Source of the DNA: a virus
Direction: 5' to 3' (one strand)
Length of the DNA: 31,581 nucleotides
UHGV virus genome: UHGV-1546770
Part shown: in pieces, positions 1 to 31,581 of the stretch
How the letters are laid out: the number at the start of each line of letters is the position of its first letter
How positions within the stretch are numbered: the first letter of the stretch is position 1
Notes under the pieces: generated by a model
The model's database searches: none
The model's input: only the letters and a program-made list of their open reading frames with translations
Told to the model about the DNA's origin: nothing
Translations under genes and position numbers: made by a program

Positions 1-1
1 G

Positions 2-86
2 TGGGACAGGGGGTCGGATTCGAACCGACGTGAGCAAAGCTGGCGGCTTACAAAACCGCTCCAATCGACCACTATGGGACTCCTGC
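2..86 (-). tRNA. tRNA-like gene, type-II-like body (13-nt variable arm), anticodon loop UUUGUAA (UGU), encoded CCA
   Basis: Hand fold of minus strand: acceptor GCAGGAG/CCCCTGT (6 of 7 pairs), D-arm CCA-TAGTGGTCGAT-TGG, anticodon stem GCGGT/GCCGC, T-arm GTCGG-TTCGAAT-CCGAC, discriminator C plus CCA. Confidence 0.5.
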
Positions 87-164
87 AGATCTCTGTGTCT
101 TTCCACAGCGCCAGCTATGCTTTGTTTGGTGGCGGCGCGCGACGTGCATAGCATCCACATTTTT

Positions 165-235
165 CTAACGCAACTTGAATCGAACAAGTATCTCCCTCTG
201 ATAGTGAGGGCGCTTTCCCATTAAGCTATACGATA
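165..235 (-). tRNA. degenerate tRNA-like gene, anticodon loop ACUAUCA (C at position 33)
   Basis: Hand fold: acceptor TATCGTA/TGCGTTA (one T-T mismatch), D-arm GCTT-AATGGGA-AAGC, anticodon stem CCCTC/GAGGG, perfect T-arm ACTTG-TTCGATT-CAAGT; no CCA. Confidence 0.35.
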
Positions 236-292
236 ATATAATTTTAAACACTGGCAGGGCGGCGTATCCTGCATCTCAGATTCCCTATAAGA

Positions 293-350
293 GGAGCGTC
301 GGGAGCCTTTCCGACCTCAGTGTTTCATTTATGTTTCAACAACCGCTGAT
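293..350 (-). pseudogene. tRNA pseudogene fragment related to the 2-86 tRNA-like gene
   Basis: Minus strand AGCGGTTGTTGAAA...GTCGG-AAAGGCTC-CCGAC resembles the anticodon and T-arm of the 2-86 gene (same GTCGG/CCGAC stem) but the T-loop is degenerate and no acceptor pairing is found. Confidence 0.25.
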
Positions 351-481
351 GATTAGTAGCGATAAGCATTTATGCTTTGCTTAAAGCAGTTTCTGAGGAA
401 TTATATGAAAAAAATGCATCAAGTCGCTAATTTATATGCCGCCACACGACAGGTCGGCAATCTTTGTTGTTGACTTTAATT

Positions 482-572
482 TGGTCCCCCCGGAATGGAT
501 CGAACATTCATATACCTTGTGAGGGCCTCTCCGTTATAAGCAGAGGGCTATAACCAATTTAGCTACGAGGGG
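482..572 (-). tRNA. tRNA-like gene with ~19-nt variable region, anticodon loop CUUAUAA (UAU), encoded CCA
   Basis: Hand fold: acceptor CCCCTCG/CGGGGGG (7 pairs incl. one G-U), D-arm GCTA-AATTGGTTA-TAGC, anticodon stem CTCTG/CGGAG, T-arm GAATG-TTCGATC-CATTC, discriminator A plus CCA. Confidence 0.5.
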
Positions 573-760
573 AGATATTAATTTGCCGTCTTTCCGAGCT
601 GTCACCGTTTCTGCCGATTTGTAGGGTTCGTTCGAACAGTTTAAGCAACTTATCCCTTGGTAATGATAGCAAGCGAGGCCGCGTATGACCCCTAACAGAC
701 TTAAAAGTTACTGGTTCTATCTTCACTCAAATCTGACATTGTACGCTACTCACTATCATT

Positions 761-843
761 TGGTGGGCAGGGTGGGTGTCGAGCCCACTACCCCGAAGGA
801 ACGGATTTACAGTCCGCCGCGTTTGCCGATTCGCTACCTGCCC
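761..843 (-). tRNA. tRNA-Tyr (anticodon GTA), type II, encoded CCA
   Basis: Hand fold: perfect 7-bp acceptor GGGCAGG/CCTGCCC, D-arm GCG-AATCGGCAAA-CGC, anticodon loop CUGUAAA, 12-nt variable arm with CC-TTCG-GG hairpin, T-arm GTGGG-CTCGACA-CCCAC (C at position 54). Confidence 0.7.
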
Positions 844-854
844 ATATTTATTTG

Positions 855-930
855 GTTGCTGAAGCTCTGGAATTGAACCAGATTAAAACGACTTATGAGG
901 CCGCTTGAGATACCTACCTCCCACCAGCAA
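855..930 (-). tRNA. tRNA-like gene with Met/Ile2-type anticodon loop CUCAUAA (CAT); acceptor stem imperfect
   Basis: Canonical core GCGGC-CUCAUAA-GTCGT, 5-nt variable loop, T-arm TCTGG-TTCAATT-CCAGA; no clean 7-bp acceptor pairing found by hand, so possibly a pseudogene or a misfold. Confidence 0.4.
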
Positions 931-983
931 TATGTTGCAACTTTAGTATTTTATATAGGTCGTACAGTTGCCACAAAGACCTG

Positions 984-1060
984 TGGTACGCCACCTCGAA
1001 TTCGAATCGAGACTTGATGCATTTTGAGTGCATTTCCTCTGCCAATTGGGATAGTGGCGC
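984..1060 (-). tRNA. tRNA with anticodon CAA (Leu by anticodon) but type-I body with 5-nt variable loop, encoded CCA
   Basis: Hand fold: acceptor GCGCCAC/GTGGCGT (7 pairs incl. G-U), anticodon arm ATGCA-CTCAAAA-TGCAT, T-arm CTCGA-TTCGAAT-TCGAG, discriminator A plus CCA. Confidence 0.6.
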
Positions 1061-1071
1061 ATATTAAAGAA

Positions 1072-1145
1072 TGAAAACGATAAGACTTGAACCAATGTCT
1101 TCCTCGTTCGTAGCGAGGCACTCTATACAACTGAGTGACGCTTGC
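1072..1145 (-). tRNA. tRNA-Arg (anticodon ACG), partly degenerate
   Basis: Anticodon arm CCTCG-CTACGAA-CGAGG matches the canonical Arg-ACG loop; D-arm ACTC-AGTTGTATA-GAGT; T-arm ATTGG-TTCAAGT-CTTAT (one mismatch); acceptor GCAAGCG/CGTTTTC (one mismatch); no CCA. Confidence 0.5.
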
Positions 1146-1203
1146 ATATTTGACTCTTAGGTCAGTCAGCCACACATTACTTAACGCATTCCATTTGTTC
1201 GCG

Positions 1204-1290
1204 TGGTGCAGGTGAAGGGCCACGATCCCTCAATCCCATCTGGGCGACAGATTTTAAGTCTGTTCTGTATTCCAATTCCAGCACACCTGC
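1204..1290 (-). tRNA. tRNA-Leu (anticodon TAA), type II, encoded CCA
   Basis: Hand fold: perfect acceptor GCAGGTG/CACCTGC, D-arm CTG-GAATTGGAATA-CAG, anticodon arm ACAGA-CTTAAAA-TCTGT, 15-nt variable arm, T-arm GAGGG-ATCGTGG-CCCTT, discriminator A plus CCA. Confidence 0.65.
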
Positions 1291-1771
1291 ATATCAATGG
1301 GCAGTTTTCAGAGATACCCAGCTCTGCCAGTACTCAAAATTCTATCTATCTCACACATTAACCTATTTTCACATAAGGATGGCTACCATTCAGCCTTGTG
1401 GATAACCTATGGTCATTGAACTTGAAACCAAACCATTGCTCAAGGATTTTGTAAAACTTTGTGGGCACACAATTTTAATTAACAATTATCTAAAAGCCCT
1501 CTTTACAACTTTAAGACTTAAACTTTGACGAAAAAATAATCTTTGAGCATTGATCTCTGAACATTGATATTTAAACTTTAATCTTTACAGTTGAAAAATA
1601 TATGTACATCTTAATTTTAAGTCAATCCATATATTAACTTTCTTACTATATTATTAGCATTAGTAAAAATATTGTTGAAGACCAATTTTTTTATTATTTC
1701 ACATCAATGTATCGGTCAAAACCATCGAAGCAAGTCCGTTCTAGGTTTTCGAATGGCAGCAAGTTAGCTGC

Positions 1772-2428
1772 TTAATACTCGATATCAAGCACAGTTAGTG
1801 CGTTACTAACCGAAAGCGCCGCATCAACTTCAGTAATGAAACTAGAAATCTCATTGTCAAGCTGTTCAATGGCATCCTTGACACCAATAGGATCAATGAT
1901 GTCATAAGTGTTGTCCTTGATGTACTGAGCACGAAGATTCTTCATCGCTTCCGAATCAACAGCCATCTTAGAATCCTTCGGCTGTGCCTGAATGACACTA
2001 AGAACATAATTCTCTGCTCTCTTCTCAAGAGGATCACCACTGTTCTTATCAAGCTCATTCTTTGCTACAGCATACTGAGATTCAAGACACTTCTTAAATG
2101 TGTTCTTGAACTCCATCCCATGGTTCTTCATCTCAATTGCGGTAGCAACTGTGTATTCGTTGTCACCAACCTTAACCTTCGTTACTGCATTAGATGCAAC
2201 AACCGCCTTCTTGATTGCATTACGTCTTGCAATCAGATCAGACACCTTCTGGAAATCTGACTTCATGCTGTTCTTAAACTCATTAATGGTCACTCCATGA
2301 ATCTTCTCATTAGAATGCTTATTCGCAACTACAAACGTACCAGAACAAATCGCATTATTGATACGTGAATCAATAACCTTAAGTTCTGCAAGAGCCTTGT
2401 GGACTGTCATCTGTTCCTTCGTTGCCAT
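1772..2428 (-). CDS. hypothetical protein (218 aa)
   Basis: Intact minus-strand ORF; AAAAGGAG RBS before the ATG; last gene before the tRNA array; no recognisable motif. Confidence 0.6.
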   Translation of the reverse strand: MATKEQMTVHKALAELKVIDSRINNAICSGTFVVANKHSNEKIHGVTINEFKNSMKSDFQKVSDLIARRNAIKKAVVASNAVTKVKVGDNEYTVATAIEMKNHGMEFKNTFKKCLESQYAVAKNELDKNSGDPLEKRAENYVLSVIQAQPKDSKMAVDSEAMKNLRAQYIKDNTYDIIDPIGVKDAIEQLDNEISSFITEVDAALSVSNALTVLDIEY

Positions 2429-2602
2429 AATTCATAATCTCCTTTTAGTGATTTTTAATTATTAACTATAATTATGTACTATCTAGCGTGTTTACATATT
2501 ACCACATTACTTGTCATATGTCAAGTCCATCTTGTGGTTTTTCTTTTTATGTATTCAAGCGGCTCAATCAATCAAGTTGGCTCTCTCTTGACTACATTCT
2601 GA

Positions 2603-2631
2603 ATTATACCACAATAATTTCGTATTGTCAA
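2603..2631 (-). promoter_or_regulatory. sigma70-type promoter, exact consensus TTGACA-N17-TATAAT
   Basis: Minus strand TTGACA atacgaaattattgtgg TATAAT; the -35 hexamer overlaps the TGA stop of the upstream gene. Confidence 0.6.
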
Positions 2632-2972
2632 GGGGTATTTTCAAGAATTTCTACTGGAGTTTCAAATACACGACTGTTTAGTGCAATCAGATCTGCTCTA
2701 AACATATCAATTCGCTTATCAAAAGCACTATAATACTTCTTCATAAGCTTTTCCTTTGCAAGCATCTTACCCTTCTCCTCGTCGTACACATCACCTTTCG
2801 CAAGCTTGACCTTGACCTTAAACTGCTTAGGCATCATGTACTTCTCACGAATCATATAACAGTCAAACTCATTGAGAAACTTATCAATCTTATTAATTGC
2901 ATCAAGCTCAGTTCCTCTTAGAACAGCGAACGTTTCCTTCGTGTTTGGGTTGCTATAATACTGAATAGCCAT
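2628..2972 (-). CDS. hypothetical protein (114 aa)
   Basis: Intact ORF in the co-directional series; preceded by tandem promoters at 3032-3060 and 3114-3142. Confidence 0.6.
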   Translation of the reverse strand: MAIQYYSNPNTKETFAVLRGTELDAINKIDKFLNEFDCYMIREKYMMPKQFKVKVKLAKGDVYDEEKGKMLAKEKLMKKYYSAFDKRIDMFRADLIALNSRVFETPVEILENTP

Positions 2973-3031
2973 TTTTTCTTTTGTCCTTTCTTTTTTAAAT
3001 AATTTTTTATTGTCTTTTGACTTATGCTTGA

Positions 3032-3060
3032 ATTATACCATATGTTTTTCTGTTTGTCAA
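3032..3060 (-). promoter_or_regulatory. sigma70-type promoter, exact consensus TTGACA-N17-TATAAT
   Basis: Minus strand TTGACA aacagaaaaacatatgg TATAAT; tandem with the 3114-3142 promoter. Confidence 0.6.
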
Positions 3061-3113
3061 TATCTTTTTTCGTTTTTTTGAATCACATATTGACTTCTTT
3101 CAACTATGCTTGG

Positions 3114-3142
3114 ATTATATCACAATAATTTCTGTTTGTCAA
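3114..3142 (-). promoter_or_regulatory. sigma70-type promoter, exact consensus with TGn extended -10
   Basis: Minus strand TTGACA aacagaaattattgtga TATAAT; -35 overlaps the TGA stop of the 3139-3669 gene. Confidence 0.6.
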
Positions 3143-3669
3143 GTGGCACTTTTTAAATATGCCCTACTATTCGCAAGTAATCCAAGTAATTTTACGGCTG
3201 TATTACAAATACAATCTCCATCTTGCCACCACATACACTTCTCCTCTGAACACATCAACGTTTTTGACGACGTTGCAGTATCAGAAAGACAATAGCATAG
3301 TGGACAGTATTTTTTATCTTCCATGTCCGTCACCTCACATAAAAAATCAAAACTATCCATGAACTCATTATATTGTTCTACACAGCGCTCAAGACATGGA
3401 AAGTTATTAACTTCTTTCTTATATTGTTTTCCATAAAACTGCATATATGGCTGTCCAAACTCTTCATCAAGCACTAGCACATTATCAAAGTCATTCCAGT
3501 CAGAGATATCGTTTTTAAAGCAAATACTTACACTCAGCGCATGGTCAATACTCTTTGTTACATACCACGCCGCATCATGATTAATCCAGCTTCCGCCTTC
3601 TCTAAAATGTGCTTCAATAAGCTGCTCTTTAGTTGGCACATACTTAAGTTTATAGCTTTTTGCTTTCAT
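3139..3669 (-). CDS. hypothetical Cys-rich protein (176 aa)
   Basis: Intact ORF; start ATG overlaps the stop of the upstream ORF; C-terminal CPLCYC and CMWWQDGDCIC motifs. Confidence 0.6.
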   Translation of the reverse strand: MKAKSYKLKYVPTKEQLIEAHFREGGSWINHDAAWYVTKSIDHALSVSICFKNDISDWNDFDNVLVLDEEFGQPYMQFYGKQYKKEVNNFPCLERCVEQYNEFMDSFDFLCEVTDMEDKKYCPLCYCLSDTATSSKTLMCSEEKCMWWQDGDCICNTAVKLLGLLANSRAYLKSAT

Positions 3670-3893
3670 TATTTCACCTCATCCATCTTCGCGCCACAGT
3701 TGTGGCAGTAATTATGCGTATATTCTTGAGGGCATCCGCAATCGTTGCACCTATACTTCCACGACAGCCATGTTGCGATTTGATTTATTGCGTTCCAATT
3801 TCGGCGGCTGTTTGAGCCAATCCTCAACACCGTGTAAACATTTATTGAAACATTTCGGTGATTCGCACTCATTGATTTCTGCACAGCACTCAC
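3669..3893 (-). CDS. hypothetical zinc-ribbon protein (start uncertain)
   Basis: C-terminal CNDCGC...CHNCG motif; stop overlaps the start of 3139-3669; no RBS seen before either candidate start; overlaps 3751-4080 in another frame. Confidence 0.3.
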   Translation of the reverse strand: MSAVQKSMSANHRNVSINVYTVLRIGSNSRRNWNAINQIATWLSWKYRCNDCGCPQEYTHNYCHNCGAKMDEVK

Positions 3894-4080
3894 AAACAGT
3901 GGTCATTGATGCAATCCATGCAGCTAATTCCTCATCGCTCATCGCCCGGATGTGGTCGGCGTTGGTTCGCTTTTTCCTCCGGTACTCGCAAAAAGAAGCT
4001 GTGCATTCTCCTCTGATAAAATAAGTGCAATTTGTTTCTGCTTCTTCTGGTGTTCCAGCACCACATGTGTACTTAATCAC
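3751..4080 (-). CDS. hypothetical Cys-rich protein (109 aa)
   Basis: GTG start preceded by AAGGAG; multiple Cys (CECCAEINECESPKC). Confidence 0.45.
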   Translation of the reverse strand: MIKYTCGAGTPEEAETNCTYFIRGECTASFCEYRRKKRTNADHIRAMSDEELAAWIASMTTVCECCAEINECESPKCFNKCLHGVEDWLKQPPKLERNKSNRNMAVVEV

Positions 4081-4312
4081 TTGTACGCTCCTTAATAAAT
4101 TTTTCCCTGATTGCTTCTTTCTCTGGGTCTTCGTATGATGTCTGCCAATACGCTTGCAGCCATTGGATATGCCTTATTTCTTCGTCAGATAGCAAGTACA
4201 GATGATCCAAAACAACCTGTCTGCGCTTGTATCGGTCTGGATGGGCGTTCCCTGCATAGATGCACTGGCAGCTTTCATACTCACAGATTGGACACTTAGC
4301 CATTGTCAGCAC
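4073..4312 (-). CDS. hypothetical zinc-ribbon protein (79 aa)
   Basis: N-terminal CPICEYESCQC motif; intact ORF in series. Confidence 0.5.
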   Translation of the reverse strand: MLTMAKCPICEYESCQCIYAGNAHPDRYKRRQVVLDHLYLLSDEEIRHIQWLQAYWQTSYEDPEKEAIREKFIKERTSD

Positions 4313-4562
4313 CTTCTTTCCGTTCTCCGTATGAGCAGAAATCGTTGTCCTCAGTCCAGTTAAATGACAGTCTCATAGGGCAAGGCGGCTTGTTATGGTA
4401 CTTGCACTCCCGACATCTGACCACTTCCACGGCATCCTTTTCCAATAGCAATGCCGCTTTTCCATAAACGGAATGCTCATATACTCCCGGTGTAAAATCA
4501 GCATCGTGAATCATTTTTAATGCCGTTGCTACCGTCCGTCTATCGGCATCAATCGGCCGCAT
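4296..4562 (-). CDS. hypothetical protein (88 aa)
   Basis: Intact ORF; CRECKYHNKPPCP motif; short overlap with neighbours. Confidence 0.55.
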   Translation of the reverse strand: MRPIDADRRTVATALKMIHDADFTPGVYEHSVYGKAALLLEKDAVEVVRCRECKYHNKPPCPMRLSFNWTEDNDFCSYGERKEGADNG

Positions 4563-4818
4563 CTATAATCTCCTCCAAACCTGCAATATGTTCAATCATC
4601 ATTTCTTTCGCAAACAATTCTCCTTTATGCAAGCATTCTCTCGCTTGAATAGATGCATCGACCAATTCATCAATAAGCTGCTTTAGGTTATTCGCATCAC
4701 TATACCCGTCATAATCGAAACCGATGTCCCATATAAATTGTAACCATTCATCTACACAATTTGGCTCACACATTTTACATCCTGTCTGTTCATCAATCCA
4801 ATATTTCATTTTATTCAC
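4549..4818 (-). CDS. hypothetical protein (89 aa)
   Basis: Intact ORF; CKMCEPNC motif. Confidence 0.55.
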   Translation of the reverse strand: MNKMKYWIDEQTGCKMCEPNCVDEWLQFIWDIGFDYDGYSDANNLKQLIDELVDASIQARECLHKGELFAKEMMIEHIAGLEEIIDAAD

Positions 4819-4834
4819 TCAAAATCCTTAGTTA

Positions 4835-5167
4835 TTATTTATCCTCTAACACCCAAATGTCACCGCGCTGCTCTACAATTTTATAATTCTCAACAACCTC
4901 GTTATAAGACACAGAATCATCAATAATACATTCGTATCGGTATTCACCGGTTTTAACAATACATGTTAAAATTCCACAAGTAACCATAATGGATAAACCA
5001 ATAATAAGAGAAGATGTAGTTGCCCAAACAGGCCCATCAAGGATCATAGACACAGCAAATACAATTAATCCAGTAACAAATATTATGAATGCCAATACTG
5101 ATACCCACGTGGGCAAACCAGTAACAGCCGTTTTATTTAATATAGTTATCCCTTCTACCATTCTCAT
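4835..5167 (-). CDS. hypothetical membrane protein (110 aa)
   Basis: Two hydrophobic stretches (VSVLAFIIFVTGLIVFAV, LIIGLSIMVTCGILTCIV) consistent with transmembrane helices. Confidence 0.6.
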   Translation of the reverse strand: MRMVEGITILNKTAVTGLPTWVSVLAFIIFVTGLIVFAVSMILDGPVWATTSSLIIGLSIMVTCGILTCIVKTGEYRYECIIDDSVSYNEVVENYKIVEQRGDIWVLEDK

Positions 5168-5397
5168 TCCTCCACAAAATATTGAATATACAATTGAATT
5201 ACATCACCTTCTGCCTCAATTCTCTCAGCTTCTTCAATTAATCCTTGCGCTTCCCAATATTTTTCCTGTTTAAATTTTTCTAACTGTTCACGAGTTGCTA
5301 ATTCTATTTCAGGATACTTCCTAAAGAGGTCAAGCAAATCTTCTTTTTGCCACCATGTGAGATTCGTAGATTCCATTTCTTTTCTAGTCATTACCAT
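5164..5397 (-). CDS. hypothetical protein (77 aa)
   Basis: 4-nt start/stop overlap with downstream gene; charged helical composition. Confidence 0.55.
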   Translation of the reverse strand: MVMTRKEMESTNLTWWQKEDLLDLFRKYPEIELATREQLEKFKQEKYWEAQGLIEEAERIEAEGDVIQLYIQYFVEE

Positions 5398-5687
5398 AAA
5401 TCCTCCGAATATAATTCACAGACAATCCTCTCTGCTAAATCATCGCATGCCGAACGCGCCACACTCCAATTCATTGCCTTTCTATGACAATCTTCGCAAT
5501 GATAATAAAAATTATCCGTATCGTCATATCGACAGCTATCACAATAAATATCATCGAATGCTTTATAAATAAGGTTGCTTATTGCCTCTTTATTCTTTTC
5601 AAGTTTTTTGACTGGTACTACTCTAACATATGAAGGACAACTATCGTCACAAAGAGCACAATGTCTACCATCTTCACATATCATCAT
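5391..5687 (-). CDS. hypothetical Cys-rich protein (98 aa)
   Basis: CALCDDSCP, CDSCRYDD and CEDCHRK motifs. Confidence 0.55.
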   Translation of the reverse strand: MMICEDGRHCALCDDSCPSYVRVVPVKKLEKNKEAISNLIYKAFDDIYCDSCRYDDTDNFYYHCEDCHRKAMNWSVARSACDDLAERIVCELYSEDLW

Positions 5688-5692
5688 TTTTA

Positions 5693-5950
5693 TTATTCTC
5701 CTTTTATCTCATATTTTTCTATTAGTTCGTTTAATTTACTTAAGCCATTCTTAGAAATTAAATCGTTTTCATAAAGGAAATCACATAATGCTTCAAGTTC
5801 AGAGACAGGGATGACCTCTATTGTAGGAAATTTATCAAGAAACGCTTTCTGCTTGAGGCAGTATTCTCTGATAACAGCAACATTCATATTTTCATTATCT
5901 TTATCAAATATGATTACTTGATTTACCACATCAGTATCAATTGGTCTCAT
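5693..5950 (-). CDS. hypothetical protein (85 aa)
   Basis: Intact ORF in series. Confidence 0.55.
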   Translation of the reverse strand: MRPIDTDVVNQVIIFDKDNENMNVAVIREYCLKQKAFLDKFPTIEVIPVSELEALCDFLYENDLISKNGLSKLNELIEKYEIKGE

Positions 5951-5965
5951 TTTATTTAGCCCTCC

Positions 5966-6235
5966 TCAAATCTTTCTCCCCAAACAATCAACTTCAACAA
6001 CATCATTGTCGAGCACATCTGTTTCATAAAGCATCTCTTCTAGCGCATGAAGCTCATCAAAATAATATGCAAGTTTCTTCTTTAGGTTTTCTATAGCTTC
6101 TTCTTTTGTTTCGCCATATCCATAAATATTTGTTAAGTCAAAATTATGATATCTATCAGCATCATTAAATAAATAACAAGTATGTGACTGAGACTTTTCC
6201 TTTCCATCATTATGATGTGCGATTTTCATTAACAT
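5966..6235 (-). CDS. hypothetical protein (89 aa; start trimmed from track ORF 5966-6298)
   Basis: Internal ATG at 6233-6235 preceded by AAAGGAG at about 6 nt; the longer track ORF would overlap 6210-6410 by 89 nt. Confidence 0.5.
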   Translation of the reverse strand: MLMKIAHHNDGKEKSQSHTCYLFNDADRYHNFDLTNIYGYGETKEEAIENLKKKLAYYFDELHALEEMLYETDVLDNDVVEVDCLGRKI

Positions 6236-6410
6236 AATTTGCTCCTTTCGGATCGTACATGTCACAAGCACCTGTGTCCTCATAACACAAATGCCCAACT
6301 ATAAAAGTCATCCCCATTTCTTTTTCTTTAGGAGTTGGATGTGGGATATCACAGCATAAATTCCAATCTCCACAACCAATATAATGCTTGCATGTCCCGC
6401 ATTTATCCAT
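6210..6410 (-). CDS. hypothetical zinc-ribbon protein (66 aa)
   Basis: CGTCKHYIGCGDWNLCC motif; downstream of promoter at 6535-6562. Confidence 0.45.
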   Translation of the reverse strand: MDKCGTCKHYIGCGDWNLCCDIPHPTPKEKEMGMTFIVGHLCYEDTGACDMYDPKGANYVNENRTS

Positions 6411-6534
6411 TTATCTTACGCCTCTTTCGTAAAAAATAGATACATATAAGCCAATCCTTATATTCATTTGACATTTGTTGATTGCTCCTTTATAAATTTG
6501 TTGCCTTAATGTACTATAATTTTATACTGTAGCC

Positions 6535-6562
6535 AGTATATCATATATCTGCTATTTGTCAA
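6535..6562 (-). promoter_or_regulatory. sigma70-type promoter (TTGACA-N16-TATACT)
   Basis: Minus strand TTGACA aatagcagatatatga TATACT in the 6411-6734 intergenic region. Confidence 0.4.
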
Positions 6563-6607
6563 TATGGCAAATTGTACAAAACTGTAGTTTATATTTTGCA
6601 ATTTTTA

Positions 6608-6643
6608 TATAAAAAAATAACTCCCACTATATAAGTGGGAGTT
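6608..6643 (-). terminator. putative intrinsic terminator
   Basis: Hairpin AACTCCCAC-tatataa-GTGGGAGTT followed on the minus strand by a T-run (complement of A7 at about 6611-6617); downstream of the helicase gene. Confidence 0.5.
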
Positions 6644-6734
6644 TATGTATAATTAAATCAATACATTGCTAAATATTATTTAATTAATACTATCAATCTT
6701 AAGACTATATCCAAGGATCTCACCTTTGTTGGCT

Positions 6735-8282
6735 TTACATTTTCTTCTTAAGTACACCAATTTCTTTCCAAACATTTCCGTCCATATCTACTTCAAAGCA
6801 GATCAAATCATTCTTAGAACCAACTCTGTTCTTTACAATTCTTAATCCAACATAATTTTTATCATATCTTAAATCATGTTCTATTGGCTCTCCCCAAGTA
6901 TCATCTTCACAGACATATACATATTTTTGCTTGTCGTCTGCTGTTAGGTGTTTCCACATTTGCATTTGGTCAGTAACATGCATCATTCTCTTTGAACTTG
7001 CGATCTCTTGAGAATTTAAGTTTTCAATGGGGATATCATGCGCTGAATCTGTAAGCTGGAAAGTACAAATACAATACATTTTTGTTTCATGAATCCACTC
7101 TGTAATTTTTGTAGCAGTTGCGGCTAACTTTGCAAAGTCTTCAAGTCCAGAACATTTAAGTGTATCATATGCTACACCATCACACTTGTAAATTGTATTG
7201 GCTTTTTTGATTTCCATTTCAAGCACTTCATCTTCATAGCAAGAGCCGATATTCTTAAACAAGAATTTGCCACTACTTTCAGATTCAACCCATTGCATAA
7301 TTCGTTGCACCTTACGATATTCAGAAGATGTTTCATAAATTCTCTTTTTATAAGACTCTTCATCTTCTGTATACACACCATTATCATCCATTTGTCTATA
7401 GATATACTTTCCGTTATCATCTTTATATGATCCGAGTGCAATTTCTCTTTCTGGTTTATAAATATCTTTAATTCCATGTAGCTCTTGAATCTCTGGAGAA
7501 TTAATGCATGTAACTAAGAAGTTCAATTTAATGCTCTCTGCTGACATTTCGTTTGCAAGCAATAGAATTTTTTGCTTTTGAACAAGGACTAGATACGCAA
7601 TAAGATAAACGAGATTTCTGCCCTTACCACTATTGCTCAAAGCTCCTGTCATCAAAACGTTTCCGGGAAGTAATCCTCTATAATACTTCTGAAGATATGG
7701 CCATGGCCCAGCAACACCCATAGATGGCATGCACAAGAATTGGTCAATACATGAAACTGCGTTCTCTGTAAGAACAACAGGTTCATCAATTGCTTGTACT
7801 TTATTAGCTACCTTGTCAATTCGACCACGAACAATTCTACAAATATCATCTGGCGTTAATGCATTGAAATTCTTAATTGCCAAGATTTTTGATACGTCAT
7901 ATCCAGTCTCATTAAAAGCCCTTAGTAATGAAAACTTTTTAAATATTGAAAGATAATTCTTAATATCATGAGGGTCACTCATTGCCATTAATTCTTTAAT
8001 TGTCTTATATCCACCATACTGTCTGTATTGTTTAAAACGCTCTTTAGACATGCTACAGAACGTATTAATTTTCAATTCAGTAAAATCTTCAGAATATGAA
8101 ACATAATAATCAGAAAATAACTGATAAAAAAACTCACATGCCTTGTCCGAAAAATCATATTTTGGGACAATTGAGGTTCCATATGTTAGATATAATGTTG
8201 GCTCTTTATAAAATGATCCAACTACCAGCATTTCGGACTGGCTATTAGTTAATTCAAGTTCCATATTTTCACTTCCTATCAA
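6735..8282 (-). CDS. DnaB-like replicative helicase family protein (515 aa), divergent P-loop
   Basis: P-loop-like GALSNSGKGR, and C-terminal LRIVKNRVGSKNDLICFEVD resembling the DnaB-family KxRxG motif; sits in a replication-type gene neighbourhood. Confidence 0.5.
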   Translation of the reverse strand: MIGSENMELELTNSQSEMLVVGSFYKEPTLYLTYGTSIVPKYDFSDKACEFFYQLFSDYYVSYSEDFTELKINTFCSMSKERFKQYRQYGGYKTIKELMAMSDPHDIKNYLSIFKKFSLLRAFNETGYDVSKILAIKNFNALTPDDICRIVRGRIDKVANKVQAIDEPVVLTENAVSCIDQFLCMPSMGVAGPWPYLQKYYRGLLPGNVLMTGALSNSGKGRNLVYLIAYLVLVQKQKILLLANEMSAESIKLNFLVTCINSPEIQELHGIKDIYKPEREIALGSYKDDNGKYIYRQMDDNGVYTEDEESYKKRIYETSSEYRKVQRIMQWVESESSGKFLFKNIGSCYEDEVLEMEIKKANTIYKCDGVAYDTLKCSGLEDFAKLAATATKITEWIHETKMYCICTFQLTDSAHDIPIENLNSQEIASSKRMMHVTDQMQMWKHLTADDKQKYVYVCEDDTWGEPIEHDLRYDKNYVGLRIVKNRVGSKNDLICFEVDMDGNVWKEIGVLKKKM

Positions 8283-8944
8283 ATTAAGTCTTCCAAAAGA
8301 TCGCTAATATCCCCTAATCCATCATTCTGTTCAACTGCTTTAATTTTGCTATAATCAATGTTTACACTCTTTTTAACGCGACTTTGTTCCTCTTTCTCTT
8401 CTGCTTCTTTCTTTGCTTTTTCCTTGGCTTTTGAATATTTTACATAATTACTCATTAAAATAGCAAGATCATAGTTAACTCTTACCTCTCCGTCAATCAT
8501 CTTGCCATGATGCTTGTTCCATGCATTTGTTTTGTCTAGTTCTTTCTGATAGTCCTTCCACATATCAAACAATGTTTCTAAGTCAATTGGCTTGCACCGT
8601 TTTCCATTATATTTTCCAGATTGAATGTCTGCAATCATTGACCAAAAACGACGACTTAATGCCCCAACATCATAATGTGCAATCAAATACTCATTGAATT
8701 CGTCTTGCACAAAACGATGCATTAATTTCTTTTTTGCTTCTAATTCTAGTTGATCTAAATTCTGTAAGGCATCTGAATAAATGGACGAGTACCTGTTGTT
8801 TTTTAGTACTCGCCCATTACACATTGTTTTAAAACATTCAGTATGATAGCTTTTCTGTTTGTAAGAAACCATATGCATATCATTTTTTGTCAAAACAATA
8901 TCTTCCCCACAGAACGCGCATTTTCTAATTAAAGTGGCGCTCAT
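8279..8944 (-). CDS. hypothetical zinc-ribbon protein (221 aa), possible replication accessory factor
   Basis: N-terminal CAFCGED...HTEC ribbon; K/E-rich C-terminus; 4-nt overlap with the helicase gene start suggests coupling. Confidence 0.5.
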   Translation of the reverse strand: MSATLIRKCAFCGEDIVLTKNDMHMVSYKQKSYHTECFKTMCNGRVLKNNRYSSIYSDALQNLDQLELEAKKKLMHRFVQDEFNEYLIAHYDVGALSRRFWSMIADIQSGKYNGKRCKPIDLETLFDMWKDYQKELDKTNAWNKHHGKMIDGEVRVNYDLAILMSNYVKYSKAKEKAKKEAEEKEEQSRVKKSVNIDYSKIKAVEQNDGLGDISDLLEDLI

Positions 8945-8956
8945 TGTTATGTCTCC

Positions 8957-10033
8957 TTACTGTGAAACTACTTCAAGAATCTGGTTTAGAATAGCAATAT
9001 CTGTAACCTTGGCGAACTGGTCTGGAAGTCCTGCTTCCTTTATGGCAGCACGTTTGGCTTTCTTGTCTTCAGGAGAAAGAGATGACAGAACTCCCTTAAT
9101 TTCTGCCTTAAGGTTCTTGCATTCTTCGTCTTTTCTAATTTCCACATCCAACTCGTCTGTTTCCATTAGATCCTCTTTATGTGAATTATAATAGTCTTCC
9201 TTTTCTTTTTTCTCCTGCTTTGATTTGCTCTCAATATATTCGTCTGTTGCGTCATGAGACTTAATAGAGTTCTTAATTGCATCCTTGACAGTATCAATAT
9301 AATTCTTTGCAGAAACTTCTACTCTGTCAGCAATATCTTCAAATCTACCACCTGCATCAATATATCCATTTCCACGAAAGTACATCCATCTGCTAACACC
9401 ATCTACATGCCCATCAGTAATTTCTCTTTCAATAACACCCATCATACAAATATCTGCCTTGTTAGCAAAAATCGAATCATAATCTGTTGAAAGATTAGAT
9501 GTAAGCATCTGGTATTCATCGCCATTTTTCTCTTTAATATCCTTAATCTTAGTGTGCCCAATAAACACTAGACAGTACCCACTAGATTCTAGTCTGGTAA
9601 TAACGGAATTAATTAGCTCATCCACTTTTCTACGCCCAGCTCCATAACCTCCAAAACACGCATTAAATTCATGCTTGGTGCCAGACTTCTTATAGTCAAG
9701 ACGCACAATTTCCTTTTGAGCCATAGAAATCCATTCGTCAACGGTATCAAATGCAATAATAGAAAACGAATTTTCGTCCTTATTTTCTACTAGTTCGTCA
9801 ACGACTTCCATTAGTGTAGCCCAATCTGGGCAATCAGCAACCATTAGATTGTCAATAGCAAGATAACCTCTCTCATTTCCACAGCTAATCAATAGGCCAT
9901 GACTCATGTCGCCATATAGTTCTTTAATTAAATTTGCAAACAATGTAGTTTTGCCCCATTTTTTTGGTGCTCTCCAATAGTGGCGATAGTTAGTAATATC
10001 TACTGTTACCTCATTTTTCTTCCATAAAGCCAT
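8957..10033 (-). CDS. P-loop ATPase, RecA-like (Sak4/AAA_24-like)
   Basis: Walker A APKKWGKTT, Walker B-like SIIAFDTVDEW, and LVFIGHTK motif; K/E-rich C-terminal extension. Confidence 0.5.
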   Translation of the reverse strand: MALWKKNEVTVDITNYRHYWRAPKKWGKTTLFANLIKELYGDMSHGLLISCGNERGYLAIDNLMVADCPDWATLMEVVDELVENKDENSFSIIAFDTVDEWISMAQKEIVRLDYKKSGTKHEFNACFGGYGAGRRKVDELINSVITRLESSGYCLVFIGHTKIKDIKEKNGDEYQMLTSNLSTDYDSIFANKADICMMGVIEREITDGHVDGVSRWMYFRGNGYIDAGGRFEDIADRVEVSAKNYIDTVKDAIKNSIKSHDATDEYIESKSKQEKKEKEDYYNSHKEDLMETDELDVEIRKDEECKNLKAEIKGVLSSLSPEDKKAKRAAIKEAGLPDQFAKVTDIAILNQILEVVSQ

Positions 10034-10040
10034 AATAATA

Positions 10041-11051
10041 TCAGTCTCCTTTACCTTTTAAACTATTTATATATCTATCTAACTCTTCTTGTGTGATATA
10101 TCCTTTTTCAATTGCATCTTCCGCATACAACCAATGCAATGCCTCGCCTGTTTGTGGATGTTTATACGTATAATTTTGTTTACCTCTACAGCACTTTGTA
10201 ATAGAGCTTGGATCACATCCATATAAATTTTGTACTTCTTTTGCTCCCCAAAAAATTTGATTTAATTCTATACAATATATTCTTCTACATTTCCACCAAT
10301 TACTACCTTTACGAGAATCACTCATCTTTTTCTTTGCTTCTTCTGTGTGATGTTTCCCATACATTGGATGATTGCTTGGATTTATAAATCTTTCTTTTGC
10401 TTTTTCTGATAGATTTAATTTTTGTTCATCTGACAATTTTTTACCTAAACTGGGATGTTGTTTTCCTATCCATATATGTTTGCCTTTAGTTGTTGGATTT
10501 GCCCAATATAATTTATGTTTTTCATACCATTGTTTATATGTTTCTTCATCCATGCGTTCTTTTGGAGAAACTTTAAACTGTGGATTATTCTCGCCTACTA
10601 ATCCTGCTCTTCCATACATTGGATGATTATTTGGATCTGAAAGTCTTTCTTTTGCAGCTTTTGATATCTTTTTTCTTGTTTCTTTACTTGGAGTCCATCC
10701 TTGCGTTGTTCCTCCACCATAAACAAGATTATACCAATTGTTAGATTCAACAGCATTAAAGAAAACACTATAATTATATTCCATTTCATTTAATTCTTCT
10801 GCAGAATAAGCAATATCAATTACATTTCTTACAAAATTTTCTTTTCCATATTTGTCAATTGCTTGTTTAAATGCTGCACCACTACCAAGATATTCTTGCC
10901 AATTTCCATAGAATTTTCTTTGGCCTAAATATCTTTTGCCATCAATCAAATTCGTTGTGATATAAATAAATCCATATGGATCTTTTACTTCCGTATATGT
11001 TGTATCTTGTAGCCCATCAACGGAAGAATTCATTTCTTTTAATTCTTCCAT
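10041..11051 (-). CDS. GIY-YIG homing endonuclease with NUMOD3 repeats and NUMOD1-like HTH
   Basis: N-terminal YGFIYITTNLIDGKRYLGQ (GIY-YIG), repeated NHPMYG...K..S motifs, C-terminal ELNQIFWGAKEVQNLYGCDPSSITKCCRGK helix-turn-helix. Confidence 0.7.
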   Translation of the reverse strand: MEELKEMNSSVDGLQDTTYTEVKDPYGFIYITTNLIDGKRYLGQRKFYGNWQEYLGSGAAFKQAIDKYGKENFVRNVIDIAYSAEELNEMEYNYSVFFNAVESNNWYNLVYGGGTTQGWTPSKETRKKISKAAKERLSDPNNHPMYGRAGLVGENNPQFKVSPKERMDEETYKQWYEKHKLYWANPTTKGKHIWIGKQHPSLGKKLSDEQKLNLSEKAKERFINPSNHPMYGKHHTEEAKKKMSDSRKGSNWWKCRRIYCIELNQIFWGAKEVQNLYGCDPSSITKCCRGKQNYTYKHPQTGEALHWLYAEDAIEKGYITQEELDRYINSLKGKGD

Positions 11052-11124
11052 CTATTATCACTTCGCTGTCTATAATTTAGTATTGTCTAGGGAAGCTTTA
11101 ATTCTTCCCTAGACTTATGGATTC

Positions 11125-12201
11125 TTACCATGGCTCATCTTCGTCGTCAGATTCATCGTCGCCCCAATCATCATCCACATTGGATGTTGACTCTGCCTTA
11201 CCAGTGAAATCCTGTTCTGCTTTCTTTGATGCATTTACCTTCTTAATTGCCTCATCAATTGCCTTTTCAGTATATGTTTCTTTGTCAATAGTTGATGGCT
11301 TTGCACCTGTAATAATAAGTTCTCGATGAGTCGGTGCAAAAACTCTCTTATTGTCCATATCATTAGATTCGCCCCAGCAATCATCGTCTTCCTCATCATT
11401 CACGTCTTCAACATTATTAACAACATTGATGTGTCCATGAACCTGAATGGAATTATAAGGCTTTAGCCCACTACGCATCTGCTTTGCGAGTTTTGCATCT
11501 TCAATAATAAATTCAGCAGACTCAATAGAGTTATAATTCACAATCTTTGCATCTACCACAAATCGACCAGTTGGCTTGTCGTTTTCTCTTTCCTGATCAA
11601 TACCAACAAAAACAATTGTCTGCGTAAAATCATGAGCGGGAGCATAATCCTCCGCCTCAAAGTCAACATCATTCTGACATAGAGAAATTTGTGTTGGGAC
11701 AAACTTTGTGGTACGAGAGACTTCCCCATCTTTGTTAGTATAACTGCCAAATTCTAGATTTCCTTTAACAAAAACAGAATCACCATCCTGAAGATTCTCG
11801 CTAATGTATTCACATGCGTCATACTCAGTAAGCGTCTTGTTGTCGTTTCTTACCTTTCCGTTTTCGTCCTTGATCTTCTGAAGTCCAGTAAGCACACCAA
11901 TCATACGATAGCCTTCAGGAGCCTTCTTAATTCTGTCTTTCCATGCAATTGCCTTTGTATCAGTATTGCCAGTGTCTTTATCCTTCTTACTAAAATACAC
12001 CTTGTCACGCGGCATACCATTAAGCGTTGGGAAAATTGTCTTCTTGTCATCATACTCCACGCCAAAATTAATCATTCTGAACTCTTTGCCAGTTCTTGTC
12101 TGCTTTTCTACGTAGAAACTATCCTTTTCTACTCCGCTTACAATTCCTCTAACCTGAAAAGTTCCCTTGGTTTGTGGAAGTTCAAAAAGTTTGTTTGCCA
12201 T
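11125..12201 (-). CDS. putative ssDNA-binding protein (358 aa) with acidic C-terminal tail
   Basis: C-terminus DDDWGDDESDDEDEPW (acidic tail ending in an aromatic residue, as in SSB/gp2.5-type proteins); lies in the replication module. Confidence 0.4.
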   Translation of the reverse strand: MANKLFELPQTKGTFQVRGIVSGVEKDSFYVEKQTRTGKEFRMINFGVEYDDKKTIFPTLNGMPRDKVYFSKKDKDTGNTDTKAIAWKDRIKKAPEGYRMIGVLTGLQKIKDENGKVRNDNKTLTEYDACEYISENLQDGDSVFVKGNLEFGSYTNKDGEVSRTTKFVPTQISLCQNDVDFEAEDYAPAHDFTQTIVFVGIDQERENDKPTGRFVVDAKIVNYNSIESAEFIIEDAKLAKQMRSGLKPYNSIQVHGHINVVNNVEDVNDEEDDDCWGESNDMDNKRVFAPTHRELIITGAKPSTIDKETYTEKAIDEAIKKVNASKKAEQDFTGKAESTSNVDDDWGDDESDDEDEPW

Positions 12202-12253
12202 ATTTTATTAGTCTCCTTTTCCTATAATTTTGTATTGTTTAATAAAATAAAAA

Positions 12254-12463
12254 TTAATACTTATAATATCTTTCATCCATGACCGCATTATAATATGTGT
12301 ATTTGTCTAAAATGTCTTTCCCTATGTTCAACATATAATTTTCGTGCTCACAGCATGGACATCTCGCTTGTATATATAAATACTCAATGTAATTATTTTG
12401 TTCATCAACCTGAAAAATTGTTCCACATTTCTGGCATTGAACATTGACGCTCTTTGATTTCAT
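12254..12463 (-). CDS. hypothetical zinc-ribbon protein (69 aa)
   Basis: CQKCG...CPCCEHEN motifs; downstream of two consensus promoters. Confidence 0.5.
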   Translation of the reverse strand: MKSKSVNVQCQKCGTIFQVDEQNNYIEYLYIQARCPCCEHENYMLNIGKDILDKYTYYNAVMDERYYKY

Positions 12464-12532
12464 TCATCATTCATCCCCCTTTCTCAACAATTGAAAAGAC
12501 TATAATTTTATATTACATCTCATTACGATTGC

Positions 12533-12561
12533 ATTATACCATAACAATTGCGTCTTGTCAA
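12533..12561 (-). promoter_or_regulatory. sigma70-type promoter, exact consensus TTGACA-N17-TATAAT
   Basis: Minus strand TTGACA agacgcaattgttatgg TATAAT. Confidence 0.6.
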
Positions 12562-12735
12562 GTTTTTTATCGAAGATCGAAAAATTTTGTATTTCACTTT
12601 TACTTTATATTAATTCGCTGCTGATTATTGCGCAATTTCCATTTAACTCGATATTCGCAATTCCATTGTTCTTTTATTTTTTGTACCAATCATAACGTAT
12701 TGTGATTCTTACATTATAAATTTTTCGCTTATTTT

Positions 12736-12764
12736 ATTATACAGTACAAAATTATCATTGTCAA
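12736..12764 (-). promoter_or_regulatory. sigma70-type promoter, exact consensus TTGACA-N17-TATAAT
   Basis: Minus strand TTGACA atgataattttgtactg TATAAT, immediately downstream of the recombinase stop codon. Confidence 0.6.
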
Positions 12765-12770
12765 ATCTTA

Positions 12771-13745
12771 TTAAACCATATCATCCAAAATATTCGCGGC
12801 TTGCTGCTTTTTGTCTTTAGACATATTTGCATATCTCATAGTAGTAGCAATATTTTTATGATTAAGAACTGACGCACAAAGATAAATATCTCCAGTCTTT
12901 TCGTACAAATTAGTTGCACAAGAATGTCTCAACACATGTGGTGTAACATGCTTACTTGTCACATCCTTACTATATTTTTCTAGCATCACCCTAATGCCGT
13001 CTCTTGTAATTCTCTTTTTAAAGCTAGAAATAAACAAGGCATCTGTATTCGCCATGCTAAAATATTTGTTTCTATCCTGTAGCCACAATTCTAGCTGCTT
13101 CTTTACTCTATCGCCAAATAGAATATTACATGTTTTTCCTCTTTTTTCGATTACCTTAATAGTATTATTTTCGAAATCAATATCACCAATATCAATTTGC
13201 GTGATTGCAGATACACGCAACCCAGTAGTTAGTCCAAGCATAATAATGGCTAGATCCCTATTTTTCATCTTTTTGCTTGCAAGCTTATCAACATTTTCAA
13301 GAATCATTTGCATTTCTTTTTCTGTTAAATAAGCAACATCTGGTGTATCTTGCACTTTAGGACGTTCTGTTCTCTCCATTGGATTTTCTTTAATATAATC
13401 ATTTTCTTTAAGGAACCCAAAAAACGTATTCAATGCAGACCACTTTGTCGCACGAATACTATCACTTGTATTATAATGTCCATTGATAGTTTCTTTATTC
13501 TTCAATGCGGCAAAATATTTATTAATATCCAAAGGTGTTACCTTTTTATAAAAATCATTTGAGATTCTATTTTCATTAATAAATTCTGCAAATTCCTTCA
13601 CATATGCTACATATCTCTCAACTGTTGTATAAGATTTAGTTATACACATATAATAATAAAATTCAGAAAAAATTTTAGGAAGTCCTGTTAATTTTGCCTG
13701 CATCTTATTTGTAGCAACAATTTCCTTTTCCATTCTTCCTGTCAT
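12771..13745 (-). CDS. tyrosine recombinase / integrase (XerC/XerD-like)
   Basis: Catalytic-domain motifs TGLRVSA (Arg), HVLRHSCAT (His-x-x-Arg-His) and TMRYANM (Tyr) in the expected order. Confidence 0.85.
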   Translation of the reverse strand: MTGRMEKEIVATNKMQAKLTGLPKIFSEFYYYMCITKSYTTVERYVAYVKEFAEFINENRISNDFYKKVTPLDINKYFAALKNKETINGHYNTSDSIRATKWSALNTFFGFLKENDYIKENPMERTERPKVQDTPDVAYLTEKEMQMILENVDKLASKKMKNRDLAIIMLGLTTGLRVSAITQIDIGDIDFENNTIKVIEKRGKTCNILFGDRVKKQLELWLQDRNKYFSMANTDALFISSFKKRITRDGIRVMLEKYSKDVTSKHVTPHVLRHSCATNLYEKTGDIYLCASVLNHKNIATTMRYANMSKDKKQQAANILDDMV

Positions 13746-13747
13746 TT

Positions 13748-14230
13748 TTAACCCTCCTTAATTTTCTTTTTTCTCCATTTAACAAAAGTATATGTCGCCA
13801 ATGCCCAGATGAAAAGTCTTCCATTCAAAATTGCTGCAATGCCAATAATGAAAACATACCACATCCATCCAATAAGAAGGCAATCTGGCTTCTGCTTGTA
13901 GCAATCTTCTCCATCTTCTACCCAATGATAATATTCCTTATTATTTTTATATACTTTATTTCTATCGACAACAACGTCTCTTGTTTTTGGGGCAATAACA
14001 CTAACAATATTATTCGTAAAAGCATCAAGTGAAAACATAAAATCACATGCCGCGATATTGCTATGGACAAAACATGTATCTGATTTTTTATTGTATTTAA
14101 TAAATGTAATTTCAATTTCTGGGAAAAGTGCAACATCTTTCTTGATGAAATTTTTACATTTAAATTTTGATCCAGTGTAATATCTAGTTCCGTTATAGTC
14201 AAAGTAATCGCACATAACACCGTTGTTCAT
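13748..14230 (-). CDS. hypothetical membrane-anchored protein (160 aa)
   Basis: C-terminal hydrophobic helix WMWYVFIIGIAAILNGRLFIWALATYTF then basic tail; only 3 nt upstream of the recombinase gene. Confidence 0.55.
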   Translation of the reverse strand: MNNGVMCDYFDYNGTRYYTGSKFKCKNFIKKDVALFPEIEITFIKYNKKSDTCFVHSNIAACDFMFSLDAFTNNIVSVIAPKTRDVVVDRNKVYKNNKEYYHWVEDGEDCYKQKPDCLLIGWMWYVFIIGIAAILNGRLFIWALATYTFVKWRKKKIKEG

Positions 14231-14231
14231 A

Positions 14232-14477
14232 TTAAGACATTACCTCCTCAATAATATCAACTACTTCACTAAGCAAATCAATGCATTCTTCAAGATGTTC
14301 ACAACACTCTTCTGCCTTGCTATACCTGTCAGATCCTTGCAAATTCTCAGGCATATTATCTAGGCACTCCTGTTCTTCGTCATAAATATCTTGAATACGA
14401 CTATTAAGCTGTTCAATTTCTGTGGATAGGGTTTCTAGTTTTTTTCTGCGTTTATTATTCATAGAAAATACCTCCAT
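14232..14477 (-). CDS. hypothetical acidic coiled-coil protein (81 aa)
   Basis: Intact ORF, strongly acidic; downstream of consensus promoter at 14510-14538. Confidence 0.5.
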   Translation of the reverse strand: MEVFSMNNKRRKKLETLSTEIEQLNSRIQDIYDEEQECLDNMPENLQGSDRYSKAEECCEHLEECIDLLSEVVDIIEEVMS

Positions 14478-14509
14478 TCAAAAATTATAATTATTTATTT
14501 GTTATTATG

Positions 14510-14538
14510 ATTATAACGCTATAATTTTGTTTTGTCAA
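14510..14538 (-). promoter_or_regulatory. sigma70-type promoter, exact consensus TTGACA-N17-TATAAT
   Basis: Minus strand TTGACA aaacaaaattatagcgt TATAAT; -35 overlaps the TGA stop of the methyltransferase gene. Confidence 0.6.
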
Positions 14539-15059
14539 GTATTTTGTTGAGTTTTCTTTACCCTCCATACGGGCGCGGATTTAGTTCCACCAACTCGCTC
14601 AACAGAATCAAACATCGAAAGCAAAATCTCCTCGATATCTGTTCCTTTTAGATCCATCTTTCGAGGGCTTTGAGGATAATTACAAACAAATTCTCCATTA
14701 TTTTCCATTACTAGTTTAATTTGATTCAATGTTTCAAAAAGCATTTGCAGAGAACTCTGCACATTAAGCACATTAGAAGCGAATACGATATCATACTGTC
14801 TATTCAGTGCAAATTTATCGAGTAGTACATCTCCATTGCCAACCCATAGATCATATGCTACCACATCAAATCCTTTGCTTAGAAGATATTTTGTACTAGT
14901 AGCTCCCTTCCCCGCACCAAAGTCGAGAATTGTTTTACTCTTATCCACATTACTTTCCACCCAAAGAGGAACTATTGCACGAATCTTTCCATCCTTAATA
15001 GCCGAAGCGCCTGCACTCCGACTAGTTGCTTTTGCAATTTTGATCTCCTGAGCTGTCAT
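14535..15059 (-). CDS. class I SAM-dependent methyltransferase (174 aa), substrate unknown
   Basis: Motif I ILDFGAGKGATS, acidic post-I residue in VVAYDL, and IVFASNVLNV block. Confidence 0.6.
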   Translation of the reverse strand: MTAQEIKIAKATSRSAGASAIKDGKIRAIVPLWVESNVDKSKTILDFGAGKGATSTKYLLSKGFDVVAYDLWVGNGDVLLDKFALNRQYDIVFASNVLNVQSSLQMLFETLNQIKLVMENNGEFVCNYPQSPRKMDLKGTDIEEILLSMFDSVERVGGTKSAPVWRVKKTQQNT

Positions 15060-15090
15060 ACTTTAATGTCCTTTCTATTACAAAGCTAAT

Positions 15091-15120
15091 TAAAAAGAGA
15101 CCTGCCTATTCGTAAGTCTC
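15091..15120 (-). terminator. weak putative intrinsic terminator
   Basis: 5-bp stem GAGAC/GTCTC with large loop followed on the minus strand by TTTTT. Confidence 0.3.
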
Positions 15121-15520
15121 AATTTCTACCAACTTTAAGCCCAAGTTTATAATACTCAATATTTCTCTTAATAGAATGCTTTCTATTCAACAGAGAAAAC
15201 GCCAGTTTATGAGCTTTAATTTCCTTTTTAATTTTATTCTTAATTTTCCCAACATCATTCTCAAATCTGCACTTCCAACAATCCGTATAGTCAAACGAAT
15301 CCCAACCGTCATACGTGTAAAAGTAATGATTGGAATAAAAATTCAAACGATGATACCTTCCACAACTATCACATTTCCCATAAAACCATTCCCATCTCGC
15401 TTCATCGTGTGGAAGCTCTTCAATAAGATAATCATACTGGCCATAATCATTGTCTTCTCCCTGTAATATCGGATTCTTCCACCAATTTTCCATAATTAAT
15501 CTCCTTTTAATTAGAACCAA
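15119..15520 (-). CDS. hypothetical protein (133 aa)
   Basis: Intact ORF; CDSCGRYH...CWKC motifs. Confidence 0.5.
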   Translation of the reverse strand: MVLIKRRLIMENWWKNPILQGEDNDYGQYDYLIEELPHDEARWEWFYGKCDSCGRYHRLNFYSNHYFYTYDGWDSFDYTDCWKCRFENDVGKIKNKIKKEIKAHKLAFSLLNRKHSIKRNIEYYKLGLKVGRN

Positions 15521-15765
15521 CAGTCATATTTTCCCGCAATTTCATTCGCTTCTTCAATAGATACAGCATATCCACAAAATCGCTCACACCACTTATTTGT
15601 TTCTTTTTCTACTTCTTTATAATTGTTGTTAGGACTGTTCTTTTTCCAAGTTTCCCATATAAAAGAACAAATTTTTGCTGTAACATCATAAGTATCTTCG
15701 TTCCAGACTAATACAACAGGGATGCCCGTAACTGGACACTGGAAATCACTGCTTGTAAAATTCAT
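15511..15765 (-). CDS. hypothetical protein (84 aa)
   Basis: Intact ORF in series; short overlap with downstream gene. Confidence 0.5.
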   Translation of the reverse strand: MNFTSSDFQCPVTGIPVVLVWNEDTYDVTAKICSFIWETWKKNSPNNNYKEVEKETNKWCERFCGYAVSIEEANEIAGKYDCWF

Positions 15766-15780
15766 AATTAATCTCCTTTG

Positions 15781-16158
15781 TTATTTTACAAGTTTAACTC
15801 CAGATGATAATTTATAAGCACTTTCTTTTTTCTTCTTGGGAATTAAAATTGTATTTTGTCCTGCTATAAATTTGATATCTCCTCTGTGTGATAACAATTC
15901 TTTTGTAAGTTTAATGATGTGAGATGTTTGTGCTGCATTCATGTCTGCCATACCAATTATATGATACAAATCATCTTTCACAAACTTATCCATTTCGCTA
16001 ACTGCTGTTCTGCAAGACAAAATTGATTCATTAAGATCTTTTATTGTCATCTTACTTGTATCACGTGCATTTAAATTATACTTCGACAAGATAGTTTCAC
16101 ACTGCTCTATCTGCTTAGAAATATTTTCTACTATAATTTGATATTCTGAGTGCCTCAT
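15781..16158 (-). CDS. hypothetical protein (125 aa)
   Basis: Intact ORF in series. Confidence 0.5.
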   Translation of the reverse strand: MRHSEYQIIVENISKQIEQCETILSKYNLNARDTSKMTIKDLNESILSCRTAVSEMDKFVKDDLYHIIGMADMNAAQTSHIIKLTKELLSHRGDIKFIAGQNTILIPKKKKESAYKLSSGVKLVK

Positions 16159-16173
16159 TATTAATTCCCTTTC

Positions 16174-16458
16174 TTATTCCCAAATCACCTTCTGTTTAAG
16201 ACAGCCTTCATAAACATCTGGATAACTTACTTCTTCAATATTTGGCTTGTCTTTCCCTTTAAAGTTATTCCAAGCGGATCTTCCAAATGTAGTATGGCAC
16301 ACAGGACAACAATAATTTGCCATATCAATCTGATAACTATAAAGCAGGTCATCATCAGTCATGTCCATTCCATGGAACCAATTTTTACATTCTGGACACT
16401 GTACTGCAATATGCCGAATGGGAATGGGTTCATATTCAACTCTTACATTAAAATTCAT
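16174..16458 (-). CDS. hypothetical zinc-ribbon protein (94 aa)
   Basis: CPECKNW...CCPVCH motifs. Confidence 0.5.
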   Translation of the reverse strand: MNFNVRVEYEPIPIRHIAVQCPECKNWFHGMDMTDDDLLYSYQIDMANYCCPVCHTTFGRSAWNNFKGKDKPNIEEVSYPDVYEGCLKQKVIWE

Positions 16459-16636
16459 TACTTATGTCTCCAATTTTTAATTTTGATATTTGCGTATTCC
16501 ACGATCTCACAATATTCTTTATTTGTAATGCTGTCATCAAAGGCAGCACGTTCCTCAACTATTTCAGTCAATTCGTCAATATCATTTGCTTTATCAATCA
16601 AATCAAAATATTCTTGCATTTATTTTTTTACATCCT

Positions 16637-17266
16637 TTATTTCAATTTTTCATTCACATAAAATTCAGTACCCTTATGATAACACATCTGACATCCAAGA
16701 CAACTTTTTGCTCCACAATTCACACTTACATTATTCTCTTTAATATATTCTTTGTCATATACAGTAAAGACATGATCAACAAACCAAAATCTTTCCATAT
16801 TAAGTTTCATTACCTCATTCATCTTTGGGCTGCTAACTACCAAAGAAAGATTATCAGGTTTTGCAATTTTTCTTTCATTGAACACTCTATCACAAATTGC
16901 ATAATTCTTTGTCCAAATACCAAATGAGGTATATGGATTTCTATTACAAATGTTTACATAATTAATCAACTGTGTCTCATTTTCAATATCTCCAAACGCC
17001 TCAAATCTATAAATCAGATCATTTGTAACAGGGATTTCGTTCCCTTGCAGGATCTTGGTCTTAAGAATATGTCCATTCTCAATCAAATGCTCTTTCAGTG
17101 ACTTGCGCATCTTCATATAGGTGCTTGCATAACAATGACAGCACACTCCATCTTTATCCTTCTGTCTTGCAAGACAAAATTTATTATTTGCACAGCATGT
17201 CCCAATGCTCTTCATCCCATGTAGTTTTCCAGAATGATTTGTTTCCCAAACGATTCCGTTCATCAT
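16637..17266 (-). CDS. hypothetical Cys-rich protein (209 aa), possibly Gp37/Gp68-like
   Basis: N-terminal GTCCANNKFC...GVCCHCYA cluster and C-terminal CGAKSCLGCQMC; family assignment from memory only. Confidence 0.5.
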   Translation of the reverse strand: MMNGIVWETNHSGKLHGMKSIGTCCANNKFCLARQKDKDGVCCHCYASTYMKMRKSLKEHLIENGHILKTKILQGNEIPVTNDLIYRFEAFGDIENETQLINYVNICNRNPYTSFGIWTKNYAICDRVFNERKIAKPDNLSLVVSSPKMNEVMKLNMERFWFVDHVFTVYDKEYIKENNVSVNCGAKSCLGCQMCYHKGTEFYVNEKLK

Positions 17267-17284
17267 GATATATCCTTCCTTTCT

Positions 17285-17312
17285 ATTATATAATAATTTT
17301 ATATTCTGTTAA
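17285..17312 (-). promoter_or_regulatory. sigma70-type promoter (TTAACA-N16-TATAAT)
   Basis: Minus strand TTAACA gaatataaaattatta TATAAT directly after the terminator hairpin. Confidence 0.35.
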
Positions 17313-17343
17313 TAAAAGAGGCATAGATTTCTCTACGCCTCTT
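17309..17343 (-). terminator. putative intrinsic terminator
   Basis: 7-bp stem AAGAGGC/GCCTCTT followed on the minus strand by TTTTATT; downstream of 17354-17590. Confidence 0.45.
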
Positions 17344-17353
17344 GATATTTATT

Positions 17354-17590
17354 TTATTTAATTTTACTTACTGCTTCTTCTCTTGTTTTCCCGAAATTTG
17401 CTTCCTGAAGAATGCCAAGATAAGGGATGAATACCCAAATGTCATCATTATAATCACACCATTCAATAACTTTTTCTTTTAGAAGGTCTTCTACAGTTCC
17501 AACCAGTCCAAAACACACTTCCTTATCGGCAGTCCATACCTTACGAATGGTGCCATCGTAACCACGTTTCTTAAAAAATTTAAGTTCCAT
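17354..17590 (-). CDS. hypothetical protein (78 aa)
   Basis: Intact ORF in series. Confidence 0.5.
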   Translation of the reverse strand: MELKFFKKRGYDGTIRKVWTADKEVCFGLVGTVEDLLKEKVIEWCDYNDDIWVFIPYLGILQEANFGKTREEAVSKIK

Positions 17591-17603
17591 TTTTTAAATC
17601 CTT

Positions 17604-17990
17604 TCAGAATTTCAAAGTGTTTTCTGCAATCTCCGAAAGCATATGCGTAAAGTCTTCAACAACTTTACTCAACAGATATACATCTACCCAATCACCTTCA
17701 GACGTTGTGACCATATACCATCCGTCGCCTGAGTATTCTTCAATTCCATAAATGTCTCCATAATTGTAGCGCAAATATGTCATCAACATATTAAATTCAT
17801 TTTCCGAATTTACCTTATACGCAATATGAGTATACAGCCCATCATCTCCATAAGGAATTGGAACAACAAAATGTTTTAGATTAATGCTCTTGAATGTGTT
17901 CGCTTCATATTCCATACAGTCGCTATAGTTTGTAAATTCTTTTCCGTCAAGTGCCTGATATACAATGGTTTCCTTTTTAATTTTTTCCAT
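17604..17990 (-). CDS. hypothetical protein (128 aa)
   Basis: Intact ORF; AAGGAGACAAAGTAA before the ATG. Confidence 0.5.
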   Translation of the reverse strand: MEKIKKETIVYQALDGKEFTNYSDCMEYEANTFKSINLKHFVVPIPYGDDGLYTHIAYKVNSENEFNMLMTYLRYNYGDIYGIEEYSGDGWYMVTTSEGDWVDVYLLSKVVEDFTHMLSEIAENTLKF

Positions 17991-18063
17991 TTACTTTGTC
18001 TCCTTATTCAATTTAAATCCATCAAAGTTGTCAATTGTATCATATTAAAATTACATTTTTAAT

Positions 18064-18231
18064 TTACTGCCGTACTGCTGTAATATTAATATCGTTTTTC
18101 TTTGCTTTATACTTTCTGCTTGCCTTTGTTTTTGCTTTGTCCCATGCTTCGTCAAGGCCATTCGCCTTTACTTTAATATCTTCTCTAAACATAGGCTCAT
18201 AACAGTTACAAGTCAGAATAAATTCTTTCAT
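18064..18231 (-). CDS. small hypothetical protein (~55 aa), below the ORF-track cutoff
   Basis: ATG preceded by AAACGGAGGATTTAATT; reads MKEFILTCNCYEPMFREDIKVKANGLDEAWDK...; coordinates hand-counted. Confidence 0.3.
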   Translation of the reverse strand: MKEFILTCNCYEPMFREDIKVKANGLDEAWDKAKTKASRKYKAKKNDINITAVRQ

Positions 18232-18246
18232 AATTAAATCCTCCGT

Positions 18247-18477
18247 TTAATTATCTCCATCACTATCATCCATCTGATTTCCGTTATACCATTTTCTCAA
18301 ATAGTCAATATCGGTACAATCCACTTCCCAAGTGCCGCCCATAAACATTCCATCATCAGGGATTGGGATAATACCTGCATCATCTTTTGCGATTTCAATT
18401 GCCTCATCAAGTGTCTTCGCTTCTACATTTACCGTTCCCATCATTGTCCAGCACACAGGGATATTCCAAGTTTTCAT
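18247..18477 (-). CDS. hypothetical protein (76 aa)
   Basis: Intact ORF; stop adjacent to the start of the downstream gene. Confidence 0.5.
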   Translation of the reverse strand: MKTWNIPVCWTMMGTVNVEAKTLDEAIEIAKDDAGIIPIPDDGMFMGGTWEVDCTDIDYLRKWYNGNQMDDSDGDN

Positions 18478-18966
18478 TTACTCATCCTCCTCAAGAATCC
18501 AGTCATATCCAAGCCATTTAATTTCATCATCAGAAAAACCAATCGCATACACATCTCTACGAGCAATTTCAAGTTCTACATTTCCATTGTCTGTACAATA
18601 ATCAATTGCATTTTGGAGCAATTCCATGGCTCTTTTATGTGTAATATATCCCAAATTATTTGTCTTGTCTGGAATGATTTCATTTCCATCCTCGTCTTCA
18701 TCGCCTTCAACCCACCAAGACTCCCACATATTATAGGTCTCACTTAGACGTTCCATCATAAACTCTTCACAGCAAGAATCTTCAACATATGCTCTATAAT
18801 CAGGATCTTCAATTTCTTCTGTGCTATGCCATTCATAATAATATCCATCCAGCATATCAAGGATCTCTTTTTCGAGATATTTATATGCATCATCCCATTT
18901 AATGCACAATTCTCTTTCAAAACAATTTACAAAATATCGTGTAATCATATTATTTGCTCCTTTCAC
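18478..18966 (-). CDS. hypothetical acidic protein (162 aa)
   Basis: Intact ORF, acidic and Trp/Tyr-rich. Confidence 0.55.
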   Translation of the reverse strand: MKGANNMITRYFVNCFERELCIKWDDAYKYLEKEILDMLDGYYYEWHSTEEIEDPDYRAYVEDSCCEEFMMERLSETYNMWESWWVEGDEDEDGNEIIPDKTNNLGYITHKRAMELLQNAIDYCTDNGNVELEIARRDVYAIGFSDDEIKWLGYDWILEEDE

Positions 18967-19162
18967 TCTTAATAAATGCTTTCTTTGCTTCTACATCCAA
19001 CAGTTCACCACATGGTTTATATGGATCGTGCTTAATGCACTCAATATCTTTAAGCATCAGTTCAAATGCATCCTTGTGGCTTTTCCCTTGCTTCATCCAG
19101 AAGTTGTAACACTCTTGCGAGAATTGATTTAATATTTCCATTGTGTTTTCTTTACTCAACAT
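18950..19162 (-). CDS. hypothetical protein (70 aa)
   Basis: Intact ORF; AGAAAGGAGATTAATAA before the ATG. Confidence 0.5.
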   Translation of the reverse strand: MLSKENTMEILNQFSQECYNFWMKQGKSHKDAFELMLKDIECIKHDPYKPCGELLDVEAKKAFIKSERSK

Positions 19163-19180
19163 TTATTAATCTCCTTTCTA

Positions 19181-19212
19181 TTTTATAAAAGGGGCTTTGT
19201 TCAAGCCCCTTT
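19181..19212 (-). terminator. putative intrinsic terminator or attenuator hairpin
   Basis: Perfect 10-bp inverted repeat AAAGGGGCTT/AAGCCCCTTT with 5-nt loop, followed on the minus strand by TATAAAAT. Confidence 0.45.
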
Positions 19213-19231
19213 AAGAATAATTTTGTATTGT

Positions 19232-19912
19232 TTACCAGCTACTCACGTAATAAATAGCTTGCGTTTCAAAGTCAGTGATTGCAAGAACATTTTCAATAAT
19301 CTTAATGGTGTCAACAATATCGTTTACATAATACTCGTCGTAATCGCACCCTCCGAAAAAGAATCCATCACAACAAGGAAGCAACTCATCTGCAACACTT
19401 GCATCAATTACGACTTTGCCATCTTCATAAATCGGTTCCCATCCATTAGGAGTTCCCTTATCTCCGTTATGCACTTTCCCATAAGTCATTGTGCAAGAAT
19501 CAAGCACTGTTTTACAGACACCGAGAAGGTTTTCAAGGATCTCCTTTGTACACTCATGATGATAATCACAATCATCATCTCCGTCTTGAACGTTGGTTAC
19601 GAACCAATTATGAATCTGATTTGCTTTTCTCCAATATCCAACCTGCTCCATAATTCTGCTATATCCATACTTATGTTCAGTGTCCCAAGCGGAATAGCGT
19701 TTCTTATAGAAAGATTTATAAAATTCAATTACATCCTTGCCCGGAAGCTCGCTTTCATCAATACCGCACCATTCCTTAAATGTGCAGTCTGCGTATTTAC
19801 TTCCTTCTCTCTTTGCTTTCATCCAATCGAAATAATTTTCAATTGCACTTACCTCGCTTGCAGTAGTGTTTTTGTAACGAGGCATCCTATTGAGATACTG
19901 GTCAAGTCCCAT
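19232..19912 (-). CDS. hypothetical protein (226 aa)
   Basis: Intact ORF; plus-strand ORF 19223-19918 is its shadow. Confidence 0.6.
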   Translation of the reverse strand: MGLDQYLNRMPRYKNTTASEVSAIENYFDWMKAKREGSKYADCTFKEWCGIDESELPGKDVIEFYKSFYKKRYSAWDTEHKYGYSRIMEQVGYWRKANQIHNWFVTNVQDGDDDCDYHHECTKEILENLLGVCKTVLDSCTMTYGKVHNGDKGTPNGWEPIYEDGKVVIDASVADELLPCCDGFFFGGCDYDEYYVNDIVDTIKIIENVLAITDFETQAIYYVSSW

Positions 19913-19932
19913 TTTTAAATCCTCCTTTTATT

Positions 19933-20349
19933 TTAACCGAAATAAGTACCAACAATATGACAAATATGTTTTCTATAGTCGAAATCATTGGGAAAATATT
20001 TATTGAACTTATTTCTAAATTCGCTTTCAAGTTCTTCCATATTTGCATATGCAGTTTTGAACAAAGTGCCATAATTTTGTGTCGGTACATAATAGATCGT
20101 ATCGTCATTATATGCTTCACTGGAATTATAATCGTCGTTTCCGTTGTCATCAATTACCATTGCTTCGCCAGTAAATCCACTGATATACTCTATGACTCCT
20201 TCTTCGTACAATGCATCATTAAAGCTATATTCGTCATCATTATATTTCTCTTCTGTGTATTCTCTATAATACTTTGAACAAATAGTTTTCAACATCTCCC
20301 TTGTCATCACAAGACCGTAATCATTAACTGCATAATATCTCATACTCAT
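19933..20349 (-). CDS. hypothetical protein (138 aa)
   Basis: AAAGGAGG RBS before the ATG; acidic, Tyr-rich. Confidence 0.55.
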   Translation of the reverse strand: MSMRYYAVNDYGLVMTREMLKTICSKYYREYTEEKYNDDEYSFNDALYEEGVIEYISGFTGEAMVIDDNGNDDYNSSEAYNDDTIYYVPTQNYGTLFKTAYANMEELESEFRNKFNKYFPNDFDYRKHICHIVGTYFG

Positions 20350-20363
20350 AATAAAATCCTCCT

Positions 20364-20573
20364 TTAATATTTTATTTCTCTTTCATTCATTAGCCAGCCA
20401 ACGCCTTTGCTATGATTCTCGTCAAACCAATGCCAAATTTCTTCTCTATGAGTTCCTTTACTCCAATTACGCCAATCAATGTCAATACATTCATTCTCGT
20501 CGATAGGAACATCTTCAAGTTCATCCCACATGGATTCAAGAAATTCATCATTATATTTGTGATAAATACTCAT
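20364..20573 (-). CDS. hypothetical protein (69 aa)
   Basis: Intact ORF in series. Confidence 0.5.
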   Translation of the reverse strand: MSIYHKYNDEFLESMWDELEDVPIDENECIDIDWRNWSKGTHREEIWHWFDENHSKGVGWLMNEREIKY

Positions 20574-20587
20574 TTACTTTTCCCCTT

Positions 20588-20788
20588 TTAAATTGTAATC
20601 ACAAGACAATCCCATCCGTCAAAGTCAATGCAAGATGAAATTCTATTAACTTCTATTTCTCCATATTCCTGCATAATATATTCGATAAACCATTTGTCAA
20701 CGTCTTTGTTCTTTTTACAATCATAGATAATTGCCGTTTGAATCCGCTCTCTGCTACACAGGATAGATTTAAGTTCTTTTAGTTTCAT
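20588..20788 (-). CDS. hypothetical protein (66 aa)
   Basis: Intact ORF in series. Confidence 0.45.
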   Translation of the reverse strand: MKLKELKSILCSRERIQTAIIYDCKKNKDVDKWFIEYIMQEYGEIEVNRISSCIDFDGWDCLVITI

Positions 20789-20815
20789 TTGCCGACTTCT
20801 TTAATTTTGTTTTGT

Positions 20816-21388
20816 TTAAACTACAATCTTAAATCCACGACGTTCGGCTTCTGCAATTAGGTCATAATCTGAAATATCTTTAAGACTTCGAATACGCATT
20901 CCGTATTTAACGGTTACTACATTATCCTTGACATAAATCGTACCGAAATCATTTATGTCCTCTCCCTGAAACTCGATCTCTCCGTTACAGATATATCCGC
21001 TTGGAGCAATGAAATTATCAATCAGATACACAAGCCATTCTGCATAATTATAAAACTTATCTCCGCCATCCCATACCAAGTTTTCATCGTCATCAATCAT
21101 CCACTGACACCAAAGACTAGGCTGCGTTTTAGGAGGGGCATTATACCCTACAATTGAATCATCTACATCTTGCCCCAGAAATCCATTTCCGCCAACGAAG
21201 TACTCACCATCGACTCCAAGATTTCCATTGAAACAATTTTTATCCCAATCAGGGAAGATTTTCTTAATCTTTTCCACATCTCGCTTCATGCGACGAGTTG
21301 CACTAAATTTGTTGATGTAATTTTTAAGTTCATCAGCAATAGGCTTATTGAAAGACACGCTACCGTAGAAATCCGTAGAATAACCCAT
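20816..21388 (-). CDS. hypothetical protein (190 aa)
   Basis: Intact ORF; AGGAGG-type RBS. Confidence 0.55.
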   Translation of the reverse strand: MGYSTDFYGSVSFNKPIADELKNYINKFSATRRMKRDVEKIKKIFPDWDKNCFNGNLGVDGEYFVGGNGFLGQDVDDSIVGYNAPPKTQPSLWCQWMIDDDENLVWDGGDKFYNYAEWLVYLIDNFIAPSGYICNGEIEFQGEDINDFGTIYVKDNVVTVKYGMRIRSLKDISDYDLIAEAERRGFKIVV

Positions 21389-21407
21389 ATTAAATTTCCT
21401 CCTTTAA

Positions 21408-21890
21408 TTACTTACAAACTTTTTCAATATATGCGTAAAATTCTCTTTCAAACTCATCAAACTTCTTAATGAAGGTCTCCATGTGATACAACCTAGGTTC
21501 TACAATTGCCATTGTTTTTCTGTTCAATCCAGACGTATACTCTCCGTTAGTTCTAAAATCTACATCTCCGCAGGCACCTCCTGCATCAATTCCAAGCATC
21601 GTAATCGGATTCCCATATAAAAATCCTACAAGATGCGACCAACTGTTTGTGTAGAACATACCAGTATCATATCCTTCATGTCCTCCCCATCCTCTTTTAT
21701 TGAAGTCAATTCCGTTGTCCTTTGCATAATTTGCAAGTTTAATTAAATCGTCAATTCTTGGCTTGAGTTCTTTAATTTTTGCAAGCGCAATATCAAATCT
21801 GTTCTTTGTTTCGATTTCCTTTTGTCTTGCCTTGTCTTTATCATTACCTACCTTTTTGTCGATCATGCTCATCATTTCATTAACATTCAT
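21408..21890 (-). CDS. hypothetical protein (160 aa)
   Basis: Intact ORF in series. Confidence 0.55.
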   Translation of the reverse strand: MNVNEMMSMIDKKVGNDKDKARQKEIETKNRFDIALAKIKELKPRIDDLIKLANYAKDNGIDFNKRGWGGHEGYDTGMFYTNSWSHLVGFLYGNPITMLGIDAGGACGDVDFRTNGEYTSGLNRKTMAIVEPRLYHMETFIKKFDEFEREFYAYIEKVCK

Positions 21891-21905
21891 TTTTTAAATC
21901 ATCCT

Positions 21906-22217
21906 TTAATTTTCTTCAGAACAAATATCCATGATTGTATCAACCAAATTCTGCAAAGAATTCACTCCATACCCATGTAGCAGAATCATTAACTCTCCAG
22001 TTTCATGATTTCTCAGTTCACAACAATGTGTCCATCCATCTTCATCAAGATAATCGAAAGAAATGTCAAGTTCGTTTCCGTTAATAGAATTAATGTCATA
22101 AGTCACAATCCTTGTGTCAAAAGATTTCGGTCTTCTTCCTCCCCCATTCCAATTAGTAGGATTCATTTTATCCAAAAAATCATTTGCAATTTTTTCTGTC
22201 TTTTCTCTGTTGAACAA
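21906..22217 (-). CDS. hypothetical protein (103 aa)
   Basis: Intact ORF in series. Confidence 0.5.
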   Translation of the reverse strand: MFNREKTEKIANDFLDKMNPTNWNGGGRRPKSFDTRIVTYDINSINGNELDISFDYLDEDGWTHCCELRNHETGELMILLHGYGVNSLQNLVDTIMDICSEEN

Positions 22218-22253
22218 AATTAAATCCTCATTTAATTTTATATCGTTTAATAA

Positions 22254-22694
22254 TTAATAATCGCATCGTGTTGTATAATCAGGATTATTAAGCATTTGCT
22301 CTGCCATTTCCATGCCAACATCTGTAATGTCTCTATACTTATATCCTTTGCTGGTTATTACAGCTACACTACCAACAACATAACGTAACTTTTCATTACC
22401 TGATTCGAAAATCAATATTGCATCATCTTCCGTTACATTCGCCATCAATCCATCAATAAAGTTATCGTATGCAATATCCCATGCTTCATCATTATCCGCA
22501 TAATCTTCTTTGCTATTAAAATATCCACTAATTCCGCCATAACATCCAAATCCATAAGTTTGATTTCCGTTGGAATCTATTCCGTTAAATACTTTCAAAT
22601 CCTCTCCATAAACATGGGACATAAATTCTTCGAATTTCTTATTGTCTTTTACATGAAAGTAATTTGTTCTAATTGTGCAATTATAATTTGCCAT
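22254..22694 (-). CDS. hypothetical protein (146 aa)
   Basis: AAGGAG RBS before the ATG. Confidence 0.55.
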   Translation of the reverse strand: MANYNCTIRTNYFHVKDNKKFEEFMSHVYGEDLKVFNGIDSNGNQTYGFGCYGGISGYFNSKEDYADNDEAWDIAYDNFIDGLMANVTEDDAILIFESGNEKLRYVVGSVAVITSKGYKYRDITDVGMEMAEQMLNNPDYTTRCDY

Positions 22695-22784
22695 AAAATC
22701 ATGCTCCTTAAATATTCATTATTTACACACTAATCACAATGTAGTTTCATTTGTTTTTTATCCTTTCTAATAAGGGCTGGAGCA

Positions 22785-23762
22785 TTAAGCTCCAACCCCA
22801 ACCTTTGCGTTAATCAGCTTGACGAACTCGTCCATCCATGCATGACCATCCATAATCTTTCCCCACCGGTTTTCTTCATAGTTTGCAGTGTTTCTGTTCG
22901 GAGCGCTATGACCAATCATATCACTCATCGCATTCACAGCGCCCCATGCAGTTCCTTTGAACTTAGCAATATCGGGCATGAAGTAGCAGATAGAATAGTT
23001 ATCTTTTACTTTCTGAATGTTTGCTTTCTTGCGATCAGAATCATTTTCCGTTACAGGGAACATCTGGTCAAGGATTTCATTGATCTGCTCAAAGTCAAGT
23101 TTGATATTCGCAAGTCTATCTGCCTCTTCGTCAAGTGCATCCATATAAAGATTTGCCATGCCCAAACAATGTCTCGCTTCTTCAAGCTTCTCGTCAAGAT
23201 TCCCAATATGCTTTGTGCTCCAAGAACGCTGAGCAGTATTGAGTGCAAGTGAGAGAGTATTATTGCAAACGACTCGAATTGGAGTCATGCCAATCTTGAT
23301 CGCTCCAGTTCCGTCATGAGAATTAGAGAACACCATATAAGGTTCCACATCATCATCAAGCACTTTCTTAGTCGGCATCTTTGCAAGCAGCCAAACTCTT
23401 TTCCCTCCGTTGAGAGAACCTGCGGTTTCATAGCGAACAATTCCATCTTCCGTTTCACCAACAATTGCATCAGTGAAAGAAAATGCGTCTACATTCTGTA
23501 CAATTTTATATCTATTCGTTACAATGCCAAGCACAGTTTTATCATCACTTCTGATGTTTGCTTTGTAGTTCTTGATTTCCGTTCCATCATCCATAAAGAC
23601 AGGAGTCTGTTCAACAGTCCAATCAAGCCCTGCCAGTTTGAGCGCTTCTGCACTGTTGGGAGCATCCGCAAGGATTTTGCATCTATCCTGCGTCTCCATA
23701 TAATGCCAAGGTTTCTCGCGTACACTAAACATGCTGTCGTTCATTTCAATGCAATGAGCCAT
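22785..23762 (-). CDS. DUF932 / TIGR03299-like phage-plasmid protein (start trimmed from track ORF 22785-23882)
   Basis: Motif MVFSNSHDGTGAIKIGMTPIRVVCNNTL matches the family signature as recalled from memory; internal ATG at 23760-23762 preceded by AAAGGAG. Confidence 0.55.
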   Translation of the reverse strand: MAHCIEMNDSMFSVREKPWHYMETQDRCKILADAPNSAEALKLAGLDWTVEQTPVFMDDGTEIKNYKANIRSDDKTVLGIVTNRYKIVQNVDAFSFTDAIVGETEDGIVRYETAGSLNGGKRVWLLAKMPTKKVLDDDVEPYMVFSNSHDGTGAIKIGMTPIRVVCNNTLSLALNTAQRSWSTKHIGNLDEKLEEARHCLGMANLYMDALDEEADRLANIKLDFEQINEILDQMFPVTENDSDRKKANIQKVKDNYSICYFMPDIAKFKGTAWGAVNAMSDMIGHSAPNRNTANYEENRWGKIMDGHAWMDEFVKLINAKVGVGA

Positions 23763-23994
23763 AATTCTTATCTCCTTTAACAAAATACATATTGATTCTT
23801 GCTTTTCTTGCTTTTCTTTTTTTCTTTTTTGCCGCACGCTGTTTCCAAACAGGATGGTCTGGGTACATTTCAAAACAATCACATTGTTTTTGCAAGCATC
23901 TTTTTCGTTCTACTTGATTCCATGTCGCTCCCTTGTCATGAAAATGGCAGTAACCACACACATTGTCGCTTTCTGACCCATACAAGCAAAGCAT
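23746..23994 (-). CDS. hypothetical zinc-ribbon protein with basic tail (82 aa)
   Basis: AAAAGGAGG RBS; CGYCHFHD...CDCF motifs and a KKKKRKARKAR stretch; 17-nt overlap with the downstream gene. Confidence 0.5.
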   Translation of the reverse strand: MLCLYGSESDNVCGYCHFHDKGATWNQVERKRCLQKQCDCFEMYPDHPVWKQRAAKKKKRKARKARINMYFVKGDKNYGSLH

Positions 23995-24105
23995 TATATA
24001 CCTCCTTTTCTTTGCAATATTTTTGTATTGTATAAGACAAGGTGCAAAAGCCTCATCTTCCTTAACGACTCTTATATCAAGAACAGATGTTTCTTATAAA
24101 TCATT

Positions 24106-24519
24106 TTACGCAATGCGTACAAGTCCACCAAATCTGCCTTGCACCGCAATGCTGCCAAACTCACTGAAATAATCTACTGTTGTGTTCCACACATAGGCGA
24201 ACACATATCCATCTTTGATGTCTTCATTTTCCATTTCCCACTCCTCATCATAATCAGACACAAACAAGAAATTGTACATATCCATTTCCATTGTAGGAGT
24301 ATGAATTACATGATACACAAGTGCATTATGTTCCTTTTCAAACTCATGCACTTTTTCTGTGAGTTCTTTGTTGCTACTAAATTCATACAAGCCACCTGTC
24401 TGTTCAGTAAGCTGCACTTCATCTCTGTTCTTAAATGCCTTAATGCATGGAGCAAAGAGTCCAAGTGCTTCCATGCGTTTTATAGCTTCTTCTTTTTTAA
24501 TTTCTCTTGATATGTTCAT
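24106..24519 (-). CDS. hypothetical protein (137 aa)
   Basis: Intact ORF; start 3 nt from the upstream gene stop. Confidence 0.55.
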   Translation of the reverse strand: MNISREIKKEEAIKRMEALGLFAPCIKAFKNRDEVQLTEQTGGLYEFSSNKELTEKVHEFEKEHNALVYHVIHTPTMEMDMYNFLFVSDYDEEWEMENEDIKDGYVFAYVWNTTVDYFSEFGSIAVQGRFGGLVRIA

Positions 24520-24521
24520 AT

Positions 24522-24980
24522 TTATTTCCTCCTTTTAATATCGTACTCATCAAGTACATCAACACATTCATCGTAGCCATCAGTGCATTCACACTTCTCA
24601 AGCTGTATCTTCCAGCATGCAACTTCGTAGGGAGTGTTCTCAAAGAACTCATCAATGAACTCCTCTGCTTCACTTACAACTTCGTCAAATTTATCCTGTG
24701 CTTCATCTTTGTCGTCGAAGTCTCCGAAGCTGCGTTCATAATCGGTGATACGACCGTTAGTATCATAGCCAAGTCCACAGACGAAATAACGGATTTCCGT
24801 TTCTTCTTCCTCCTCGTCATCAAAAATATCATATCCTTCTCTTTCTGCCCATTCTCTTACTTTGTCATCGCTCATCCAACCAAGAAGTGACTTTGCAATG
24901 TCTTCCCAGTTAACGCATATTTCCTCGAAGTAATTAATGAGTGCAGTTTCGTTAGGTCTTGCGTTTGCGTAACTAAACAT
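24522..24980 (-). CDS. hypothetical highly acidic protein (152 aa)
   Basis: Long Asp/Glu runs (DIFDDEEEEETEIRYF, FGDFDDKDEAQDKFDEV, VDVLDEYD). Confidence 0.55.
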   Translation of the reverse strand: MFSYANARPNETALINYFEEICVNWEDIAKSLLGWMSDDKVREWAEREGYDIFDDEEEEETEIRYFVCGLGYDTNGRITDYERSFGDFDDKDEAQDKFDEVVSEAEEFIDEFFENTPYEVACWKIQLEKCECTDGYDECVDVLDEYDIKRRK

Positions 24981-25127
24981 ATTTGTTCTTCCCTTTAATT
25001 ATTATTTAAGTTCTAAAACCAAAAGCTTCATCTACTCAGACAAACCGCCATCTGATTAAACTCTTTCATTTTATCTTTAGTGATTAAAAGGATGTCTTCA
25101 CTTTCACACATAATAACCTCATATTTT

Positions 25128-25292
25128 TCAACAATCAGTCGGTTCAATCACAATATCGAAATTTTCAAATTTACCTTCTTCGTCAATGCGGTCAATTTCC
25201 TCACTAAGATACTGTAGAAATTCTTCTTTGCTTTCACAAATGATACCAGAAGCATTTGCCTGACCAATGTAGAATGACTTGATATTTTTCAT
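25128..25292 (-). CDS. small hypothetical protein (~54 aa), below the ORF-track cutoff
   Basis: ATG preceded by GAGGAGAAATAAGAA; reads MKNIKSFYIGQANASGIICESKEEF...; coordinates hand-counted. Confidence 0.3.
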   Translation of the reverse strand: MKNIKSFYIGQANASGIICESKEEFLQYLSEEIDRIDEEGKFENFDIVIEPTDC

Positions 25293-25295
25293 TTC

Positions 25296-25622
25296 TTATT
25301 TCTCCTCAATAATAACTATATATTCGTTTCCGTTATCCTCAAAACCATACTCTCCATTAAGTGTATCTGCACAATCAAGTACACATACTTCGTATCCATC
25401 TTTGTTAAAAAGTACGGGATCACAGAAGAAATTGTTTTGTCCACTACAAATTTTAATATCTGCAAAATGTCCATCTGCAAACTGTGCTGTAAAACACTCG
25501 ATAGTGGAGTCTTCGTCATACCCAGCATTGATGACACCATCGTCTTCGGACGGCATATCAAGCAAAATATTATATTTGTCAATTTCATTTTTGTCGATCT
25601 TAATGGTTGAAATGAATTTCAT
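25296..25622 (-). CDS. hypothetical protein (108 aa)
   Basis: Intact ORF; translation checked by hand against the supplied track. Confidence 0.55.
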   Translation of the reverse strand: MKFISTIKIDKNEIDKYNILLDMPSEDDGVINAGYDEDSTIECFTAQFADGHFADIKICSGQNNFFCDPVLFNKDGYEVCVLDCADTLNGEYGFEDNGNEYIVIIEEK

Positions 25623-25668
25623 TTTTATTCCTCTTTAATTTCTTTTACATTAAAGCCGTTATGACAAT

Positions 25669-25806
25669 TTAGATTTTTACCAGCGTGTCGGCAAGCTGGA
25701 TAGCAATACCTAAGATTGTTAAAATGAGAACAATAATCCCGTCTTTCCTGTCGTCATCTCCGAATAGCAGTACACAAGCAATGATGATAAGCAAAATAGC
25801 AATCAT
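25669..25806 (-). CDS. small single-pass membrane peptide (~45 aa; start trimmed from track ORF 25669-25893)
   Basis: Internal ATG preceded by GGAG; sequence MIAILLIIIACVLLFG...ILTILGIAIQLADTLVKI is almost entirely hydrophobic. Confidence 0.45.
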   Translation of the reverse strand: MIAILLIIIACVLLFGDDDRKDGIIVLILTILGIAIQLADTLVKI

Positions 25807-25951
25807 TTGTTTTACTCCATATACTTTTGTATTGTTTATTGTTTTTGTATTAATTTTCCATGTTATATTCGCATTTTTTGATAGTGGCTTCATTTACATT
25901 GCAAACTATACTGCTCAAAATTGAAATTATATTTTGCGTTCTATATACGCA

Positions 25952-26095
25952 TTAAATGATGCCACATGAACTTGCAATCATTGCAATAATTGCAAGGAAC
26001 AAGATGCCTCCGAGCAAGCTCCCGATACCAGATTTGGTAGCATCTTTTCCAAAAAGCAGTACACAAACAATAATGATTAGCAGAATAACAATCAT
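25952..26095 (-). CDS. small membrane peptide (~47 aa), paralog of 25669-25806; below the ORF-track cutoff
   Basis: GGAGGTAAAATCA before the ATG; MIVILLIIIVCVLLFGKDATKSG... resembles the neighbouring peptide; coordinates hand-counted. Confidence 0.4.
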   Translation of the reverse strand: MIVILLIIIVCVLLFGKDATKSGIGSLLGGILFLAIIAMIASSCGII

Positions 26096-26116
26096 TGATT
26101 TTACCTCCTTTTTTTA

Positions 26117-27067
26117 TTAATAATACTTGTATGCATCTTTGTCAACATTTACGTCAGTGATATCTCCATATGTGATATCAGAATGTGCCATCAAGAATCT
26201 ACCAATTGCCTCTTCCATTGAATATGCGTCCGTGTCGTACCACTCTGTGTTTCCGTTAGTGTTAACATACTCAATCAGATAATAGCCATAATTGTATTCT
26301 GGCTCATCACGATTATTGTCTTCAAGATATCTGTCAATGTCAAACAGAGAATCATATCGCACAGGTGCTTCCACATAATCGAATTTGTCATTCTCCGTTG
26401 TGCGCTCAAGGATTTTACATGCCTCCTTAATGCTTCTTTCCATTTCAGAAAGAATGACATATTCACTTTTTGTATGTGCTTTGTAATAACCACAAGAAAG
26501 ATTCACTGCTGCACAACCAAGAGCGGGAGCGATTTCACAGATATCAGAATAAGATCCATACGCTGTTTTATAAAATTCCTTTGTAATAAAGTCCTCGAAC
26601 TCATCATTTGCACAGGAATAAAACACTGCATCATTTGCGTTGGCACGATCAAATTCAATGATGTAATTGAACTCAAGATTTCTTGCCAGCTCAGAGTCTG
26701 CAAACTTACTTGAGCCTACGCAACCAACCTCTTCGTCCTCGCAGAACAGAACAGAGCAGTTAAACTTTTCAAGAATCTTGAAAATCATATAGACACCGCA
26801 TCTATCGTCGCCTCCGATTCCGTTAGGGCTTGAAACTTTATTGTTCTTTTTACTATACATGAACATATTAGGAAGCTTTTCATGCACAGTATCAAGATGT
26901 GCAACCAGCAGCACAGGAAATTTCCCTTGTGCATATACATACCCATCTCTGTTAAGAACTGTTCCATGAGTCTTTTGCAGCTTCTGTCTAACATGATTCT
27001 TTAGACTTGCTTGAGACATCTTGCAAATTTTTTCAAACTCTTTATTCATAATTGATTTTACCTCCAT
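26117..27067 (-). CDS. putative co-catalytic zinc metallopeptidase-like protein (316 aa)
   Basis: Ordered motifs VLLVAHLDTVHE, GIGGDDRCGV and FCEDEEVGCVGS resemble the His/Asp, Asp-Asp and Glu-Glu metal-ligand blocks of M20/M28/M42-type enzymes; assignment from motif memory only. Confidence 0.45.
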   Translation of the reverse strand: MEVKSIMNKEFEKICKMSQASLKNHVRQKLQKTHGTVLNRDGYVYAQGKFPVLLVAHLDTVHEKLPNMFMYSKKNNKVSSPNGIGGDDRCGVYMIFKILEKFNCSVLFCEDEEVGCVGSSKFADSELARNLEFNYIIEFDRANANDAVFYSCANDEFEDFITKEFYKTAYGSYSDICEIAPALGCAAVNLSCGYYKAHTKSEYVILSEMERSIKEACKILERTTENDKFDYVEAPVRYDSLFDIDRYLEDNNRDEPEYNYGYYLIEYVNTNGNTEWYDTDAYSMEEAIGRFLMAHSDITYGDITDVNVDKDAYKYY

Positions 27068-28869
27068 TAAACCGCTTCATCAATGTCTGTTTCATTCTCA
27101 AGAATTTCTCTCAGGCAATCTTCGCAGTACATCTTTCCTTTGTGTTCTCTCAAATTGTTGTTTCTAAAACATTCTCCACACTCTTCACAGCAACTATAAT
27201 AATAATCACAACAATCGTCGCACACATATTCATCCTGAGATTCAATATAGTTCATACACTCTCTTGGATAATATTCTCCACATTCCGCGCAATACTCATA
27301 ATATTCGTCTCTGCAATTTTCACAGACACAAATTTCATAGCCTCTTGAATTATGAACATATGTCCCTTCGCCAACGTAATATTCATCACAGTCATTGCAA
27401 TGGAAAACACAATCTCCACAATAAGGCTCTCCGTCAATATAGATGGCATCATCTTCATCGACATATTCGCCGCATGCAGCACATTTAACTCCGTGATGAC
27501 AGCAAGAAATATTGTCGTCGCAATCATGCTCATAACCACATTCGATGCAAATTGGTGTATGTCCAACAGTAATGCAATTCTCGTTGTCGTTTCCTTTAGG
27601 ACGGCTAAGAGTGCAATTTCCAAAGTTGTCGTAATCTCTATAATGAGTACCTTCAGACTCAATATATCTGCCTGCTTCGCTAGTTCCCTTACTCACAGTC
27701 CAGAAGTTCGGGAAATCAAAAATTTCAGACATGATTTTCTGAACAATTGCTCTGAAAGCGGTGTAGCCGGTGCTGCATCCATCATTGTCTTGCGGATAAA
27801 GTCTGCCCTGAATCAGTTTGTCTTCTCCCCAGTGATACATCTGACGGTTAATCTTTGGCTCATTCCAGAAATCGTTTCCATCATAAGATGCATCCACAGT
27901 GTAAAACACCATAGAAGGAGAATCGAGCATATAACTAATAGTACCAGAAGAATACATTCCCTGATAACTATTAGGCATGCCTCTTTTGTTTTGCTTATCA
28001 ATTGTATGACAGCTCGCCCAGCTATTGCCAAAGCTCATTGTGAGATAATCAAGAGGATTCACAGAAAGAATAGTATGCCTTGTAATCTTGAGCGGATTGA
28101 GCGCGTCAGCATACTTTGCGAATTCCCTATTGTACTCAGGATGCTTGCTAATACCAATGTAAGCAAGAAGCTTATTGATAACACGACTCGTCTTCTGCCC
28201 GTCATGTGCATGAATTTCAGGACAAATTCTGTTTAGCTCATCAGCAAGTTCGCTATCAATATACTGAGAAGTATAGGCTGGAATTCTAATCAAGAAAGCA
28301 AAGATATTTGTTGGGTATTTCTGTCCATTCAGTGAAGTTTCTTTCTTCATGCTTTCGGGCATAAAATTATTTTCTTTTACATATTCGACCACATCACCAT
28401 CAATCACCCATGACTTGAATCTCTCCAATGCATTACGATCAGTTACACGTTCAAAATCATGGCTAAATACAATCATGAATTTGCCTTCCAGATAGTTCGG
28501 ATGCTTCTTAAATGCGGCAATCAGGTCTTTCTTGTTATTCGCCCATGTGTCAATGATTTTGTTCAGTGCCCTGTCCGTATATTCATAGTCATATTCATCA
28601 AGCAAGTTTTCCATCTGGTCAAGAAGAATTTCTCTTTCTTCTTCAGTGATAATATTACTTACATCCATTTTACTTTCTCCTTCCTTTTCATCAAGCAAAT
28701 CAAAGTATTGCGCATCTACCCAATAGCCTTCGCCGTTTATGTTTTTAACAAAAATGTTGTCGTCAGTATATTTACTAATCTCTACAACACGCCCTCTCCA
28801 ACCGTTTGTTGTGATGCCATAAGGAGCACCACGCTGTGCAATTACTCTATCACCAAGTTTAAATTTCAT
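27067..28869 (-). CDS. large hypothetical protein (600 aa) with C-terminal tandem zinc-ribbon array
   Basis: Longest ORF in the window; C-terminal ~150 aa contain at least 8 CxxC pairs in repeated units (CAACGEYV, CNDCDEYY, CENCRDEYY, CAECGEYY, CEECGEC); plus-strand ORF 27352-28236 is its shadow. Confidence 0.65.
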   Translation of the reverse strand: MKFKLGDRVIAQRGAPYGITTNGWRGRVVEISKYTDDNIFVKNINGEGYWVDAQYFDLLDEKEGESKMDVSNIITEEEREILLDQMENLLDEYDYEYTDRALNKIIDTWANNKKDLIAAFKKHPNYLEGKFMIVFSHDFERVTDRNALERFKSWVIDGDVVEYVKENNFMPESMKKETSLNGQKYPTNIFAFLIRIPAYTSQYIDSELADELNRICPEIHAHDGQKTSRVINKLLAYIGISKHPEYNREFAKYADALNPLKITRHTILSVNPLDYLTMSFGNSWASCHTIDKQNKRGMPNSYQGMYSSGTISYMLDSPSMVFYTVDASYDGNDFWNEPKINRQMYHWGEDKLIQGRLYPQDNDGCSTGYTAFRAIVQKIMSEIFDFPNFWTVSKGTSEAGRYIESEGTHYRDYDNFGNCTLSRPKGNDNENCITVGHTPICIECGYEHDCDDNISCCHHGVKCAACGEYVDEDDAIYIDGEPYCGDCVFHCNDCDEYYVGEGTYVHNSRGYEICVCENCRDEYYEYCAECGEYYPRECMNYIESQDEYVCDDCCDYYYSCCEECGECFRNNNLREHKGKMYCEDCLREILENETDIDEAV

Positions 28870-28884
28870 TTTCTATTTCCTCCT

Positions 28885-29343
28885 TTATCCGACCAATGCA
28901 CTGTAGCATCTGTCAAATCTTTCTTTATAGCTGTTAAGCTCTTCCTGAAGCTCTCTGTTCTTGAACTGAAGCATAGTCTTTTCCGTTTCAAGCTCGTCAT
29001 TTCTCATCATGGCAGCATCGTAATCTTCTCTTGACACACCGTTCCGTTTCATTTCAATGATACTTGCGGAAATAGCGGCTACATTATAGCCCATTTCAGA
29101 AATGTAACAGAACTGCTTTCCATTTCCTGTGTGATTATGTGAAGTGCCACCACAAGTTTTCTGTCTTCCAGCAATCTGATTAAGAAGGGACGAATAACTA
29201 ATGCCATAACAATTAGCCGCATCACGTGCCGACTTGAACACCTCACCAGTCGTGATGCACATGACCGCTTTTCCTTTGTGGATGTCTTTGTTTTCTGGGA
29301 TGATGTCGTACTTTGCGCGGCTAACAATAACGTTCTTTTTCAT
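28885..29343 (-). CDS. NUMOD1-like HTH DNA-binding protein with C-terminal coiled coil (152 aa)
   Basis: KAVMCITTGEVFKSARDAANCYGISYSSLLNQIAGRQKTCGG resembles the NUMOD1 module of homing endonucleases; no nuclease motif seen. Confidence 0.45.
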   Translation of the reverse strand: MKKNVIVSRAKYDIIPENKDIHKGKAVMCITTGEVFKSARDAANCYGISYSSLLNQIAGRQKTCGGTSHNHTGNGKQFCYISEMGYNVAAISASIIEMKRNGVSREDYDAAMMRNDELETEKTMLQFKNRELQEELNSYKERFDRCYSALVG

Positions 29344-29397
29344 GATGTAAATTCCCTTTCTGCCTTATAAGGCTATAATTTTGTGATGTATTCCTCT

Positions 29398-29643
29398 TTA
29401 AACTTCTTCAAATTCCTCGCAATCAGTAACTTCAATAGGAGTTACATCTTGCATATAATACTTTGAGTCGCCACAGTTGCAATAATAATGCTTTATCGCA
29501 TCCGTGTCCTTATTCTTGTTTGCCTCGTAAAAGGTCTCTCCAAAGCTCTTGCAGTCACCAAGATAACCACAATCTACACACTTTAAGCTCATTTTTCTTA
29601 CTCCTCCACTTGTTCTATGATGTTGAGTTGTTTGAAAATGCAC
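29398..29643 (-). CDS. hypothetical zinc-ribbon protein (81 aa)
   Basis: CVDCGYLGDC...CNCGD motifs. Confidence 0.5.
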   Translation of the reverse strand: MHFQTTQHHRTSGGVRKMSLKCVDCGYLGDCKSFGETFYEANKNKDTDAIKHYYCNCGDSKYYMQDVTPIEVTDCEEFEEV

Positions 29644-29783
29644 TCCAAATCTGCCTTTGGATATGTGTCTTTATACCAATACACAGCGCCTCGCTGCAAG
29701 TAGTAAGTCAAGGCACAGTTGATTAGCTGCGCCTCGTCTTTGTTAATGTTGAGCTCCATTTGCCTTACCTCACTCTTACACAA
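29598..29783 (-). CDS. hypothetical protein (61 aa)
   Basis: Intact ORF; overlaps the downstream gene by about 46 nt so the start is uncertain. Confidence 0.4.
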   Translation of the reverse strand: MCKSEVRQMELNINKDEAQLINCALTYYLQRGAVYWYKDTYPKADLECIFKQLNIIEQVEE

Positions 29784-29956
29784 AGTTCGTCATCATAGAA
29801 GCCGAAGGCAACAACCTCCTTTTCATAGACATTTTTATAAGACAAAGCAACCTCAACTTTGTCTCTAACAATCGGTTTAAGATTGTCGTCATTTACAACC
29901 AGAATGCCATTCCAATTGTCATAGAGATCCACAAAGTCACACAGTTTCATTTGCAT
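29765..29956 (-). CDS. hypothetical protein (63 aa)
   Basis: Intact ORF in series. Confidence 0.45.
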   Translation of the reverse strand: MQMKLCDFVDLYDNWNGILVVNDDNLKPIVRDKVEVALSYKNVYEKEVVAFGFYDDELCVRVR

Positions 29957-30240
29957 TACCTCGCTATTACATATTTTTCAAAGGGAAATTTTGCTCTATC
30001 ATCACACATGATGGTATAAGCGTTGATGCCTTTCAGATAAGGTTCTCTTTCTTTGACATCATCCCAATGGATGGTTTCCGTTCCGCCAAAAGCAAAAGCA
30101 AGTTCTGCCATAGGTTTATATCCATCTTTAAGATAGATATGAACCGCAATTATAGCACCATGTGTCATAGGATTATAGATTTCTCTTGTAGCGTTACAGT
30201 CCGTAAGGAACTGTTTCGCTTGGGCTTCATACTCAGTCAT
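29956..30240 (-). CDS. hypothetical protein (94 aa)
   Basis: Intact ORF in series. Confidence 0.5.
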   Translation of the reverse strand: MTEYEAQAKQFLTDCNATREIYNPMTHGAIIAVHIYLKDGYKPMAELAFAFGGTETIHWDDVKEREPYLKGINAYTIMCDDRAKFPFEKYVIAR

Positions 30241-30489
30241 TTATAATACCTCCATTTCCCTTAATACCGCTTTTGCGGCAGTAGTGATGTGGTCATCGTG
30301 ACAGTTGTATTTATCAAACCAGTCACAAACAGTTTCGATTGGGATAGTTGCACGAATGCAGTCCCATGCAAGTCTTGTGCCGAAGTCTTTGTAGTTGCCA
30401 GTTGCCTTGAGCTTTTCAGCATACTCAGGCAAGTTAGTGATCTTGCTGAAGCTTTCCCTTATGAAAGGGATTTCGTTTTTGAGTTTCAT
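30241..30489 (-). CDS. hypothetical protein (82 aa)
   Basis: AAGGAGGG RBS; immediately downstream of palindromic repeat copy 1. Confidence 0.5.
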   Translation of the reverse strand: MKLKNEIPFIRESFSKITNLPEYAEKLKATGNYKDFGTRLAWDCIRATIPIETVCDWFDKYNCHDDHITTAAKAVLREMEVL

Positions 30490-30496
30490 TTATTTC

Positions 30497-30575
30497 CCTC
30501 CTTTGTCATTTTGGCAAAGCCCTTAATGATACCCACGATAGATTCTAATCGTGGGCATGATAAAGGTTTCGCTTA
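30497..30575. repeat. palindrome-containing repeat element, copy 1
   Basis: gcaaagccc-taat-at ACCCACGAT n8 ATCGTGGGCAT ...aggtttcg; shares conserved flanks and an 8-9 bp inverted repeat with copy 2. Confidence 0.5.
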
Positions 30576-30770
30576 TTCAGTTCTCCATTCACCAACGAGA
30601 TTTCCGTTGCTATCAAAGAGGAATCCATTGCGATATCCGCATGTGATTTTGGCAGGGATTGTGCGCAAGATTTTTTCCAGTTCATTTGCGAGTGCATAGT
30701 TGTCCATGAATGCATCTTTGCTTTCGCTTTTGAATGCATCATTGCTGGTGTAGATTTTTACTTCAAACAT
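30573..30770 (-). CDS. hypothetical protein (65 aa)
   Basis: Protein-like composition; preferred over overlapping ORF 30545-30742. Confidence 0.45.
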   Translation of the reverse strand: MFEVKIYTSNDAFKSESKDAFMDNYALANELEKILRTIPAKITCGYRNGFLFDSNGNLVGEWRTE

Positions 30771-30773
30771 TAT

Positions 30774-30953
30774 TTACTTTCCCTTCTTTTCCATTTCTAC
30801 TGCAATATATGACATTGCAATTGCGTTGGACAGTGAAATGATGATACCGAGAACTGCGAAGAATGGAGTGATTGTTGCGCATCTCCATGCAAGCACCAAT
30901 GTCAGAGATACGGCGGCACTCAGTGCAGCCATGCAAATGCAGATATTTTTCAT
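30774..30953 (-). CDS. small membrane protein (~59 aa; start trimmed from track ORF 30774-30995)
   Basis: Internal ATG preceded by AAAAGGAGAAGGCAAA; two hydrophobic segments. Confidence 0.45.
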   Translation of the reverse strand: MKNICICMAALSAAVSLTLVLAWRCATITPFFAVLGIIISLSNAIAMSYIAVEMEKKGK

Positions 30954-30972
30954 TTTGCCTTCTCCTTTTCGC

Positions 30973-31125
30973 TTACTTGTCGAGCCAATTAGCAATCAAG
31001 CTATGGCAAATATTGTCCATCTGGATTTCGCTTGTGCAGCGTTTCAGTTTTGCCTTTGTTCGTTCCGTAACAGGAACCCCAAAATCTTCAAGCAGTTTCA
31101 GTTTCTCTTTGTAATAGGCTTTCAT
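30973..31125 (-). CDS. hypothetical protein (~50 aa; start trimmed from track ORF 30973-31176)
   Basis: Internal ATG preceded by AAGGAG; downstream of palindromic repeat copy 2. Confidence 0.4.
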   Translation of the reverse strand: MKAYYKEKLKLLEDFGVPVTERTKAKLKRCTSEIQMDNICHSLIANWLDK

Positions 31126-31149
31126 TATGTGAAACTCCTTTCTCTTGAT

Positions 31150-31230
31150 GTGTGCAAAGCCCATAATAATACCCACGAGTTTTCGCTCGTGGGCATTGGT
31201 TATAGGTTTCGATTACCGGAACATCCCAAT
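31150..31230. repeat. palindrome-containing repeat element, copy 2
   Basis: gcaaagcccataataat ACCCACGAG n6 CTCGTGGGCAT ...aggtttcg; followed on the minus strand by TATTAT and an RBS. Confidence 0.5.
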
Positions 31231-31581
31231 TCCGTACTTTTCAGTCAGTCCCGCTTTTCGCTGTAGCTTGCCCTTTACGCTCAACTGACACGGTTTTCAA
31301 TGGACTTTCGTCCCCACTTGCTATGACTAGAACCATCTTATGGGCAATAATCTTAATCAAAAAACACTCGCAAGTGCTCACTTCTAGCATTTTGCCCATA
31401 AAGCGAATATGTTTGTTGCACATATTCAAGCCCTAAGAGTCTAAGCCACTCTCACTCTTTGCTCTGTTGATATTCTTCCACCGTCAACAGTCGGAGACTC
31501 GGACTAATGCGGCAACTTGGTTCAGTGTGTTCACACCTATCCACTCACGCCACGTGGAGGCGTTGCCATGTGAGCGCGGGG

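What the first reader, a model, noticed from the sequence alone, without database searches (positions are those of the whole stretch)
11125..12201. Double-length SSB-like protein with an acidic tail ending in Trp
The 358-aa protein ends DDDWGDDESDDEDEPW. An acidic tail with a terminal aromatic residue is the partner-recruitment feature of bacterial SSB and T7 gp2.5-type proteins, but this protein is about twice the usual size and the OB-fold could not be confirmed by eye.
Basis: partly seen in the sequence, partly recalled or inferred. Interest (0 to 1): 0.4.

Follow-up and report, generated by a model that had tools for sequence, protein, structure and literature searches.

The report
Phage two-OB-fold SSB (YorF family)
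This gene most likely encodes the single-stranded-DNA-binding protein of a large phage of gut Clostridia; it is double-length because it is predicted to carry two DNA-binding (OB) folds in one chain, as Deinococcus/Thermus SSBs do, and it ends in the acidic, aromatic-tipped tail that SSBs use to recruit partner enzymes, so the function is ordinary and the architecture less common.

The parts
11125..12201 (-). Complete CDS, 358 aa plus stop: YorF-family tandem-OB SSB-like protein
   Evidence: ORF list. phrog_2367 full length, 6.9e-44. The identical protein P0001 carries precomputed PF27337, which is named YorF. AF2 model pLDDT 90.8, pTM 0.85.
11680..12165 (-). OB fold 1 (aa 13-174), enlarged by extra beta-hairpins at about aa 74-125; holds conserved W87, R90 and Y154
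   Evidence: DSSP strands and the helix at 126-136. Conservation: W87 99% aromatic, R90 94% basic, Y154 93% aromatic. Y154 aligns with E. coli SSB W88 and B. subtilis SsbA Y82.
11686..11817 (-). The only stretch recognisable as SSB by sequence (aa 129-172: helix, beta4, beta5 of OB1)
   Evidence: Pfam PF00436 at 22 bits, E 1.7e-4, below the 26-bit cut-off. phrog_44 SSB at 7e-5. Family profile against PDB: 30 of 31 hits are SSBs and all fall on this stretch. 59 of 137 family members hit PF00436 at E<0.01.
11284..11631 (-). OB fold 2 (aa 191-306), topology b1-b2-b3-helix-b4-b5; no sequence similarity to OB1 or to known SSBs
11329..11418 (-). Flexible acidic loop inside OB2 (aa 262-291, net charge -9) carrying the near-invariant D274-x-W276-G277 motif; function unexplained
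   Evidence: pLDDT 67-75. D274 83%, W276 93% and G277 97% identical across 137 sequences, and family mean net charge -5.1. 106 of 126 representatives have an acidic [WF]G motif here.
11206..11268 (-). Alpha-helix after OB2 (aa 312-332), preceded by near-invariant Y310
   Evidence: DSSP helix H312-332 with pLDDT above 90. Y310 is 94% identical and 99% aromatic.
11128..11196 (-). Disordered acidic C-terminal tail (aa 336-358) with a D-D-D-W-G motif (343-347) and the tip D-E-D-E-P-W
   Evidence: pLDDT below 50 at 339-358. 12 D/E and no K/R. Tip consensus D-[DE]-[DE]-x-P-[WF] in 119 of 126 representatives. Cultured-phage homologues end DDDLPW, EEDDLPF and DDSDLPF, and SPbeta YorF ends ISDDDLPF.
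12213..12217 (-). Shine-Dalgarno sequence AGGAG, 11 nt before the ATG
   Evidence: Sequence read directly.
12533..12561 (-). Perfect-consensus sigma-70 promoter (TTGACA-17-TATAAT, with extended -10 TG) upstream of the small Zn-ribbon ORF and the SSB-like gene
   Evidence: Promoter scan, 12 of 12 matches; no terminator-like site in 10900-12800. A consensus match only.
12254..12463 (-). 69-aa CxxC...CxxC zinc-ribbon-like ORF directly upstream, conserved in the sister contig
   Evidence: ORF list. Weak HypA/DUF6510 zinc-ribbon matches. 94% identical in L008.
10041..11051 (-). GIY-YIG/NUMOD3 homing endonuclease inserted between the SSB-like and ATPase genes; specific to this lineage
   Evidence: Pfam SegE_GIY-YIG and NUMOD3, plus phrog_314. 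Present in L008-L010. No match in E3, Kirov, 949 or SPbeta; in L012-L015 there is no match and no room for it.
8957..10033 (-). AAA_24 / Sak4-like P-loop ATPase (YorG counterpart), the predicted main client of the SSB tail
   Evidence: Pfam AAA_24 at 5.4e-22. phrog_124 Sak4-like at 8.7e-24. BLASTP to SPbeta YorG, which RefSeq names 'Sak4-like ssDNA annealing protein', at 3e-4.
8279..8944 (-). YorH-like 221-aa protein of unknown function, syntenic in all relatives
   Evidence: Precomputed PF26927 Phage_SPbeta_YorH (weak) on the 96%-identical protein in the sister contigs. tblastn synteny.
6735..8282 (-). DnaB-like replicative helicase (YorI counterpart)
   Evidence: phrog_19 at 9.4e-30. NCBIfam phage_DnaB, sub-threshold. 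BLASTP to SPbeta YorI at 5e-12.
12771..13745 (-). XerC/D-like tyrosine recombinase upstream of the module; the same position holds in Bacillus phage Kirov, and Tyroviruses have a XerC-like gp175 three genes from their SSB gp172
   Evidence: Pfam Phage_integrase at 5.7e-35. Kirov_177. Tyrovirus gp172 and gp175 (PMC9703825).

Best explanation
The gene encodes the phage's own single-stranded-DNA-binding protein, built as a tandem of two OB folds in one polypeptide and belonging to the YorF family (Pfam PF27337). Predicted from the model: two OB folds packed against each other the way two subunits pack in a bacterial SSB dimer, then a helix, then a disordered acidic tail. Shown from sequence: the tail ends in a conserved tip of the bacterial SSB type (D-[DE]-[DE]-x-P-[WF]). 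Inferred: (1) OB1, which keeps SSB-like sequence and aromatic and basic residues (W87, R90, Y154), binds ssDNA; OB2 may add to binding or serve mainly in assembly. (2) Two chains dimerise to give the four-OB unit that all bacterial SSBs use, as Deinococcus/Thermus SSBs do, leaving two tails per particle instead of four. (3) On ssDNA the exposed tip recruits the module's enzymes. The first candidate is the adjacent Sak4-like AAA_24 ATPase, for strand annealing and recombination-dependent replication. The DnaB-like helicase, and the primase, RecJ-like exonuclease and Pol III alpha that relatives encode, may also be recruited, as may host SSB-interactome proteins. The gene appears to be co-transcribed with the Zn-ribbon ORF, homing endonuclease, ATPase, YorH-like and helicase genes from strong consensus promoters.
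Against: There is no experimental evidence for any family member that I could find; a 'YorF' search returned nothing relevant. The window protein misses Pfam's SSB gathering score (22 against 26 bits), and NCBIfam gives no hit. OB2 shows no sequence similarity to SSBs or to OB1, its core is slightly acidic on average, and it carries a strongly acidic loop, so it may not bind DNA. Dimerisation was not tested. 52 of 126 representatives have 1-3 residues after the aromatic, which departs from the strictly terminal Phe that canonical tip pockets read. The E3 scan would miss non-canonical SSBs of the gp32, gp2.5 or phi29 p5 types. The structure is a prediction.
Confidence: 0.78

Rival explanations
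1. It is a recombination-only accessory protein. In this reading it is the dedicated ssDNA-coating partner or mediator of the Sak4-like annealase, while replication forks use the host SSB.
For: The gene sits beside the AAA_24/Sak4-like gene in every relative examined. In HK620 the phage SSB acts chiefly to stimulate Sak4 annealing (PMC5928155). The SPbeta YorF tail copies the host SsbA tip, so the host SSB could equally serve the phage enzymes.
Against: The module also contains the replicative helicase and, in relatives, primase and Pol III alpha. E3, with an almost complete replisome, has no other bacterial-type SSB. The two roles are not mutually exclusive, so this is a narrowing of the main explanation more than a true alternative.
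Confidence: 0.1
2. It is a host-interactome hijacker or decoy. In this reading the OB scaffold mainly presents SSB-tip mimics (the tail tip plus the acidic W-G motifs), and these sequester or redirect host SSB-binding enzymes (RecJ, RecQ, PriA, exonucleases). ssDNA coating would be secondary.
For: The SPbeta YorF tail matches its host's SsbA tip at 9 of 11 positions. There are three conserved acidic-aromatic motifs: the internal D-x-W-G, the tail W-G and the tip. An unrelated phage two-OB SSB-like protein with an FDDDIPF tip, Bas52_0087, is proposed to interfere with host ExoI (bioRxiv 10.64898/2026.04.29.721553).
Against: OB1 keeps SSB-like sequence and the residue equivalent to the W88 stacking position. 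The window's subfamily ends in E-P-W, not the D-L-P-F typical of Gram-positive SSBs, which argues against simple host mimicry here. The conserved placement is in a replication module.
Confidence: 0.06
3. It is a T7 gp2.5-type SSB/annealase, meaning a single protein that both coats and anneals ssDNA.
For: It has an acidic tail ending in an aromatic residue, as gp2.5 does (established knowledge), and it is phage-encoded.
Confidence: 0.03
4. It is not a nucleic-acid-binding protein. In this reading the OB-like barrels serve another role (oligosaccharide or protein binding) and the tail is merely low-complexity acidic sequence.
Against: The top structural matches are specifically SSBs, with both domains in the SSB arrangement. 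The tail is a position-specific conserved motif, not just a composition bias. The replication-module synteny is conserved from Bacillus to Clostridia phages.
Confidence: 0.03

Closest known systems
Two-OB-fold dimeric SSBs of the Deinococcus-Thermus group (D. radiodurans 1se8/3udg; T. aquaticus 2fxq/2ihe; T. thermophilus 2cwa)
   Different: Sequence identity is only 9-12%. In the phage protein OB2 is not recognisable as SSB by sequence, and OB1 carries an insertion of about 50 residues. The Gly/Pro-rich linker is replaced by an alpha-helix plus a short acidic linker of about 25 aa. An extra acidic D-x-W-G loop sits in OB2. The tip ends in Trp. The protein is phage-encoded in Bacillota, so the duplication is probably independent; that was not tested phylogenetically.
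SPbeta prophage protein YorF (Bacillus subtilis), founder of Pfam PF27337
   Same: It is in the same Pfam family (precomputed for the identical protein), and hhalign gives probability 95.8% over OB1 beta4 through OB2 and the helix. The gene order is the same: yorF, yorG (Sak4-like), yorH, yorI (helicase). Both have an acidic tail with a P-aromatic tip.
   Different: YorF is shorter (304 aa), is too distant for tblastn, has F-G where this protein has the internal W-G, and has a tip (ISDDDLPF) that copies its host's SsbA. RefSeq annotates it as hypothetical, and I found no functional study.
Canonical homotetrameric bacterial and phage SSBs (E. coli SSB, B. subtilis SsbA, HK620 SSB; Pfam PF00436)
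   Same: They share the SSB-type OB fold. Sequence similarity covers helix-beta4-beta5, including the W88/Y82-equivalent aromatic residue. Both have an acidic tip of the form D-D-D-[IL]-P-F. Both are genetically paired with a Sak4-type annealase, as in HK620.
   Different: Canonical SSBs have one OB per chain and four tails per tetramer. The window protein scores below the PF00436 gathering threshold. The linker is of a different type.
Bas52_0087 of Escherichia phage RudolfGeigy (Vequintavirus), the trigger of the DRT10 defence system (bioRxiv 10.64898/2026.04.29.721553)
   Same: It is a phage protein of about 400 aa predicted to have two OB folds, a disordered C-terminus and an SSB C-tip (FDDDIPF). 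It therefore has the same predicted architecture and the same kind of tail.
   Different: There is no detectable homology (hhalign probability 0.2%). It has a long Gln-rich inter-domain linker, a Gram-negative host and a different gene neighbourhood.
T7 gp2.5
   Same: It is a phage ssDNA-binding protein with an acidic tail ending in an aromatic residue that recruits the polymerase and helicase.
   Different: It has a single OB of a distinct subtype, and no structural or sequence match was found here. gp2.5 itself anneals DNA, whereas this module encodes a separate annealase candidate.

Membership tests
Pfam PF27337 YorF | Match to the family model | tested here: met
   The model is not in the local Pfam copy. 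However, the identical sequence P0001 and all 120 listed homologues carry a precomputed PF27337 hit, and that family is named YorF.
Pfam PF27337 YorF | Homology to the founder, SPbeta YorF | tested here: met
   hhalign of family alignment A1 against YorF: probability 95.8%, E 6.9e-9, 158 columns.
Pfam PF27337 YorF | SPbeta-type gene neighbourhood (Sak4-like YorG, YorH, helicase YorI) | tested here: met
   A homing endonuclease is inserted between the first two genes in this lineage only.
Bacterial-type SSB (Pfam PF00436) | Score at or above the Pfam gathering threshold | tested here: not met
   22 bits against a cut-off of 26, covering only aa 129-172. 59 of 137 family members reach E<0.01.
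Bacterial-type SSB (Pfam PF00436) | SSB-type OB fold | tested here: met
Bacterial-type SSB (Pfam PF00436) | Acidic C-terminal tip D-D-D-[IL]-P-F after a disordered linker | tested here: met
   A variant form, D-E-D-E-P-W, is present here. The family consensus is D-[DE]-[DE]-x-P-[WF], and many members end in the exact DDDLPF or DDDIPF. The tail is disordered in the model.
Bacterial-type SSB (Pfam PF00436) | Sequence-independent, high-affinity ssDNA binding | not testable with these tools
   This needs EMSA or fluorescence titration with purified protein.
Deinococcus-Thermus-type two-OB SSB | Two OB folds per polypeptide in the SSB dimer-like arrangement | tested here: met
Deinococcus-Thermus-type two-OB SSB | Both OB folds recognisable as SSB by sequence (recent tandem duplication of ssb) | tested here: not met
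   Only OB1 matches SSB profiles. OB1 against OB2 by hhalign gives probability 4.6%.
Deinococcus-Thermus-type two-OB SSB | Homodimer giving four OB folds | not testable with these tools
   Only single-chain prediction was available. This needs AF-Multimer, SEC-MALS or crystallography.
Deinococcus-Thermus-type two-OB SSB | Gly/Pro-rich disordered linker before the tip | tested here: not met
   Here the linker is a helix at 312-332 plus an acidic stretch of about 25 aa with no Gly/Pro-rich region.
T7 gp2.5-type SSB | gp2.5-like fold or sequence | tested here: not met
Sak4 and cognate-SSB recombination pair | ssb gene next to a Sak4-like (RecA-core, AAA_24) gene | tested here: met
   AAA_24 and phrog_124 Sak4-like at 8957-10033, separated only by a lineage-specific homing endonuclease; the two genes are adjacent in relatives.
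Sak4 and cognate-SSB recombination pair | Annealing stimulated by the SSB in a tail-dependent way | not testable with these tools
   Shown only for HK620 (PMC5928155). It needs an annealing or recombineering assay with wild-type and tail-deleted protein.

The most novel reading that the evidence does not exclude
The YorF family would be an independently evolved tandem-OB SSB in which the second OB fold no longer binds DNA. In this reading OB2 has become a display platform. Its near-invariant flexible acidic D-x-W-G loop, the second W-G motif in the tail and the P-W tip would form a three-motif hub. That hub would either self-occupy the OB1 DNA groove (autoinhibition released by ssDNA) or dock different phage partners (the Sak4-like ATPase, YorH, the helicase). 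The mosaic replacement of OB1 between near-identical phages would then reflect an arms race with bacterial defence systems that sense phage SSBs.
Probability: 0.15. Interest if true: 0.6.

Novelty: new member of a known kind. Interest (0 to 1): 0.35.

Why it matters
The result assigns a concrete, testable function and architecture to a widespread family that PHROGs labels 'unknown function' and RefSeq leaves as 'hypothetical' even in the model prophage SPβ. The family has 461 clusters at 50% identity and more than 1,100 clusters at 90% identity. It also shows that the two-OB-per-chain SSB design, best known from Deinococcus-Thermus bacteria, is common in large temperate siphoviruses of Bacillota, including phages of gut Lachnospiraceae and Clostridia. 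There are two practical angles. In phage HK620 the cognate SSB strongly stimulates Sak4 recombineering, so such cognate pairs are candidates for recombineering tools, and this module offers a pair from hosts that may lack them. Phage SSBs are also known triggers or targets of several anti-phage defence systems, so recognising this family as an SSB helps interpret escape mutants. The biology itself, a phage carrying its own SSB, is ordinary.

Tried and rejected
1. The + strand reading of the given coordinates is full of stops; the gene is on the minus strand.
2. T7 gp2.5 kinship is rejected: there is no structural or sequence match.
3. An internal sequence repeat, which would indicate a recent duplication, was not found. 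hhalign of OB1 against OB2 gives probability 4.6%, and only the topologically equivalent helix-beta4 segment aligns.
4. Homology to the published two-OB phage protein Bas52_0087 was not found (hhalign probability 0.2%).
5. Single-sequence hhalign to E. coli SSB and B. subtilis SsbA gave low probabilities (16% and 1%). I used these only to map Y154 onto W88/Y82.
6. NCBIfam gave no hit. The exact-sequence cluster look-up gave no source name.
7. A near-identity DNA search of 25 kb of the window against GenBank phages found nothing.
8. The AFDB50 fold library was unavailable.
9. The genome search with the large alignment failed because no stretch was conserved enough. The single protein found no relative. 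A 14-sequence alignment then found 4 Clostridia/Lachnospiraceae loci.
10. Literature searches for 'PF27337', 'YorF', and 'yorG/yorI/SPbeta' gave nothing relevant. The R. gnavus phage paper was a spurious match on an author's name.
11. PDB chains of B. subtilis SsbA are truncated at residue 116, so they could not confirm the tail. I confirmed it from papers instead.
12. I considered a homodimer prediction using a concatenated sequence.

Full report
OBSERVATION. The window holds a 358-codon ORF at 11125-12201, on the minus strand; the + strand frame at those coordinates is full of stops. It starts with ATG at 12201, 11 nt after an AGGAG Shine-Dalgarno sequence. It ends ...NVDDDWGDDESDDEDEPW*, exactly as reported. 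The last 23 residues contain 12 D/E and no K/R. The whole window is AT-rich (about 31-41% GC) and is coded almost entirely on the minus strand.

WHAT IT IS: SEQUENCE. Pfam gives only a sub-threshold SSB match (PF00436, 22 bits against a cut-off of 26) covering aa 129-172. PHROGs gives a full-length match to phrog_2367, 'unknown function' (6.9e-44), and a weak one to the SSB phrog_44. The word-indexed search found 1,136 clusters at 90% identity, all listed ones carrying a precomputed Pfam hit PF27337. The exhaustive search found 461 clusters at 50% identity, nearly all 320-380 aa long and matching end to end. The gene-context tool names PF27337 'YorF' and names the downstream 221-aa protein's family 'Phage_SPbeta_YorH'. 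I fetched SPβ itself. YorF (304 aa, 'hypothetical protein' in RefSeq) aligns to the family profile with hhalign probability 95.8% (E 6.9e-9). It lies in the order yorF, yorG ('Sak4-like ssDNA annealing protein'), yorH, yorI (replicative helicase), yorJ, yorK (RecJ-like exonuclease), yorL (DNA polymerase). A profile built from 137 diverse family members (alignment A1) hits 31 PDB sequences at E<=1. Thirty of them are SSBs, the best being the two-OB SSB of D. radiodurans (1.6e-5). Every match falls on profile positions about 103-177, which correspond to the helix-beta4-beta5 half of an SSB OB fold. 59 of 137 members individually hit PF00436 at E<0.01.

THE TAIL IS A MOTIF. Among 126 full-length representatives, 119 have F or W within the last four residues, and 67 have it at the very end. 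Anchored on that aromatic residue, positions -5 to -3 are acidic in 72-82% of sequences, and position -1 is Pro in 40%. Many members end in the exact bacterial tips DDDLPF or DDDIPF. Cultured-phage homologues end DDDLPW (E3 gp104), EEDDLPF (Kirov_173) and DDSDLPF (949 ORF57). SPβ YorF ends KPVEISDDDLPF, almost the same as its host's SSB tail PIDISDDDLPF (PMC4103019; PMC5531588). In OB1, Y154 (aromatic in 93% of members) aligns with E. coli SSB W88 and B. subtilis SsbA Y82, and PMC5531588 lists these among the ssDNA-stacking residues. W87 and R90, in an OB1 insertion, are 99% aromatic and 94% basic respectively.

CONTEXT. Reading downstream on the minus strand, the window encodes the following genes:
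- a XerC/D-like tyrosine recombinase (12771-13745);
- a 69-aa Zn-ribbon-like ORF (12254-12463);
- the SSB-like gene;
- a GIY-YIG/NUMOD3 homing endonuclease (10041-11051);
- an AAA_24 / Sak4-like ATPase (8957-10033);
- a YorH-like protein (8279-8944);
- a DnaB-like helicase (6735-8282).
The same order, without the endonuclease, is seen in Geobacillus virus E3, Bacillus phage Kirov, Lactococcus phage 949 and SPβ, and in four loci in Lachnospiraceae/Clostridia genomes whose SSB-like proteins are 45-49% identical to this one. In the four Clostridia loci, the slot between the SSB-like and YorH-like genes has room for a single ATPase-sized gene. Two perfect-consensus sigma-70 promoters lie upstream on the same strand, and no terminator-like site separates the genes. 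E3 encodes Pol III alpha, a beta clamp, helicase, primase, ligase and gyrase. A maximum-sensitivity phmmer scan of all its ORFs of 60 aa or more with E. coli and B. subtilis SSB finds no canonical SSB (all E>4), and gp104 is the only hit to the family profile. About 20 GenBank records of Tsamsa/Thrax-like Bacillus phages already label the homologue 'single-stranded DNA-binding protein'. The Tyrovirus paper lists it (gp172) among core replication genes on the basis of CDD annotation. That paper also groups these phages with the 949-like, Sundance, SPβ-like and E3 phages (PMC9703825).

HOW IT MOST LIKELY WORKS. The evidence supports a tandem-OB fold (from a predicted structure), an SSB-type tip motif and replication-module synteny (both read from sequence). 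The following steps are inferred. OB1, and perhaps OB2, binds ssDNA. Two chains dimerise to form the four-OB unit common to all bacterial SSBs, as described for Thermus and Deinococcus (PMC1761420). On ssDNA, the tip recruits partners. The strongest partner candidate is the neighbouring Sak4-like ATPase. In phage HK620 the ssb gene sits next to sak4, and the last six residues of the SSB are required for Sak4 to load on SSB-coated ssDNA and for stimulated annealing and recombineering (PMC5928155). The helicase, and the primase, RecJ-like exonuclease and polymerase that relatives encode, are further candidates, as are host SSB-interactome proteins.

RIVALS. I weigh four rivals in the report sections: a recombination-only role, a host-interactome decoy role, gp2.5-type kinship, and a non-nucleic-acid OB. 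The first is a narrowing of the main explanation more than an alternative. The last two are poorly supported.

COMPARISON AND NOVELTY. The protein works like a Deinococcus-Thermus two-OB SSB, but it is not a member of that lineage: OB2 is unrecognisable by sequence, the linker differs, and the hosts are Bacillota phages. It is a member of Pfam YorF. A 2026 preprint predicts a similar two-OB plus C-tip architecture for an unrelated Vequintavirus protein, Bas52_0087, which triggers the DRT10 defence system. I found no homology to it. I found no biochemical study of any YorF-family protein. The finding is thus a new member of a known kind, and I found no published description of the family's two-OB architecture.

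UNEXPLAINED OR NOTICED.
1. The most conserved motif in the C-terminal half is not the tip. It is D274-x-W276-G277, in the flexible acidic loop of OB2, and a second D-D-W-G sits in the tail.
2. Against a sister contig, the integrase-to-helicase region is 91-100% identical per 100-nt window apart from one indel, but a 400-nt patch covering OB1 (11756-12155) is only 66-82% identical. This is a mosaic allele swap.
3. The homing endonuclease and an MrpR-like recombinase gene are presence/absence variants next to the gene.
4. The window starts with a tRNA array that also contains a skipping-rope RNA.

LIMITS. The structure is a prediction. ssDNA binding, oligomeric state and tail partners are untested. 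The E3 'only SSB' test would miss non-canonical SSB types. The AFDB library was unavailable, and I did not attempt a multimer prediction.

Noticed in passing
window 11756-12155 (minus strand; aa ~16-149 of the SSB-like protein): A mosaic patch. This 400-nt stretch, which encodes most of OB1, is only 66-82% identical to sister contig L008, while the surrounding region from integrase to helicase is 91-100% identical per 100-nt window apart from one indel. The protein is 87% identical, against 96-99% for its neighbours. Another homologue (P0073) combines the L008-type patch with a different N-terminus. This suggests recombinational allele swapping of the DNA-binding domain.
   Followed up: partly
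window 11329-11418 (aa 262-291) and 11161-11175 (aa 343-347): A flexible, strongly acidic loop inside OB2 carries a near-invariant D-x-W-G motif (W276 93% and G277 97% identical across the family). That is better conserved than the C-terminal tip, and a second D-D-D-W-G echoes it in the tail. SPbeta YorF has F-G at the loop position. I have no explanation for its function.
   Followed up: partly
window 10041-11051 (minus strand): A free-standing GIY-YIG/NUMOD3 homing endonuclease gene is wedged between the SSB-like and Sak4-like ATPase genes. It is present in the near-identical contigs L008-L010. It gives no match in E3, Kirov, 949 or SPbeta, and in the four Clostridia genome loci there is neither a match nor room for it.
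   Followed up: partly
window ~12716 (between integrase 12771-13745 and the Zn-ribbon ORF 12254-12463); L008 8290-9210: The sister contigs carry an extra insertion of about 1.2 kb encoding an MrpR-like recombinase (PF22822/PF22823). The window lacks it.
   Followed up: no
window 2-1290 (minus strand): ARAGORN finds an array of 7 tRNA genes (Thr, Ile, two Tyr, Met, two Leu). One is a 91-nt 'tRNA-Tyr' with the unusual anticodon ATA at 482-572. Rfam finds a further tRNA at 1072-1145 that ARAGORN did not list.
   Followed up: no
window 246-325 (minus strand): A strong Rfam match to the skipping-rope RNA (RF02924; 77.9 bits against a gathering score of 36.7; full-length model) lies inside the tRNA array.
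   Followed up: no
window 12736-12764 and 12533-12561 (minus strand): Two perfect 12-of-12 sigma-70 consensus promoters (TTGACA-17-TATAAT, the second with an extended -10 TG) lie upstream of the Zn-ribbon ORF and the SSB-like gene. The total number of promoter-like sites in the region is not above the shuffled expectation.
   Followed up: no
L011 (SPbeta NC_001884) 30032-30946: SPbeta YorF ends KPVEISDDDLPF, nearly identical to the C-terminal tail of its host's SsbA (PIDISDDDLPF). The window's own subfamily instead ends in [DE]-P-W. This hints that tips are tuned to different partner sets.
   Followed up: partly
window 1772-2428 (minus strand): A 218-aa ORF matches phrog_1491, 'tail fiber protein' (1.1e-53), although it lies among small early-type ORFs next to the tRNA array and far from any other structural gene seen in the window. 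The PHROG label may be unreliable.
   Followed up: no
L012 (Lachnospiraceae bacterium 54-53, scaffold of 555 kb), match at 6001-7053: A 49%-identical family member, with the same YorH-like and helicase neighbours, lies inside a 555-kb bacterial scaffold. This is consistent with an integrated prophage and with Lachnospiraceae/Clostridia as hosts of this phage group.
   Followed up: partly

Follow-up and report, generated by a model that had tools for sequence, protein, structure and literature searches.

The Xer-like tyrosine recombinase encoded within a gene cluster of the virus genome UHGV-1546770 is most likely not an integrase acting on the AT-rich gap beside it; this gap is the scar of a gene loss, in which a repressor-like gene and most of a small open reading frame (ORF) were deleted. 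The reading we favour, with moderate confidence, is that of an accessory recombinase in the position of YopP of Bacillus phage SPbeta, which probably resolves or circularises DNA and here belongs to a natural deletion variant without the repressor-like gene. An annotation as "integrase plus attP" would be wrong here, and what seems to be regulatory DNA is a trace of lost genes. The stretch analysed, referred to as the window (31,581 nt), is proposed to belong to a large uncultivated clade of gut-metagenome phages of about 130-171 kb, distantly related to SPbeta. The features needed for the discussion are the following:

11125-12201, minus strand: YorF-family SSB-like protein, whose gene opens an SPbeta-type replication block
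12222-12250, minus strand: perfect copy of a recurrent motif, ATACAAAATTATAG, AT-rich upstream; second arm of an inverted repeat, directly preceding the YorF-like gene
12254-12463, minus strand: 69-aa zinc-ribbon ORF (CxxC...CxxC), a downstream partner kept in nearly all clades
12533-12561, minus strand: promoter P2, exact sigma-70 consensus with TG extension, kept in relatives
12587-12712, minus strand: s83 remnant, a fragmented pseudogene of an 83-aa small ORF with further internal deletions and in-frame stops
12708-12719, no strand assigned: main deletion junction
12736-12764, minus strand: promoter P1, exact sigma-70 consensus, orphaned in the window; promoter of the MrpR/SroF-like gene in relatives
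12771-13745, minus strand: Xer-like tyrosine recombinase, 324 aa, with PF00589 match and catalytic residues
13748-14230, minus strand: 160-aa protein ending in two transmembrane helices, no family match
14232-14477, minus strand: 81-aa ORF that begins the recombinase operon (phrog_4068, no annotated function)
14510-14538, minus strand: promoter P3, exact sigma-70 consensus, at the head of the recombinase operon (81-aa ORF, membrane protein, recombinase); the recurrent motif AAACAAAATTATAG lies in the spacer of P3

That a tyrosine recombinase is encoded mid-cluster had been recognised in the preliminary description, and this assignment was confirmed: residues 139-310 match Pfam Phage_integrase (PF00589; 5.7e-35, 121.1 bits against a cut-off of 27.1), and residues 36-116 show a weak SAM-like N-domain (Pfam SAM_4). 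The catalytic residues, whose presence on alignment had been raised as a point to check, are complete: R177, K201, H270, R273, H296 and Y305 have aligned counterparts in XerD and XerA, and all six are invariant among 40 recombinase homologues of 50-87% identity. Judged by these residues, the recombinase is genuine and apparently catalytically active. It consists of a core-binding and a catalytic domain and has no arm-binding domain; the alignment to the XerA model begins at residue 31, with the core-binding domain forming the start of the protein. The best NCBIfam models are XerA, XerC and XerD, and the closest solved structures are XerA (5hxy) and XerD (1a0p), with RxxS, HxxR, H and Y aligned. 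By sequence, the enzyme is Xer-like and groups with Xer-type enzymes, with scores below all curated Xer equivalog cut-offs (XerA 166.2 bits against 220, XerC 165 against 335, XerD 150.9 against 330, XerS 134 against 267).

The host-type consensus promoter P3 would transcribe the 81-aa ORF, the membrane protein gene and the recombinase gene together. It had been noted earlier that a membrane-anchored protein gene precedes the recombinase, which is correct, but the distance from its stop codon to the recombinase ATG is 2 nt and not 3 nt. Homologues of this membrane protein (25-98% identity) adjoin the recombinase in most clades, and in the clade of locus L023 a protein of the same build is placed after it. 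On the other side of the gap, P2 drives the zinc-ribbon ORF and the replication genes, the block comprising YorF, a GIY-YIG endonuclease, AAA_24, a YorH-like protein and a DnaB-like helicase. Exact TTGACA-17-TATAAT sites occur six times in the window, all on the coding strand (0.01 expected from shuffled sequences), and two of them, P1 and P2, lie on the minus strand of the gap (12464-12770; 307 bp, 26.7% GC in comparison to 36.3% for the window), where no minus-strand ORF remains. The preliminary description of some 300 bp of AT-rich DNA with two exact promoters is therefore accurate as far as composition and promoters are concerned; its reading as a genuinely non-coding or regulatory stretch is not, since relatives carry two genes there.

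This became evident from a survey of about 80 related loci, whose recombinases are 43-99% identical and which mostly lie on gut-metagenome contigs of 130-171 kb; the sequence examined covers about 20-31 kb of each genome of about 150 kb, and about 66 of the loci have enough downstream sequence. In all of these 66 or so, apart from L024 and the window lineage, which has two database records, the recombinase is followed on the same strand by an MrpR-like gene. Relatives thus carry, at the position of the gap, an MrpR/SroF(YopR)-like gene of 304-314 aa and a small ORF, and the ancestral order would have been recombinase, a promoter region of 60-130 nt (P1), MrpR/SroF-like gene and small ORF. Homology to the related locus L001 stops at window position 12719 (L001 7027) and restarts at 12712 (L001 8157), so that about 1.13 kb is absent at the junction: the entire mrpR-like gene, the intergenic region after it and the start of the small ORF. 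All ten of the closest relatives have 1256 bp extra between window positions 12719 and 12671, and a 109-nt aligned block including the 3' part of s83 is 77% identical to L001. Illegitimate recombination would have removed about 1.1 kb, and the leftovers, P1, ORF debris and P2, would then resemble AT-rich non-coding DNA. The lineage of L024 lost the same two genes by a separate, clean deletion of 1194 bp with 5-nt microhomology, keeping the initial 26 codons of the repressor-like gene; the two deletions are independent of each other. The recombinase genes of the window and L001 differ by only 11 nt, which indicates that the deletion in the window is recent, and an intact recombinase in the window is for this reason little evidence that the enzyme works without the repressor.

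Homologues of the recombinase number 1231 at E<=1e-10, and in the best 120 homologue clusters the proteins have about 324 aa and the longest contigs do not exceed 171 kb. The position of the recombinase varies between contigs, as expected for circularly permuted assemblies. At the DNA level, the only phage matching the window is Geobacillus virus E3, under the YorF-like gene, and the best plasmid matches to the recombinase are XerC genes of about 30% identity. More distant relatives of the recombinase (33% identity: L013, L014, MT835478) have no MrpR-like neighbour.

MrpR/SroF(YopR) has an integrase fold, is catalytically dead and acts as the master lysogeny repressor of SPbeta and phi3T. The 306-aa protein of the relatives matches MrpR_N_CB (7.8e-11, above the cut-off), phrog_5830 (6e-35), PDB 9rd5 (3.8e-13), which was deposited as a core-binding-domain protein and which we take to be phi3T SroF, and MrpR 8a0a (5e-9); in Pfam it reaches 42.9 bits for PF22822 and 23.6 bits for PF22823, both against a cut-off of 27. 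Its length is similar to that of MrpR/SroF, its identity to it is 23-26%, and Arg-I and HxxR are missing from the MrpR-like proteins of the 20 clade members compared. Damage to yopR in the laboratory results in clear plaques and no lysogens (PMC8612738). By analogy, the lost gene would be a repressor in the gut-phage clade as well, and a deletion variant like that in the window, resembling the SPbeta yopR mutants, would be unable to repress and hence effectively lytic. It should also be noted that an MrpR-like gene need not imply lysogeny, because Bacillus phage FADO, which has the order MrpR-like/YorF/YorG, was nevertheless isolated as a phage.

Given these relatives, we give almost no credence to the alternative that the short version is ancestral, the block of about 1.2 kb having been inserted in the relatives and the gap being a genuine regulatory intergenic region. 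Cassettes are indeed mobile in this region, where a gene for a GIY-YIG endonuclease comes and goes between adjoining genes, but the pair of recombinase and MrpR-like gene extends clade-wide, down to 43% recombinase identity, L024 holds the 26-codon start of the repressor-like gene, and the stop-interrupted pieces of the small ORF still recognisable in the window contradict an insertion. An attP in the gap, as considered in the preliminary description, is not supported: the stretch is a deletion scar, occupied by two coding genes in relatives, and has no tRNA-like core. The best match between 12464-12770 and the window's own tRNA genes is 10 nt long (E = 0.29, chance level); the seven tRNA genes lie at 2-1290, in agreement with the earlier observation that no tRNA fragment adjoins the recombinase. 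Integrated copies with direct repeats, the other thing to be looked for, were not found either: the best match among 185,579 species genomes (GTDB) is 33% identical, and in the approximately 80 related loci phage genes flank the recombinase on both sides everywhere but in L099. A phage-host junction inside mrpR of L099 was considered and rejected, this locus being a three-part chimera (GC-rich head, phage middle, CorC-like tail). With the grouping among Xer-type enzymes and no att-like core in the gap, the integrase-with-attP proposal does not survive in the form in which it was made. That the enzyme is a phage integrase whose host is absent from the databases, and whose short-core attP lies somewhere else, be it the promoter region that follows the stop codon or a more distant place, is unlikely. 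In relatives, the gene next to the recombinase encodes a lysogeny-repressor homologue, SPbeta-like phages exchange integration cassettes, tyrosine types included (bioRxiv 10.1101/2021.11.22.469490), and immediately behind the recombinase stop codon five sister clades (L092, L107, L105, L039 and L053) have a dyad whose arms of 13-17 nt enclose a 6-nt spacer, all of which would suit such an enzyme. Yet the dyad is missing in the window's own clade, the P1 sequence type, by inspection of window-type clades, seems to be tied to the MrpR allele and not to the recombinase allele, and the SPbeta gene in the equivalent position differs from the integrase of that phage. The two-domain build without an arm-binding domain, the phage genes on either side, the 171-kb ceiling on contigs in the best 120 homologue clusters and the 33% limit among species genomes further oppose it, although the lack of integrated copies may also reflect unsampled hosts or assemblies breaking at prophage ends.

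The recombinase as an invertase, likewise raised earlier, appears highly improbable. It would flip the segment between 12224-12250 and 12729-12755, an inverted repeat of 27 nt that is 93% complementary and scores 21 in comparison to a shuffle maximum of 11, and in relatives would thereby switch expression of the repressor-like gene, one arm comprising the spacer and -10 of P1; FimB/E-type invertase models of NCBIfam also match the recombinase, albeit weakly (59-77 bits against cut-offs of 221-222). Against this, an inverted orientation of the segment occurs in none of the approximately 66 loci whose downstream sequence is long enough, the repeat is significant in the window's subclade and falls to chance level in most sister clades, in which the recombinase is conserved, and its arms are not built around a 6-8-bp spacer as those of a crossover site would be. 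Moreover, both arms are instances of a motif that recurs throughout the genome, ACAATACAAAATTATAG, found about 25 times on the window's coding strand and present in all clades. This recurrent intergenic motif is a candidate MrpR operator; it would be better explained as a promoter or 5'-UTR element specific to the phage, because it is kept in clades whose MrpR proteins are only 30-50% identical. Somewhat less remote, though still quite improbable, is a recombinase whose chief role is to bind DNA and thereby regulate or co-repress the promoter next to it, with strand exchange being incidental. The gene directly adjoins the promoter of the repressor-like gene, the dyads of the five sister clades coincide with the -35 hexamer of that promoter and may be operators, and integrases repressing their own promoters are documented (cited in PMC10516654). 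Mere binding, however, does not require the six catalytic residues, which are invariant across 50% divergence and which the adjacent MrpR-like proteins have lost; the apparent link of promoter type to MrpR allele is a further argument against a regulator. It is similarly doubtful that the recombinase, together with a dyad centred on the -35 of the promoter in front of the repressor-like gene, constitutes a self-contained module of the Cre/loxP or XerS/difSL kind, circularising or resolving a plasmid-like prophage of about 150 kb and, by occupancy of the site, gating transcription of the repressor. Should such a module exist, replicon maintenance would be physically coupled to the lysis-lysogeny switch, and recurrent loss of the repressor would give rise to lytic escape variants in the gut.

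For the YopP-position accessory recombinase that we prefer, the enzyme would act on a short core without arm sites, resolving multimers or circularising a replicating or extrachromosomal genome in the manner of Cre and Xer. This role is suggested by exclusion and by analogy, because neither the recombination site nor the product has been found for this clade. A search for dif- or lox-like palindromes in the window and in L001, extending 6 kb from the recombinase in both directions, yielded none in the intergenic region between recombinase and mrpR, and most palindromes near the recombinase in these two sequences are GC-rich, terminator-like hairpins at gene ends. Nor does either sequence show, close to the gene, a dyad of dif type, in which two inverted arms of roughly 11 bp enclose a spacer of 6-8 bp.

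The pairing of an active recombinase with an integrase-fold repressor, known from SPbeta-like phages of Bacillus and relatives, is now extended to a large gut-metagenome clade. Two independent natural losses suggest, by analogy with the clear-plaque yopR mutants, that repressor-less variants may emerge repeatedly in the wild. Being large and having shuffled recombinase and repressor alleles, the clade offers good material for resolving the function of YopP-position recombinases.

Compared with the Xer/Cre systems (XerA/dif, XerS/difSL, XerH/difH and Cre/loxP of phage P1), the window recombinase shares domain layout, size and catalytic residues, likewise does without an arm-binding domain and has its best sequence matches in XerA, XerC and XerD. 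The sites difSL, difH and loxP adjoin their recombinase genes, and the 6-nt-spacer dyad beside the gene in some sister clades is similar in this respect. The window recombinase differs in scoring under every curated Xer cut-off and in having no dif- or lox-like site in its own clade.

The second comparison is with SPbeta and its relatives. YopP of SPbeta and phi3T, encoded in the yopM-yopR sro operon, and gp148 of Geobacillus virus E3 are also Xer-like two-domain recombinases with an intact active site, and they too lie upstream of an MrpR/SroF-type repressor, on the same strand, in large phages with YorF, YorG, YorH and a helicase. YopP and the window recombinase are 23-24% identical (E = 2e-5 to 2e-7), which is the level of any two tyrosine recombinases, so that orthology is argued from gene order; likewise, the top three NCBIfam models of YopP are also XerA, XerC and XerD, a generic result, and the XerA model gives the recombinases of the gut-phage clade 166-193 bits in comparison to 65-68 for phi3T YopP and E3 gp148. 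Further differences concern the surroundings: the window recombinase is co-transcribed with a membrane protein and its repressor-like partner is deleted, no arbitrium genes were seen near it, and the small ORF of the clade has a PH-like beta-sandwich fold, unlike the YopT/Sar antirepressor. In phi3T and Geobacillus E3 the gene order is XerC-like, ParB-like, MrpR-like; the ParB-like YopQ stands between the SPbeta pair, whereas in the clade this place is empty or, in the L023 clade, taken by a membrane protein gene only. Like the window recombinase, YopP is conserved, and it is separate from the SPbeta integration cassette (PMC10516654; PMC8612738; bioRxiv 10.1101/2021.11.22.469490); yopP belongs to the core genes of SPbeta, and integration is accomplished by SprA or other cassettes (PMC10516654; bioRxiv 10.1101/2021.11.22.469490). 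It is to this layout, yopP-(yopQ)-yopR of the SPbeta sro operon, that the ancestral arrangement of recombinase and MrpR-like gene in the gut-phage clade corresponds.

The minus strand carries every long ORF of the region and nearly every one of the window. The preliminary description, which saw the recombinase in the middle of a gene cluster and behind it an AT-rich gap with two exact promoters, was correct on both counts, as ORF calls, GC content and promoter matches confirm; the recombinase does follow closely on a membrane protein gene, the distance from the stop codon of the latter (the 160-aa ORF) to the recombinase start being 2 nt and not 3 nt as first described. The features are, in the direction of transcription:

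14538-14510, minus strand: perfect TTGACA-17-TATAAT promoter ahead of the 81-aa ORF (consensus match)
14232-14477, minus strand: 81-aa ORF preceding the 160-aa ORF (ORF call)
13748-14230, minus strand: 160-aa ORF with two hydrophobic helices at its end (ORF call)
12771-13745, minus strand: tyrosine recombinase, 324 aa (ORF and Pfam match)
12764-12736, minus strand: P1, perfect consensus promoter in the gap (consensus match)
12712-12587: short pieces of an 83-aa ORF that carry stop codons and internal deletions (gapped alignment)
12561-12533, minus strand: P2, perfect consensus promoter in the gap (consensus match)

The gap measures 307 bp, has 26.7% GC (window mean 36.3%) and contains no minus-strand ORF. 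The window has six perfect TTGACA-17-TATAAT sites where 0.01 would be expected, and each of them lies on the coding strand. A seven-tRNA array occupies 2-1290 on the same strand; it includes an unusual 91-nt tRNA (482-572, called Tyr, anticodon ATA) as well as other long tRNAs.

In Pfam the recombinase hits the tyrosine-recombinase catalytic domain (5.7e-35) with its C-terminal 170 residues and, weakly, a SAM-like core-binding domain with residues 36-116; no arm-binding domain stands in front of the latter. Among curated models, archaeal XerA, XerC and XerD score highest (151-166 bits, each below the equivalog cut-off), and the nearest solved structures are those of XerA (5hxy), XerD (1a0p) and XerH. 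Residues R177 (GLRVS), H270 and R273 (HVLRH), H296 and Y305 (MRY) align on the catalytic residues of XerD, while K201 is a residue of the beta-hairpin. None of the six varies among 40 homologues whose identity to the window protein is only 50-87%, so that the loss of catalytic residues, which had been considered beforehand, does not apply. Judged by its sequence, the protein looks like a simple Xer-like enzyme in an active form.

The apparently non-coding DNA with its promoters is a deletion scar and is explained by gene loss. All ten of the ten closest relatives carry 1256 bp of extra DNA between window positions 12719 and 12671, which in one of them (L001) codes for a 306-aa protein, beginning 72 nt past the recombinase stop codon and immediately after P1, and then for the 83-aa ORF. 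According to a gapped alignment, P1, fragments of the 83-aa ORF and the intergenic region with P2 are kept in the window, and about 1.13 kb (L001 7028-8156) are missing. Two database records have the deleted allele, one being an NCBI contig and the other an ENA scaffold indexed under three samples; the allele is unlikely to be an artefact of assembly. The deletion must be recent, since the recombinase genes of the window and L001 differ at only 11 of 975 nt. The 306-aa protein matches the Pfam MrpR N-terminal domain above cut-off (7.8e-11), PHROG 5830 (6e-35), SPbeta MrpR (8a0a, 5e-9) and PDB entry 9rd5 (3.8e-13), which was deposited as a core-binding-domain protein and which we take to be phi3T SroF. 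When the MrpR-like proteins of 20 clade members are aligned with those of phi3T and E3, Arg-I and the HxxR box prove to be missing, as they are in MrpR itself (PMC10516654).

The recombinase, membrane, MrpR-like, small-ORF, zinc-ribbon and YorF proteins were compared with all fetched loci. Wherever the downstream sequence sufficed (about 66 of ~80 loci), the recombinase gene is followed on its own strand by an MrpR-like gene; the exceptions are the window and L024. This pairing spans recombinases 43% to 99% identical to that of the window; in the clade of L023 and L090 a membrane protein gene is placed between the two partners. The recombinase protein of L024 is the same as that of L023, from which the locus differs by a clean 1194-bp deletion (L023 9562-10755, 5 nt of microhomology) that takes away the repressor-like gene from codon 26 to its end, together with the greater part of the small ORF. 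Both losses are recent, and their differing end points show that they arose independently and without site specificity. There is also shuffling of recombinase and MrpR-like alleles among genomes (L102, L110 and L119 versus L001; L009 and L010 versus L031): the recombinase of L102 is 47% identical to that of the window, yet its MrpR-like gene and P1 are about 99% identical to those of L001. The exchange breakpoints coincide with either the 3' end of the recombinase gene or the P1 -35 hexamer. Within window-type clades the type of promoter sequence apparently goes with the MrpR allele and not with that of the recombinase. The recombinase by itself is ordinary; what deserves attention is that it is so strictly paired with an integrase-fold repressor-like gene in a very large clade of gut phages, and that this gene has repeatedly been lost in nature.

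A short motif, (A)ACA-ATACAAAATTATAG, recurs 10-40 nt upstream of start codons or within consensus-promoter spacers. With up to 2 mismatches it has 15 matches in the window (1.15 expected), all on the coding strand; with up to 3 there are 25 coding-strand against 4 other-strand matches. Examples are:

12222-12235, minus strand: motif site
12500-12513, minus strand: motif site
14519-14532, minus strand: motif site
11070-11083, minus strand: motif site
6514-6527, minus strand: motif site
2466-2479, minus strand: motif site

It is kept in all sister clades whatever the MrpR type and may serve as an operator, as a promoter specific to the phage or as an element of the 5' UTR. In the P1 spacer (12736-12764) it is turned round, reading GTACAAAATTAT on the plus strand; were the motif a promoter, this copy would fire antisense into the recombinase gene.

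The enzyme had been proposed to be an integrase with attP in the gap, an invertase or a dimer-resolution recombinase. The attP reading is rejected, as the gap is a scar where relatives have two genes; the best match of the gap to the window's tRNA genes reaches only 10 nt, no close recombinase homologue was found in 185,579 species genomes, and no host junction occurs among the fetched loci. One locus considered as such a junction, L099 (OQVT01010656.1; 1-887 and 4458-5107), was judged a three-part assembly chimera in which the phage recombinase region is combined with a GC-rich fragment and with a bacterial gene of CorC/CBS type, the join lying inside the mrpR-like gene. An invertase could have acted on the 27-nt, 93% inverted repeat (12224-12250 / 12729-12755; score 21, shuffle maximum 11) around the scar and the zinc-ribbon ORF. 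None of the ~66 loci with enough downstream sequence, however, has the segment inverted, the repeat fades in most sister clades and its arms are copies of the strand-specific motif; this reading is discarded as well.

Resolution is not contradicted, the enzyme being Xer-like, simple, conserved and confined to phage-sized contigs, although neither a site nor a product was found. Several sister clades have a dyad in the promoter that follows the recombinase (L092 10980-11020, just after the recombinase stop codon, and the equivalent position in L107, L105, L039 and L053). Its arms measure 13-17 nt, and its 6-nt spacer is the -35 hexamer of the mrpR-like promoter; the window's own clade is without it. 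In geometry it matches a dif or lox site, and in single-Xer systems such sites likewise adjoin the recombinase gene; it is a candidate site of this type, but fits an operator equally well. We infer that the recombinase would resolve or circularise the phage replicon rather than integrate it.

Homologues of the recombinase number 1231 at E<=1e-10; the best 120 of the homologue clusters measure about 324 aa, and their longest contigs extend up to 171 kb and no further. IMG/VR and metagenome scans yielded about 80 loci, many on contigs of 130-171 kb whose samples came from the human gut, another gut or the rumen. The position of the recombinase gene varies from contig to contig, as expected of circularly permuted assemblies. 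A fifth of the phage genome was visible in the analysis. A 319-aa GIY-YIG homing-endonuclease gene, present or absent by locus (L003 8752-9711; also L007, L034, L037, L089 and L110), lies in L003 between the zinc-ribbon ORF and the YorF-like gene, corresponding to window 12206-12236; the window has a GIY-YIG gene of its own at 10041-11051, to which it is paralogous.

Downstream genes named after SPbeta families (YorF, SSB-like; AAA_24; YorH; a DnaB-like helicase) make the phage a distant relative of the SPbeta group; the sole DNA-level match among annotated phages is Geobacillus virus E3, under the YorF-like gene. The 'sro' operon of phi3T and SPbeta has the order yopP (XerC-like), yopQ (ParB-like), yopR (MrpR/SroF), and E3 has the same three genes, whereas the gut clade lacks YopQ. 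The recombinase belongs with the Xer-like enzymes that SPbeta-type phages have at the YopP position, a known kind of protein: XerA, XerC and XerD rank top for it as for YopP and E3 gp148, but identity to these is only 23-24%, so that the correspondence rests on position and not on demonstrated orthology. YopP is a core gene reported to be transcribed in lysogens, and integration in the group depends on SprA or other exchangeable cassettes (PMC10516654; bioRxiv 10.1101/2021.11.22.469490); the cited SPbeta literature assigns YopP no function. MrpR/SroF is the master repressor, binding long asymmetric boxes as a monomer, and its damage gives clear plaques and no lysogens (PMC8612738; PMC10516654; bioRxiv 10.1101/2025.11.27.690993). 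The lost gene would be the lysogeny repressor of the clade, and the deletion variants are presumably effectively lytic. These two readings, and the resolvase role too, are weakened by the view of only a fifth of the genome and by two Bacillus records. Bacillus phage FADO (NC_073050.1), isolated as a phage, has the order MrpR-like gene, small ORFs, YorF, YorG and helicase without a recombinase, and the same holds for a circular 161.9-kb 'plasmid' of the B. amyloliquefaciens isolate CQN-2 (NZ_CP076118.1), nearly the same element. This plasmid record suggests that an episomal state is possible for the FADO-type gene set, and MrpR-like genes need not mark classical lysogeny.

Follow-up and report, generated by a model that had tools for sequence, protein, structure and literature searches.

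The open reading frame at positions 16,637 to 17,266 of the window (the whole stretch of 31,581 nt that was analysed, from the virus genome UHGV-1546770) encodes a 209-aa protein that is an ordinary member of the GP88 family (PF17338). The initial annotation had proposed, from a motif alone, a possible phage protein of the Gp37/Gp68 family (DUF5131). For this gene the main result is a correction, and thousands of phage genes resemble it. The GP88 family is large, with seven conserved cysteines and a confident predicted fold without a neighbour in the PDB, and weak but concordant ties connect it to the DUF5131 and spore photoproduct lyase (SPL) corner of the radical-SAM superfamily.

Family assignment

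In a Pfam scan, the 209-aa protein matched PF17338 with 36.4 bits (E = 6.4e-9), above the gathering cut-off of 24.4, residues 20-193 being aligned with profile positions 34-207 of 230. The same family was assigned to 133 of the 146 diverse relatives (33-62% identity) on which conservation was measured. The initial annotation had made its family call dependent on a significant profile match to Gp37/Gp68. No match to PF07505 (DUF5131, Gp37/Gp68; gathering cut-off 28.9 bits) was found for this protein even at E <= 10, and the NCBIfam and PHROGs scans returned no DUF5131 match either. Since PF07505 gave no match and PF17338 scored above its gathering cut-off, the protein is not a member of DUF5131.

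The open reading frame is a genuine gene. Exactly the same protein is already present in a public collection, where its cluster at 90% identity counts 301 members, and 209 close homologues were found besides the 1434 representatives of the GP88 family (50% clustering, E <= 1e-3). The coordinates of the gene, its upstream signals and its conserved motifs are given in the table. The sigma-70-like match could possibly be the gene's own promoter. It is only a lead, because the region is AT-rich and 11 promoter-like sites were seen around it by the consensus scan, against 6.4 +/- 2.5 expected.

Membership of GP88 says nothing on mechanism, because this family has no assigned function. Literature searches on PF17338/GP88, DUF7227, PDC-M30, PDC-M41 and TcmP yielded nothing on function, and no member of GP88 or DUF5131 is characterised according to these searches and to sequence searches of the PDB. 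The best results of the latter were a DD-transpeptidase for the 209-aa protein (E = 1.1) and HdrC for the GP88 profile (E = 0.39), with none for the DUF5131 profile. The HdrC result is an insignificant likeness at the motif level, between the C-terminal cysteines of GP88 and a ferredoxin-type CxxCxxC.

Table. Features of the GP88 gene and of its upstream region, in window coordinates
Feature	Position	Strand	Basis or conservation
CDS of the 209-aa GP88-family (PF17338) protein	16637..17266	-	ATG-to-stop ORF; Pfam, homologues, AlphaFold model
Shine-Dalgarno AAGGAAGG	17274..17281	-	7 nt upstream of ATG; direct sequence reading
Sigma-70-like promoter match TTAACA-16 nt-TATAAT (11/12)	17285..17312	-	Consensus scan; 87-nt gap upstream of the gene
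GTCCANNKF, residues 22-30, upstream part of the N-terminal motif quoted in the initial annotation	17177..17203	-	T23 and N28 nearly invariant
Triad C31-x10-C42-x2-C45-Y-A, residues 31-47	17126..17176	-	C31, C42, C45 invariant, 146/146
RFEAFGD, residues 87-93, beta2 strand plus the following acidic loop	16988..17008	-	R87 invariant; E89, G92, D93 nearly invariant; strand 85-88 in the model
WTKN, residues 118-121, end of strand beta3	16904..16915	-	K120 invariant, 146/146
PDNLSLVVSS, residues 137-146, strand beta4	16829..16858	-	N139 invariant, S145 nearly invariant
C184-x4-C189-x2-C192-x2-C195-Y, residues 184-196	16679..16717	-	Y196 in 146/146; 4 conserved Cys

Conserved cysteines

Seven cysteines, arranged as 3 + 4, are conserved among the 146 relatives. 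Six of them (C31, C42, C45, C184, C189 and C195) occur in every sequence, and C192 in 145. The N-terminal spacing x10/x2 is kept in 133 relatives, a spacer of x6 occurring in none of them, and the C-terminal spacing x4/x2/x2 is kept in 130. Both cysteine motifs quoted in the initial annotation exist exactly, GTCCANNKFC...GVCCHCYA at residues 22-47 (nt 17126-17203) and CGAKSCLGCQMC(Y) at the C-terminus. The first was read there as a single cysteine cluster, which holds for C31, C42 and C45 but not for C24, C25 and C43: position 24 is a serine in 112/146 relatives, position 25 a cysteine in 61/146, and position 43 mostly a serine or an alanine. Functionally, the N-terminal unit thus comes down to a triad of cysteines, not a cluster of six. 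C24 and C25 are lineage-specific additional cysteines that do not define the family. H44 is a histidine in just 39/146 relatives.

The phage itself is rich in cysteines. With 12 cysteines in 209 aa (5.7% vs. a background of 2.8%; binomial P = 0.016), the protein is only mildly unusual for its phage, and the real signal is the conservation of these residues.

The namesake of PF17338, gp88 of Mycobacterium phage L5 (239 aa, encoded by the last gene but one at the right end of the genome), was matched over residues 47-225 by an HMM built from the 146-member family alignment (E = 1.4e-9). It possesses an equivalent C...C...C-Y-A triad, the RxxxxGD motif and a C-terminal CxxCxxC, whereas its N-terminal spacing is C-x6-C-x3-C and an arginine stands at the equivalent of K120. 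Unlike L5 gp88, the clade of gut phages carries the non-conserved cysteines C24, C25 and C43.

Predicted fold

The AlphaFold model of the 209-aa protein (pLDDT 97.3) is an alternating beta/alpha domain with the order b1(19-21)-Cys loop-a1(46-70)-b2(85-88)-a2-b3(114-119)-a3-b4(140-145)-b5(165-170)-a5-Cys cluster-b6(203-207). The triad follows the strand at 19-21, its last cysteine, C45, standing directly in front of the helix at 46-53. In this model, the predicted elements succeed one another as in the partial barrel of radical-SAM enzymes, and the third cysteine stands right before a1.

No structure of the PDB was retrieved by Foldseek at E < 0.3 with this model. The best radical-SAM matches were NifB (7jma) and viperin (6q2p and 6b4c), with E-values of 1.1-1.4 and a TM-score of about 0.3, and they stand among methyltransferases and TIM barrels. 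In BFVD, every top match was a protein annotated as "Gene product 88 domain-containing", from viruses of bacteria or archaea, with E-values from 1e-8 to 1e-3, a probability of 1.00 and TM-scores reaching 0.69. NifB, viperin and viral radical-SAM proteins are also found among the weak matches of the GP88 model, and the weak structural matches of the GP88 and DUF5131 models taken together include QueE and AslB-like proteins. The "metal-binding enzyme-like fold" of poorly understood function that had been suggested from the cysteines is a fair description of this protein.

Relationship with DUF5131

The motif that had suggested Gp37/Gp68, a CxxCYA after a first cysteine, is common to both families: it reads C-x6-C-x2-C-Y-A in DUF5131 and C-x10-C-x2-C-[YF]-[AS] in GP88. 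In DUF5131 also, this triad comes directly after the first strand. For the comparison, gp50 of Erythrobacter phage R6L was taken as the DUF5131 reference; gp37 of Burkholderia phage Bcep781, considered as another source, is an unrelated protein of 63 aa and was rejected. A DUF5131 model by AlphaFold (pLDDT 95.6) shows the same order of elements as the GP88 model. Foldseek searches with the DUF5131 model found GP88-domain viral proteins at E-values of 4.3e-4 and 5.5e-3 (range 4e-4 to 1e-2) and also retrieved viral radical-SAM proteins, with E-values near 1e-2. The reverse search, with the GP88 model, found a Gp37/Gp68-like protein in BFVD at E = 0.16.

Profile comparisons point in the same direction. 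In the alignment of GP88 with DUF5131 by hhalign, the invariant residues of each family pair colinearly (P about 0.002), with a probability of just 9-14%. The local score alone was indistinguishable from that of block-shuffled controls, whereas Sum_probs, which reflects colinearity, was 60.4 vs. 32 +/- 11 in the block shuffles, a value that no more than one of the 50 approached. The GP88 triad pairs with the C-x6-C-x2-C-Y-A of DUF5131, RFEAFGD with the invariant S-L-x-D (an acidic residue following beta2 in both families), WTKN (K120) with LLTK(124)R, which is the best-scoring stretch and places T-K at the end of beta3, and PDNLSLVVSS (N139) with the invariant VPxN(144)V, a P-x-N before beta4. 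In addition, 8 of the 146 GP88 relatives gave sub-threshold matches to PF07505 (best E = 3.3e-4), the best cross-match shown being that of relative P0183 with 20.2 bits (cut-off 28.9). The PADLOC models PDC-M30B and PDC-M41B both match 34 of 34 DUF5131 sequences with E-values down to 1e-53; one of these two models was matched by 6 and the other by 5 of the 146 GP88 relatives.

These cross-matches, the common motif and the common order of secondary structure are what speaks for a bona fide Gp37/Gp68 protein, a reading that we consider extremely improbable. Besides the absence of any PF07505 match and the GP88 nature of the top BFVD matches, the spacer between the first two cysteines is x10 and not x6, and the protein has 209 aa and one beta-alpha unit fewer, compared with 260-300 aa in DUF5131. 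The motifs S-x-E-P and G-G-E-S-G, present without exception in sets of 34 and 48 DUF5131 sequences, have no counterpart in the GP88 consensus; a low-confidence extended hhalign alignment sets them opposite unrelated GP88 residues. Conversely, the C-terminal Cx4Cx2Cx2C of GP88 is missing in DUF5131. The weak but concordant signals indicate that GP88 is a distant cousin of Gp37/Gp68 and not a member, with a remote sister relationship between the two families. The initial interpretation was partly supported, being wrong on the identity of the family and right on the shared motif. The two families also differ in their surroundings: DUF5131 sequences match two candidate-defence models, whereas GP88 is here stand-alone and viral in the collections scanned. 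In cellular genomes, DUF5131 is often paired with TcmP.

A putative compact radical-SAM-like enzyme

DUF5131 is placed by RadicalSAM.org in the radical-SAM Megacluster-5-2, with a CX6CX2C motif, beside spore photoproduct lyase, and the accepted variants of the radical-SAM motif extend from CX4 to CX11-CX2C (PMC9477430). GP88 has a three-cysteine motif in the loop between beta1 and alpha1, and its CX10CX2C lies within this range. The direct signals of spore photoproduct lyase are weaker than those of DUF5131: Pfam SPL (PF20903) was matched by 1 of the 146 relatives (E = 6.6e-3) and TIGR04070 (SPL) by one relative (E = 7.3e-5). No curated radical-SAM model of Pfam or NCBIfam matched the 209-aa protein, single relatives matching only SPL. 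In particular, PF04055 (Radical_SAM) gave no match for the 209-aa protein at E <= 10, nor for the 146 relatives at E <= 0.01.

Canonical radical-SAM enzymes (PF04055; e.g. QueE, activating enzymes, spore photoproduct lyase) share with GP88 the position of the three-cysteine motif between beta1 and alpha1, which in these enzymes lies within a partial (beta/alpha)6 barrel whose order of elements the GP88 model fits. They differ from it by their CX3CX2C spacing, vs. CX10CX2C in GP88, and by the aromatic residue that stands between the last two cysteines in the canonical CX3CXphiC, whereas it stands after them in GP88. Moreover, the SAM-binding motifs GGE and GxIxGxxE are not recognisable in GP88, RFEAFGD being, we infer, a candidate counterpart of the GGE region. 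Auxiliary cysteine clusters are common in the radical-SAM superfamily.

We give about an even chance to the GP88 protein being a putative Fe-S/SAM enzyme, i.e. a stand-alone and compact alternating beta/alpha domain of about 200 aa, divergently related to radical-SAM enzymes, with DUF5131 as its nearest relative. By analogy with the variant radical-SAM motifs, we propose that C31, C42 and C45 are the ligands of a site-differentiated [4Fe-4S] cluster. Such a cluster, bound after beta1 and at the start of alpha1, would keep one open iron that chelates S-adenosylmethionine. The reductive cleavage of SAM would then yield a 5'-deoxyadenosyl radical, which would attack a substrate held by the invariant or nearly invariant polar residues at or near strand ends (R87, E89, D93, K120, N139, S145, D164 and E206). 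We also propose that C184, C189, C192 and C195 form an auxiliary four-cysteine metal site ([4Fe-4S] or Zn); in this mechanism, it would carry a second cluster. A nucleic acid or a nucleotide would be our guess for the substrate, because the nearest recognisable relatives act on DNA or associate with it.

Structural Zn can be bound just as well by such sets of cysteines. An alpha/beta (TIM-like) enzyme without radical chemistry is a possible but rather unlikely alternative: the cysteines would hold structural Zn or, as Fe-S DNA glycosylases and primases do, a cluster without redox activity, and catalysis, for instance hydrolysis or group transfer acting on DNA, RNA or nucleotides, would fall to the invariant residues K, R, D, E and N. 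This would agree with the lack of significant matches to radical-SAM models and solved structures, and with the presence of the family in phages of aerobes (Pelagibacter, Roseobacter, Mycobacterium). K14 and D164, together with the residues of the table R87, E89, D93, K120, N139 and S145 and with E206, lie at or near strand ends, as in TIM-barrel hydrolases, and the weak Foldseek matches include GDPD, aldo-keto reductases and dehydroquinase. However, a strict triad near which no fourth ligand is conserved, neither H44 nor C25 being so, is found more typically with a site-differentiated cluster than with structural Zn. It also sits where radical-SAM enzymes have theirs, between beta1 and alpha1, and every weak signal has DUF5131 and SPL as the nearest relatives.

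If the radical-SAM reading was confirmed, GP88 would provide a minimal radical-SAM scaffold and a new early function of phages. It could also hint at the role of DUF5131 proteins in the candidate defence systems PDC-M30B and PDC-M41B of PADLOC. A broader proposal, which we put forward only tentatively, is that GP88 might be a so far unrecognised branch of the radical-SAM enzymes, almost only viral here, combining CX10CX2C with an auxiliary Cx4Cx2Cx2C on a minimal barrel of about 200 aa that has no close solved structure. Early in infection, its members might act by themselves, through a new radical chemistry, on nucleic acid of the host or the phage, for modification, repair or counter-defence.

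Genomic context and distribution

The gene lies within a long co-directional block of small genes, mostly of unknown function, in a gut phage of roughly 150 kb. Replication and recombination genes lie a few kb away, encoding a DnaB-like helicase and a Sak4-like annealing protein. This setting suggests that the GP88 protein would be made early in infection, where it may act alone.

The same replication module might favour a role as DNA primase or as a replication factor that binds DNA through zinc fingers, and the sole PHROG match of the protein was phrog_8634 ("DNA primase"; E = 0.012, residues 18-107). This match is insignificant and was reproduced by none of the 146 relatives, which match phrog_1392 (unknown function) instead. 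As the protein has no Toprim, AEP or zf-CHC2 Pfam domain, and as its cysteine sets lie within one globular alpha/beta domain and not in an appended zinc ribbon, we regard such a role as very unlikely.

We scanned the neighbouring genes of the window with Pfam and PHROGs and compared the neighbourhoods of 85 loci from IMG/VR, GenBank phages and assemblies, with clustering of the neighbouring genes. No partner gene was conserved across these 85 loci. An integrase, an MrpR-like recombinase, a protein of 173-190 aa ("c2", unknown) and a small methyltransferase were considered as partners and rejected, since they reflect the synteny of a single lineage of large gut phages and are absent from distant loci. 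A scan of the ten longest relatives (301-393 aa) revealed no fused domain.

GP88 members were found in phages of gut bacteria, of marine alphaproteobacteria (Pelagibacter, Roseobacter) and of Mycobacterium, as well as in viruses assigned to archaea. In the collections scanned, the family is almost exclusively viral, the cellular contigs having been scanned with one narrow peptide pattern, which returned a single locus, in a CPR MAG. In the distant GP88 loci, the gene is located near the terminase or near the end of the genome.

Family assignment and conservation of the GP88 protein

The only Pfam match of the window protein is PF17338 "GP88" (E 6.4e-9, 36.4 bits; gathering cut-off 24.4). The initial annotation had proposed, from a cysteine motif, a member of the phage Gp37/Gp68 family (PF07505, DUF5131). 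By the criterion which that annotation itself set, this call is refuted by the profile search, as PF07505 was absent at E <= 10 and nothing beyond PF17338 appeared; the NCBIfam scan also gave no match. Sub-threshold PF07505 matches were found in 8 of 146 relatives, one of them pairing residues 39-152 with profile positions 16-134. We regard membership of DUF5131 proper as very improbable. In PHROGs, the only match was to a "DNA primase" family, insignificant (E 0.012) and recurring in none of the 146 relatives; that the protein is a primase or a zinc-finger protein is likewise very improbable. Among these relatives, 30 matched phrog_1392 (function not known), and the family HMM also matched the namesake, mycobacteriophage L5 gp88 (E 1.4e-9).

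The gene is real and widespread. The exact protein sequence is present in a public protein collection, where its 90%-identity cluster has 301 members. Close homologs numbered 209 in a single-sequence search and 1165 with a small profile, and an exhaustive HMM search, run over 1.84 billion representatives, returned 1434 clusters at E <= 1e-3 (562 of them at E <= 1e-30). IMG/VR holds viral genomes of ~146-158 kb with a 97-99% identical copy. Homologs annotated "hypothetical protein" include Pelagibacter phage Greip gp26, Roseobacter phage CRP-5 gp02 and a protein of a Methanomicrobiales-assigned virus. The gene is a further member of a known Pfam family lacking assigned function, and this copy is not unusual beside its many relatives.

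We aligned the protein with 145 representatives (33-62% identity). Residues K14, C31, C42, C45, R87, K120, N139, C184, C189, C195 and Y196 are invariant, and E89, F91, G92, D93, N102, N110, W118, P137, S145, N150, C192, E206 and K209 nearly so. The N-terminal pattern C-x10-C-x2-C-[YF]-[AS] occurs in 133 of the 146 sequences and the C-terminal pattern C-x4-C-x2-C-x2-C-Y in 130. Both peptides quoted in the initial annotation, GTCCANNKFC...GVCCHCYA and CGAKSCLGCQMC, were found, at residues 22-47 and 184-195, respectively; C24, C25, C43, C107 and C125 are not family features. At the sequence level, the conservation of C31/C42/C45 and of the four C-terminal cysteines defines a strictly conserved three-Cys triad and a separate four-Cys set. 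Cysteines make up 12 of the 209 residues, a modest excess over the Cys-rich window background (2.8%; P = 0.016), and the case for these sets rests on conservation, not on composition alone.

In the DNA, AAGGAAGG can be read 7 nt 5' of the ATG. The 87-nt gap 5' of the gene contains a near-consensus TTAACA-16-TATAAT match, only a lead to a promoter since the DNA is AT-rich.

Predicted structure and probable relationship to DUF5131

The AlphaFold2 model, built from the 146-sequence alignment (pLDDT 97.3, pTM 0.92), has the same alternating beta/alpha order as the radical-SAM partial barrel, and its Cys triad falls, as there, after beta1 and before alpha1. Invariant polar residues of GP88 lie in the model at strand ends or adjacent positions. 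In a Foldseek search, no PDB structure matched at E < 0.3; the weak matches mixed SAM methyltransferases, TIM barrels, NifB and viperin (TM <= 0.31). In BFVD, the named significant matches were all GP88-domain proteins of bacterial or archaeal viruses (E 1e-8 to 1e-3) and the remaining ones unnamed proteins. Next came DUF7227 at 0.015, a Gp37/Gp68-like protein at 0.16 and, at 0.5-0.8, viral radical-SAM proteins.

As DUF5131 reference we used Erythrobacter phage R6L gp50, named as Gp37Gp68 (PMC5463345), from which homologs were collected, all PF07505. Their invariant C-x6-C-x2-C-Y-A motif is the CX6CX2C of RadicalSAM.org Megacluster-5-2, which is DUF5131 and is placed beside spore photoproduct lyase (SPL); CX4 to CX11-CX2C variants are listed elsewhere in the superfamily (PMC9477430). 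PDC-M30B and PDC-M41B, PADLOC models for components of a "candidate defence system", matched 34 of 34 DUF5131 sequences (E down to 1e-53) and behave as DUF5131 models. Since all 34 match, DUF5131 occurs in candidate anti-phage systems; it is also found in phage replication/recombination modules, R6L gp50 (locus L091) adjoining exonuclease, ERF and SSB genes. Among the 146 GP88 relatives, 6 matched PDC-M30B, 5 PDC-M41B, one Pfam SPL and one TIGR04070 SPL (7.3e-5); the 8 sub-threshold PF07505 matches given above point the same way.

Comparison of the two family alignments with hhalign gave P = 0.002-0.003 and a probability of only 9-14%, centred on NPxTxFALWTK(120)N...KPxN(139)L in GP88 vs TPxLDWMLLTK(124)R...VPxN(144)V in DUF5131; on extension, the three Cys and YA of the two families come to align too, as do their D93 residues. 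The local score was not exceptional against shuffle controls. The colinear Sum_probs reached 60.4 vs 32 +/- 11, with at most 1 in 50 block shuffles near. The AlphaFold model of DUF5131 (pLDDT 95.6) shows the GP88 element order plus one extra beta-alpha unit. In its BFVD search, matches 4, 9 and 21 were GP88-domain proteins (E 4.3e-4, 5.5e-3 and 1.3e-2), and matches 8 and 19 were unnamed proteins found with the GP88 model as well; radical-SAM proteins (AslB-like, QueE, others) came at ~1e-2. None of these lines is decisive singly; taken together, they make it likely that GP88 and DUF5131 are sister families. The motif named in the initial annotation was therefore a good lead, despite the wrong family assignment.

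Genomic context

Besides a tRNA array, the window carries genes for a tail fibre, a DnaB-like helicase, a Sak4-like annealing protein, a homing endonuclease, a tyrosine integrase, a small methyltransferase and a DUF932-type protein. It is a piece of a large gut phage of the ~146-158 kb type; related contigs come from gut metagenomes.

Features of the window and of the GP88 protein model
Feature	Position	Strand	Basis and remarks
tRNA array	2-1290	minus	ARAGORN (seven calls), Rfam
"Skipping-rope" RNA motif	246-325	minus	RF02924, 77.9 bits (gathering 36.7), E 1.7e-17, full length
Additional tRNA	1072-1145		Rfam; no ARAGORN call
Small Cys-rich ORF	3139-3669	minus	6.2% Cys; no PHROG match (one scanned of the three)
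Small Cys-rich ORF	3751-4080	minus	9.2% Cys
Small Cys-rich ORF	5391-5687	minus	10.2% Cys
Sak4-like annealing protein gene	8957-10033
Homing endonuclease gene	10041-11051	minus	phrog_314, E 1.9e-38
phrog_2367 gene	11125-12201
Interval before integrase gene	12202-12770		~570 bp
Tyrosine integrase gene	12771-13745
Methyltransferase gene	14535-15059	minus	174 aa, SAM-dependent; Methyltransf_23, E 1.7e-7
GP88 gene	16637-17266	minus	ORF call; 209 aa, start ATG
phrog_1221 protein gene	22785-23882	minus	E 5.5e-81
Peptidase-like gene	26117-27067
Cys-rich ORF	27067-28869	minus	600 aa, 31 Cys; no PHROG match at E <= 1e-5
GP88 model, N-terminal half	residues 19-21 (strand), Cys loop, 46-70 (long helix), 85-88 (strand), 97-109 (helix)		AlphaFold2
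GP88 model, C-terminal half	residues 114-119 (strand), 122-131 (helix), 140-145 (strand), 165-170 (strand), 172-178 (helix), Cys segment, 203-207 (strand)		AlphaFold2

We compared 85 loci, whose called ORFs were clustered by all-against-all BLASTP. In large gut phages, the GP88 gene lies within an extended stretch of small genes that all point the same way, mostly of function not known, upstream of the integrase and, in relatives, also of an MrpR-like recombinase. A clade at 45-47% identity has a 173-190-aa protein of no known function directly after it. At more distant loci, from various other samples, the gene is near the terminase or a genome end. It is gp02 in CRP-5 and the second gene from the right end in L5. 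No neighbour is common to all GP88 lineages in these loci, and no informative domain fusions were found in the ten longest relatives (301-393 aa). It is probable that the protein acts on its own and that its expression is early.

Only the closest relatives (11 loci; cluster c33) also have the methyltransferase gene in its place ~1.6 kb downstream, which we judge to be synteny rather than functional pairing. Upstream, the phrog_1221 gene (cluster c19) is conserved in the large gut-phage lineage; its counterpart in related phages, of similar size and in the same gene order, is PF06067 DUF932.

Proposed activity

The best-supported model, to which we give roughly an even chance, is a compact radical-SAM-like enzyme. 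The three Cys of the triad would be ligands of a site-differentiated [4Fe-4S] cluster, itself binding SAM; the four C-terminal cysteines would hold an auxiliary cluster, and SAM and substrate would be bound by the invariant residues at the strand ends. The main rival keeps the same fold, with both Cys sets binding structural Zn and non-radical chemistry; we consider it possible, on the unlikely side. The kinship with SPL and DUF5131 and the replication/recombination genes alongside suggest, by inference only, a nucleic acid or nucleotide as substrate. GP88 is plausibly a minimal branch of radical SAM, new and marked by a CX10CX2C motif. The family deserves biochemical attention: it is large, conserved across bacterial and archaeal viruses and predicted with a confident fold, and none of its relatives has a solved structure.

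Other features of the window

In the closest relatives (loci L014-L016; GP88 97-98% identical), an MrpR-like recombinase gene (cluster c3; PF22822/PF22823) comes after the tyrosine integrase gene. The window has none beside its integrase gene; the interval there contains only a small ORF with Cys and TTGACA/TATAAT boxes resembling a promoter. Compared with the sister phages, this looks like sequence that was deleted or replaced. The homing endonuclease gene is inserted in the replication/recombination module, between the Sak4-like and phrog_2367 genes.

ARAGORN calls in the tRNA array are Thr-TGT, Ile-TAT, Met-CAT, Leu-CAA, Leu-TAA and two for Tyr, of which one has an odd anticodon, ATA; three of the seven are confirmed by Rfam. 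The "skipping-rope" motif, classed in Rfam as sRNA only, sits between tRNA genes of this array. In the 600-aa ORF, followed by the peptidase-like gene, repeated CxxC pairs fill the C-terminal third and, from their pattern, look like tandem zinc ribbons.

Follow-up and report, generated by a model that had tools for sequence, protein, structure and literature searches.

Probable neighbourhood by descent of a DUF932 gene and a small Cys/His-rich protein gene in one phage lineage

The DUF932/TIGR03299 gene and the small Cys/His-rich protein gene that adjoin each other in the DNA analysed here (a stretch of 31,581 nucleotides, hereafter the window) appear, on the strength of a two-way survey of relatives, to be neighbours by descent within one phage lineage and not a conserved working pair. 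The explanation towards which we lean, if only by a little, is that they are two separate accessory or early genes on one transcript, adjacent only in this phage lineage, neither of which needs the other. On phages, plasmids and integrative elements, DUF932 ranks among the most common families still lacking characterisation, and a firm partner would be a useful handle on its function. The adjoining zinc protein is not such a conserved partner, and this lead for DUF932 is removed. At this locus a DUF932 member stands beside a small protein whose family is unannotated. Two things give the locus its main residual value: this small family, with its confidently predicted, new-looking fold and its possible EsV-1-7 connection, and the cassette behaviour of DUF932.

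The window is part of a phage of about 150 kb, an assignment made because it carries a tRNA cluster and genes for a DnaB-like helicase, a Sak4-like protein and a tail-fibre protein; near-identical loci were found on IMG/VR contigs of 130-160 kb. All its sizeable ORFs lie on the minus strand, with a GC content of about 35%. In the direction of transcription, an M28-like peptidase gene comes first; after it stand many small genes without known function in a long array, then genes for a tyrosine recombinase, an SSB-like protein, a GIY-YIG/NUMOD3 homing endonuclease, a Sak4-like ATPase and a DnaB-like helicase, and finally a tail-fibre-like gene and the tRNA cluster. The pair sits within the small-gene array, and some 9 kb separate it from the replication module downstream (features of the locus are given in Table 1). 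The DUF932 copy of the window belongs to a branch from phages of about 150-170 kb in gut or rumen metagenomes, and GenBank phages yielded no megablast match to the 8 kb surrounding the locus. It can be hypothesised that the setting is that of a ~150-kb phage infecting gut or rumen Clostridia.

Table 1. Coordinates of the features at the DUF932/small-gene locus (positions in the window)
Feature	Position	Strand	Remarks
DUF932/TIGR03299 protein gene	22785-23762	(-)	325 aa, stop codon included; profile matches, homologue lengths, dN/dS
Shine-Dalgarno of DUF932, AAAGGAG	23772-23778	(-)	inside the extended tail of the small ORF; kept in relatives without the small ORF upstream (L021)
N-S-H-D-G codons (residues 147-151)	23310-23324	(-)	core DUF932 motif; H149, D150 and G151 invariant in alignment A4
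R-V-V-C-N-N codons (residues 163-168)	23259-23276	(-)	second DUF932 motif; R163, C166 and N168 invariant in alignment A4
Stem-loop GGGGUUGGAGC-UUAAU-GCUCCAGCCC	22774-22799	(-)	lies across the DUF932 stop codon; 3' boundary of the cassette
Small Cys/His-rich basic protein gene	23746-23994	(-)	82 aa; ORF with Shine-Dalgarno, dN/dS, family, AF2 model
Shine-Dalgarno of the small gene, AAAGGAGG	24001-24008	(-)	6 nt before ATG 23994
Overlap of the small gene and DUF932	23746-23762	(-)	17 nt; variant A only

The assignment of the larger protein to DUF932/TIGR03299, made in an earlier note on this DNA from a signature of the form NSHDG...RVVCNN, is corroborated by the profile searches, and both halves of that signature are present in the protein. 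Pfam PF06067 (DUF932) matched at E 7.1e-57 with 193.2 bits (cut-off 23) over profile positions 1-216 of 227, the NCBIfam model TIGR03299 at E 4.5e-64 with 216.6 bits against a curated cut-off of 110.7 (model positions 2-289 of 312), and phrog_1221 (PHROG 1221, function unknown) at E 4e-80. PF06067 also matches 35 of 35 members of alignment A4, a set of 35 DUF932 sequences with identity down to 44%, in which the invariant residues outside the two motifs include R179, W181, H185, D264, D281 and H285. Weak Pfam side-matches among these members, to DUF5995 (3 of 35) and to RIP (3 of 35, E 0.03), were judged to be due to chance. The gene shows dN/dS of 0.04-0.11 against its relatives. Homologues occur in 589 GenBank phage records and 122 plasmid records, the best GenBank phage match being 45% identical to the window protein, and every GenBank phage homologue listed with an annotation is a hypothetical protein. 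The earlier statement that the family has no established function thus agrees with these annotations, and no such function was found in the literature searched. The N-terminal half of the protein appears beta-rich and the C-terminal half helical. Its AF2 model, for which 20 homologues (67-94% identical) were used, was poor, with a pLDDT of 52.5; the Foldseek matches to this model were all noise (Hsp70, CRABP and SMC heads among them), and single-sequence and profile searches against PDB sequences gave coiled-coil noise and no related solved structure.

The mechanical ORF list places the start of DUF932 further out, at GTG 23882, which would give a protein of 365 aa. The true start is evidently ATG 23762, since the sequence AAAGGAG lies just before it and homologues are 320-326 aa long and begin with MAHCIE. 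Both ORFs described earlier are therefore present on the minus strand, and the small one overlaps the start of DUF932 by 17 nt. The small protein contains the C13-x2-C16 pair and a KKKKRKARKAR tract, and its gene exists in relatives as three alleles, A being window-like (82 aa) and B and C encoding 67-68 aa at roughly 45-57% identity to A. Substitutions are mostly synonymous, with dN/dS of 0.07-0.14 among B and C and of 0.2-0.6 for A against B or C, and the small ORF is a genuine gene under purifying selection. A phmmer search against 1.84 billion cluster representatives gave 151 clusters at E<=1e-3, mostly of 60-110 aa, and a protein search with the family profile gave 14 proteins, the contexts of six of which were examined and proved to be other neighbourhoods. 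The protein is a member of an unannotated phage protein family. The absence of any Pfam (E<=0.01), NCBIfam or PHROG match, and of any tblastn match in GenBank phages, could be taken to mean that the frame is open by chance, or is part of a leader, and is no gene at all; this is extremely improbable, given the strong Shine-Dalgarno sequence before it, the low dN/dS among the B and C alleles, the 151 clusters with six near-invariant residues and a structural model predicted with high confidence.

The overlap itself is a derived by-product of an indel at the 3' end of the small gene, because alleles B and C stop before the DUF932 ATG and A bypasses that stop. The B and C small genes terminate with a TAA within the DUF932 Shine-Dalgarno sequence, 15 nt before the ATG, so that there is no overlap. 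In A, a 1-2-nt indel just before the position of the B/C stop shifts the frame past the TAA and adds 11 residues, crossing the Shine-Dalgarno sequence and the first five DUF932 codons; the TGA of the small gene (23748-23746) consequently lies 14 nt into the DUF932 coding sequence. Ribosome hand-over from the small gene to DUF932 is plausible for every allele, since stop and start lie within 15 nt of each other in all of them, the distance in loci with the adjacent pair being -17 or +15 nt. Such hand-over is neither required nor conserved in form. The same DUF932 Shine-Dalgarno sequence and start are kept where another gene lies upstream (L021), and the view of the two proteins as co-translated partners, which had been based on the overlap, is not supported: the overlap is absent from variants B and C, and DUF932 has a conserved ribosome-binding site of its own. 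A promoter and terminator scan around the pair gave nothing above shuffled expectation.

The question of partnership was addressed from both sides. From the DUF932 side, 80 viral loci were surveyed in which DUF932 is 42-100% identical to the window copy. A small-family gene lies directly upstream in 25 of them, all within the clade in which DUF932 is at least 75% identical, and at 1.9 kb in one more; in the remaining 54 there is no member within 6 kb. The upstream neighbours are otherwise nearly all different. Two of the 25 adjacent small genes are disrupted, by a stop (L008/L076) and by a frameshift (L020/L088), with DUF932 intact in both. From the other side, small-family genes were located with a degenerate DNA pattern for the C-H-C-C-H-W signature; in viral contigs the family HMM confirmed 118 of its 120 matches, which puts the specificity of the pattern at about 98%. 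DUF932 lies directly downstream in 16 of the 118 viral loci, all of the window clade, and at 3.4-11.6 kb in a further five, and the downstream neighbours of the viral small-family genes belong to 31 families. In bacterial genomes, taken as one per species and with 38 of 43 pattern matches confirmed, DUF932 was found within about 4 kb in none of the 38. The expectation that the small ORF would be conserved together with DUF932 therefore fails outside one clade.

It could nevertheless be proposed that the two proteins are functional partners, a small zinc-binding basic protein and DUF932 acting as a complex, or as a targeting subunit and its enzyme, produced in fixed proportion through translational coupling. 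The 25 loci in which the genes lie adjacent on the same strand, with the narrow stop/start spacing described above, are in accordance with this proposition, as is the preservation of the adjacency across three diverged small-gene alleles while the genes downstream vary (at least seven types within the clade). We consider it quite unlikely, since the pair is missing from most DUF932 loci, and DUF932 is not adjacent in 102 of the 118 viral loci of the small family, nor beside any of its 38 bacterial-genome copies. Two sister phages (L203 and L214) hold both genes 7-10 kb apart in reversed order, with DUF932 upstream of the small gene; one relative, L290, retains a small gene without DUF932, and L008 and L020 retain DUF932 with a broken small ORF. 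Furthermore, the Shine-Dalgarno sequence of DUF932 is conserved even where the small gene is missing, and no fusion of the two domains occurs among the 150 best members of the small family. The preferred reading of neighbours by descent is substantiated by the same comparisons, as the two-way survey and L290 establish that either gene can be present where the other is missing, close relatives included. The persistence of the small gene upstream of DUF932 across alleles A, B and C, at roughly 45-57% identity, could reflect selection for linkage instead of descent. Between carriers of A and B, dN is 0.32 for the small gene versus 0.02 for DUF932, and this divergence of the small gene would fit allelic replacement by recombination in a mosaic region. 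A mobile cassette made of both genes was suggested by a drop in nucleotide identity on both sides of the pair and was ruled out, as the 137-aa gene further upstream is kept in 24 of the 26 clade loci and the unit of insertion or deletion is DUF932 alone.

DUF932 is a self-contained single-gene cassette, with its own conserved ribosome-binding site and 3' stem-loop, that is gained or lost between AAAGGAGA repeats. The comparison that demonstrates this involves L290, a phage fragment that is collinear with the loci of the window clade; it was binned with an Acutalibacteraceae genome, which suggests a host of this family, and, as a binned metagenome contig, it is a single example of the absence of DUF932. 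Its gene order comprises a 140-aa gene, homologous to the 137-aa gene further upstream, a coiled-coil gene, a small gene of the B/C type and then the gene that follows DUF932 in L022/L090. BLAST alignment with the clade leaves a clean gap of about 1005 bp, which corresponds to DUF932 plus its 3' hairpin, and on either side of this gap stands a copy of the AAAGGAGA ribosome-binding motif, the same motif that is carried by the Shine-Dalgarno region of DUF932. The stem-loop across the stop codon, with a folding energy of -22 kcal/mol (z -3.83), is matched by none of 200 shuffled sequences, shows compensatory changes at two pairs among close relatives and, in L290, is missing along with the gene. 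A U-tract is lacking, and the scan for terminators did not pick the stem-loop up. More distant DUF932 genes often have GC-rich hairpins downstream.

The gene recurs in entry-proximal small-gene arrays of phages, linear plasmids and conjugative elements. On Streptomyces linear plasmids, DUF932 genes lie 1-5 kb from an end; in Streptomyces phages they are found in the terminal repeat, beside Lsr2-like and ParB-like genes; in Mycobacterium phage Baee, DUF932 is the eighth gene from the right end; and in pHG1 it stands beside the PRTRC cassette. We hypothesise that DUF932 is an enzyme-like protein acting soon after DNA entry, whose target would be either the DNA of the element itself or a host factor or defence. 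A stand-alone function of this kind, exerted early on DNA or against a host factor, is put forward with low confidence; it is suggested by the entry-proximal position of the genes and by invariant polar residues (H149-D150, R163, C166, N168, R179, H185, D264, D281, H285), the early or establishment timing being read from gene position only. The autonomy of the gene and its recurrence near the entering end narrow the hypotheses to a stand-alone early function.

A different purpose for the same cassette would be that of moron-type cargo, whereby DUF932 benefits the host or excludes competitors, through defence or superinfection exclusion, and does not serve the phage's own establishment. The anatomy of the cassette, with its own Shine-Dalgarno sequence and 3' stem-loop, and its presence/absence polymorphism are features that such cargo would share. 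According to a preprint, moreover, a DUF932 gene on an integrated plasmid of Variovorax repeatedly gained start-codon and missense mutations under phage selection, from which the authors deduced a role in phage defence (10.1101/2025.06.20.660599). The selection observed in Variovorax is for loss of the gene, however, which fits a function exploited by the phage equally well. PADLOC gave no match for DUF932, the small protein or their neighbours, the promoter scan detected no promoter belonging to DUF932, and the gene is common among lytic actinophages, in whose early arrays it lies. Cargo of this type consequently appears unlikely to us.

Turning to the small protein, the signature of its family reads [GA]-[YF]-C16-x2-H19-x13-C33-L-x-K-x-C38-x8-H47-P-[YF]-W50, followed by a Lys/Arg-rich segment. 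The conservation of C16 (97%), H19 (91%), C33 (99%), C38 (99%) and H47 (90%), alongside W50 (96%), is the reason why the protein very probably binds metal. The residues point to a single metal site, presumably occupied by one zinc ion and most likely formed by C16, H19, C33 and C38. The earlier description of a basic CxxC zinc-ribbon protein is thus upheld as regards a Cys-rich, basic and very probably metal-binding protein, but not as regards the ribbon, since no more than 41% of members retain C13, with which the CxxC begins, and the module is not a two-knuckle ribbon. In the AF2 model, built from 72 family members (pLDDT 92.6), residues 1-47, the predicted metal-binding module, form short beta-hairpins and a short helix, and residues 48-78 form a single long basic helix; confidence is low for the 11 C-terminal residues that the overlap encodes. 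Foldseek comparison of this model with PDB and BFVD yielded best matches only at E>0.9 and TM<0.4, and the weak matches are all small zinc modules (UPF1 CH domain, ZZ, B-box). The family profile found no match among PDB sequences. With this confident predicted fold, the protein defines an unannotated family that is a candidate for inclusion in protein-family databases.

We propose that the small protein would be a zinc-stabilised nucleic-acid-binding protein that binds through its basic helix, as its conserved residues and charge suggest. Such a role is indicated by the helix itself, by fusions to DEDDh exonucleases and by the frequent position of the gene beside replication genes. Some members are fused to an RNase_T/DEDDh exonuclease, an arrangement common in Treponema genomes, and one is fused to a Bro-N domain; the annotated neighbours of the family are replication proteins, namely DNA polymerase A with an SNF2 helicase, a polymerase III delta-like protein and a VapE primase-helicase. 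One could also imagine that the small protein regulates transcription or translation of the local operon, for instance by binding the DUF932 mRNA or the hairpin at its stop codon, in which case the adjacency would be regulatory. A small basic protein with predicted metal binding, encoded at the head of the unit, and a conserved RNA stem-loop at the end of DUF932 would suit such a regulator. We regard it as very unlikely, given that the family precedes many unrelated genes and is fused to exonucleases in Treponema, and that L290 has the small gene with neither DUF932 nor the hairpin.

Comparison with known systems places the two genes separately. The window protein is a full-length match to all three profiles of DUF932/TIGR03299 (PHROG 1221), well above the curated cut-offs, it possesses the H-D-G and R-x-x-C-x-N motifs, and its gene belongs to a mobile element, where small genes without known function surround it; no essential difference was found, and in the window clade the gene has in addition a stem-loop across its stop codon. 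As a genetic unit, DUF932 resembles phage morons and the single-gene accessory cassettes of mosaic early regions, in that it is inserted or deleted alone between collinear genes, its junctions fall at short repeats at gene boundaries and it bears a 3' stem-loop. It differs from them in having no detected promoter of its own and in a stem-loop that lacks the U-tract of an intrinsic terminator. The small protein shares with the classical zinc ribbon a Cys-rich beta-hairpin module and, in the window copy, one CxxC. The ribbon, by contrast, has two CxxC knuckles, whereas the small family conserves C-x2-H, C-x4-C and an extra His; of the C13-x2-C16 pair, C16 alone is conserved (97% vs 41%), and the second half-site is C33-x4-C38 and not CxxC. 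The confident model showed no significant fold match to known zinc ribbons in PDB and BFVD (E>3).

A more distant parallel is offered by a repeat rich in cysteine, EsV-1-7 (PF19114), known from phaeoviruses and from IMM-type proteins of brown algae. Residues 5-40 of the small protein align with one such repeat across a repeat boundary, with the common pattern [YF]G-x8-YC-x2-H-K-x10-K-[KR]-C-L-x3-C, and the phmmer search of the window protein against 1.84 billion sequences retrieved a six-repeat EsV-1-7 protein at E 3.6e-7, a value summed over the six repeats. The family profile gave only 26 bits to the EsV-1-7 repeat protein, the hhalign probability was 63.6%, and the Pfam model PF19114 matched neither the window protein nor its 72 relatives. 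The spacing also differs, being C-x4-C-x16-C-x2-H in the repeats, while the small protein has the same half-sites permuted, with C-x2-H before C-x4-C; its module is present as a single copy in a shifted register, and it adds an H-P-x-W motif and the basic helix, which are absent from the repeats. It is conceivable, although we hold it to be rather doubtful, that the 82-aa protein represents a widespread, undescribed family of phages and prophages of Clostridia and Treponema, whose one Cys-His-Cys-Cys zinc module would share ancestry with the EsV-1-7 repeat. If this homology were true, an enigmatic repeat of eukaryotes and NCLDV would gain a relative in prokaryotic viruses, in a tractable context, and the basic helix, the exonuclease fusions and the replication-gene neighbourhoods of the small family would point to nucleic-acid binding as the ancestral activity.

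The DUF932 gene and the small Cys/His-rich ORF that overlaps its start do not share the same state in all close relatives of the window. The small ORF is broken in two of them, IMG/VR contigs 3300045988_121622 (L008/L076) and 3300045988_118861 (L020/L088), by an in-frame stop at codon 35 in one and by a frameshift in an A-run in the other, and the DUF932 gene beside both lesions is intact and 97% identical. These broken ORFs could be either real pseudogenes or assembly errors. The Lys tract of the small ORF holds a heptamer identical to the dnaX -1 slippery site, lying in the zero frame. Reading the sequence by eye, a -1 shift at this point would terminate at the TAA within the DUF932 Shine-Dalgarno motif, which is the stop of small-gene alleles B and C. 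We consider the heptamer to be probably a by-product of Lys-rich coding.

Features located in the window
Feature	Window position	Strand	Basis
tRNA cluster and skipping-rope RNA	1-1300	(-)	ARAGORN, Rfam
Skipping-rope RNA (RF02924)	246-325	(-)	Rfam, 77.9 bits vs gathering score 36.7
GIY-YIG (SegE-like) and NUMOD3 homing-endonuclease gene	10041-11051	(-)	
138-aa acidic protein gene	19933-20349	(-)	
A_AAA_AAG heptamer, zero frame, in Lys tract of small ORF	23824-23830	(-)	sequence
EsV-1-7-like stretch of small protein, residues 5-40	23875-23982	(-)	comparison with P0176, a 530-aa protein

Local gene shuffling is illustrated by the 138-aa acidic protein, a homologue of which is encoded directly upstream of DUF932 in phages (L024-L027) with a DUF932 protein 65-67% identical, the gene of the window being situated 3.4 kb further downstream. 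Elsewhere, the homing-endonuclease gene sits inside the replication module, between the genes for a Sak4-like ATPase and an SSB-like protein. Seven tRNAs (Thr-tgt, Ile-tat, Tyr-ata, Tyr-gta, Met-cat, Leu-caa and Leu-taa) were predicted by ARAGORN at the window start, four of which were confirmed by Rfam. As regards the host, a 24-kb contig collinear with the phage clade of the window (L290, CAVABC010000046.1, JGI/GTDB) was binned with an Acutalibacteraceae bacterium, which hints at a host in this family, or else at a binning artefact. In three other replicons, the DUF932 gene lies at most a few kb from an end: a Streptomyces plasmid (L148, NZ_CP109358.1), Streptomyces phage Jay2Jay (L150) and Mycobacterium phage Baee (L151), where DUF932 is gene no. 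8 counted from the right end. Among the matches listed, most Streptomyces linear plasmids carry DUF932 at a distance of 1-5 kb from one of their ends. The Streptomyces phages have it in the terminal repeat, in two copies, adjoined by Lsr2-like and ParB-like nuclease genes.

The module of the small family is also found as the N-terminus of ~400-aa proteins (L282, L285, L287, L289, L299, L301, L302, L308, L310, L312 and L313), whose genome bins are mainly Treponema or other Spirochaetes, with single Lachnospiraceae, Desulfovibrionaceae and Bacteroidaceae bins. The same architecture is exhibited by the proteins P0208 and P0239, both of which have an RNase_T/DEDDh exonuclease as central domain. 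In two ENA contigs (L064/L065, positions 1-4279), a small-family member follows a 1013-aa PF05183 (RdRP-type) protein and two unknown proteins, and adjoins a HindVP-type restriction-modification locus with Vsr. The cysteine-rich repeat EsV-1-7 (PF19114) occurs in giant viruses and brown algae. The metal module of the small protein resembles one such repeat in a shifted register, a likeness whose statistics hint at a possible kinship between the two.

Follow-up and report, generated by a model that had tools for sequence, protein, structure and literature searches.

Acidity and reality of the gene

Is the strongly acidic protein encoded at positions 24522..24980 (minus strand) of this phage DNA a mimic of the DNA double helix, or does its charge have another origin and another use? 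The first-pass annotation of the window (the whole 31,581-nt stretch analysed here) had proposed a DNA mimic of the Ocr/ArdA type on the basis of composition, and had named charge calculation and structure prediction as checks. The gene is complete, running from an ATG at 24978-24980 to a TAA at 24522-24524 (152 codons plus stop), and a Shine-Dalgarno-like AAGGGAAG (24988..24995, minus strand), read directly from the sequence, lies 7 nt 5' of the ATG. Its 152-aa product contains 26 Glu and 20 Asp (46/152, 30.3%) together with 16 Lys plus Arg, which corresponds to a net charge of approximately -30.5 at pH 7 and a pI of 4.05. Calculation therefore bears out both the strong acidity and the extended Asp/Glu-rich stretches that had been described, the latter falling by sliding window at D54-E60 (DDEEEEE), 87-114 and 131-147. 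The protein is the most acidic in the window, ranking first in D+E fraction among 82 minus-strand ORFs of at least 50 aa, and the binomial probability of at least 46 acidic residues in 152 at the window mean of ~16% is 8e-6, so that the acidity is real rather than a chance fluctuation, with the caveat that the window proteome is acidic overall (pI below 5 in ~24 of 52 candidate genes). Acidity is a weak discriminator here because it is common among the small proteins of this phage. The ORF is nevertheless a real gene, since many metagenomic homologues keep its full length at 80-97% identity and its dN/dS against relatives is ~0.2 (0.18-0.26 wherever dS is unsaturated), ratios that point to purifying selection.

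An 81-aa protein (14232-14477, minus strand; phrog_4068, E 7e-20) had been named as a second candidate. It is indeed acidic (net -14, 27% D/E), but nothing in it points specifically to DNA mimicry: a basic N-terminus (NNKRRKK) is followed by an acidic, heptad-like helical sequence, a DNMPENLQ motif and several Cys (CC..C), and its Pfam matches are weak and of the coiled-coil type. The gene sits between the methyltransferase gene and a 160-aa gene next to the recombinase. A 162-aa protein (18478-18966, minus strand; net -29, 27% D/E) is nearly as extreme as the 152-aa protein and has no Pfam or PHROG match. By eye, ORF 4849-5265 of the related locus L011 shares with it a similar motif (...YY.EWH...), and the two suggest another conserved acidic family in related phages.

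Two small genes fused into one

The 152-aa protein consists of two parts, an N-module (residues 1-53; 24822..24980, minus strand), with the motif RPN...LLGWMSDDxV..WA..GY and a predicted three-helix bundle, and a C-domain (residues 61-152; 24525..24800, minus strand) of predicted beta-hairpin, helix and beta-hairpin, delimited by AF2 pLDDT, alignment A3, conservation and Cys pattern. They are joined through the acidic linker DDEEEEE (D54-E60; 24801..24821, minus strand), which is placed by a DNA alignment (A5) with L010, L009 and L001 and has a pLDDT of 57-62 in both structure models. Both modules also stand alone, as proteins of ~60 aa (N-module) and ~92 aa (C-domain), in families found only in metagenomes.

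How the two came together can be read from relatives in which they are separate. In L010 the N-module and the C-domain are adjacent genes: the first ends ...DIFDDYEEE-TAA and the second (MEIRYF...) begins 2 nt past that TAA, so that its translation shows a stop and then a new frame, and the C-domain gene is in turn followed by a homologue of the window gene at 24106-24519. The fusion junction in the window is the ACG codon of Thr61 (24798..24800, minus strand), which aligns in A5 with the ATG start of the separate C-domain gene of relatives. When L010 (GAGGAGGAATAAAAATGGAA) is aligned with the window (GAGGAGGAAGA--AGAAACGGAA), a 2-bp deletion just upstream of the junction removes the TAA stop, and the ATG has become ACG in the window. 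The window clade thus fused two neighbouring genes by a 2-bp deletion together with an ATG>ACG change. Sequencing error does not account for the fused form, since it is abundant (cluster P0001 alone holds 210 member sequences).

Because the fusion runs across a ribosome-binding site, part of the Glu run is a by-product of it; on the aligned sequences, the run combines the N-module's own acidic tail with the translated former Shine-Dalgarno GAGGAGGAAGAAGAA (24801-24815). At the other end of the gene, the codons of the C-terminal KRRK (AAAAGGAGGAAA, 24525-24536) form the Shine-Dalgarno sequence (AAGGAGG) of the next gene, a 137-aa ORF (24106..24519, minus strand; net -12; syntenic in L010) that has no Pfam or PHROG match, whose ATG lies 2 nt past the stop and to which the fused gene is translationally coupled. 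Shine-Dalgarno sequences thus shape amino acid composition at the ends of genes, as in the KRRK and in the Glu run. A scan for promoters and terminators around the gene gave results at chance level and thus no support for the early expression suggested for such a protein, and a candidate terminator at 24788-24801 was set aside as a short hairpin within the coding sequence at the fusion junction.

A general linkage of the two modules was considered and rejected. In L009 the N-module gene lies two genes upstream of the C-domain gene, and no N-module occurs within 4-10 kb of the C-domain gene in L001-L008, L011 and L017-L021; proximity of the two modules is restricted to the window clade, L010 and L009, and the link is therefore specific to this clade.

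Two unannotated families

The first homology search returned 24 metagenome proteins. Nine clusters at 90% identity retain the full 152 aa (80-97% identity), while many proteins of ~91 aa align only to residues 61-152; likewise, the 209 proteins listed by a profile search are mostly ~92 aa long and align only to that part. When 1.84 billion representatives were scanned exhaustively with HMMER, 109 clusters were found at E<=1e-3, and residues 1-60 proved to occur both alone (~60 aa) and fused to unrelated C-termini (P0137, P0168, P0183, P0194 and P0176).

For the N-module, a profile retrieved 329 homologues at E<=1e-3, none of which carries a Pfam domain or an informative name; stand-alone members span 50-85 aa. 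The family motif, RPN...DW..(L/I)A..LLGW(M/L)SDDEV..(F/W)A...GY followed by a poly-acidic tail (alignments A4 and A7), is present in the 152-aa protein, whose residues 1-60 score 96.8 bits against the A4 HMM.

Residues 61-152 score 123.7 bits against the C-domain HMM, share 40-97% identity with the 69 other members of A3 and carry every invariant residue of the family (Y72, A94, E128, C130, C139, D141 and E145) along with its motifs, RYYVCGxGYD ... FGDFDxxEEA ... IQLExCE ... ECIDV. Net charge varies from -6 to -25 across the 70 C-domains, with a mean of -17.6 per ~87 aa, and Asp and Glu make up 28% of residues. Conservation of acidic residues reaches at least 90% at 12 columns (73, 80, 82, 87, 89, 92, 93, 128, 131, 134, 141 and 145), and the variable columns 96, 106-107, 119 and 132-138 are also enriched in acids, a pattern which indicates that C-domain acidity is a conserved family trait and not an accident. 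The domain is also rich in Cys (mean 4.7 per ~88 aa) and almost free of His; C130 and C139 are invariant, C68 is found in 80% and C77 in 74% of members. Various helical C-terminal extensions are joined to it in some proteins.

Searches of Pfam, PHROGs and PDB sequences gave nothing significant, whether the query was the single protein or a profile of 70 or 88 sequences. A match to the Lsr2 DNA-binding region (E 0.09, residues 40-52) and one to a Musashi RRM (E 0.1) were rejected as local motif resemblances. As judged from sequence comparison, both modules are unannotated small-protein families, the C-domain family being acidic, Cys-rich and phage-borne, and the 152-aa protein a fusion of the two, conserved in large gut phages.

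Predicted structure and the conserved face of the C-domain

An AF2 model built on the 70-sequence alignment has a mean pLDDT of 80, exceeding 90 across most of residues 61-150, with low values in the N-terminal part. Its C-domain elements are strands 62-72 and 78-88, helices 91-107 and 109-112, and strands 122-132 and 137-149, a predicted compact beta-beta-alpha-beta-beta domain. The N-module was modelled separately, as residues 1-60 with 88 N-module homologues, and gave a pLDDT of 88 with a helical turn at 4-7, helices at 9-21, 25-35 and 38-47, and then a disordered acidic tail. A joint alignment of both modules (A6) for modelling the whole protein was abandoned because C-domain sequences were misaligned in it. 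The fold searches found no convincing relative, and that of BFVD gave no match at E<=1e-3.

Strand periodicity in the model would place Y65, V67, Y81, F85, I125, L127, I140 and V142 on the face of the sheet that packs against the helix, and R64, Y66, C68, L70, Y72, D80, E82, Q126, E128, C130, C139, D141 and E145 on the open face. The best-conserved residues of the C-domain would thus sit on an open beta-sheet face of mixed aromatic, Cys and acidic character. That surface resembles a specific interface or a metal site more closely than it does a diffuse array of phosphate-like charges. E92 and E93 lie where the helix has its N-terminus and may have a structural role.

Such a face raises the possibility, which we regard as unlikely though worth weighing, that the protein is a small metal- or ligand-binding domain serving as a regulatory or accessory subunit of a phage protein (for example, the 137-aa product or DUF932), with its acidity used for cation binding or partner recognition and not as a decoy. 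In the model, the invariant C130 and C139 face each other across the beta3/beta4 hairpin, and the invariant E128, D141 and E145 share one face of the sheet. Against this stand the near absence of His and the failure to find any known metal-site motif, or any known fold relative with such a site. A four-Cys zinc site (C68, C77, C130 and C139) was considered but is not supported: only C130 and C139 are invariant, and the hairpin register would put C77 far from C68.

Genome context and distribution

The plausible genes of the window are all on the minus strand. They encode a DnaB-like helicase (6735-8282), an AAA_24/Sak4-like protein (8957-10033), an SSB-like protein (11125-12201), a tyrosine recombinase (12771-13745; Phage_integrase, E 6e-35), a methyltransferase (14535-15059), GP88 (16637-17266), DUF932 (22785-23882) and an M28-peptidase-like protein (26117-27067); for the remaining small genes, from 17.6 to 31 kb, no informative match was obtained. 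A GIY-YIG (SegE-like)/NUMOD3 homing endonuclease gene (10041-11051, minus strand) lies between the AAA_24/Sak4-like and SSB-like genes of the replication module. The fused gene belongs to a long array of small accessory genes that share its strand, upstream of the replication module in the order of transcription.

Between the helicase and that of Geobacillus virus E3 (141 kb) there is 31% identity, and a weak similarity connects it with SPbeta-group phages. Among 50,697 GenBank phages, megablast with 11.6 kb gave no nucleotide match, and tblastn with the 152-aa protein and with typical C-domain and N-module members found none, in a search whose low-complexity filter may mask acidic runs. Viral contigs of 148.7 and 157.1 kb in IMG/VR carry near-identical copies of the gene, and thus the window comes from a large uncultured phage of low GC content (36%), a gut phage of ~150-165 kb. 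Members of the C-domain family lie on contigs of 148-206 kb that are viral or viral-like and on two partial viral contigs of 41-65 kb; in 185,579 reference genomes the family turned up once, in a faecal MAG (contig of 165.6 kb). The family is therefore essentially confined to one lineage of large gut phages.

The neighbourhood of the family bears on whether the protein is an accessory subunit. A gene pair of ~540-600 aa and ~300 aa is conserved upstream, and a ~225-aa protein, together with DUF932 in the closer clade, is conserved downstream. The coupling to the 137-aa gene, the order of acidic gene, 137-aa gene and DUF932 kept in L010, and the presence of DUF932 just downstream in L001-L004 and L009 all favour a partnership. 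However, DUF932 and the 137-aa gene are missing near the distant members (L005, L007, L011 and L017-L021), and the synteny therefore looks like shared ancestry and not like a functional pair. Family neighbours accordingly reflect a shared genome architecture more than a tight functional pairing. The literature on DUF932 yielded nothing functional.

Several other features of these loci deserve mention. The upstream pair in the window comprises a 600-aa protein (27067-28869, minus strand; net -48) and the 316-aa M28/M20-peptidase-like protein (26117-27067, minus strand), with abutting frames; L001, L007 and L011 keep such a pair upstream of their family members, as the window does. The tyrosine recombinase (12771-13745) lies amid a same-strand replication/accessory block, and the family is nearly absent from the 185,579 bacterial reference genomes; together these may reflect a resolvase or a plasmid-prophage lifestyle rather than chromosomal integration. 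The small-gene arrays of related phage contigs also harbour an IS21-like pair (rve and IstB) at 12976-15120 of L003 and a 420-aa reverse transcriptase (RVT_1) at 3336-4598 of L005. Directly downstream of the family member on the 165.6-kb faecal MAG contig, a 197-aa ORF (L011 6270-6863) contains HELGH, CPKC and CGAC; its Cys pairs look zinc-ribbon-like, and by eye it resembles a SprT-like metalloprotease.

A possible decoy for nucleic-acid-binding proteins

The reading that we put forward, tentatively and by analogy with Ocr, ArdA and TifA, is that the protein may serve, through electrostatic decoy action in a broad sense, as an acidic decoy for (or inhibitor of) some protein that binds nucleic acid. 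An accessory protein that is small, soluble and strongly acidic, made one by gene fusion from two independently mobile modules, it would act stoichiometrically rather than as an enzyme. The C-domain (two beta-hairpins and a helix, ~90 residues), on which most of the conserved negative charge resides, would attach to the positively charged surface with which a protein of the host or of a competing element contacts nucleic acid, and would block it, the candidates being a restriction or defence nuclease and a DNA-metabolism or nucleoid protein. The N-module (three helices and a disordered poly-acidic tail) would be an adaptor or an oligomerisation head. We infer the decoy mechanism, the kind of protein bound and the role of the N-module.

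This decoy reading is favoured because the conserved charge reaches the level of Ocr, the gene is under purifying selection and no enzymatic signature is seen, and also because of the setting in a phage accessory array, the shuffling of modules and a single parallel with the position of ArdA. Modularity, in which modules occur alone or with varied partners, is typical of counter-defence proteins, and both modules here are found alone and fused to varied partners. The compact fold, the acidic proteome, the partly accidental Glu run and the absence of similarity to known mimics argue against it, and the conserved Cys/acidic/aromatic face modelled on the sheet might just as well serve as a site for metal or ligand, or as an obligate interface with a phage partner.

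A bolder form of the decoy reading, in which the C-domain is a new fold class of anti-restriction or anti-defence decoy standing in for ArdA beside DUF3846 and the N-module an adaptor 'head', the two making up a modular counter-defence system of an uncultured phage lineage, strikes us as improbable; large gut phages would then recombine the ~55-aa RPN/LLGWMSDDEV N-module onto different small effector domains. Still less probable is a role as acidic chaperone or as assembly factor, in which a basic phage protein (DNA-binding, packaging or internal) would be kept shielded until it is needed, for although the high conserved negative charge, the disordered poly-Glu linker and the several basic proteins encoded in the window would suit that role, no structural or packaging genes lie nearby, the window holding replication/recombination genes and small unknowns, and no conserved basic partner gene adjoins the family members.

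If the decoy reading is true, the protein would represent a structurally distinct new family of acidic counter-defence proteins from abundant uncultured gut phages of ~150 kb, for which, to our knowledge, almost no anti-defence genes have been described, and would be a clean example of two small phage genes welded across a ribosome-binding site. Should the reading prove wrong, the protein is one more conserved small phage protein. Either way, a high content of Asp and Glu is not enough to identify a mimic of the Ocr/ArdA type, because the window holds several equally acidic proteins and the Glu run is partly a by-product of fusion.

Comparison with Ocr, ArdA and TifA

The closest parallel in composition is T7 Ocr (gp0.3), for which the sequence from NC_001604 served as the yardstick. 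Ocr has 29.1% D/E and a net charge of -28 over 117 aa, the present protein 30.3% and -30 over 152 aa, and the likeness extends to being a small phage protein of near-equal charge with no enzymatic motifs. Ocr is all-alpha and forms an elongated, banana-shaped dimer that mimics ~24 bp of bent B-DNA, and it inhibits type I restriction-modification systems (and BREX and other systems) by occupying their DNA-binding groove. A strict mimic of this kind would form an elongated dimer, with carboxylates placed like the phosphates of the DNA backbone, and would block type I restriction-modification enzymes; the proposal taken in this literal sense is an improbable interpretation of the present protein. 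A Pfam scan of it and of the 70 members of A3 at E<=1 gave no match to the Ocr family, hhalign of A3 against T7 Ocr gave a probability of 0.2% over 1 aligned column, and PDB sequence searches found no match. The predicted structure, moreover, is a compact globular alpha/beta domain with a small helical bundle and not an elongated, DNA-shaped body, and so lacks the shape of the Ocr dimer. The proposed 'Ocr/ArdA type' thus stands as regards a composition like that of Ocr (30%/-30 versus 29%/-28) and falls as regards homology.

ArdA, which is similar to the present protein in size and net charge, has a three-domain, elongated fold that forms a DNA-like dimer, and it is encoded in the leading regions of conjugative elements or within polyvalent proteins. 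The model of the acidic protein does not have that three-domain elongated fold, and its gene lies in a phage small-gene array rather than in a conjugative leading region. The ArdA profile PF07275 matched neither the protein (E<=0.1) nor its 70 relatives (E<=1), whereas the same Pfam library detected ArdA at E 7.8e-39 in a Vescimonas protein used as a control. Membership in the Ocr or ArdA families is therefore rejected on sequence, profile and fold.

One distant relative nevertheless offers a possible link with ArdA. In P0158 the C-domain lies directly N-terminal to DUF3846, on a contig that also has DUF4313 and ParB_N genes, and the DUF3846 part matches best a plasmid protein of Vescimonas with the order ArdA - DUF3846 - LPD18 - DUF4316 (WP_228738146, a 590-aa polyvalent protein at L014 4332-6104, on Vescimonas fastidiosa pMM35_01, adjoining DUF3849, MutS-like and TnpV-like genes). 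ArdA domains occur in polyvalent proteins of conjugative elements of Firmicutes (PMC5512222). The C-domain therefore occupies the place of ArdA beside DUF3846 in this one case. ArdA-DUF3846 was rejected as a common architecture, being present in 1 of 187 ArdA-bearing plasmid records, and with a single protein on each side the parallel is a weak lead.

By sequence, profile and fold, neither module shows similarity to known DNA mimics or anti-defence proteins. The RbcS-like small-subunit fold (e.g., 6has_A) counts among the closest known systems. The nearest precedent for mechanism may be TifA (Orf65 of Enterococcus phage phi47), an acidic inhibitor of type IV restriction enzymes that is small, has an electronegative surface and binds its nuclease directly without the shape of DNA (PMC11322646). 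Acidic phage inhibitors of nucleases need not, on this precedent, be DNA-shaped. TifA is SH3-like and 21% acidic (PMC11322646), unlike the present protein, which is 30% acidic, has a different predicted fold and is made of two modules. By analogy, we consider inhibition in the manner of TifA, without DNA shape, the most likely mode of action for this protein, whose family appears to be new and most plausibly belongs with the acidic protein inhibitors encoded by phages.

Follow-up and report, generated by a model that had tools for sequence, protein, structure and literature searches.

A conserved phage gene pair encoding a cysteine-array protein and an M20/M28-type peptidase

Three groups of known proteins are among the closest to the genes described here. 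The M20 and M28 exopeptidases, such as PepT, carboxypeptidase G2 (CPG2) and the M28 aminopeptidases, carry a set of metal and catalytic residues of the form H-x-D / D / E-E / D / H. LIM domains, such as those of CRP1, LMO4 and PINCH, are built from consecutive fingers with paired CxxC knuckles and follow the consensus C-x2-C-x16-23-[HC]-x2-C-x2-C-x2-C-x16-21-C-x2-[CHD]. NUMOD1 and I-HmuI-type modules, in which the pattern KxV.C..TGE.F.S..EAA is found, are DNA-binding modules of homing endonucleases. We analysed a 31,581-nucleotide stretch of viral DNA (UHGV virus genome UHGV-1546770, hereafter the window) in which adjacent genes on the minus strand resemble each of these groups in part.

Distribution of the core protein family

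The longest open reading frame of the window (27067..28869, minus strand) encodes a multidomain acidic protein of 600 residues, which we refer to as the core protein, and AGGAGG lies 8 nt upstream of its ATG at 28869. The original prediction had named this as the largest gene of the window and had placed its product outside any characterised family, and both statements hold, as homology searches assigned the protein to none. Using the protein and up to 65 diverse homologs, we found no family for it in Pfam, PHROGs, NCBIfam, or PADLOC, and the only library match was a weak one to phrog_19517 on the Cys region. The PADLOC anti-phage defence models gave no match for the core protein or three of its homologs, the only other PADLOC match being a weak one (PDC-S15, E=3.7e-4) for the neighbouring peptidase. 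Matches in the PDB came solely through the Cys region, with the single sequence as well as with a 150-sequence profile. We found no description in the literature of the core family or of its pairing with a peptidase. A PcfJ-like assignment (PF14284) was also considered and rejected, as the hhalign probability against the PcfJ-domain protein of Vescimonas pMM35_02 was 0.5 and there was no Pfam match.

Homologs of the core protein number 1,838 at 90% clustering and 1,692 at 50% identity, nearly all of them from gut-metagenome phages. The gene is thus part of a family of about 1,700 clusters that is missing from Pfam and NCBIfam and is represented in PHROGs only by distant relatives in families of unknown function. 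Carriers range from gut phages of about 150 kb and Enterococcus phages to a temperate siphophage and a Vescimonas replicon of 142 kb that was deposited as a plasmid. A blastn search against cultured phages returned no match, tblastn recovered Enterococcus phages and a single plasmid-deposited replicon but nothing else, a genome scan yielded eight loci, all on MAG contigs, and a search seeded with an Enterococcus paralog retrieved only nine unnamed proteins. The Enterococcus phage proteins belong to PHROG 29713 and PHROG 18912 (phages VRE9, EF1, and EF5; function-unknown), which are true distant homologs of the core protein according to hhalign (probabilities 99.3 and 98.9). Like the core protein, they keep the SxxPxD..S..WxSC signature and adjoin an M28-like gene of phrog_34186, but they are only 21-28% identical to it, one has Met in place of His288, and there are several paralogs per genome. 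In Enterococcus phage VRE9_3, core-like paralogs flank the peptidase gene (hhalign probability 98.9-99.3). The core gene is common in large gut phages and is also present in laboratory-cultivable Enterococcus phages, which makes its function directly testable. Even should the mechanism proposed below prove wrong, annotators could use the signature together with the gene pairing to label thousands of phage genes now called hypothetical.

Domain architecture of the core protein

The core protein has a constant centre and variable ends. Residues 1-60 (28690..28869, minus strand) are predicted to form a small five-stranded, SH3/OB-like beta-barrel, with strands at residues 8-11, 25-31, 38-42, 48-52, and 56-58 and pLDDT values of 72-80 in AF2 model 1. 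This barrel is variable, with a mean identity of 0.45, and it is missing from many family members, including P0083 and most distant members. Residues 76-258 (28096..28644, minus strand) make up a helical domain, modelled with pLDDT above 92 in AF2 model 2, that has conserved KHPNY and GQKxSRxxNK motifs and in which K113, P124, R141, G224, K226, and D255 are near-invariant. The alpha/beta domain that follows at residues 259-436 (27562..28095, minus strand) is the most conserved part and bears the signature SxxPxD..MS..WxSC(H)..GxYxxG..Y..KIxRxM..YP, in which the invariant Cys287 is encoded by the codon at 28009-28011. The constant centre is completed by a first Cys/His cluster at residues 437-460 (27490..27561, minus strand; H437, C441, C444, H448, C456, and C457), which is retained in most members that have no array. 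The invariant Ser, Cys, Asp, Arg, and Tyr positions of the alpha/beta domain are typical of an active site. The structure of the protein is confidently predicted and has no solved relative, and its set of invariant residues is enzyme-like. The region before the array had been described as long and devoid of recognisable motifs; it indeed has no library match, but it is the best-conserved part of the protein, with a mean pairwise identity of 84% versus 49% for the Cys array.

The array itself spans residues 461-590 (27100..27489, minus strand) and consists of four CxxC-x14-21-CxxC zinc-knuckle pairs that are LIM-like, very acidic, and variable in copy number. Of the 31 cysteines in the protein, 27 fall in residues 432-585, inside the C-terminal 170 residues. 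The overlapping CxxC motifs number 10, compared to 4.1±1.7 in 20,000 shuffles of this Cys-rich C-terminal segment (P=0.002) and an expectation of 1.6 when the whole protein is shuffled. The C-terminal array that the original prediction reported is therefore real at the protein level, but its proposed unit, CxxC-x-[DE]-[YE]-Y in at least five repeats, occurs only four times in strict form, and the actual repeat is a unit of two CxxC knuckles 14-21 residues apart. Together with one CxxC...CC, the four pairs would provide about five predicted zinc sites. A tandem repeat was sought at the DNA level as well and none was found, which indicates that the Cys repeats are old and have diverged. They are also conserved, as had been expected of a genuine array: 20 cysteines are invariant in 20 homologs of 58-95% identity, although the non-Cys positions of the array are only 42% identical. 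At least one CxxC-x10-25-CxxC unit is present in 143 of 150 representatives at 50% identity, and the number of units ranges from 0 to 6 across the family.

The array weakly resembles LIM domains, with which it shares paired knuckles at this spacing, consecutive fingers, and, in the AF2 model (pLDDT 80-89), pairs of beta-hairpins followed by short helices. Residues 463-519, comprising units 2 and 3, read C-x2-C-x17-C-x2-C-x3-C-x2-C-x21-C-x2-C, and the family profile matches the LIM domains of CRP1, MLP, LMO4, and PINCH in the PDB with E values of 5e-5 to 1e-2. It differs from LIM domains in having 3 and 7 residues rather than 2 between fingers, in using only Cys as ligands, in belonging to a phage protein, and in being an accessory of 0-6 units. 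The Pfam LIM model (PF00412) gave no match at E<=1 for the protein itself, nor did any of 65 diverse homologs match it at E<=0.001. One public record has been automatically named after the LIM protein LMO4.

The peptidase partner and candidate functions

Directly downstream of the core gene lies a gene for a predicted minimal M20/M28-type dinuclear-zinc exopeptidase (26117..27067, minus strand), which encodes 316 residues from its first ATG, although the true start is probably Met7 at 27049 (310 residues), which is preceded by GGAGG. Its Pfam Peptidase_M28 score of 28.6 bits is above the gathering cutoff of 21.3, as is that of the homolog in locus L095, and it matches phrog_34186 at 5.6e-41. 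Across 21 diverse partner peptidases, H57, D59, D87/D88, E112, E113, D140, and H198 do not vary, and by sequence the partner retains every metal and catalytic residue of the M20/M28 enzymes. PepT (profile E values to 2e-7) and CPG2 (3e-4) are its best relatives in the PDB. Unlike these families, the partner has a catalytic domain of only about 230 residues, lacks the M20 lid/dimerisation domain, continues into a linker rich in Tyr and Gly and then a small acidic C-terminal domain, and is always encoded beside the core gene.

This adjacency shows that the two genes form a conserved two-gene module that moves as a unit among very different phages. For clusters at 50% identity, 13 of 14 have an M28-like gene no more than 800 nt from the core gene and on its strand, as do 24 of 25 clusters at 70%; the sole exception is a contig that ends about 300 nt past the core gene, so the pairing holds in all evaluable loci, down to 26% core identity. 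It is also found in loci L004, L005, L006, L095, and L096 and in Vescimonas pMM35_02. The two proteins diverge together (Mantel r=0.48; 1 of 2,000 permutations gave a value as high), and the genes are packed tightly, meeting at a TAA/ATG overlap or a 17-nt gap. No terminator was found between them, and in the wider promoter and terminator scan the signal counts equalled those of shuffled sequences.

In locus L004, the module sits right after repressor/cro-like HTH genes and ahead of recombination genes, and its neighbours in other loci encode YodL, AcrIIA9-family, PcfJ, RadC, SprT-like, DUF932, and DUF5688 proteins. According to PMC5512222, early-phase effector proteins have YodL and RadC among their domains. 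We consider that the module may consist of two enzymes, expressed early, that act together on a protein target, and we give this reading a probability of roughly 0.35. It draws on the adjacency, co-divergence, and tight packing of the genes without an intervening terminator, as well as on the enzyme-like centre set against variable ends, the varying number of zinc units, and the intact peptidase active site. It further draws on the strong acidity (net charge -48 for the whole protein and -24 for the array, which has a pI of 4.05), on the LIM-like matches, and on the gene context. The exopeptidase would work together with the constant centre, itself an enzyme or else an obligate cofactor, and the variable and highly acidic zinc-finger and beta-barrel ends would dock the pair onto a target that is probably basic. 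Expression would occur early, from an accessory region in which counter-defence and establishment genes are also found.

The most specific guess is that the two proteins act jointly on the N-terminus of a protein or peptide, with the exopeptidase trimming residues and the central domain acylating or otherwise modifying the exposed amine through Cys287, such that a host factor is inactivated or redirected. The order of strands and helices in the central domain is like that of GNAT acyltransferases (including the N-terminal acetyltransferases RimI/J/L and NatD), but neither the protein nor 65 diverse homologs had an acetyltransferase match in Pfam, and the loop between b4 and a3, where GNAT enzymes have the CoA-binding motif Q/RxxGxG/A, reads PQDNDG. 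A HIT-like or GNAT-like fold would also suit a role in small-molecule or nucleotide metabolism. The central domain would then be a transferase or hydrolase whose substrate is a nucleotide, a cofactor, or a peptide-nucleotide conjugate, the M20-type partner would be an amidohydrolase of the same pathway (compare CPG2, PepT, DapE, and ArgE), and the outcome could be either breakdown of a signalling molecule or synthesis of a modified base or cofactor. We regard such a role as unlikely, since the core protein has no HxHxHxx histidine triad of the HIT nucleotide hydrolases and transferases, the usual DNA-modification genes were not detected among the ORFs scanned near the module, and the variable zinc-finger and beta-barrel ends resemble macromolecule-docking modules that a metabolic enzyme would not need.

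The acidity of the core protein, which extends to its C-terminal tail, has another potential explanation. Some anti-restriction proteins, such as Ocr and ArdA, are acidic DNA mimics, and an acidic zinc-finger protein could likewise block a DNA-binding defence protein of the host without any enzymatic activity, as a DNA mimic or sponge, with the peptidase either maturing it or being a co-inherited neighbour of independent mechanism. The AcrIIA9-family gene near some loci would fit such a role. Nevertheless, a decoy of this kind seems distinctly improbable to us, because the best-conserved part of the protein is the domain with active-site-like invariant residues and not the acidic array, because members that lack the array (L004 and L013) retain the peptidase partner, and because so strict an adjacency across 26-95% identity would be unusual for unrelated neighbours.

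Returning to the two-enzyme reading, its fullest form can be put forward only tentatively. The module would represent a new class of phage early effector, in which a Cys-dependent enzyme of new fold and its dedicated exopeptidase are directed by exchangeable LIM-like and beta-barrel adaptors to a host protein, for example to remodel its N-terminus, and thereby switch off a defence or commandeer a host process. Should the pair indeed act enzymatically on host proteins, both a catalytic domain and an early-infection strategy would be new to what is known of phages, and the array would be a rare case of LIM-like zinc fingers used as exchangeable adaptors outside eukaryotes. An early-effector role would further imply a new enzyme superfamily and a widespread mechanism of counter-defence or takeover in gut phages of Firmicutes.

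The upstream NUMOD-like gene

The remaining gene of the locus (28885..29343, minus strand) encodes a protein of 152 residues with a NUMOD-like HTH at residues ~23-66 and a coiled coil at residues ~96-146. In agreement with the original prediction of a NUMOD1-type DNA-binding module without a nuclease, the protein shares the pattern of NUMOD1 and I-HmuI-type modules, while differing from homing endonucleases in that its C-terminal half is a fused coiled coil and that no GIY-YIG, HNH, or LAGLIDADG nuclease domain was matched in Pfam. The Pfam I-HmuI_NUMOD-like scores (E=0.011, 15.8 bits here; 8.8e-6, 25.7 bits in a homolog) are both below the gathering score of 27. The gene had been described as lying downstream of the core gene, but both are on the minus strand and it is therefore upstream, the downstream gene being the M28-like peptidase.

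The same prediction had joined the Cys-array and HTH proteins into a regulatory or nucleic-acid-targeting pair. Such a pairing would fit the 15-nt gap between the two genes, which is seen both here and in the most closely related phages, the presence of NUMOD-like homologs no more than a few kb from the module in several related clades, and the resemblance of the HTH to homing-endonuclease DNA-binding modules. However, synteny largely refutes it, and we consider it highly improbable. A homolog lies directly upstream of the core gene only in phages with proteins at least 90% identical, while it sits some 320 nt upstream in the 70-80% clade, comes right after the peptidase gene in the 68% clade, and went undetected in all loci of the distant lineages that carry the module (core about 26-53% identical). 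The neighbourhood of the homologs thus does reveal a constant partner, but that partner is the peptidase, and the NUMOD-like gene is a lineage-specific neighbour outside the conserved module. Nucleic-acid binding by so acidic an array is also unlikely. The HTH does have a relative elsewhere in the window: residues 23-86 of the 152-residue protein align with the C-terminal DNA-binding module of a GIY-YIG/NUMOD3 endonuclease encoded there (BLASTP E=3e-5, 28% identity).

Gene layout and a constant peptidase neighbour

Nearly every long ORF of the window is on the minus strand, and GC skew stays negative from end to end; the source appears to be a phage of about 150 kb with every gene on one strand. 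The longest ORF is the core gene (27067..28869, minus strand, 600 aa), which has AGGAGG 8 nt before its ATG. The NUMOD-like gene that the original prediction placed downstream of it (28885..29343, minus strand, 152 aa) is in fact upstream, ending 15 nt before the core ATG, and the gene that does lie downstream encodes an M28-like peptidase (26117..27067, minus strand), its first ATG overlapping the TAA of the core gene. Translation more likely begins at a second ATG, 18 nt beyond the first and with GGAGG in front of it; this gives 310 aa, the length found in close relatives. Just 3' of the peptidase gene, two small hydrophobic ORFs (25669-25893 and 25952-26095, both minus strand; 74 and 47 aa) have the stretch I(A/V)ILLIII(A/V)CVLLFG in common and resemble tandem membrane-peptide paralogs. 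The remainder of the window, given over to phage replication and accessory functions, has many small unannotated ORFs and genes for an AAA_24 ATPase, a GIY-YIG/NUMOD3 homing endonuclease, an SSB-like protein, a tyrosine recombinase, a methyltransferase, GP88 and DUF932. The recombinase (Phage_integrase) gene (12771-13745, minus strand) sits inside the replication module.

The true partner of the core gene is the M28-like peptidase gene. We compared 98 related loci, taken from assembled metagenomes, IMG/VR, MAGs and cultured phages and, in one case, from a replicon deposited as a plasmid; the first 94 were scanned for the partner using single-sequence phmmer. An M28-like protein was found in 93 of these 94, nearly always on the same strand and directly 3' of the core gene. 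Following dereplication, adjacency was seen in 13 of 14 clusters at the 50% identity level and in 24 of 25 at the 70% level; the sole exception was a contig whose end falls about 300 nt beyond the core gene. The two proteins also diverge together (Mantel r=0.48, reached in 1 of 2,000 permutations). The pairing is kept in a temperate siphophage (L004), in the order repressor/cro-like HTH genes, module (core plus peptidase gene), ERF, YqaJ and SSB, and in the 142-kb Vescimonas fastidiosa replicon pMM35_02, deposited as a plasmid, where the partner is recognized at an hhalign probability of 100. In Enterococcus phage VRE9_3, one M28-like gene (phrog_34186) lies between two core-like paralogs (phrog_18912). 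This locus (L007, PP680569.1 76914-87711) has three core-family paralogs, a 623-aa phrog_29713 protein and the two phrog_18912 proteins, while another contig (L096) has one core-family gene between two M28-like genes (177-1178 and 4370-5485).

The partner retains all metal ligands and catalytic residues of the M20/M28 clan (H57, D59, D87/D88, E112, E113, D140, and H198) and scores above the Pfam M28 threshold. Peptidase T and carboxypeptidase G2 are its nearest relatives with solved structures. It is missing the lid domain of M20 peptidases, and its catalytic domain is followed by a Tyr/Gly-rich linker and, at the C terminus, a small acidic domain. Other partners, including L056:7853-8980, L048:7606-8586, and L006:9741-10769, have Tyr/Gly-rich low-complexity linkers such as YGYGYGYGGNYGGYYGNYYDDDDD between these two domains, and that of the window is present in a short version only. 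That the module serves a small-molecule or nucleotide pathway seems unlikely to us.

The centre and cysteine array of the core protein

A homolog search covering 1.84 billion representatives yielded a core family of 1,692 clusters at 50% identity, 696 of them at E<=1e-30. The region common to the family is residues ~200-457: the N-terminal beta-barrel is absent from many members, some end directly after the first Cys/His cluster, and CxxC pairs number from 0 to 6 per member. Among close homologs, residues 259-436 have the highest mean identity (0.84), followed by the helical domain (0.63), the array (0.49) and the N-terminal barrel (0.45); conservation, as read from these alignments, is concentrated outside the Cys array. 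Residues S269, G281, W284, C287, G309, S312, D316, Y323, R342, Y358, R373, W390, and D412 are invariant in 150 diverse sequences, and the signature SxxPxD..MS..WxSC..GxYxxG..Y..KIxRxM..YP is still discernible in Enterococcus-phage relatives at 21-28% identity.

The original prediction saw no recognisable motif here, and our searches agree: Pfam, NCBIfam, and PADLOC gave no match to the conserved region, even with 65 diverse members included, and the PHROGs families matched were all of unknown function. A model from a diverse alignment was confident (pLDDT 94.9, pTM 0.89); Foldseek found nothing for it in the PDB (best E 0.38), and matches among viral models were uncharacterised phage proteins only. 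Residues 261-435 are predicted to share the order of secondary-structure elements of GNAT, with the long invariant W284-S286-C287 loop at the acceptor-binding position, but the expected CoA-binding motif is absent, and a GNAT reading based on element order and loop position is unproven.

The proposed cysteine array is real. Residues 432-585 contain 27 of the 31 Cys, and overlapping CxxC motifs number 10, compared with 4.1±1.7 when the Cys-rich C-terminal 170 residues are shuffled (P=0.002). The strict unit CxxC-x-[DE]-[YE]-Y is present, in four copies rather than the five or more predicted, and the actual repeat is two CxxC knuckles 14-21 residues apart. There are four regular sites (Cys 463/466/484/487, 491/494/516/519, 527/530/550/553, and 561/564/582/585) with a CxxC...H...CC cluster (441/444/448/456/457) ahead of them; there is no repeat at the DNA level. 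All 20 ligand Cys are invariant among 20 homologs at 58-95% identity, and the remaining array positions are 42% identical. The family profile matched LIM domains of CRP1, MLP, LMO4, and PINCH (E 5e-5 to 1e-2), one public homolog is auto-named after the LMO4 LIM structure, and in the first AlphaFold model beta-hairpin pairs lead into short helices (pLDDT 80-89). Since the array has no match to Pfam's LIM model and has inter-finger spacers of 3 and 7 residues where LIM has 2, we consider it LIM-like rather than LIM. Its charge of -24 (pI 4.05), and that of -48 for the whole protein, argues against nucleic-acid binding and so disfavours the nucleic-acid-targeting role first suggested. That this acidic protein, with its invariant central residues, is a non-enzymatic decoy we regard as quite improbable.

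The NUMOD-like gene

As predicted, the 152-aa protein resembles a NUMOD-type DNA-binding module without a nuclease domain. Its N-terminal third looks like an HTH of the homing-endonuclease type, with Pfam scores just under threshold (in a homolog, I-HmuI_NUMOD-like at E 8.8e-6, also below threshold), and its C-terminal half is a coiled coil. Its closest relative in the window is the C-terminal DNA-binding module of the GIY-YIG/NUMOD3 enzyme, at 28% identity. That enzyme, a free-standing SegE-like homing endonuclease (10041-11051, minus strand), is encoded by a gene flanked by those for the AAA_24 ATPase and the SSB-like protein.

The idea that the core and NUMOD-like genes form a functional pair is very improbable. 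In the clade of at least 90% identity the latter immediately precedes the core gene, in the 70-80% clade it is 5' of the core gene at a distance of ~320 nt, and in the 68% clade it comes straight after the peptidase gene; it was not detected in distant-lineage loci (core about 26-53% identical). It is a lineage-specific neighbour outside the conserved module, perhaps a local regulator or a homing-endonuclease relic. Directly 5' of it is an 81-aa Cys-rich ORF (CxxC ... CxC; 29398-29643, minus strand) with no family match.

Proposed role, distribution and neighbourhood

We tentatively propose, at a probability of roughly one in three, that the module is an early accessory effector in which exchangeable adaptors, the variable ends of the core protein, would bring two catalytic activities to a protein target. 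In keeping with this, the module sits next to the lysogeny switch in the siphophage L004, the centre of the core protein is constant and enzyme-like, its putative docking ends vary, and the exopeptidase is obligatory. In its most specific version, included in that estimate, the peptidase would trim the N-terminus of the target, which would then be modified through Cys287; the sole basis for this is a twilight resemblance to GNAT, together with the fact that both enzyme types act on free amino termini.

The predicted zinc fingers and the peptidase belong to known kinds, but the central domain and conserved pairing have no described match among the papers, solved structures and family libraries searched. 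A deeper fold search could still link the core protein to a known superfamily. The family is almost limited to metagenomic phages: 185,579 species genomes held only eight loci, every one on a MAG contig, and cultured carriers are a handful of Enterococcus phages.

In 15 diverse loci, ~85% of neighbouring genes had no Pfam match; the others encode DUF932, DUF5688, RadC, PcfJ, SprT-like, DUF4313, GP88, DUF551, HTH, and HNH proteins. In pMM35_02 (L098, NZ_AP023417.1 116025-131104), genes for YodL-domain, AcrIIA9-family, and PcfJ-domain proteins and LigA (NAD-dependent ligase) precede the module. YodL and RadC are among the domains assigned to early-phase effectors of mobile elements by Iyer and colleagues (PMC5512222). 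The pMM35_02 record is linear, and its size is near that of the ~150-kb phage contigs carrying the core family. Of the 94 scanned loci, 23 have a DUF932/TIGR03299 gene close to the module; the window's own copy, a 'phage/plasmid-like protein' gene (22785-23882, minus strand), lies ~3 kb 3' of it. On a 60-kb phage contig, a reverse-transcriptase gene (RVT_1; L006:11486-12760) lies 1.7 kb 3' of the module.

Follow-up and report, generated by a model that had tools for sequence, protein, structure and literature searches.

Repeated intercistronic RNA hairpins in the early genes of an uncultured phage group, candidate signals for RNase III processing

The right end of UHGV virus genome UHGV-1546770, analysed here as one stretch of 31,581 nucleotides (the window), harbours two copies of a conserved block which, including its flanks, folds as one irregular sense-strand RNA hairpin of ~60 nt with 22-24 bp. 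The copies very probably are functional RNA structures of the sense strand. In this large phage they separate its first genes. The hairpins most likely represent a new family, outside Rfam, of a signal of known kind, here seen in a phage group new for it. By analogy with known phage systems we propose, with a probability of about 0.6, that they serve a polycistronic early mRNA as signals for processing by RNase III and for stability.

Anatomy of the two copies in the window

Copy A is located at positions 30514-30572 and copy B at 31154-31212, both on the minus (gene-sense) strand. A sequence-only reading had placed two copies of a palindromic element here, and both were indeed found. The intervals given for them pointed to the right sites but were too wide, that of copy A including the downstream ribosome binding site (RBS) and that of copy B an unrelated small hairpin (31217-31234) upstream of the element. 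On the plus strand the arms read CCCACGAT/ATCGTGGG at 30532-30555 and CCCACGAG/CTCGTGGG at 31172-31193. The pattern CCCACGA-N4-12-TCGTGGG has exactly 2 matches in the window versus 0.00 expected from 100 shuffles. For the 3' flank GGGTATYATTAWGGGCTTTGC there are likewise exactly 2 matches with up to 3 mismatches permitted, while 0 were expected. A search of the whole window revealed no copies beyond A and B. Alignment of the two copies showed that their likeness extends past the hairpin, from TAA(G/T)CGAAACCT through GGGCTTTGC, and that the difference at the innermost stem pair, T-A to G-C, is compensatory.

Folding of the minus-strand RNA confirmed that the conserved block forms a hairpin (z about -5 to -6), and when all 80-nt folds of the window's minus strand are ranked by stability, the copies come first and fourth. 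From the base upwards the hairpin consists of a lower stem, a middle stem, an internal loop of 2 nt on one side and 3 nt on the other, and an upper stem of 11-12 bp. Three models were used to score such structures, a narrow one (R1), one of the broad family (R2) and one built from six T7 sites only (R3). Copy A has a minimum free energy (MFE) of -28.1 kcal/mol on the sense strand (z -5.86) versus -23.1 kcal/mol on the antisense strand, and scores 93.5 bits with R1 and 75.9 bits with R2. In its lower stem GCGAA (30568-30572) pairs with UUUGC (30514-30518); A30567 and C30519 are single-base bulges, and the pairs of this stem covary among relatives (CG/UA/UG/AU/GC). The middle stem is formed by CCUUUA (30561-30566) and UAAGGG (30520-30525), with a conserved U.G inside. 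Pair 14-60 of the alignment, U-A in copy A, is reversed to A-U in copy B; the family shows AU 22 times, UA 8 times and GU 3 times. The internal loop, as placed by the fold and the family counts, has UC on its 5' side (30559-30560) and CAU, letters of the T7 type, on its 3' side (30526-30528). The upper stem-loop (30529-30558) comprises AUGCCCACGAU, the loop UAGAAUCU and AUCGUGGGUAU; it has 11 bp including one G.U, and for each of the 11 the family contains double changes that compensate one another.

Copy B has an MFE of -28.3 kcal/mol (z -4.87) and scores 79.2 bits with R1 and 65.0 bits with R2. Its upper stem-loop (31169-31196) is made up of AUGCCCACGAG, the loop CGAAAA and CUCGUGGGUAU; relatives display a GAAA tetraloop with a C-G closing pair. 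The 3' internal-loop triplet of copy B is UAU (31166-31168) in the frame of the family alignment, and in the MFE fold two of its bases pair with A31196-A31197. Among 57 distinct copies the 5' loop letters are UC in 33 and UA in 11, and most of these copies combine UC or UA with CAU, UAU or AAU on the 3' side.

At the gathering score, Rfam found only skipping-rope RNA and tRNAs in the window and no family for the element. A permissive search (E up to 5) of 30400-31581 gave no credible match, nor did Rfam match the related loci L001 and L002. BLASTN of 29000-31581 against cultured phage genomes gave no match, so that there is no annotated relative to draw on.

Covariation and the folding strand

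About 57 distinct relatives of the hairpin were found in contigs of uncultured phages that measure up to ~170 kb, with 2-5 per locus in the stretches of up to ~15 kb that were covered, all on one strand. The upper-stem sequence varies freely among them while the pairing is kept. When 33 diverse copies were aligned with MAFFT, blind to structure, 95.7% of cells paired versus 74.6% in shuffles, and changes on both sides were found in 19 of the 22 pairs. The covariation score of 0.668 (versus 0.236) was reached by 0 of 500 shuffles, and controls with slid pairing gave at most 0.15. Across the family G.U cells outnumber A.C cells by 103 to 8 (several relatives do have an A.C mismatch in the upper stem), and GNRA tetraloops occur 15 times versus 2 loops of the reverse-complement type. 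The G.U excess and the GNRA loops therefore identify the sense RNA as the strand that folds.

These results bear on the sequence-only reading, in which the palindrome upstream of genes, with a -10-like hexamer (TATCAT or TATTAT) adjoining it, was seen as a DNA operator for a phage repressor, lying over a promoter. Such an operator is now highly improbable. A double-stranded DNA site would lack the strand asymmetry of 103 G.U to 8 A.C. Relatives replace the palindrome sequence wholesale and keep its pairing, the distance between the 5' flank and the hexamer varies with the length of stem and loop, and the imperfect 'palindrome' reaches about 60 nt with bulges. An operator over a sigma70 promoter would call for -35 and -10 hexamers spaced by 16-18 nt and for a dyad conserved in sequence as well as in pairing. 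At neither copy is there a sigma70-type promoter on the minus strand, nor a -35 element. A promoter scan of this strand from 31581 to about 25600 gave nothing better than 10 of 12 matching positions and nothing at the copies, whereas in the real promoters of this phage all 12 positions agree with TTGACA-17-TATAAT. Both hexamers and an AAGGAG-type RBS are present as had been claimed, but the hexamers are part of the hairpin itself, in its 3' arm and internal loop. As for the suggested binding partner, the 28885-29343 protein only matches a PHROG of unassigned function, and no link to the element was found. The fallback offered at the time, an RNA hairpin or attenuator, proved right in kind, the element being a structured part of the sense transcript. 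A DNA hairpin promoter of the N4 type was also dropped from consideration: the stems are far longer here, and the G.U pairs and GNRA loops indicate RNA. A giant virion RNA polymerase was not encountered among the scanned ORFs.

The middle stem and internal loop, CCUAUAUC ... YAUUAUGGG, are strongly conserved in sequence. This conservation exceeds the known needs of RNase III, and therefore another factor might be the reader. The hairpin could then be a site for a phage-encoded RNA-binding protein or endoribonuclease, for instance a translational repressor or shut-off factor of early genes. Indeed, CCUAUAUC and YAUUAUGGGCUU are retained where the upper stem is wholly replaced. Furthermore, several genomes have an identical T-to-C change in the 3' arm of both their copies, which could mean co-evolution with a reader, or gene conversion. 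However, Pfam and PHROG searches of 40 ORFs in the window yielded no RNase III, no RNA-binding protein and no nuclease candidate. The sites of T7 and SPO1 are similarly conserved internally without such a factor, and the hairpin, lying 10-25 nt upstream of the Shine-Dalgarno sequence, leaves that sequence unoccluded. A dedicated phage factor is considered quite unlikely.

By helicase, the nearest cultured relative is Geobacillus virus E3 (31.5% identity), and the host is probably a member of the Bacillota rather than E. coli. A pattern scan of genome contigs gave nearly all chance matches; 1 of 80 loci, on a MAG contig, was confirmed, and it does not indicate the host.

Gene setting and transcription signals

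Copy A starts 1 nt past the TAA (30575-30573) of a 65-aa ORF and ends 10 nt before the AAGGAGG RBS of an 82-aa ORF (30241-30489, minus strand), which lies directly 3' of it. Copy B follows a TAA (31215-31213) that is the remnant of a truncated upstream ORF, intact in the related locus L002 where it encodes 162 aa. From the end of copy B it is 13 nt to the AAAGGAG RBS of a 50-aa ORF (ATG 31125-31123). Between the two hairpins three small ORFs of 50, 59 and 65 aa are found on the minus strand (30573-31125). Neither these three nor the 82-aa ORF has a Pfam match, and Pfam and PHROG together assigned no function to the seven small early ORFs. The 59-aa product is hydrophobic in appearance.

The same arrangement is seen throughout the family. 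At 53 of 64 distinct sites the hairpin starts at most 10 nt from where an ORF with 40 or more codons stops, and a Shine-Dalgarno sequence with start codon follows it at 54. A good promoter follows at only 1-2 of the 64, and the consensus sigma70 promoters of relatives are located upstream. With no strong promoter match on the minus strand as far as about 25600, and none at the copies, the downstream genes must therefore be reached by reading through both hairpins. We infer that the early genes around the hairpins are co-transcribed as a polycistronic mRNA.

A weak or factor-dependent terminator or attenuator, grading the expression of the early operon either alone or beside processing, is an unlikely alternative on this evidence, though several observations speak for it. 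Here RNA polymerase would pause, and be released in part, where the GC-rich upper stem gives way to a U-rich stretch. Many divergent copies combine the stem with U-rich UUUUAUUAU or UUUCAUUAU, and some divergent relatives are borderline for the terminator criterion. A terminator followed by a promoter is the classic order, and both the hairpin at 10699-10763 of L002 and a T7-like site in L073 directly precede consensus promoters. In the window a related-looking, terminator-like hairpin at 17302-17357 is likewise followed by a promoter, and a true terminator at 19180-19218 scored 12.1 bits with the T7-based model R3. However, intrinsic terminators of this phage have a perfect GC stem followed by a clean U run, UUUUAU or UUAUUUUUU, whereas past the GC part copies A and B carry only UAUCAUUA and UAUUAUUA, and a terminator scan of the minus strand called neither. 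Termination as the main function of these two copies was rejected on these grounds. The outer stems covary as well, even though they lie 3' of the supposed U tract and would be left untranscribed at termination. Moreover, 62 of the 64 sites have no promoter behind them, so that the genes there need read-through.

The hairpins also coincide with differences in gene content. One and the same hairpin variant is found behind three different upstream genes (L004, L005 and L008), genes and one hairpin that L002 has are missing from the window upstream of copy B, and a deletion in L003 ends inside copy B. Such observations would fit a recombination module in which short patches of homology shuffle small early genes, as in PeSL cassettes. 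PeSL cassettes of T4-type phages likewise are repeated stem-loops around small early genes of unassigned function; the region is variable, and the repeats delimit where genes have been gained or lost. They consist of a strong sigma70 promoter and an efficient terminator (PMC2839356, PMC4122927), while here a promoter is absent at 62 of 64 sites, a clean U tract is lacking and the covarying helix is extended. Compensatory changes, G.U bias, GNRA loops and a fixed internal loop are needless for patches of homology. Recombination as the function of the element is thus very unlikely, and gene shuffling at the hairpins is more likely a by-product.

Comparison with known RNase III sites and proposed role

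Among known signals the RNase III sites of phage T7 provide a close parallel in design. Substrates of E. coli RNase III typically span two helical turns, and internal loops confine the enzyme to a single bond, so that a protective hairpin remains at the 3' end (PMC1540722). In T7 the early precursor has five cut sites (PMC4858673). Both the T7 sites and the present family have a 2/3-nt internal loop, AAG...CUU closing pairs, a lower stem, about two helical turns in all, and an upper stem of about 10-12 bp that is often capped by GNRA. Both are intercistronic and lie in the sense transcript of a polycistronic early mRNA made by the host polymerase, which for the present family is presumed. In particular, R0.3, R0.5, R1.1, R4.7 and R18.5 resemble the family in the order UC, AAGG, a ~10-bp stem, CCUU and UAU or CAU. 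R4.7 has the loop letters UC/CAU of copy A, the other four have UC/UAU, and R1 is a looser variant (UU/AAU). The lower half differs, reading CCUAUA/UAUGGG plus GCGAA/UUUGC here and GAUA.AC/GAU.AUC in T7, and copies A and B start the upper stem with AUGC where the T7 sites have AAGG.

R3 was trained on R0.3, R0.5, R1, R1.1, R4.7 and R18.5; R3.8, R6.5 and R13 were left out, the coordinates used for them giving no bubble-type fold. When R3 was run on 95 kb of family loci, 7 of its 17 matches were sense-strand family members (best 27.0 bits, E 2.7e-4). It also revealed a new T7-like site in L073 (3417-3469; 32.4 bits, E 8e-6). Copies A and B themselves stayed below its listing threshold (not matched at E up to 10). 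Conversely, R2 matched R1.1 (E 0.47) and R0.3 (E 8.3) in the T7 genome, both non-significant, and R1 found nothing relevant there.

In the Bacillus phages SP82 and SPO1, early-mRNA sites for Bs-RNase III were reportedly described by Panganiban & Whiteley 1983 and Mitra & Bechhofer 1994 (cited in PMC4838370 and PMC1935012). The early 'host-takeover' region of SPO1 (L043) contains six intercistronic hairpins, at 5786-5855, 7096-7165, 11801-11870, 12226-12295, 12426-12495 and 12729-12778, built as GUUGC, UA, G[10 bp]C, NAU and GGAGCC. Following a secondary citation (PMC3896407), these presumably are the published RNase III sites. In SPO1 as in the present family, intercistronic hairpins that are nearly identical occur several times in the early part of a large (~130-160 kb), AT-rich phage of Gram-positive type, with a UA 2-nt / NAU 3-nt internal loop, a 10-bp upper stem, and a purine-rich, Shine-Dalgarno-like sequence near the predicted new 5' end. 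The targets in SP82, which contain internal loops, receive a single cut on their downstream side (PMC1935012). The hairpin at 3404-3460 of L098 and similar variants share GUUGCU(C/A)GUGUCCAC...CAUGGAGC with the SPO1 hairpins, and in some variants 15 of 16 and 8 of 8 flanking bases are identical to those of the SPO1 57/56 hairpin. Flanks of this kind were found only in L098 3404-3460, L035 2068-2139 and L035 1737-1787. The main family type, including copies A and B, has flanks unlike those of SPO1: the six SPO1 hairpins have the consensus GUUGCUAG ... NAUGGAGCC, copies A and B instead CCUUUAUC ... CAUUAAGGG. Neither R1 nor R2 found anything significant in SPO1.

The antitermination RNAs nut (boxA/boxB) of phage lambda and put of HK022 also are repeated structures that act in cis and lie close to where early operons begin. 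The lambda boxB is a 15-nt hairpin accompanied by boxA and put consists of two stem-loops, each occurring once per operon. Here, in contrast, single irregular hairpins of ~23 bp occur 2-5 times per operon, at every second to fourth gene boundary, and no boxA-like motif was seen. With anatomy and copy number differing, a nut- or put-like element was dropped.

The proposed role of the hairpins follows that of the T7 and SP82/SPO1 sites. Host RNase III would bind the helix and introduce a single nick on the 3' side of the internal loop. In T7 the cuts reportedly fall on the last base of the 3' loop triplet (Dunn & Studier 1983). The cleavage products of R1.1, 47 and 13 nt in length (PMC4858673), agree with a cut at the end of this triplet. 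Purely by analogy, cuts are predicted at U30526/U30525 in copy A and at U31166/U31165 in copy B. The upstream piece of mRNA would thereby keep a protective hairpin at its 3' end, and the downstream piece would start about 20 nt ahead of a strong Shine-Dalgarno sequence. In this way the early transcript may be divided, like those of T7 and SP82/SPO1, into pieces that are each stable and translatable on their own.

Phage RNase III processing signals have so far come mainly from T7-like phages, lambda and SP82/SPO1. If the proposed role is confirmed, a well-defined RNA family backed by strong covariation and absent from Rfam would join this short list, and an uncultured group of ~150-kb phages would be seen to organise its first transcripts in the same way. 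The finding opens no new kind of biology. In practice, the motif shows which end of these genomes is the early, host-takeover one and delimits single early cistrons, and as a compact natural 'insulator' the hairpin is of the type used in synthetic operons.

T7, SPO1 and the present clade have the loop letters UC/UA and NAU in common. It may be speculated, rather tentatively, that these letters, a capped stem of 10-12 bp and an outer helix form a portable 'single-nick' code for bacterial RNase III to which very different phages converged or which they exchanged. The clade would then combine at least three flavours per operon (main, T7-like and SPO1-like), and the repeats possibly act as joints for the recombination of early genes. 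The design as such recurs, in sites either validated or presumed, in T7 of E. coli, in SPO1/SP82 of Bacillus and in this uncultured clade.

Structure and setting of the two hairpins

Every long ORF of the window is encoded by the minus strand, and the region around the hairpins is hence read on that strand. Alignment of copy A (30514-30572, minus) with copy B (31154-31212, minus), both at refined limits, revealed a common block, TAA(G/T)CGAAACCU(U/A)UA ... AUGCCCACGA-loop-UCGUGGGUAU(C/U)AUUA(A/U)GGGCUUUGC, that runs continuously through stem and flanks. Exactly two matches in 31.6 kb, against zero expected, were found both for the stem pattern and for the pattern of the 3' flank, so the duplicated element reported from the sequence alone is real. 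A search of the whole window with two covariance models, one with filters off, gave no further convincing copy. Folding of the minus-strand RNA yielded one long irregular hairpin per copy, of -28 kcal/mol each (z -5.9 for copy A and -4.9 for copy B), while the antisense strand of both folds more weakly. Among the 80-nt folds on the minus strand of the window, the copies rank first and fourth in stability.

In the sense-strand fold both copies have a lower stem GCGAA/UUUGC with a one-base bulge on either side, followed by a middle stem (CCUUUA/UAAGGG in copy A, CCUAUA(A)/(U)UAUGGG in copy B) in which the A/U difference between the copies is compensated. Above it lie an internal loop, with UC on its 5' side and CAU or UAU on its 3' side (UC / CAU in copy A), and an upper stem of 11-12 bp closed by a loop of 6-8 nt. 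The flanks noticed in the sequence-only reading are indeed conserved between the copies, but they are the outer parts of the same helix; its -10-like hexamers are present, but consist of the end of the upper stem plus a loop triplet. Plain intrinsic terminators of the phage (19182-19210 and 6612-6640) are unlike the hairpins: in them a U run follows a perfect GC stem.

Copy A starts 1 base past the TAA that closes a 65-aa ORF and stops 10 nt ahead of the AAGGAGG of an 82-aa ORF. Copy B is preceded by what is left of a gene whose intact form (162 aa) occurs in the related phage contig L002, and is followed by the first of three small ORFs. A promoter scan of the minus strand from the window end to about 25600 gave no match above 10/12 and none at copy A or B, whereas promoters elsewhere in the phage (TTGACA-17-TATAAT) matched at 12/12 positions. 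Since no strong promoter is found at or near the hairpins, both should belong to a single long early transcript initiated upstream of the window. In L002 the counterpart region is preceded by a 2.2-kb AT-rich non-coding stretch, and promoters lie at 8711 and 10757. The window, itself a fragment of a large phage, harbours DnaB-like, Sak4-like and SSB-like genes, a GIY-YIG endonuclease, a tyrosine recombinase, seven tRNAs and many small unknown genes. The closest cultured relative of its helicase is that of Geobacillus virus E3 (31.5% identity), and no nucleotide match to cultured phages was found.

A conserved family of intercistronic RNA hairpins

Exact-pattern scans of IMG/VR followed by covariance-model searches yielded 85 sense-strand matches (57 distinct sequences) from 16 metagenome accessions, on contigs of up to ~170 kb, many of them 130-170 kb. 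Each locus carries 2-5 copies, always on the same strand and within a few kb. A 596-Gb collection of bacterial and archaeal genomes gave only one credible copy, on a 15-kb MAG contig, and the element thus appears confined to phage. Rfam holds no family for the hairpin, which is a genuine, well supported conserved RNA family new to that database.

Covariation was assessed in a MAFFT alignment of 33 copies built without reference to structure. Standard pairs filled 95.7% of cells, against 74.6% in shuffles; both-sided changes occurred at 19 of the 22 pairs (150 cells); and the covariation score was 0.668 versus 0.236, a value reached by none of 500 shuffles. Sliding the partner by 1-3 columns reduced pairing to 30-49%. 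In divergent copies the upper stem is wholly replaced with pairing kept (AAGCGCCUAAGG...CUUAGGCGUUU, GAAGGGGUUGGC...CAGCCCCUUC, GAGCCCUGGAGC...UUCCAGGGCUU). Across the family 103 G.U cells were counted against 8 A.C cells, and GNRA tetraloops occur in 15 of the 57 copies against 2 with loops of the reverse-complement type. Such asymmetry would be absent from a double-stranded DNA site and reversed in antisense RNA; the element is therefore a structured part of the sense-strand RNA. The favoured proposal of the sequence-only reading, a repressor operator over a promoter, is contradicted by this G.U excess, by pairing that survives replacement of the stem sequence and by the lack of a promoter at the copies. 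Its fallback, an RNA hairpin, agrees with the sense-strand fold and the covariation. A recombination module of the PeSL type fits in part, namely the gene gains and losses at hairpins, but not the RNA-specific constraints.

The element is intercistronic: 53 of 64 distinct sites start at most 10 nt from the stop codon that closes an ORF of 40 codons or longer, and 54 are followed by a Shine-Dalgarno sequence and start codon, usually within 1-15 nt. A promoter cassette was rejected, as a good promoter directly follows only 1-2 of the 64. For U-rich relatives weak termination may operate alongside processing, although it would leave both the covarying outer stems and the promoter-less downstream genes without explanation.

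Sequence, as opposed to pairing, is conserved in the middle stem and internal loop (5' AAACCUAUAU(C/A), 3' (C/U/A)AU-UAUGGGCUU). A phage-encoded RNA-binding factor that reads the hairpin would explain this conservation, but no candidate was found among the window ORFs scanned. In copies A and/or B of six loci (L003, L017, L019, L002, L014, L009) the 3' arm has UCGCGGG instead of UCGUGGG, giving an A.C mismatch. Three of these genomes (L003, L017 and L019) have the substitution in both of their copies, suggesting that the copies undergo gene conversion or co-vary with a reader.

Likeness to RNase III sites of T7 and presumed sites of SPO1

The T7 sites R0.3, R0.5, R1, R1.1, R4.7 and R18.5, folded here, share the plan ...CUC AAGG-[~10 bp stem, often GCAA loop]-CCUU UAU|GAU..., beside which the family consensus reads ...AUC AAGC-[10-12 bp, often GAAA]-GCUU YAU UAUGGG.... 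Their internal loops have UC on the 5' side and UAU on the 3' side (CAU in R4.7, as in copy A), R1 being a looser variant (UU / AAU). The cut coordinates, reportedly 890, 1468, 3138, 5887, 13892 and 36856 (Dunn & Studier 1983), each fall on the last base of the 3' triplet. Cleavage of a 60-nt R1.1 RNA into products of 47 + 13 nt (PMC4858673) agrees with a cut at that position.

On the 6.2-kb T7 early region the broad covariance model of the family (R2) gave five matches, including R1.1 (E 0.47) and R0.3 (E 8.3), in the correct register but not significant. Conversely, a model built solely from the six T7 sites (R3), run without filters on 95 kb of family loci, gave 17 matches, seven of which fall on the sense strand of family members (best 27.0 bits, E 2.7e-4; E-values are rough owing to shortened calibration). 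Its top match was a previously unseen site, L073 3417-3469 (+), GCUCAAGGGCAUC...GGUGCCCUUUAUGG (32.4 bits, E 8e-6). This site is nearly identical in design and letters to T7 R0.3, lies directly past the stop of a 262-aa ORF and ahead of a TTGACA-17-TATAAT promoter, and shares its operon with two main-type copies. The chief weak point of the T7 link for the window is that R3 retrieved neither copy A nor copy B from these loci.

In the terminal host-takeover region of SPO1 a stability scan with further checks detected six intercistronic hairpins, with consensus (A)GGUUGC-UA-G[10 bp]C-NAU-GGAGCC and the same design as the family (internal loop UA / NAU, 10-bp upper stem). They are located at 5786-5855(+), 7096-7165(+), 11801-11870(-), 12226-12295(-), 12426-12495(-) and 12729-12778(-), between genes 43/44, 45/46, 60/59, 59/58, 58/57 and 57/56, and are without annotation in the RefSeq record. 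RNase III cleavage sites have been reported for this region (Stewart 1998, as cited in PMC3896407), and in SP82 the homologous targets have been characterised as hairpins with an internal loop and a single cut, on the downstream side (PMC1935012; references in PMC4838370). The six hairpins are presumably RNase III sites of the SP82 type. SPO1-like flanks occur in three variant family members, for example L098 3404-3460 (GUUGCUC-GUGUCCAC...-CAUGGAGC). Together with the T7-like site of L073, these variants place main, T7-like and SPO1-like types in one clade, and the three look like the same device. The two-by-three loop design recurs in T7, SPO1 and this clade.

Most likely the role of the hairpins is a classic one, as signals for processing by RNase III and for RNA stability within the early operon of a phage. 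Host RNA polymerase would make a long early transcript, in which the internal loop would restrict cleavage to one bond on the 3' side, predicted at U30526|U30525 in copy A and U31166|U31165 in copy B. Such a single cut leaves a 3' hairpin that shields RNA from 3' exonucleases (PMC1540722), and the upstream RNA would be protected in this way. The downstream RNA would start ~20 nt ahead of a strong Shine-Dalgarno sequence, an arrangement reported to have had a stabilising effect on the downstream SP82 product in B. subtilis (Hue 1995, as cited in PMC7509114).

Other elements of the window

Upstream of copy B, the non-coding leader 31235-31470 (minus) contains additional small hairpins: AGAGU-GGCUUAG-ACUCU, which covaries with AGAGC-...-GCUCU in L002, GGAC-GAAA-GUCC and CUGUUGA...UCAACAG. 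Relative to L002 the window here lacks ~0.8 kb; two ORFs, a promoter and a third copy of the hairpin are among the missing parts. A conserved ~70-nt non-coding element, GCUCACAUGGYAACGCCUCCAC..UGGCGUGAGUGGAUAGGUG....CACUGAACYAAGUURCC, occupies the very end of the window (31510-31581, minus); it has no match in Rfam, and homologues occur in L002 (10091-10160), L008 and L006. Compensatory changes (GGCAAC/GUUGCC vs GGUAAC/GUUACC; GUGUG/CACAC vs GUGCA/UGCAC) were found, and the helix order suggests a pseudoknot. In L002 and L008 the RBS and ATG of a 56-aa ORF lie at most ~12 nt past the homologue.

The hairpin 17302-17357 (minus; AUAUC-AAGAGGCGUAGA-GAAA-UCUAUGCCUCUU-UUAUUA; R2 19.8 bits, E ~0.01) has the UC / AAG..CUU / UUAU frame in common with the family, but its only outer stem is AU-rich and its tail U-rich. 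A TTAACA-16-TATAAT promoter comes next, and the hairpin may be a terminator that is either akin to the family or converging on it.

The motif AAACAATACAAAATTAT is matched 13 times when up to 3 mismatches are allowed (0.9 expected), 12 times on the minus strand, and usually lies shortly upstream of a gene start (12224-12240, 19217-19233, 20801-20817, 25821-25837, 24017-24033 and others). One inverted copy, 12739-12755 (+), lies in the spacer of a consensus promoter adjoining the tyrosine-recombinase gene (12771-13745) and produces a 27-nt inverted repeat (12224-12250 / 12729-12755). For a DNA-level regulatory site, either an operator or a phage-specific promoter, this motif is a more likely candidate than the hairpins. 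A conserved cassette of ~45 nt, containing sigma70 promoters that are perfect or nearly so (TTGACA-17-TATAAT, in some cases with an extended -10 TG), occurs on the minus strand at 2587-2643, 3016-3060, 3098-3142, 12517-12573, 12736-12764 and 14510-14550; these are probably strong host-polymerase promoters of the phage.

The GIY-YIG/NUMOD3 homing-endonuclease gene (10041-11051, -) sits as an insertion between two replication genes, one Sak4-like (8957-10033) and one SSB-like (11125-12201). Its C-terminal part shares phrog_4538 with the 152-aa ORF 28885-29343; this ORF had been put forward as an HTH protein but matches only that PHROG, of unknown function. Two small ORFs lying side by side, 25669-25893 and 25952-26095, contain a 62-nt direct repeat (25754-25815 / 26043-26104, 82% identity), a tandem duplication of a gene whose small product is probably a membrane protein. 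The gene array has at its downstream end a cluster of seven tRNA genes (2-1290, -; Thr, Ile, two Tyr including an odd AUA anticodon call, Met and two Leu), which encloses a skipping-rope RNA at 246-325 (-; RF02924, 77.9 bits, E 1.7e-17).
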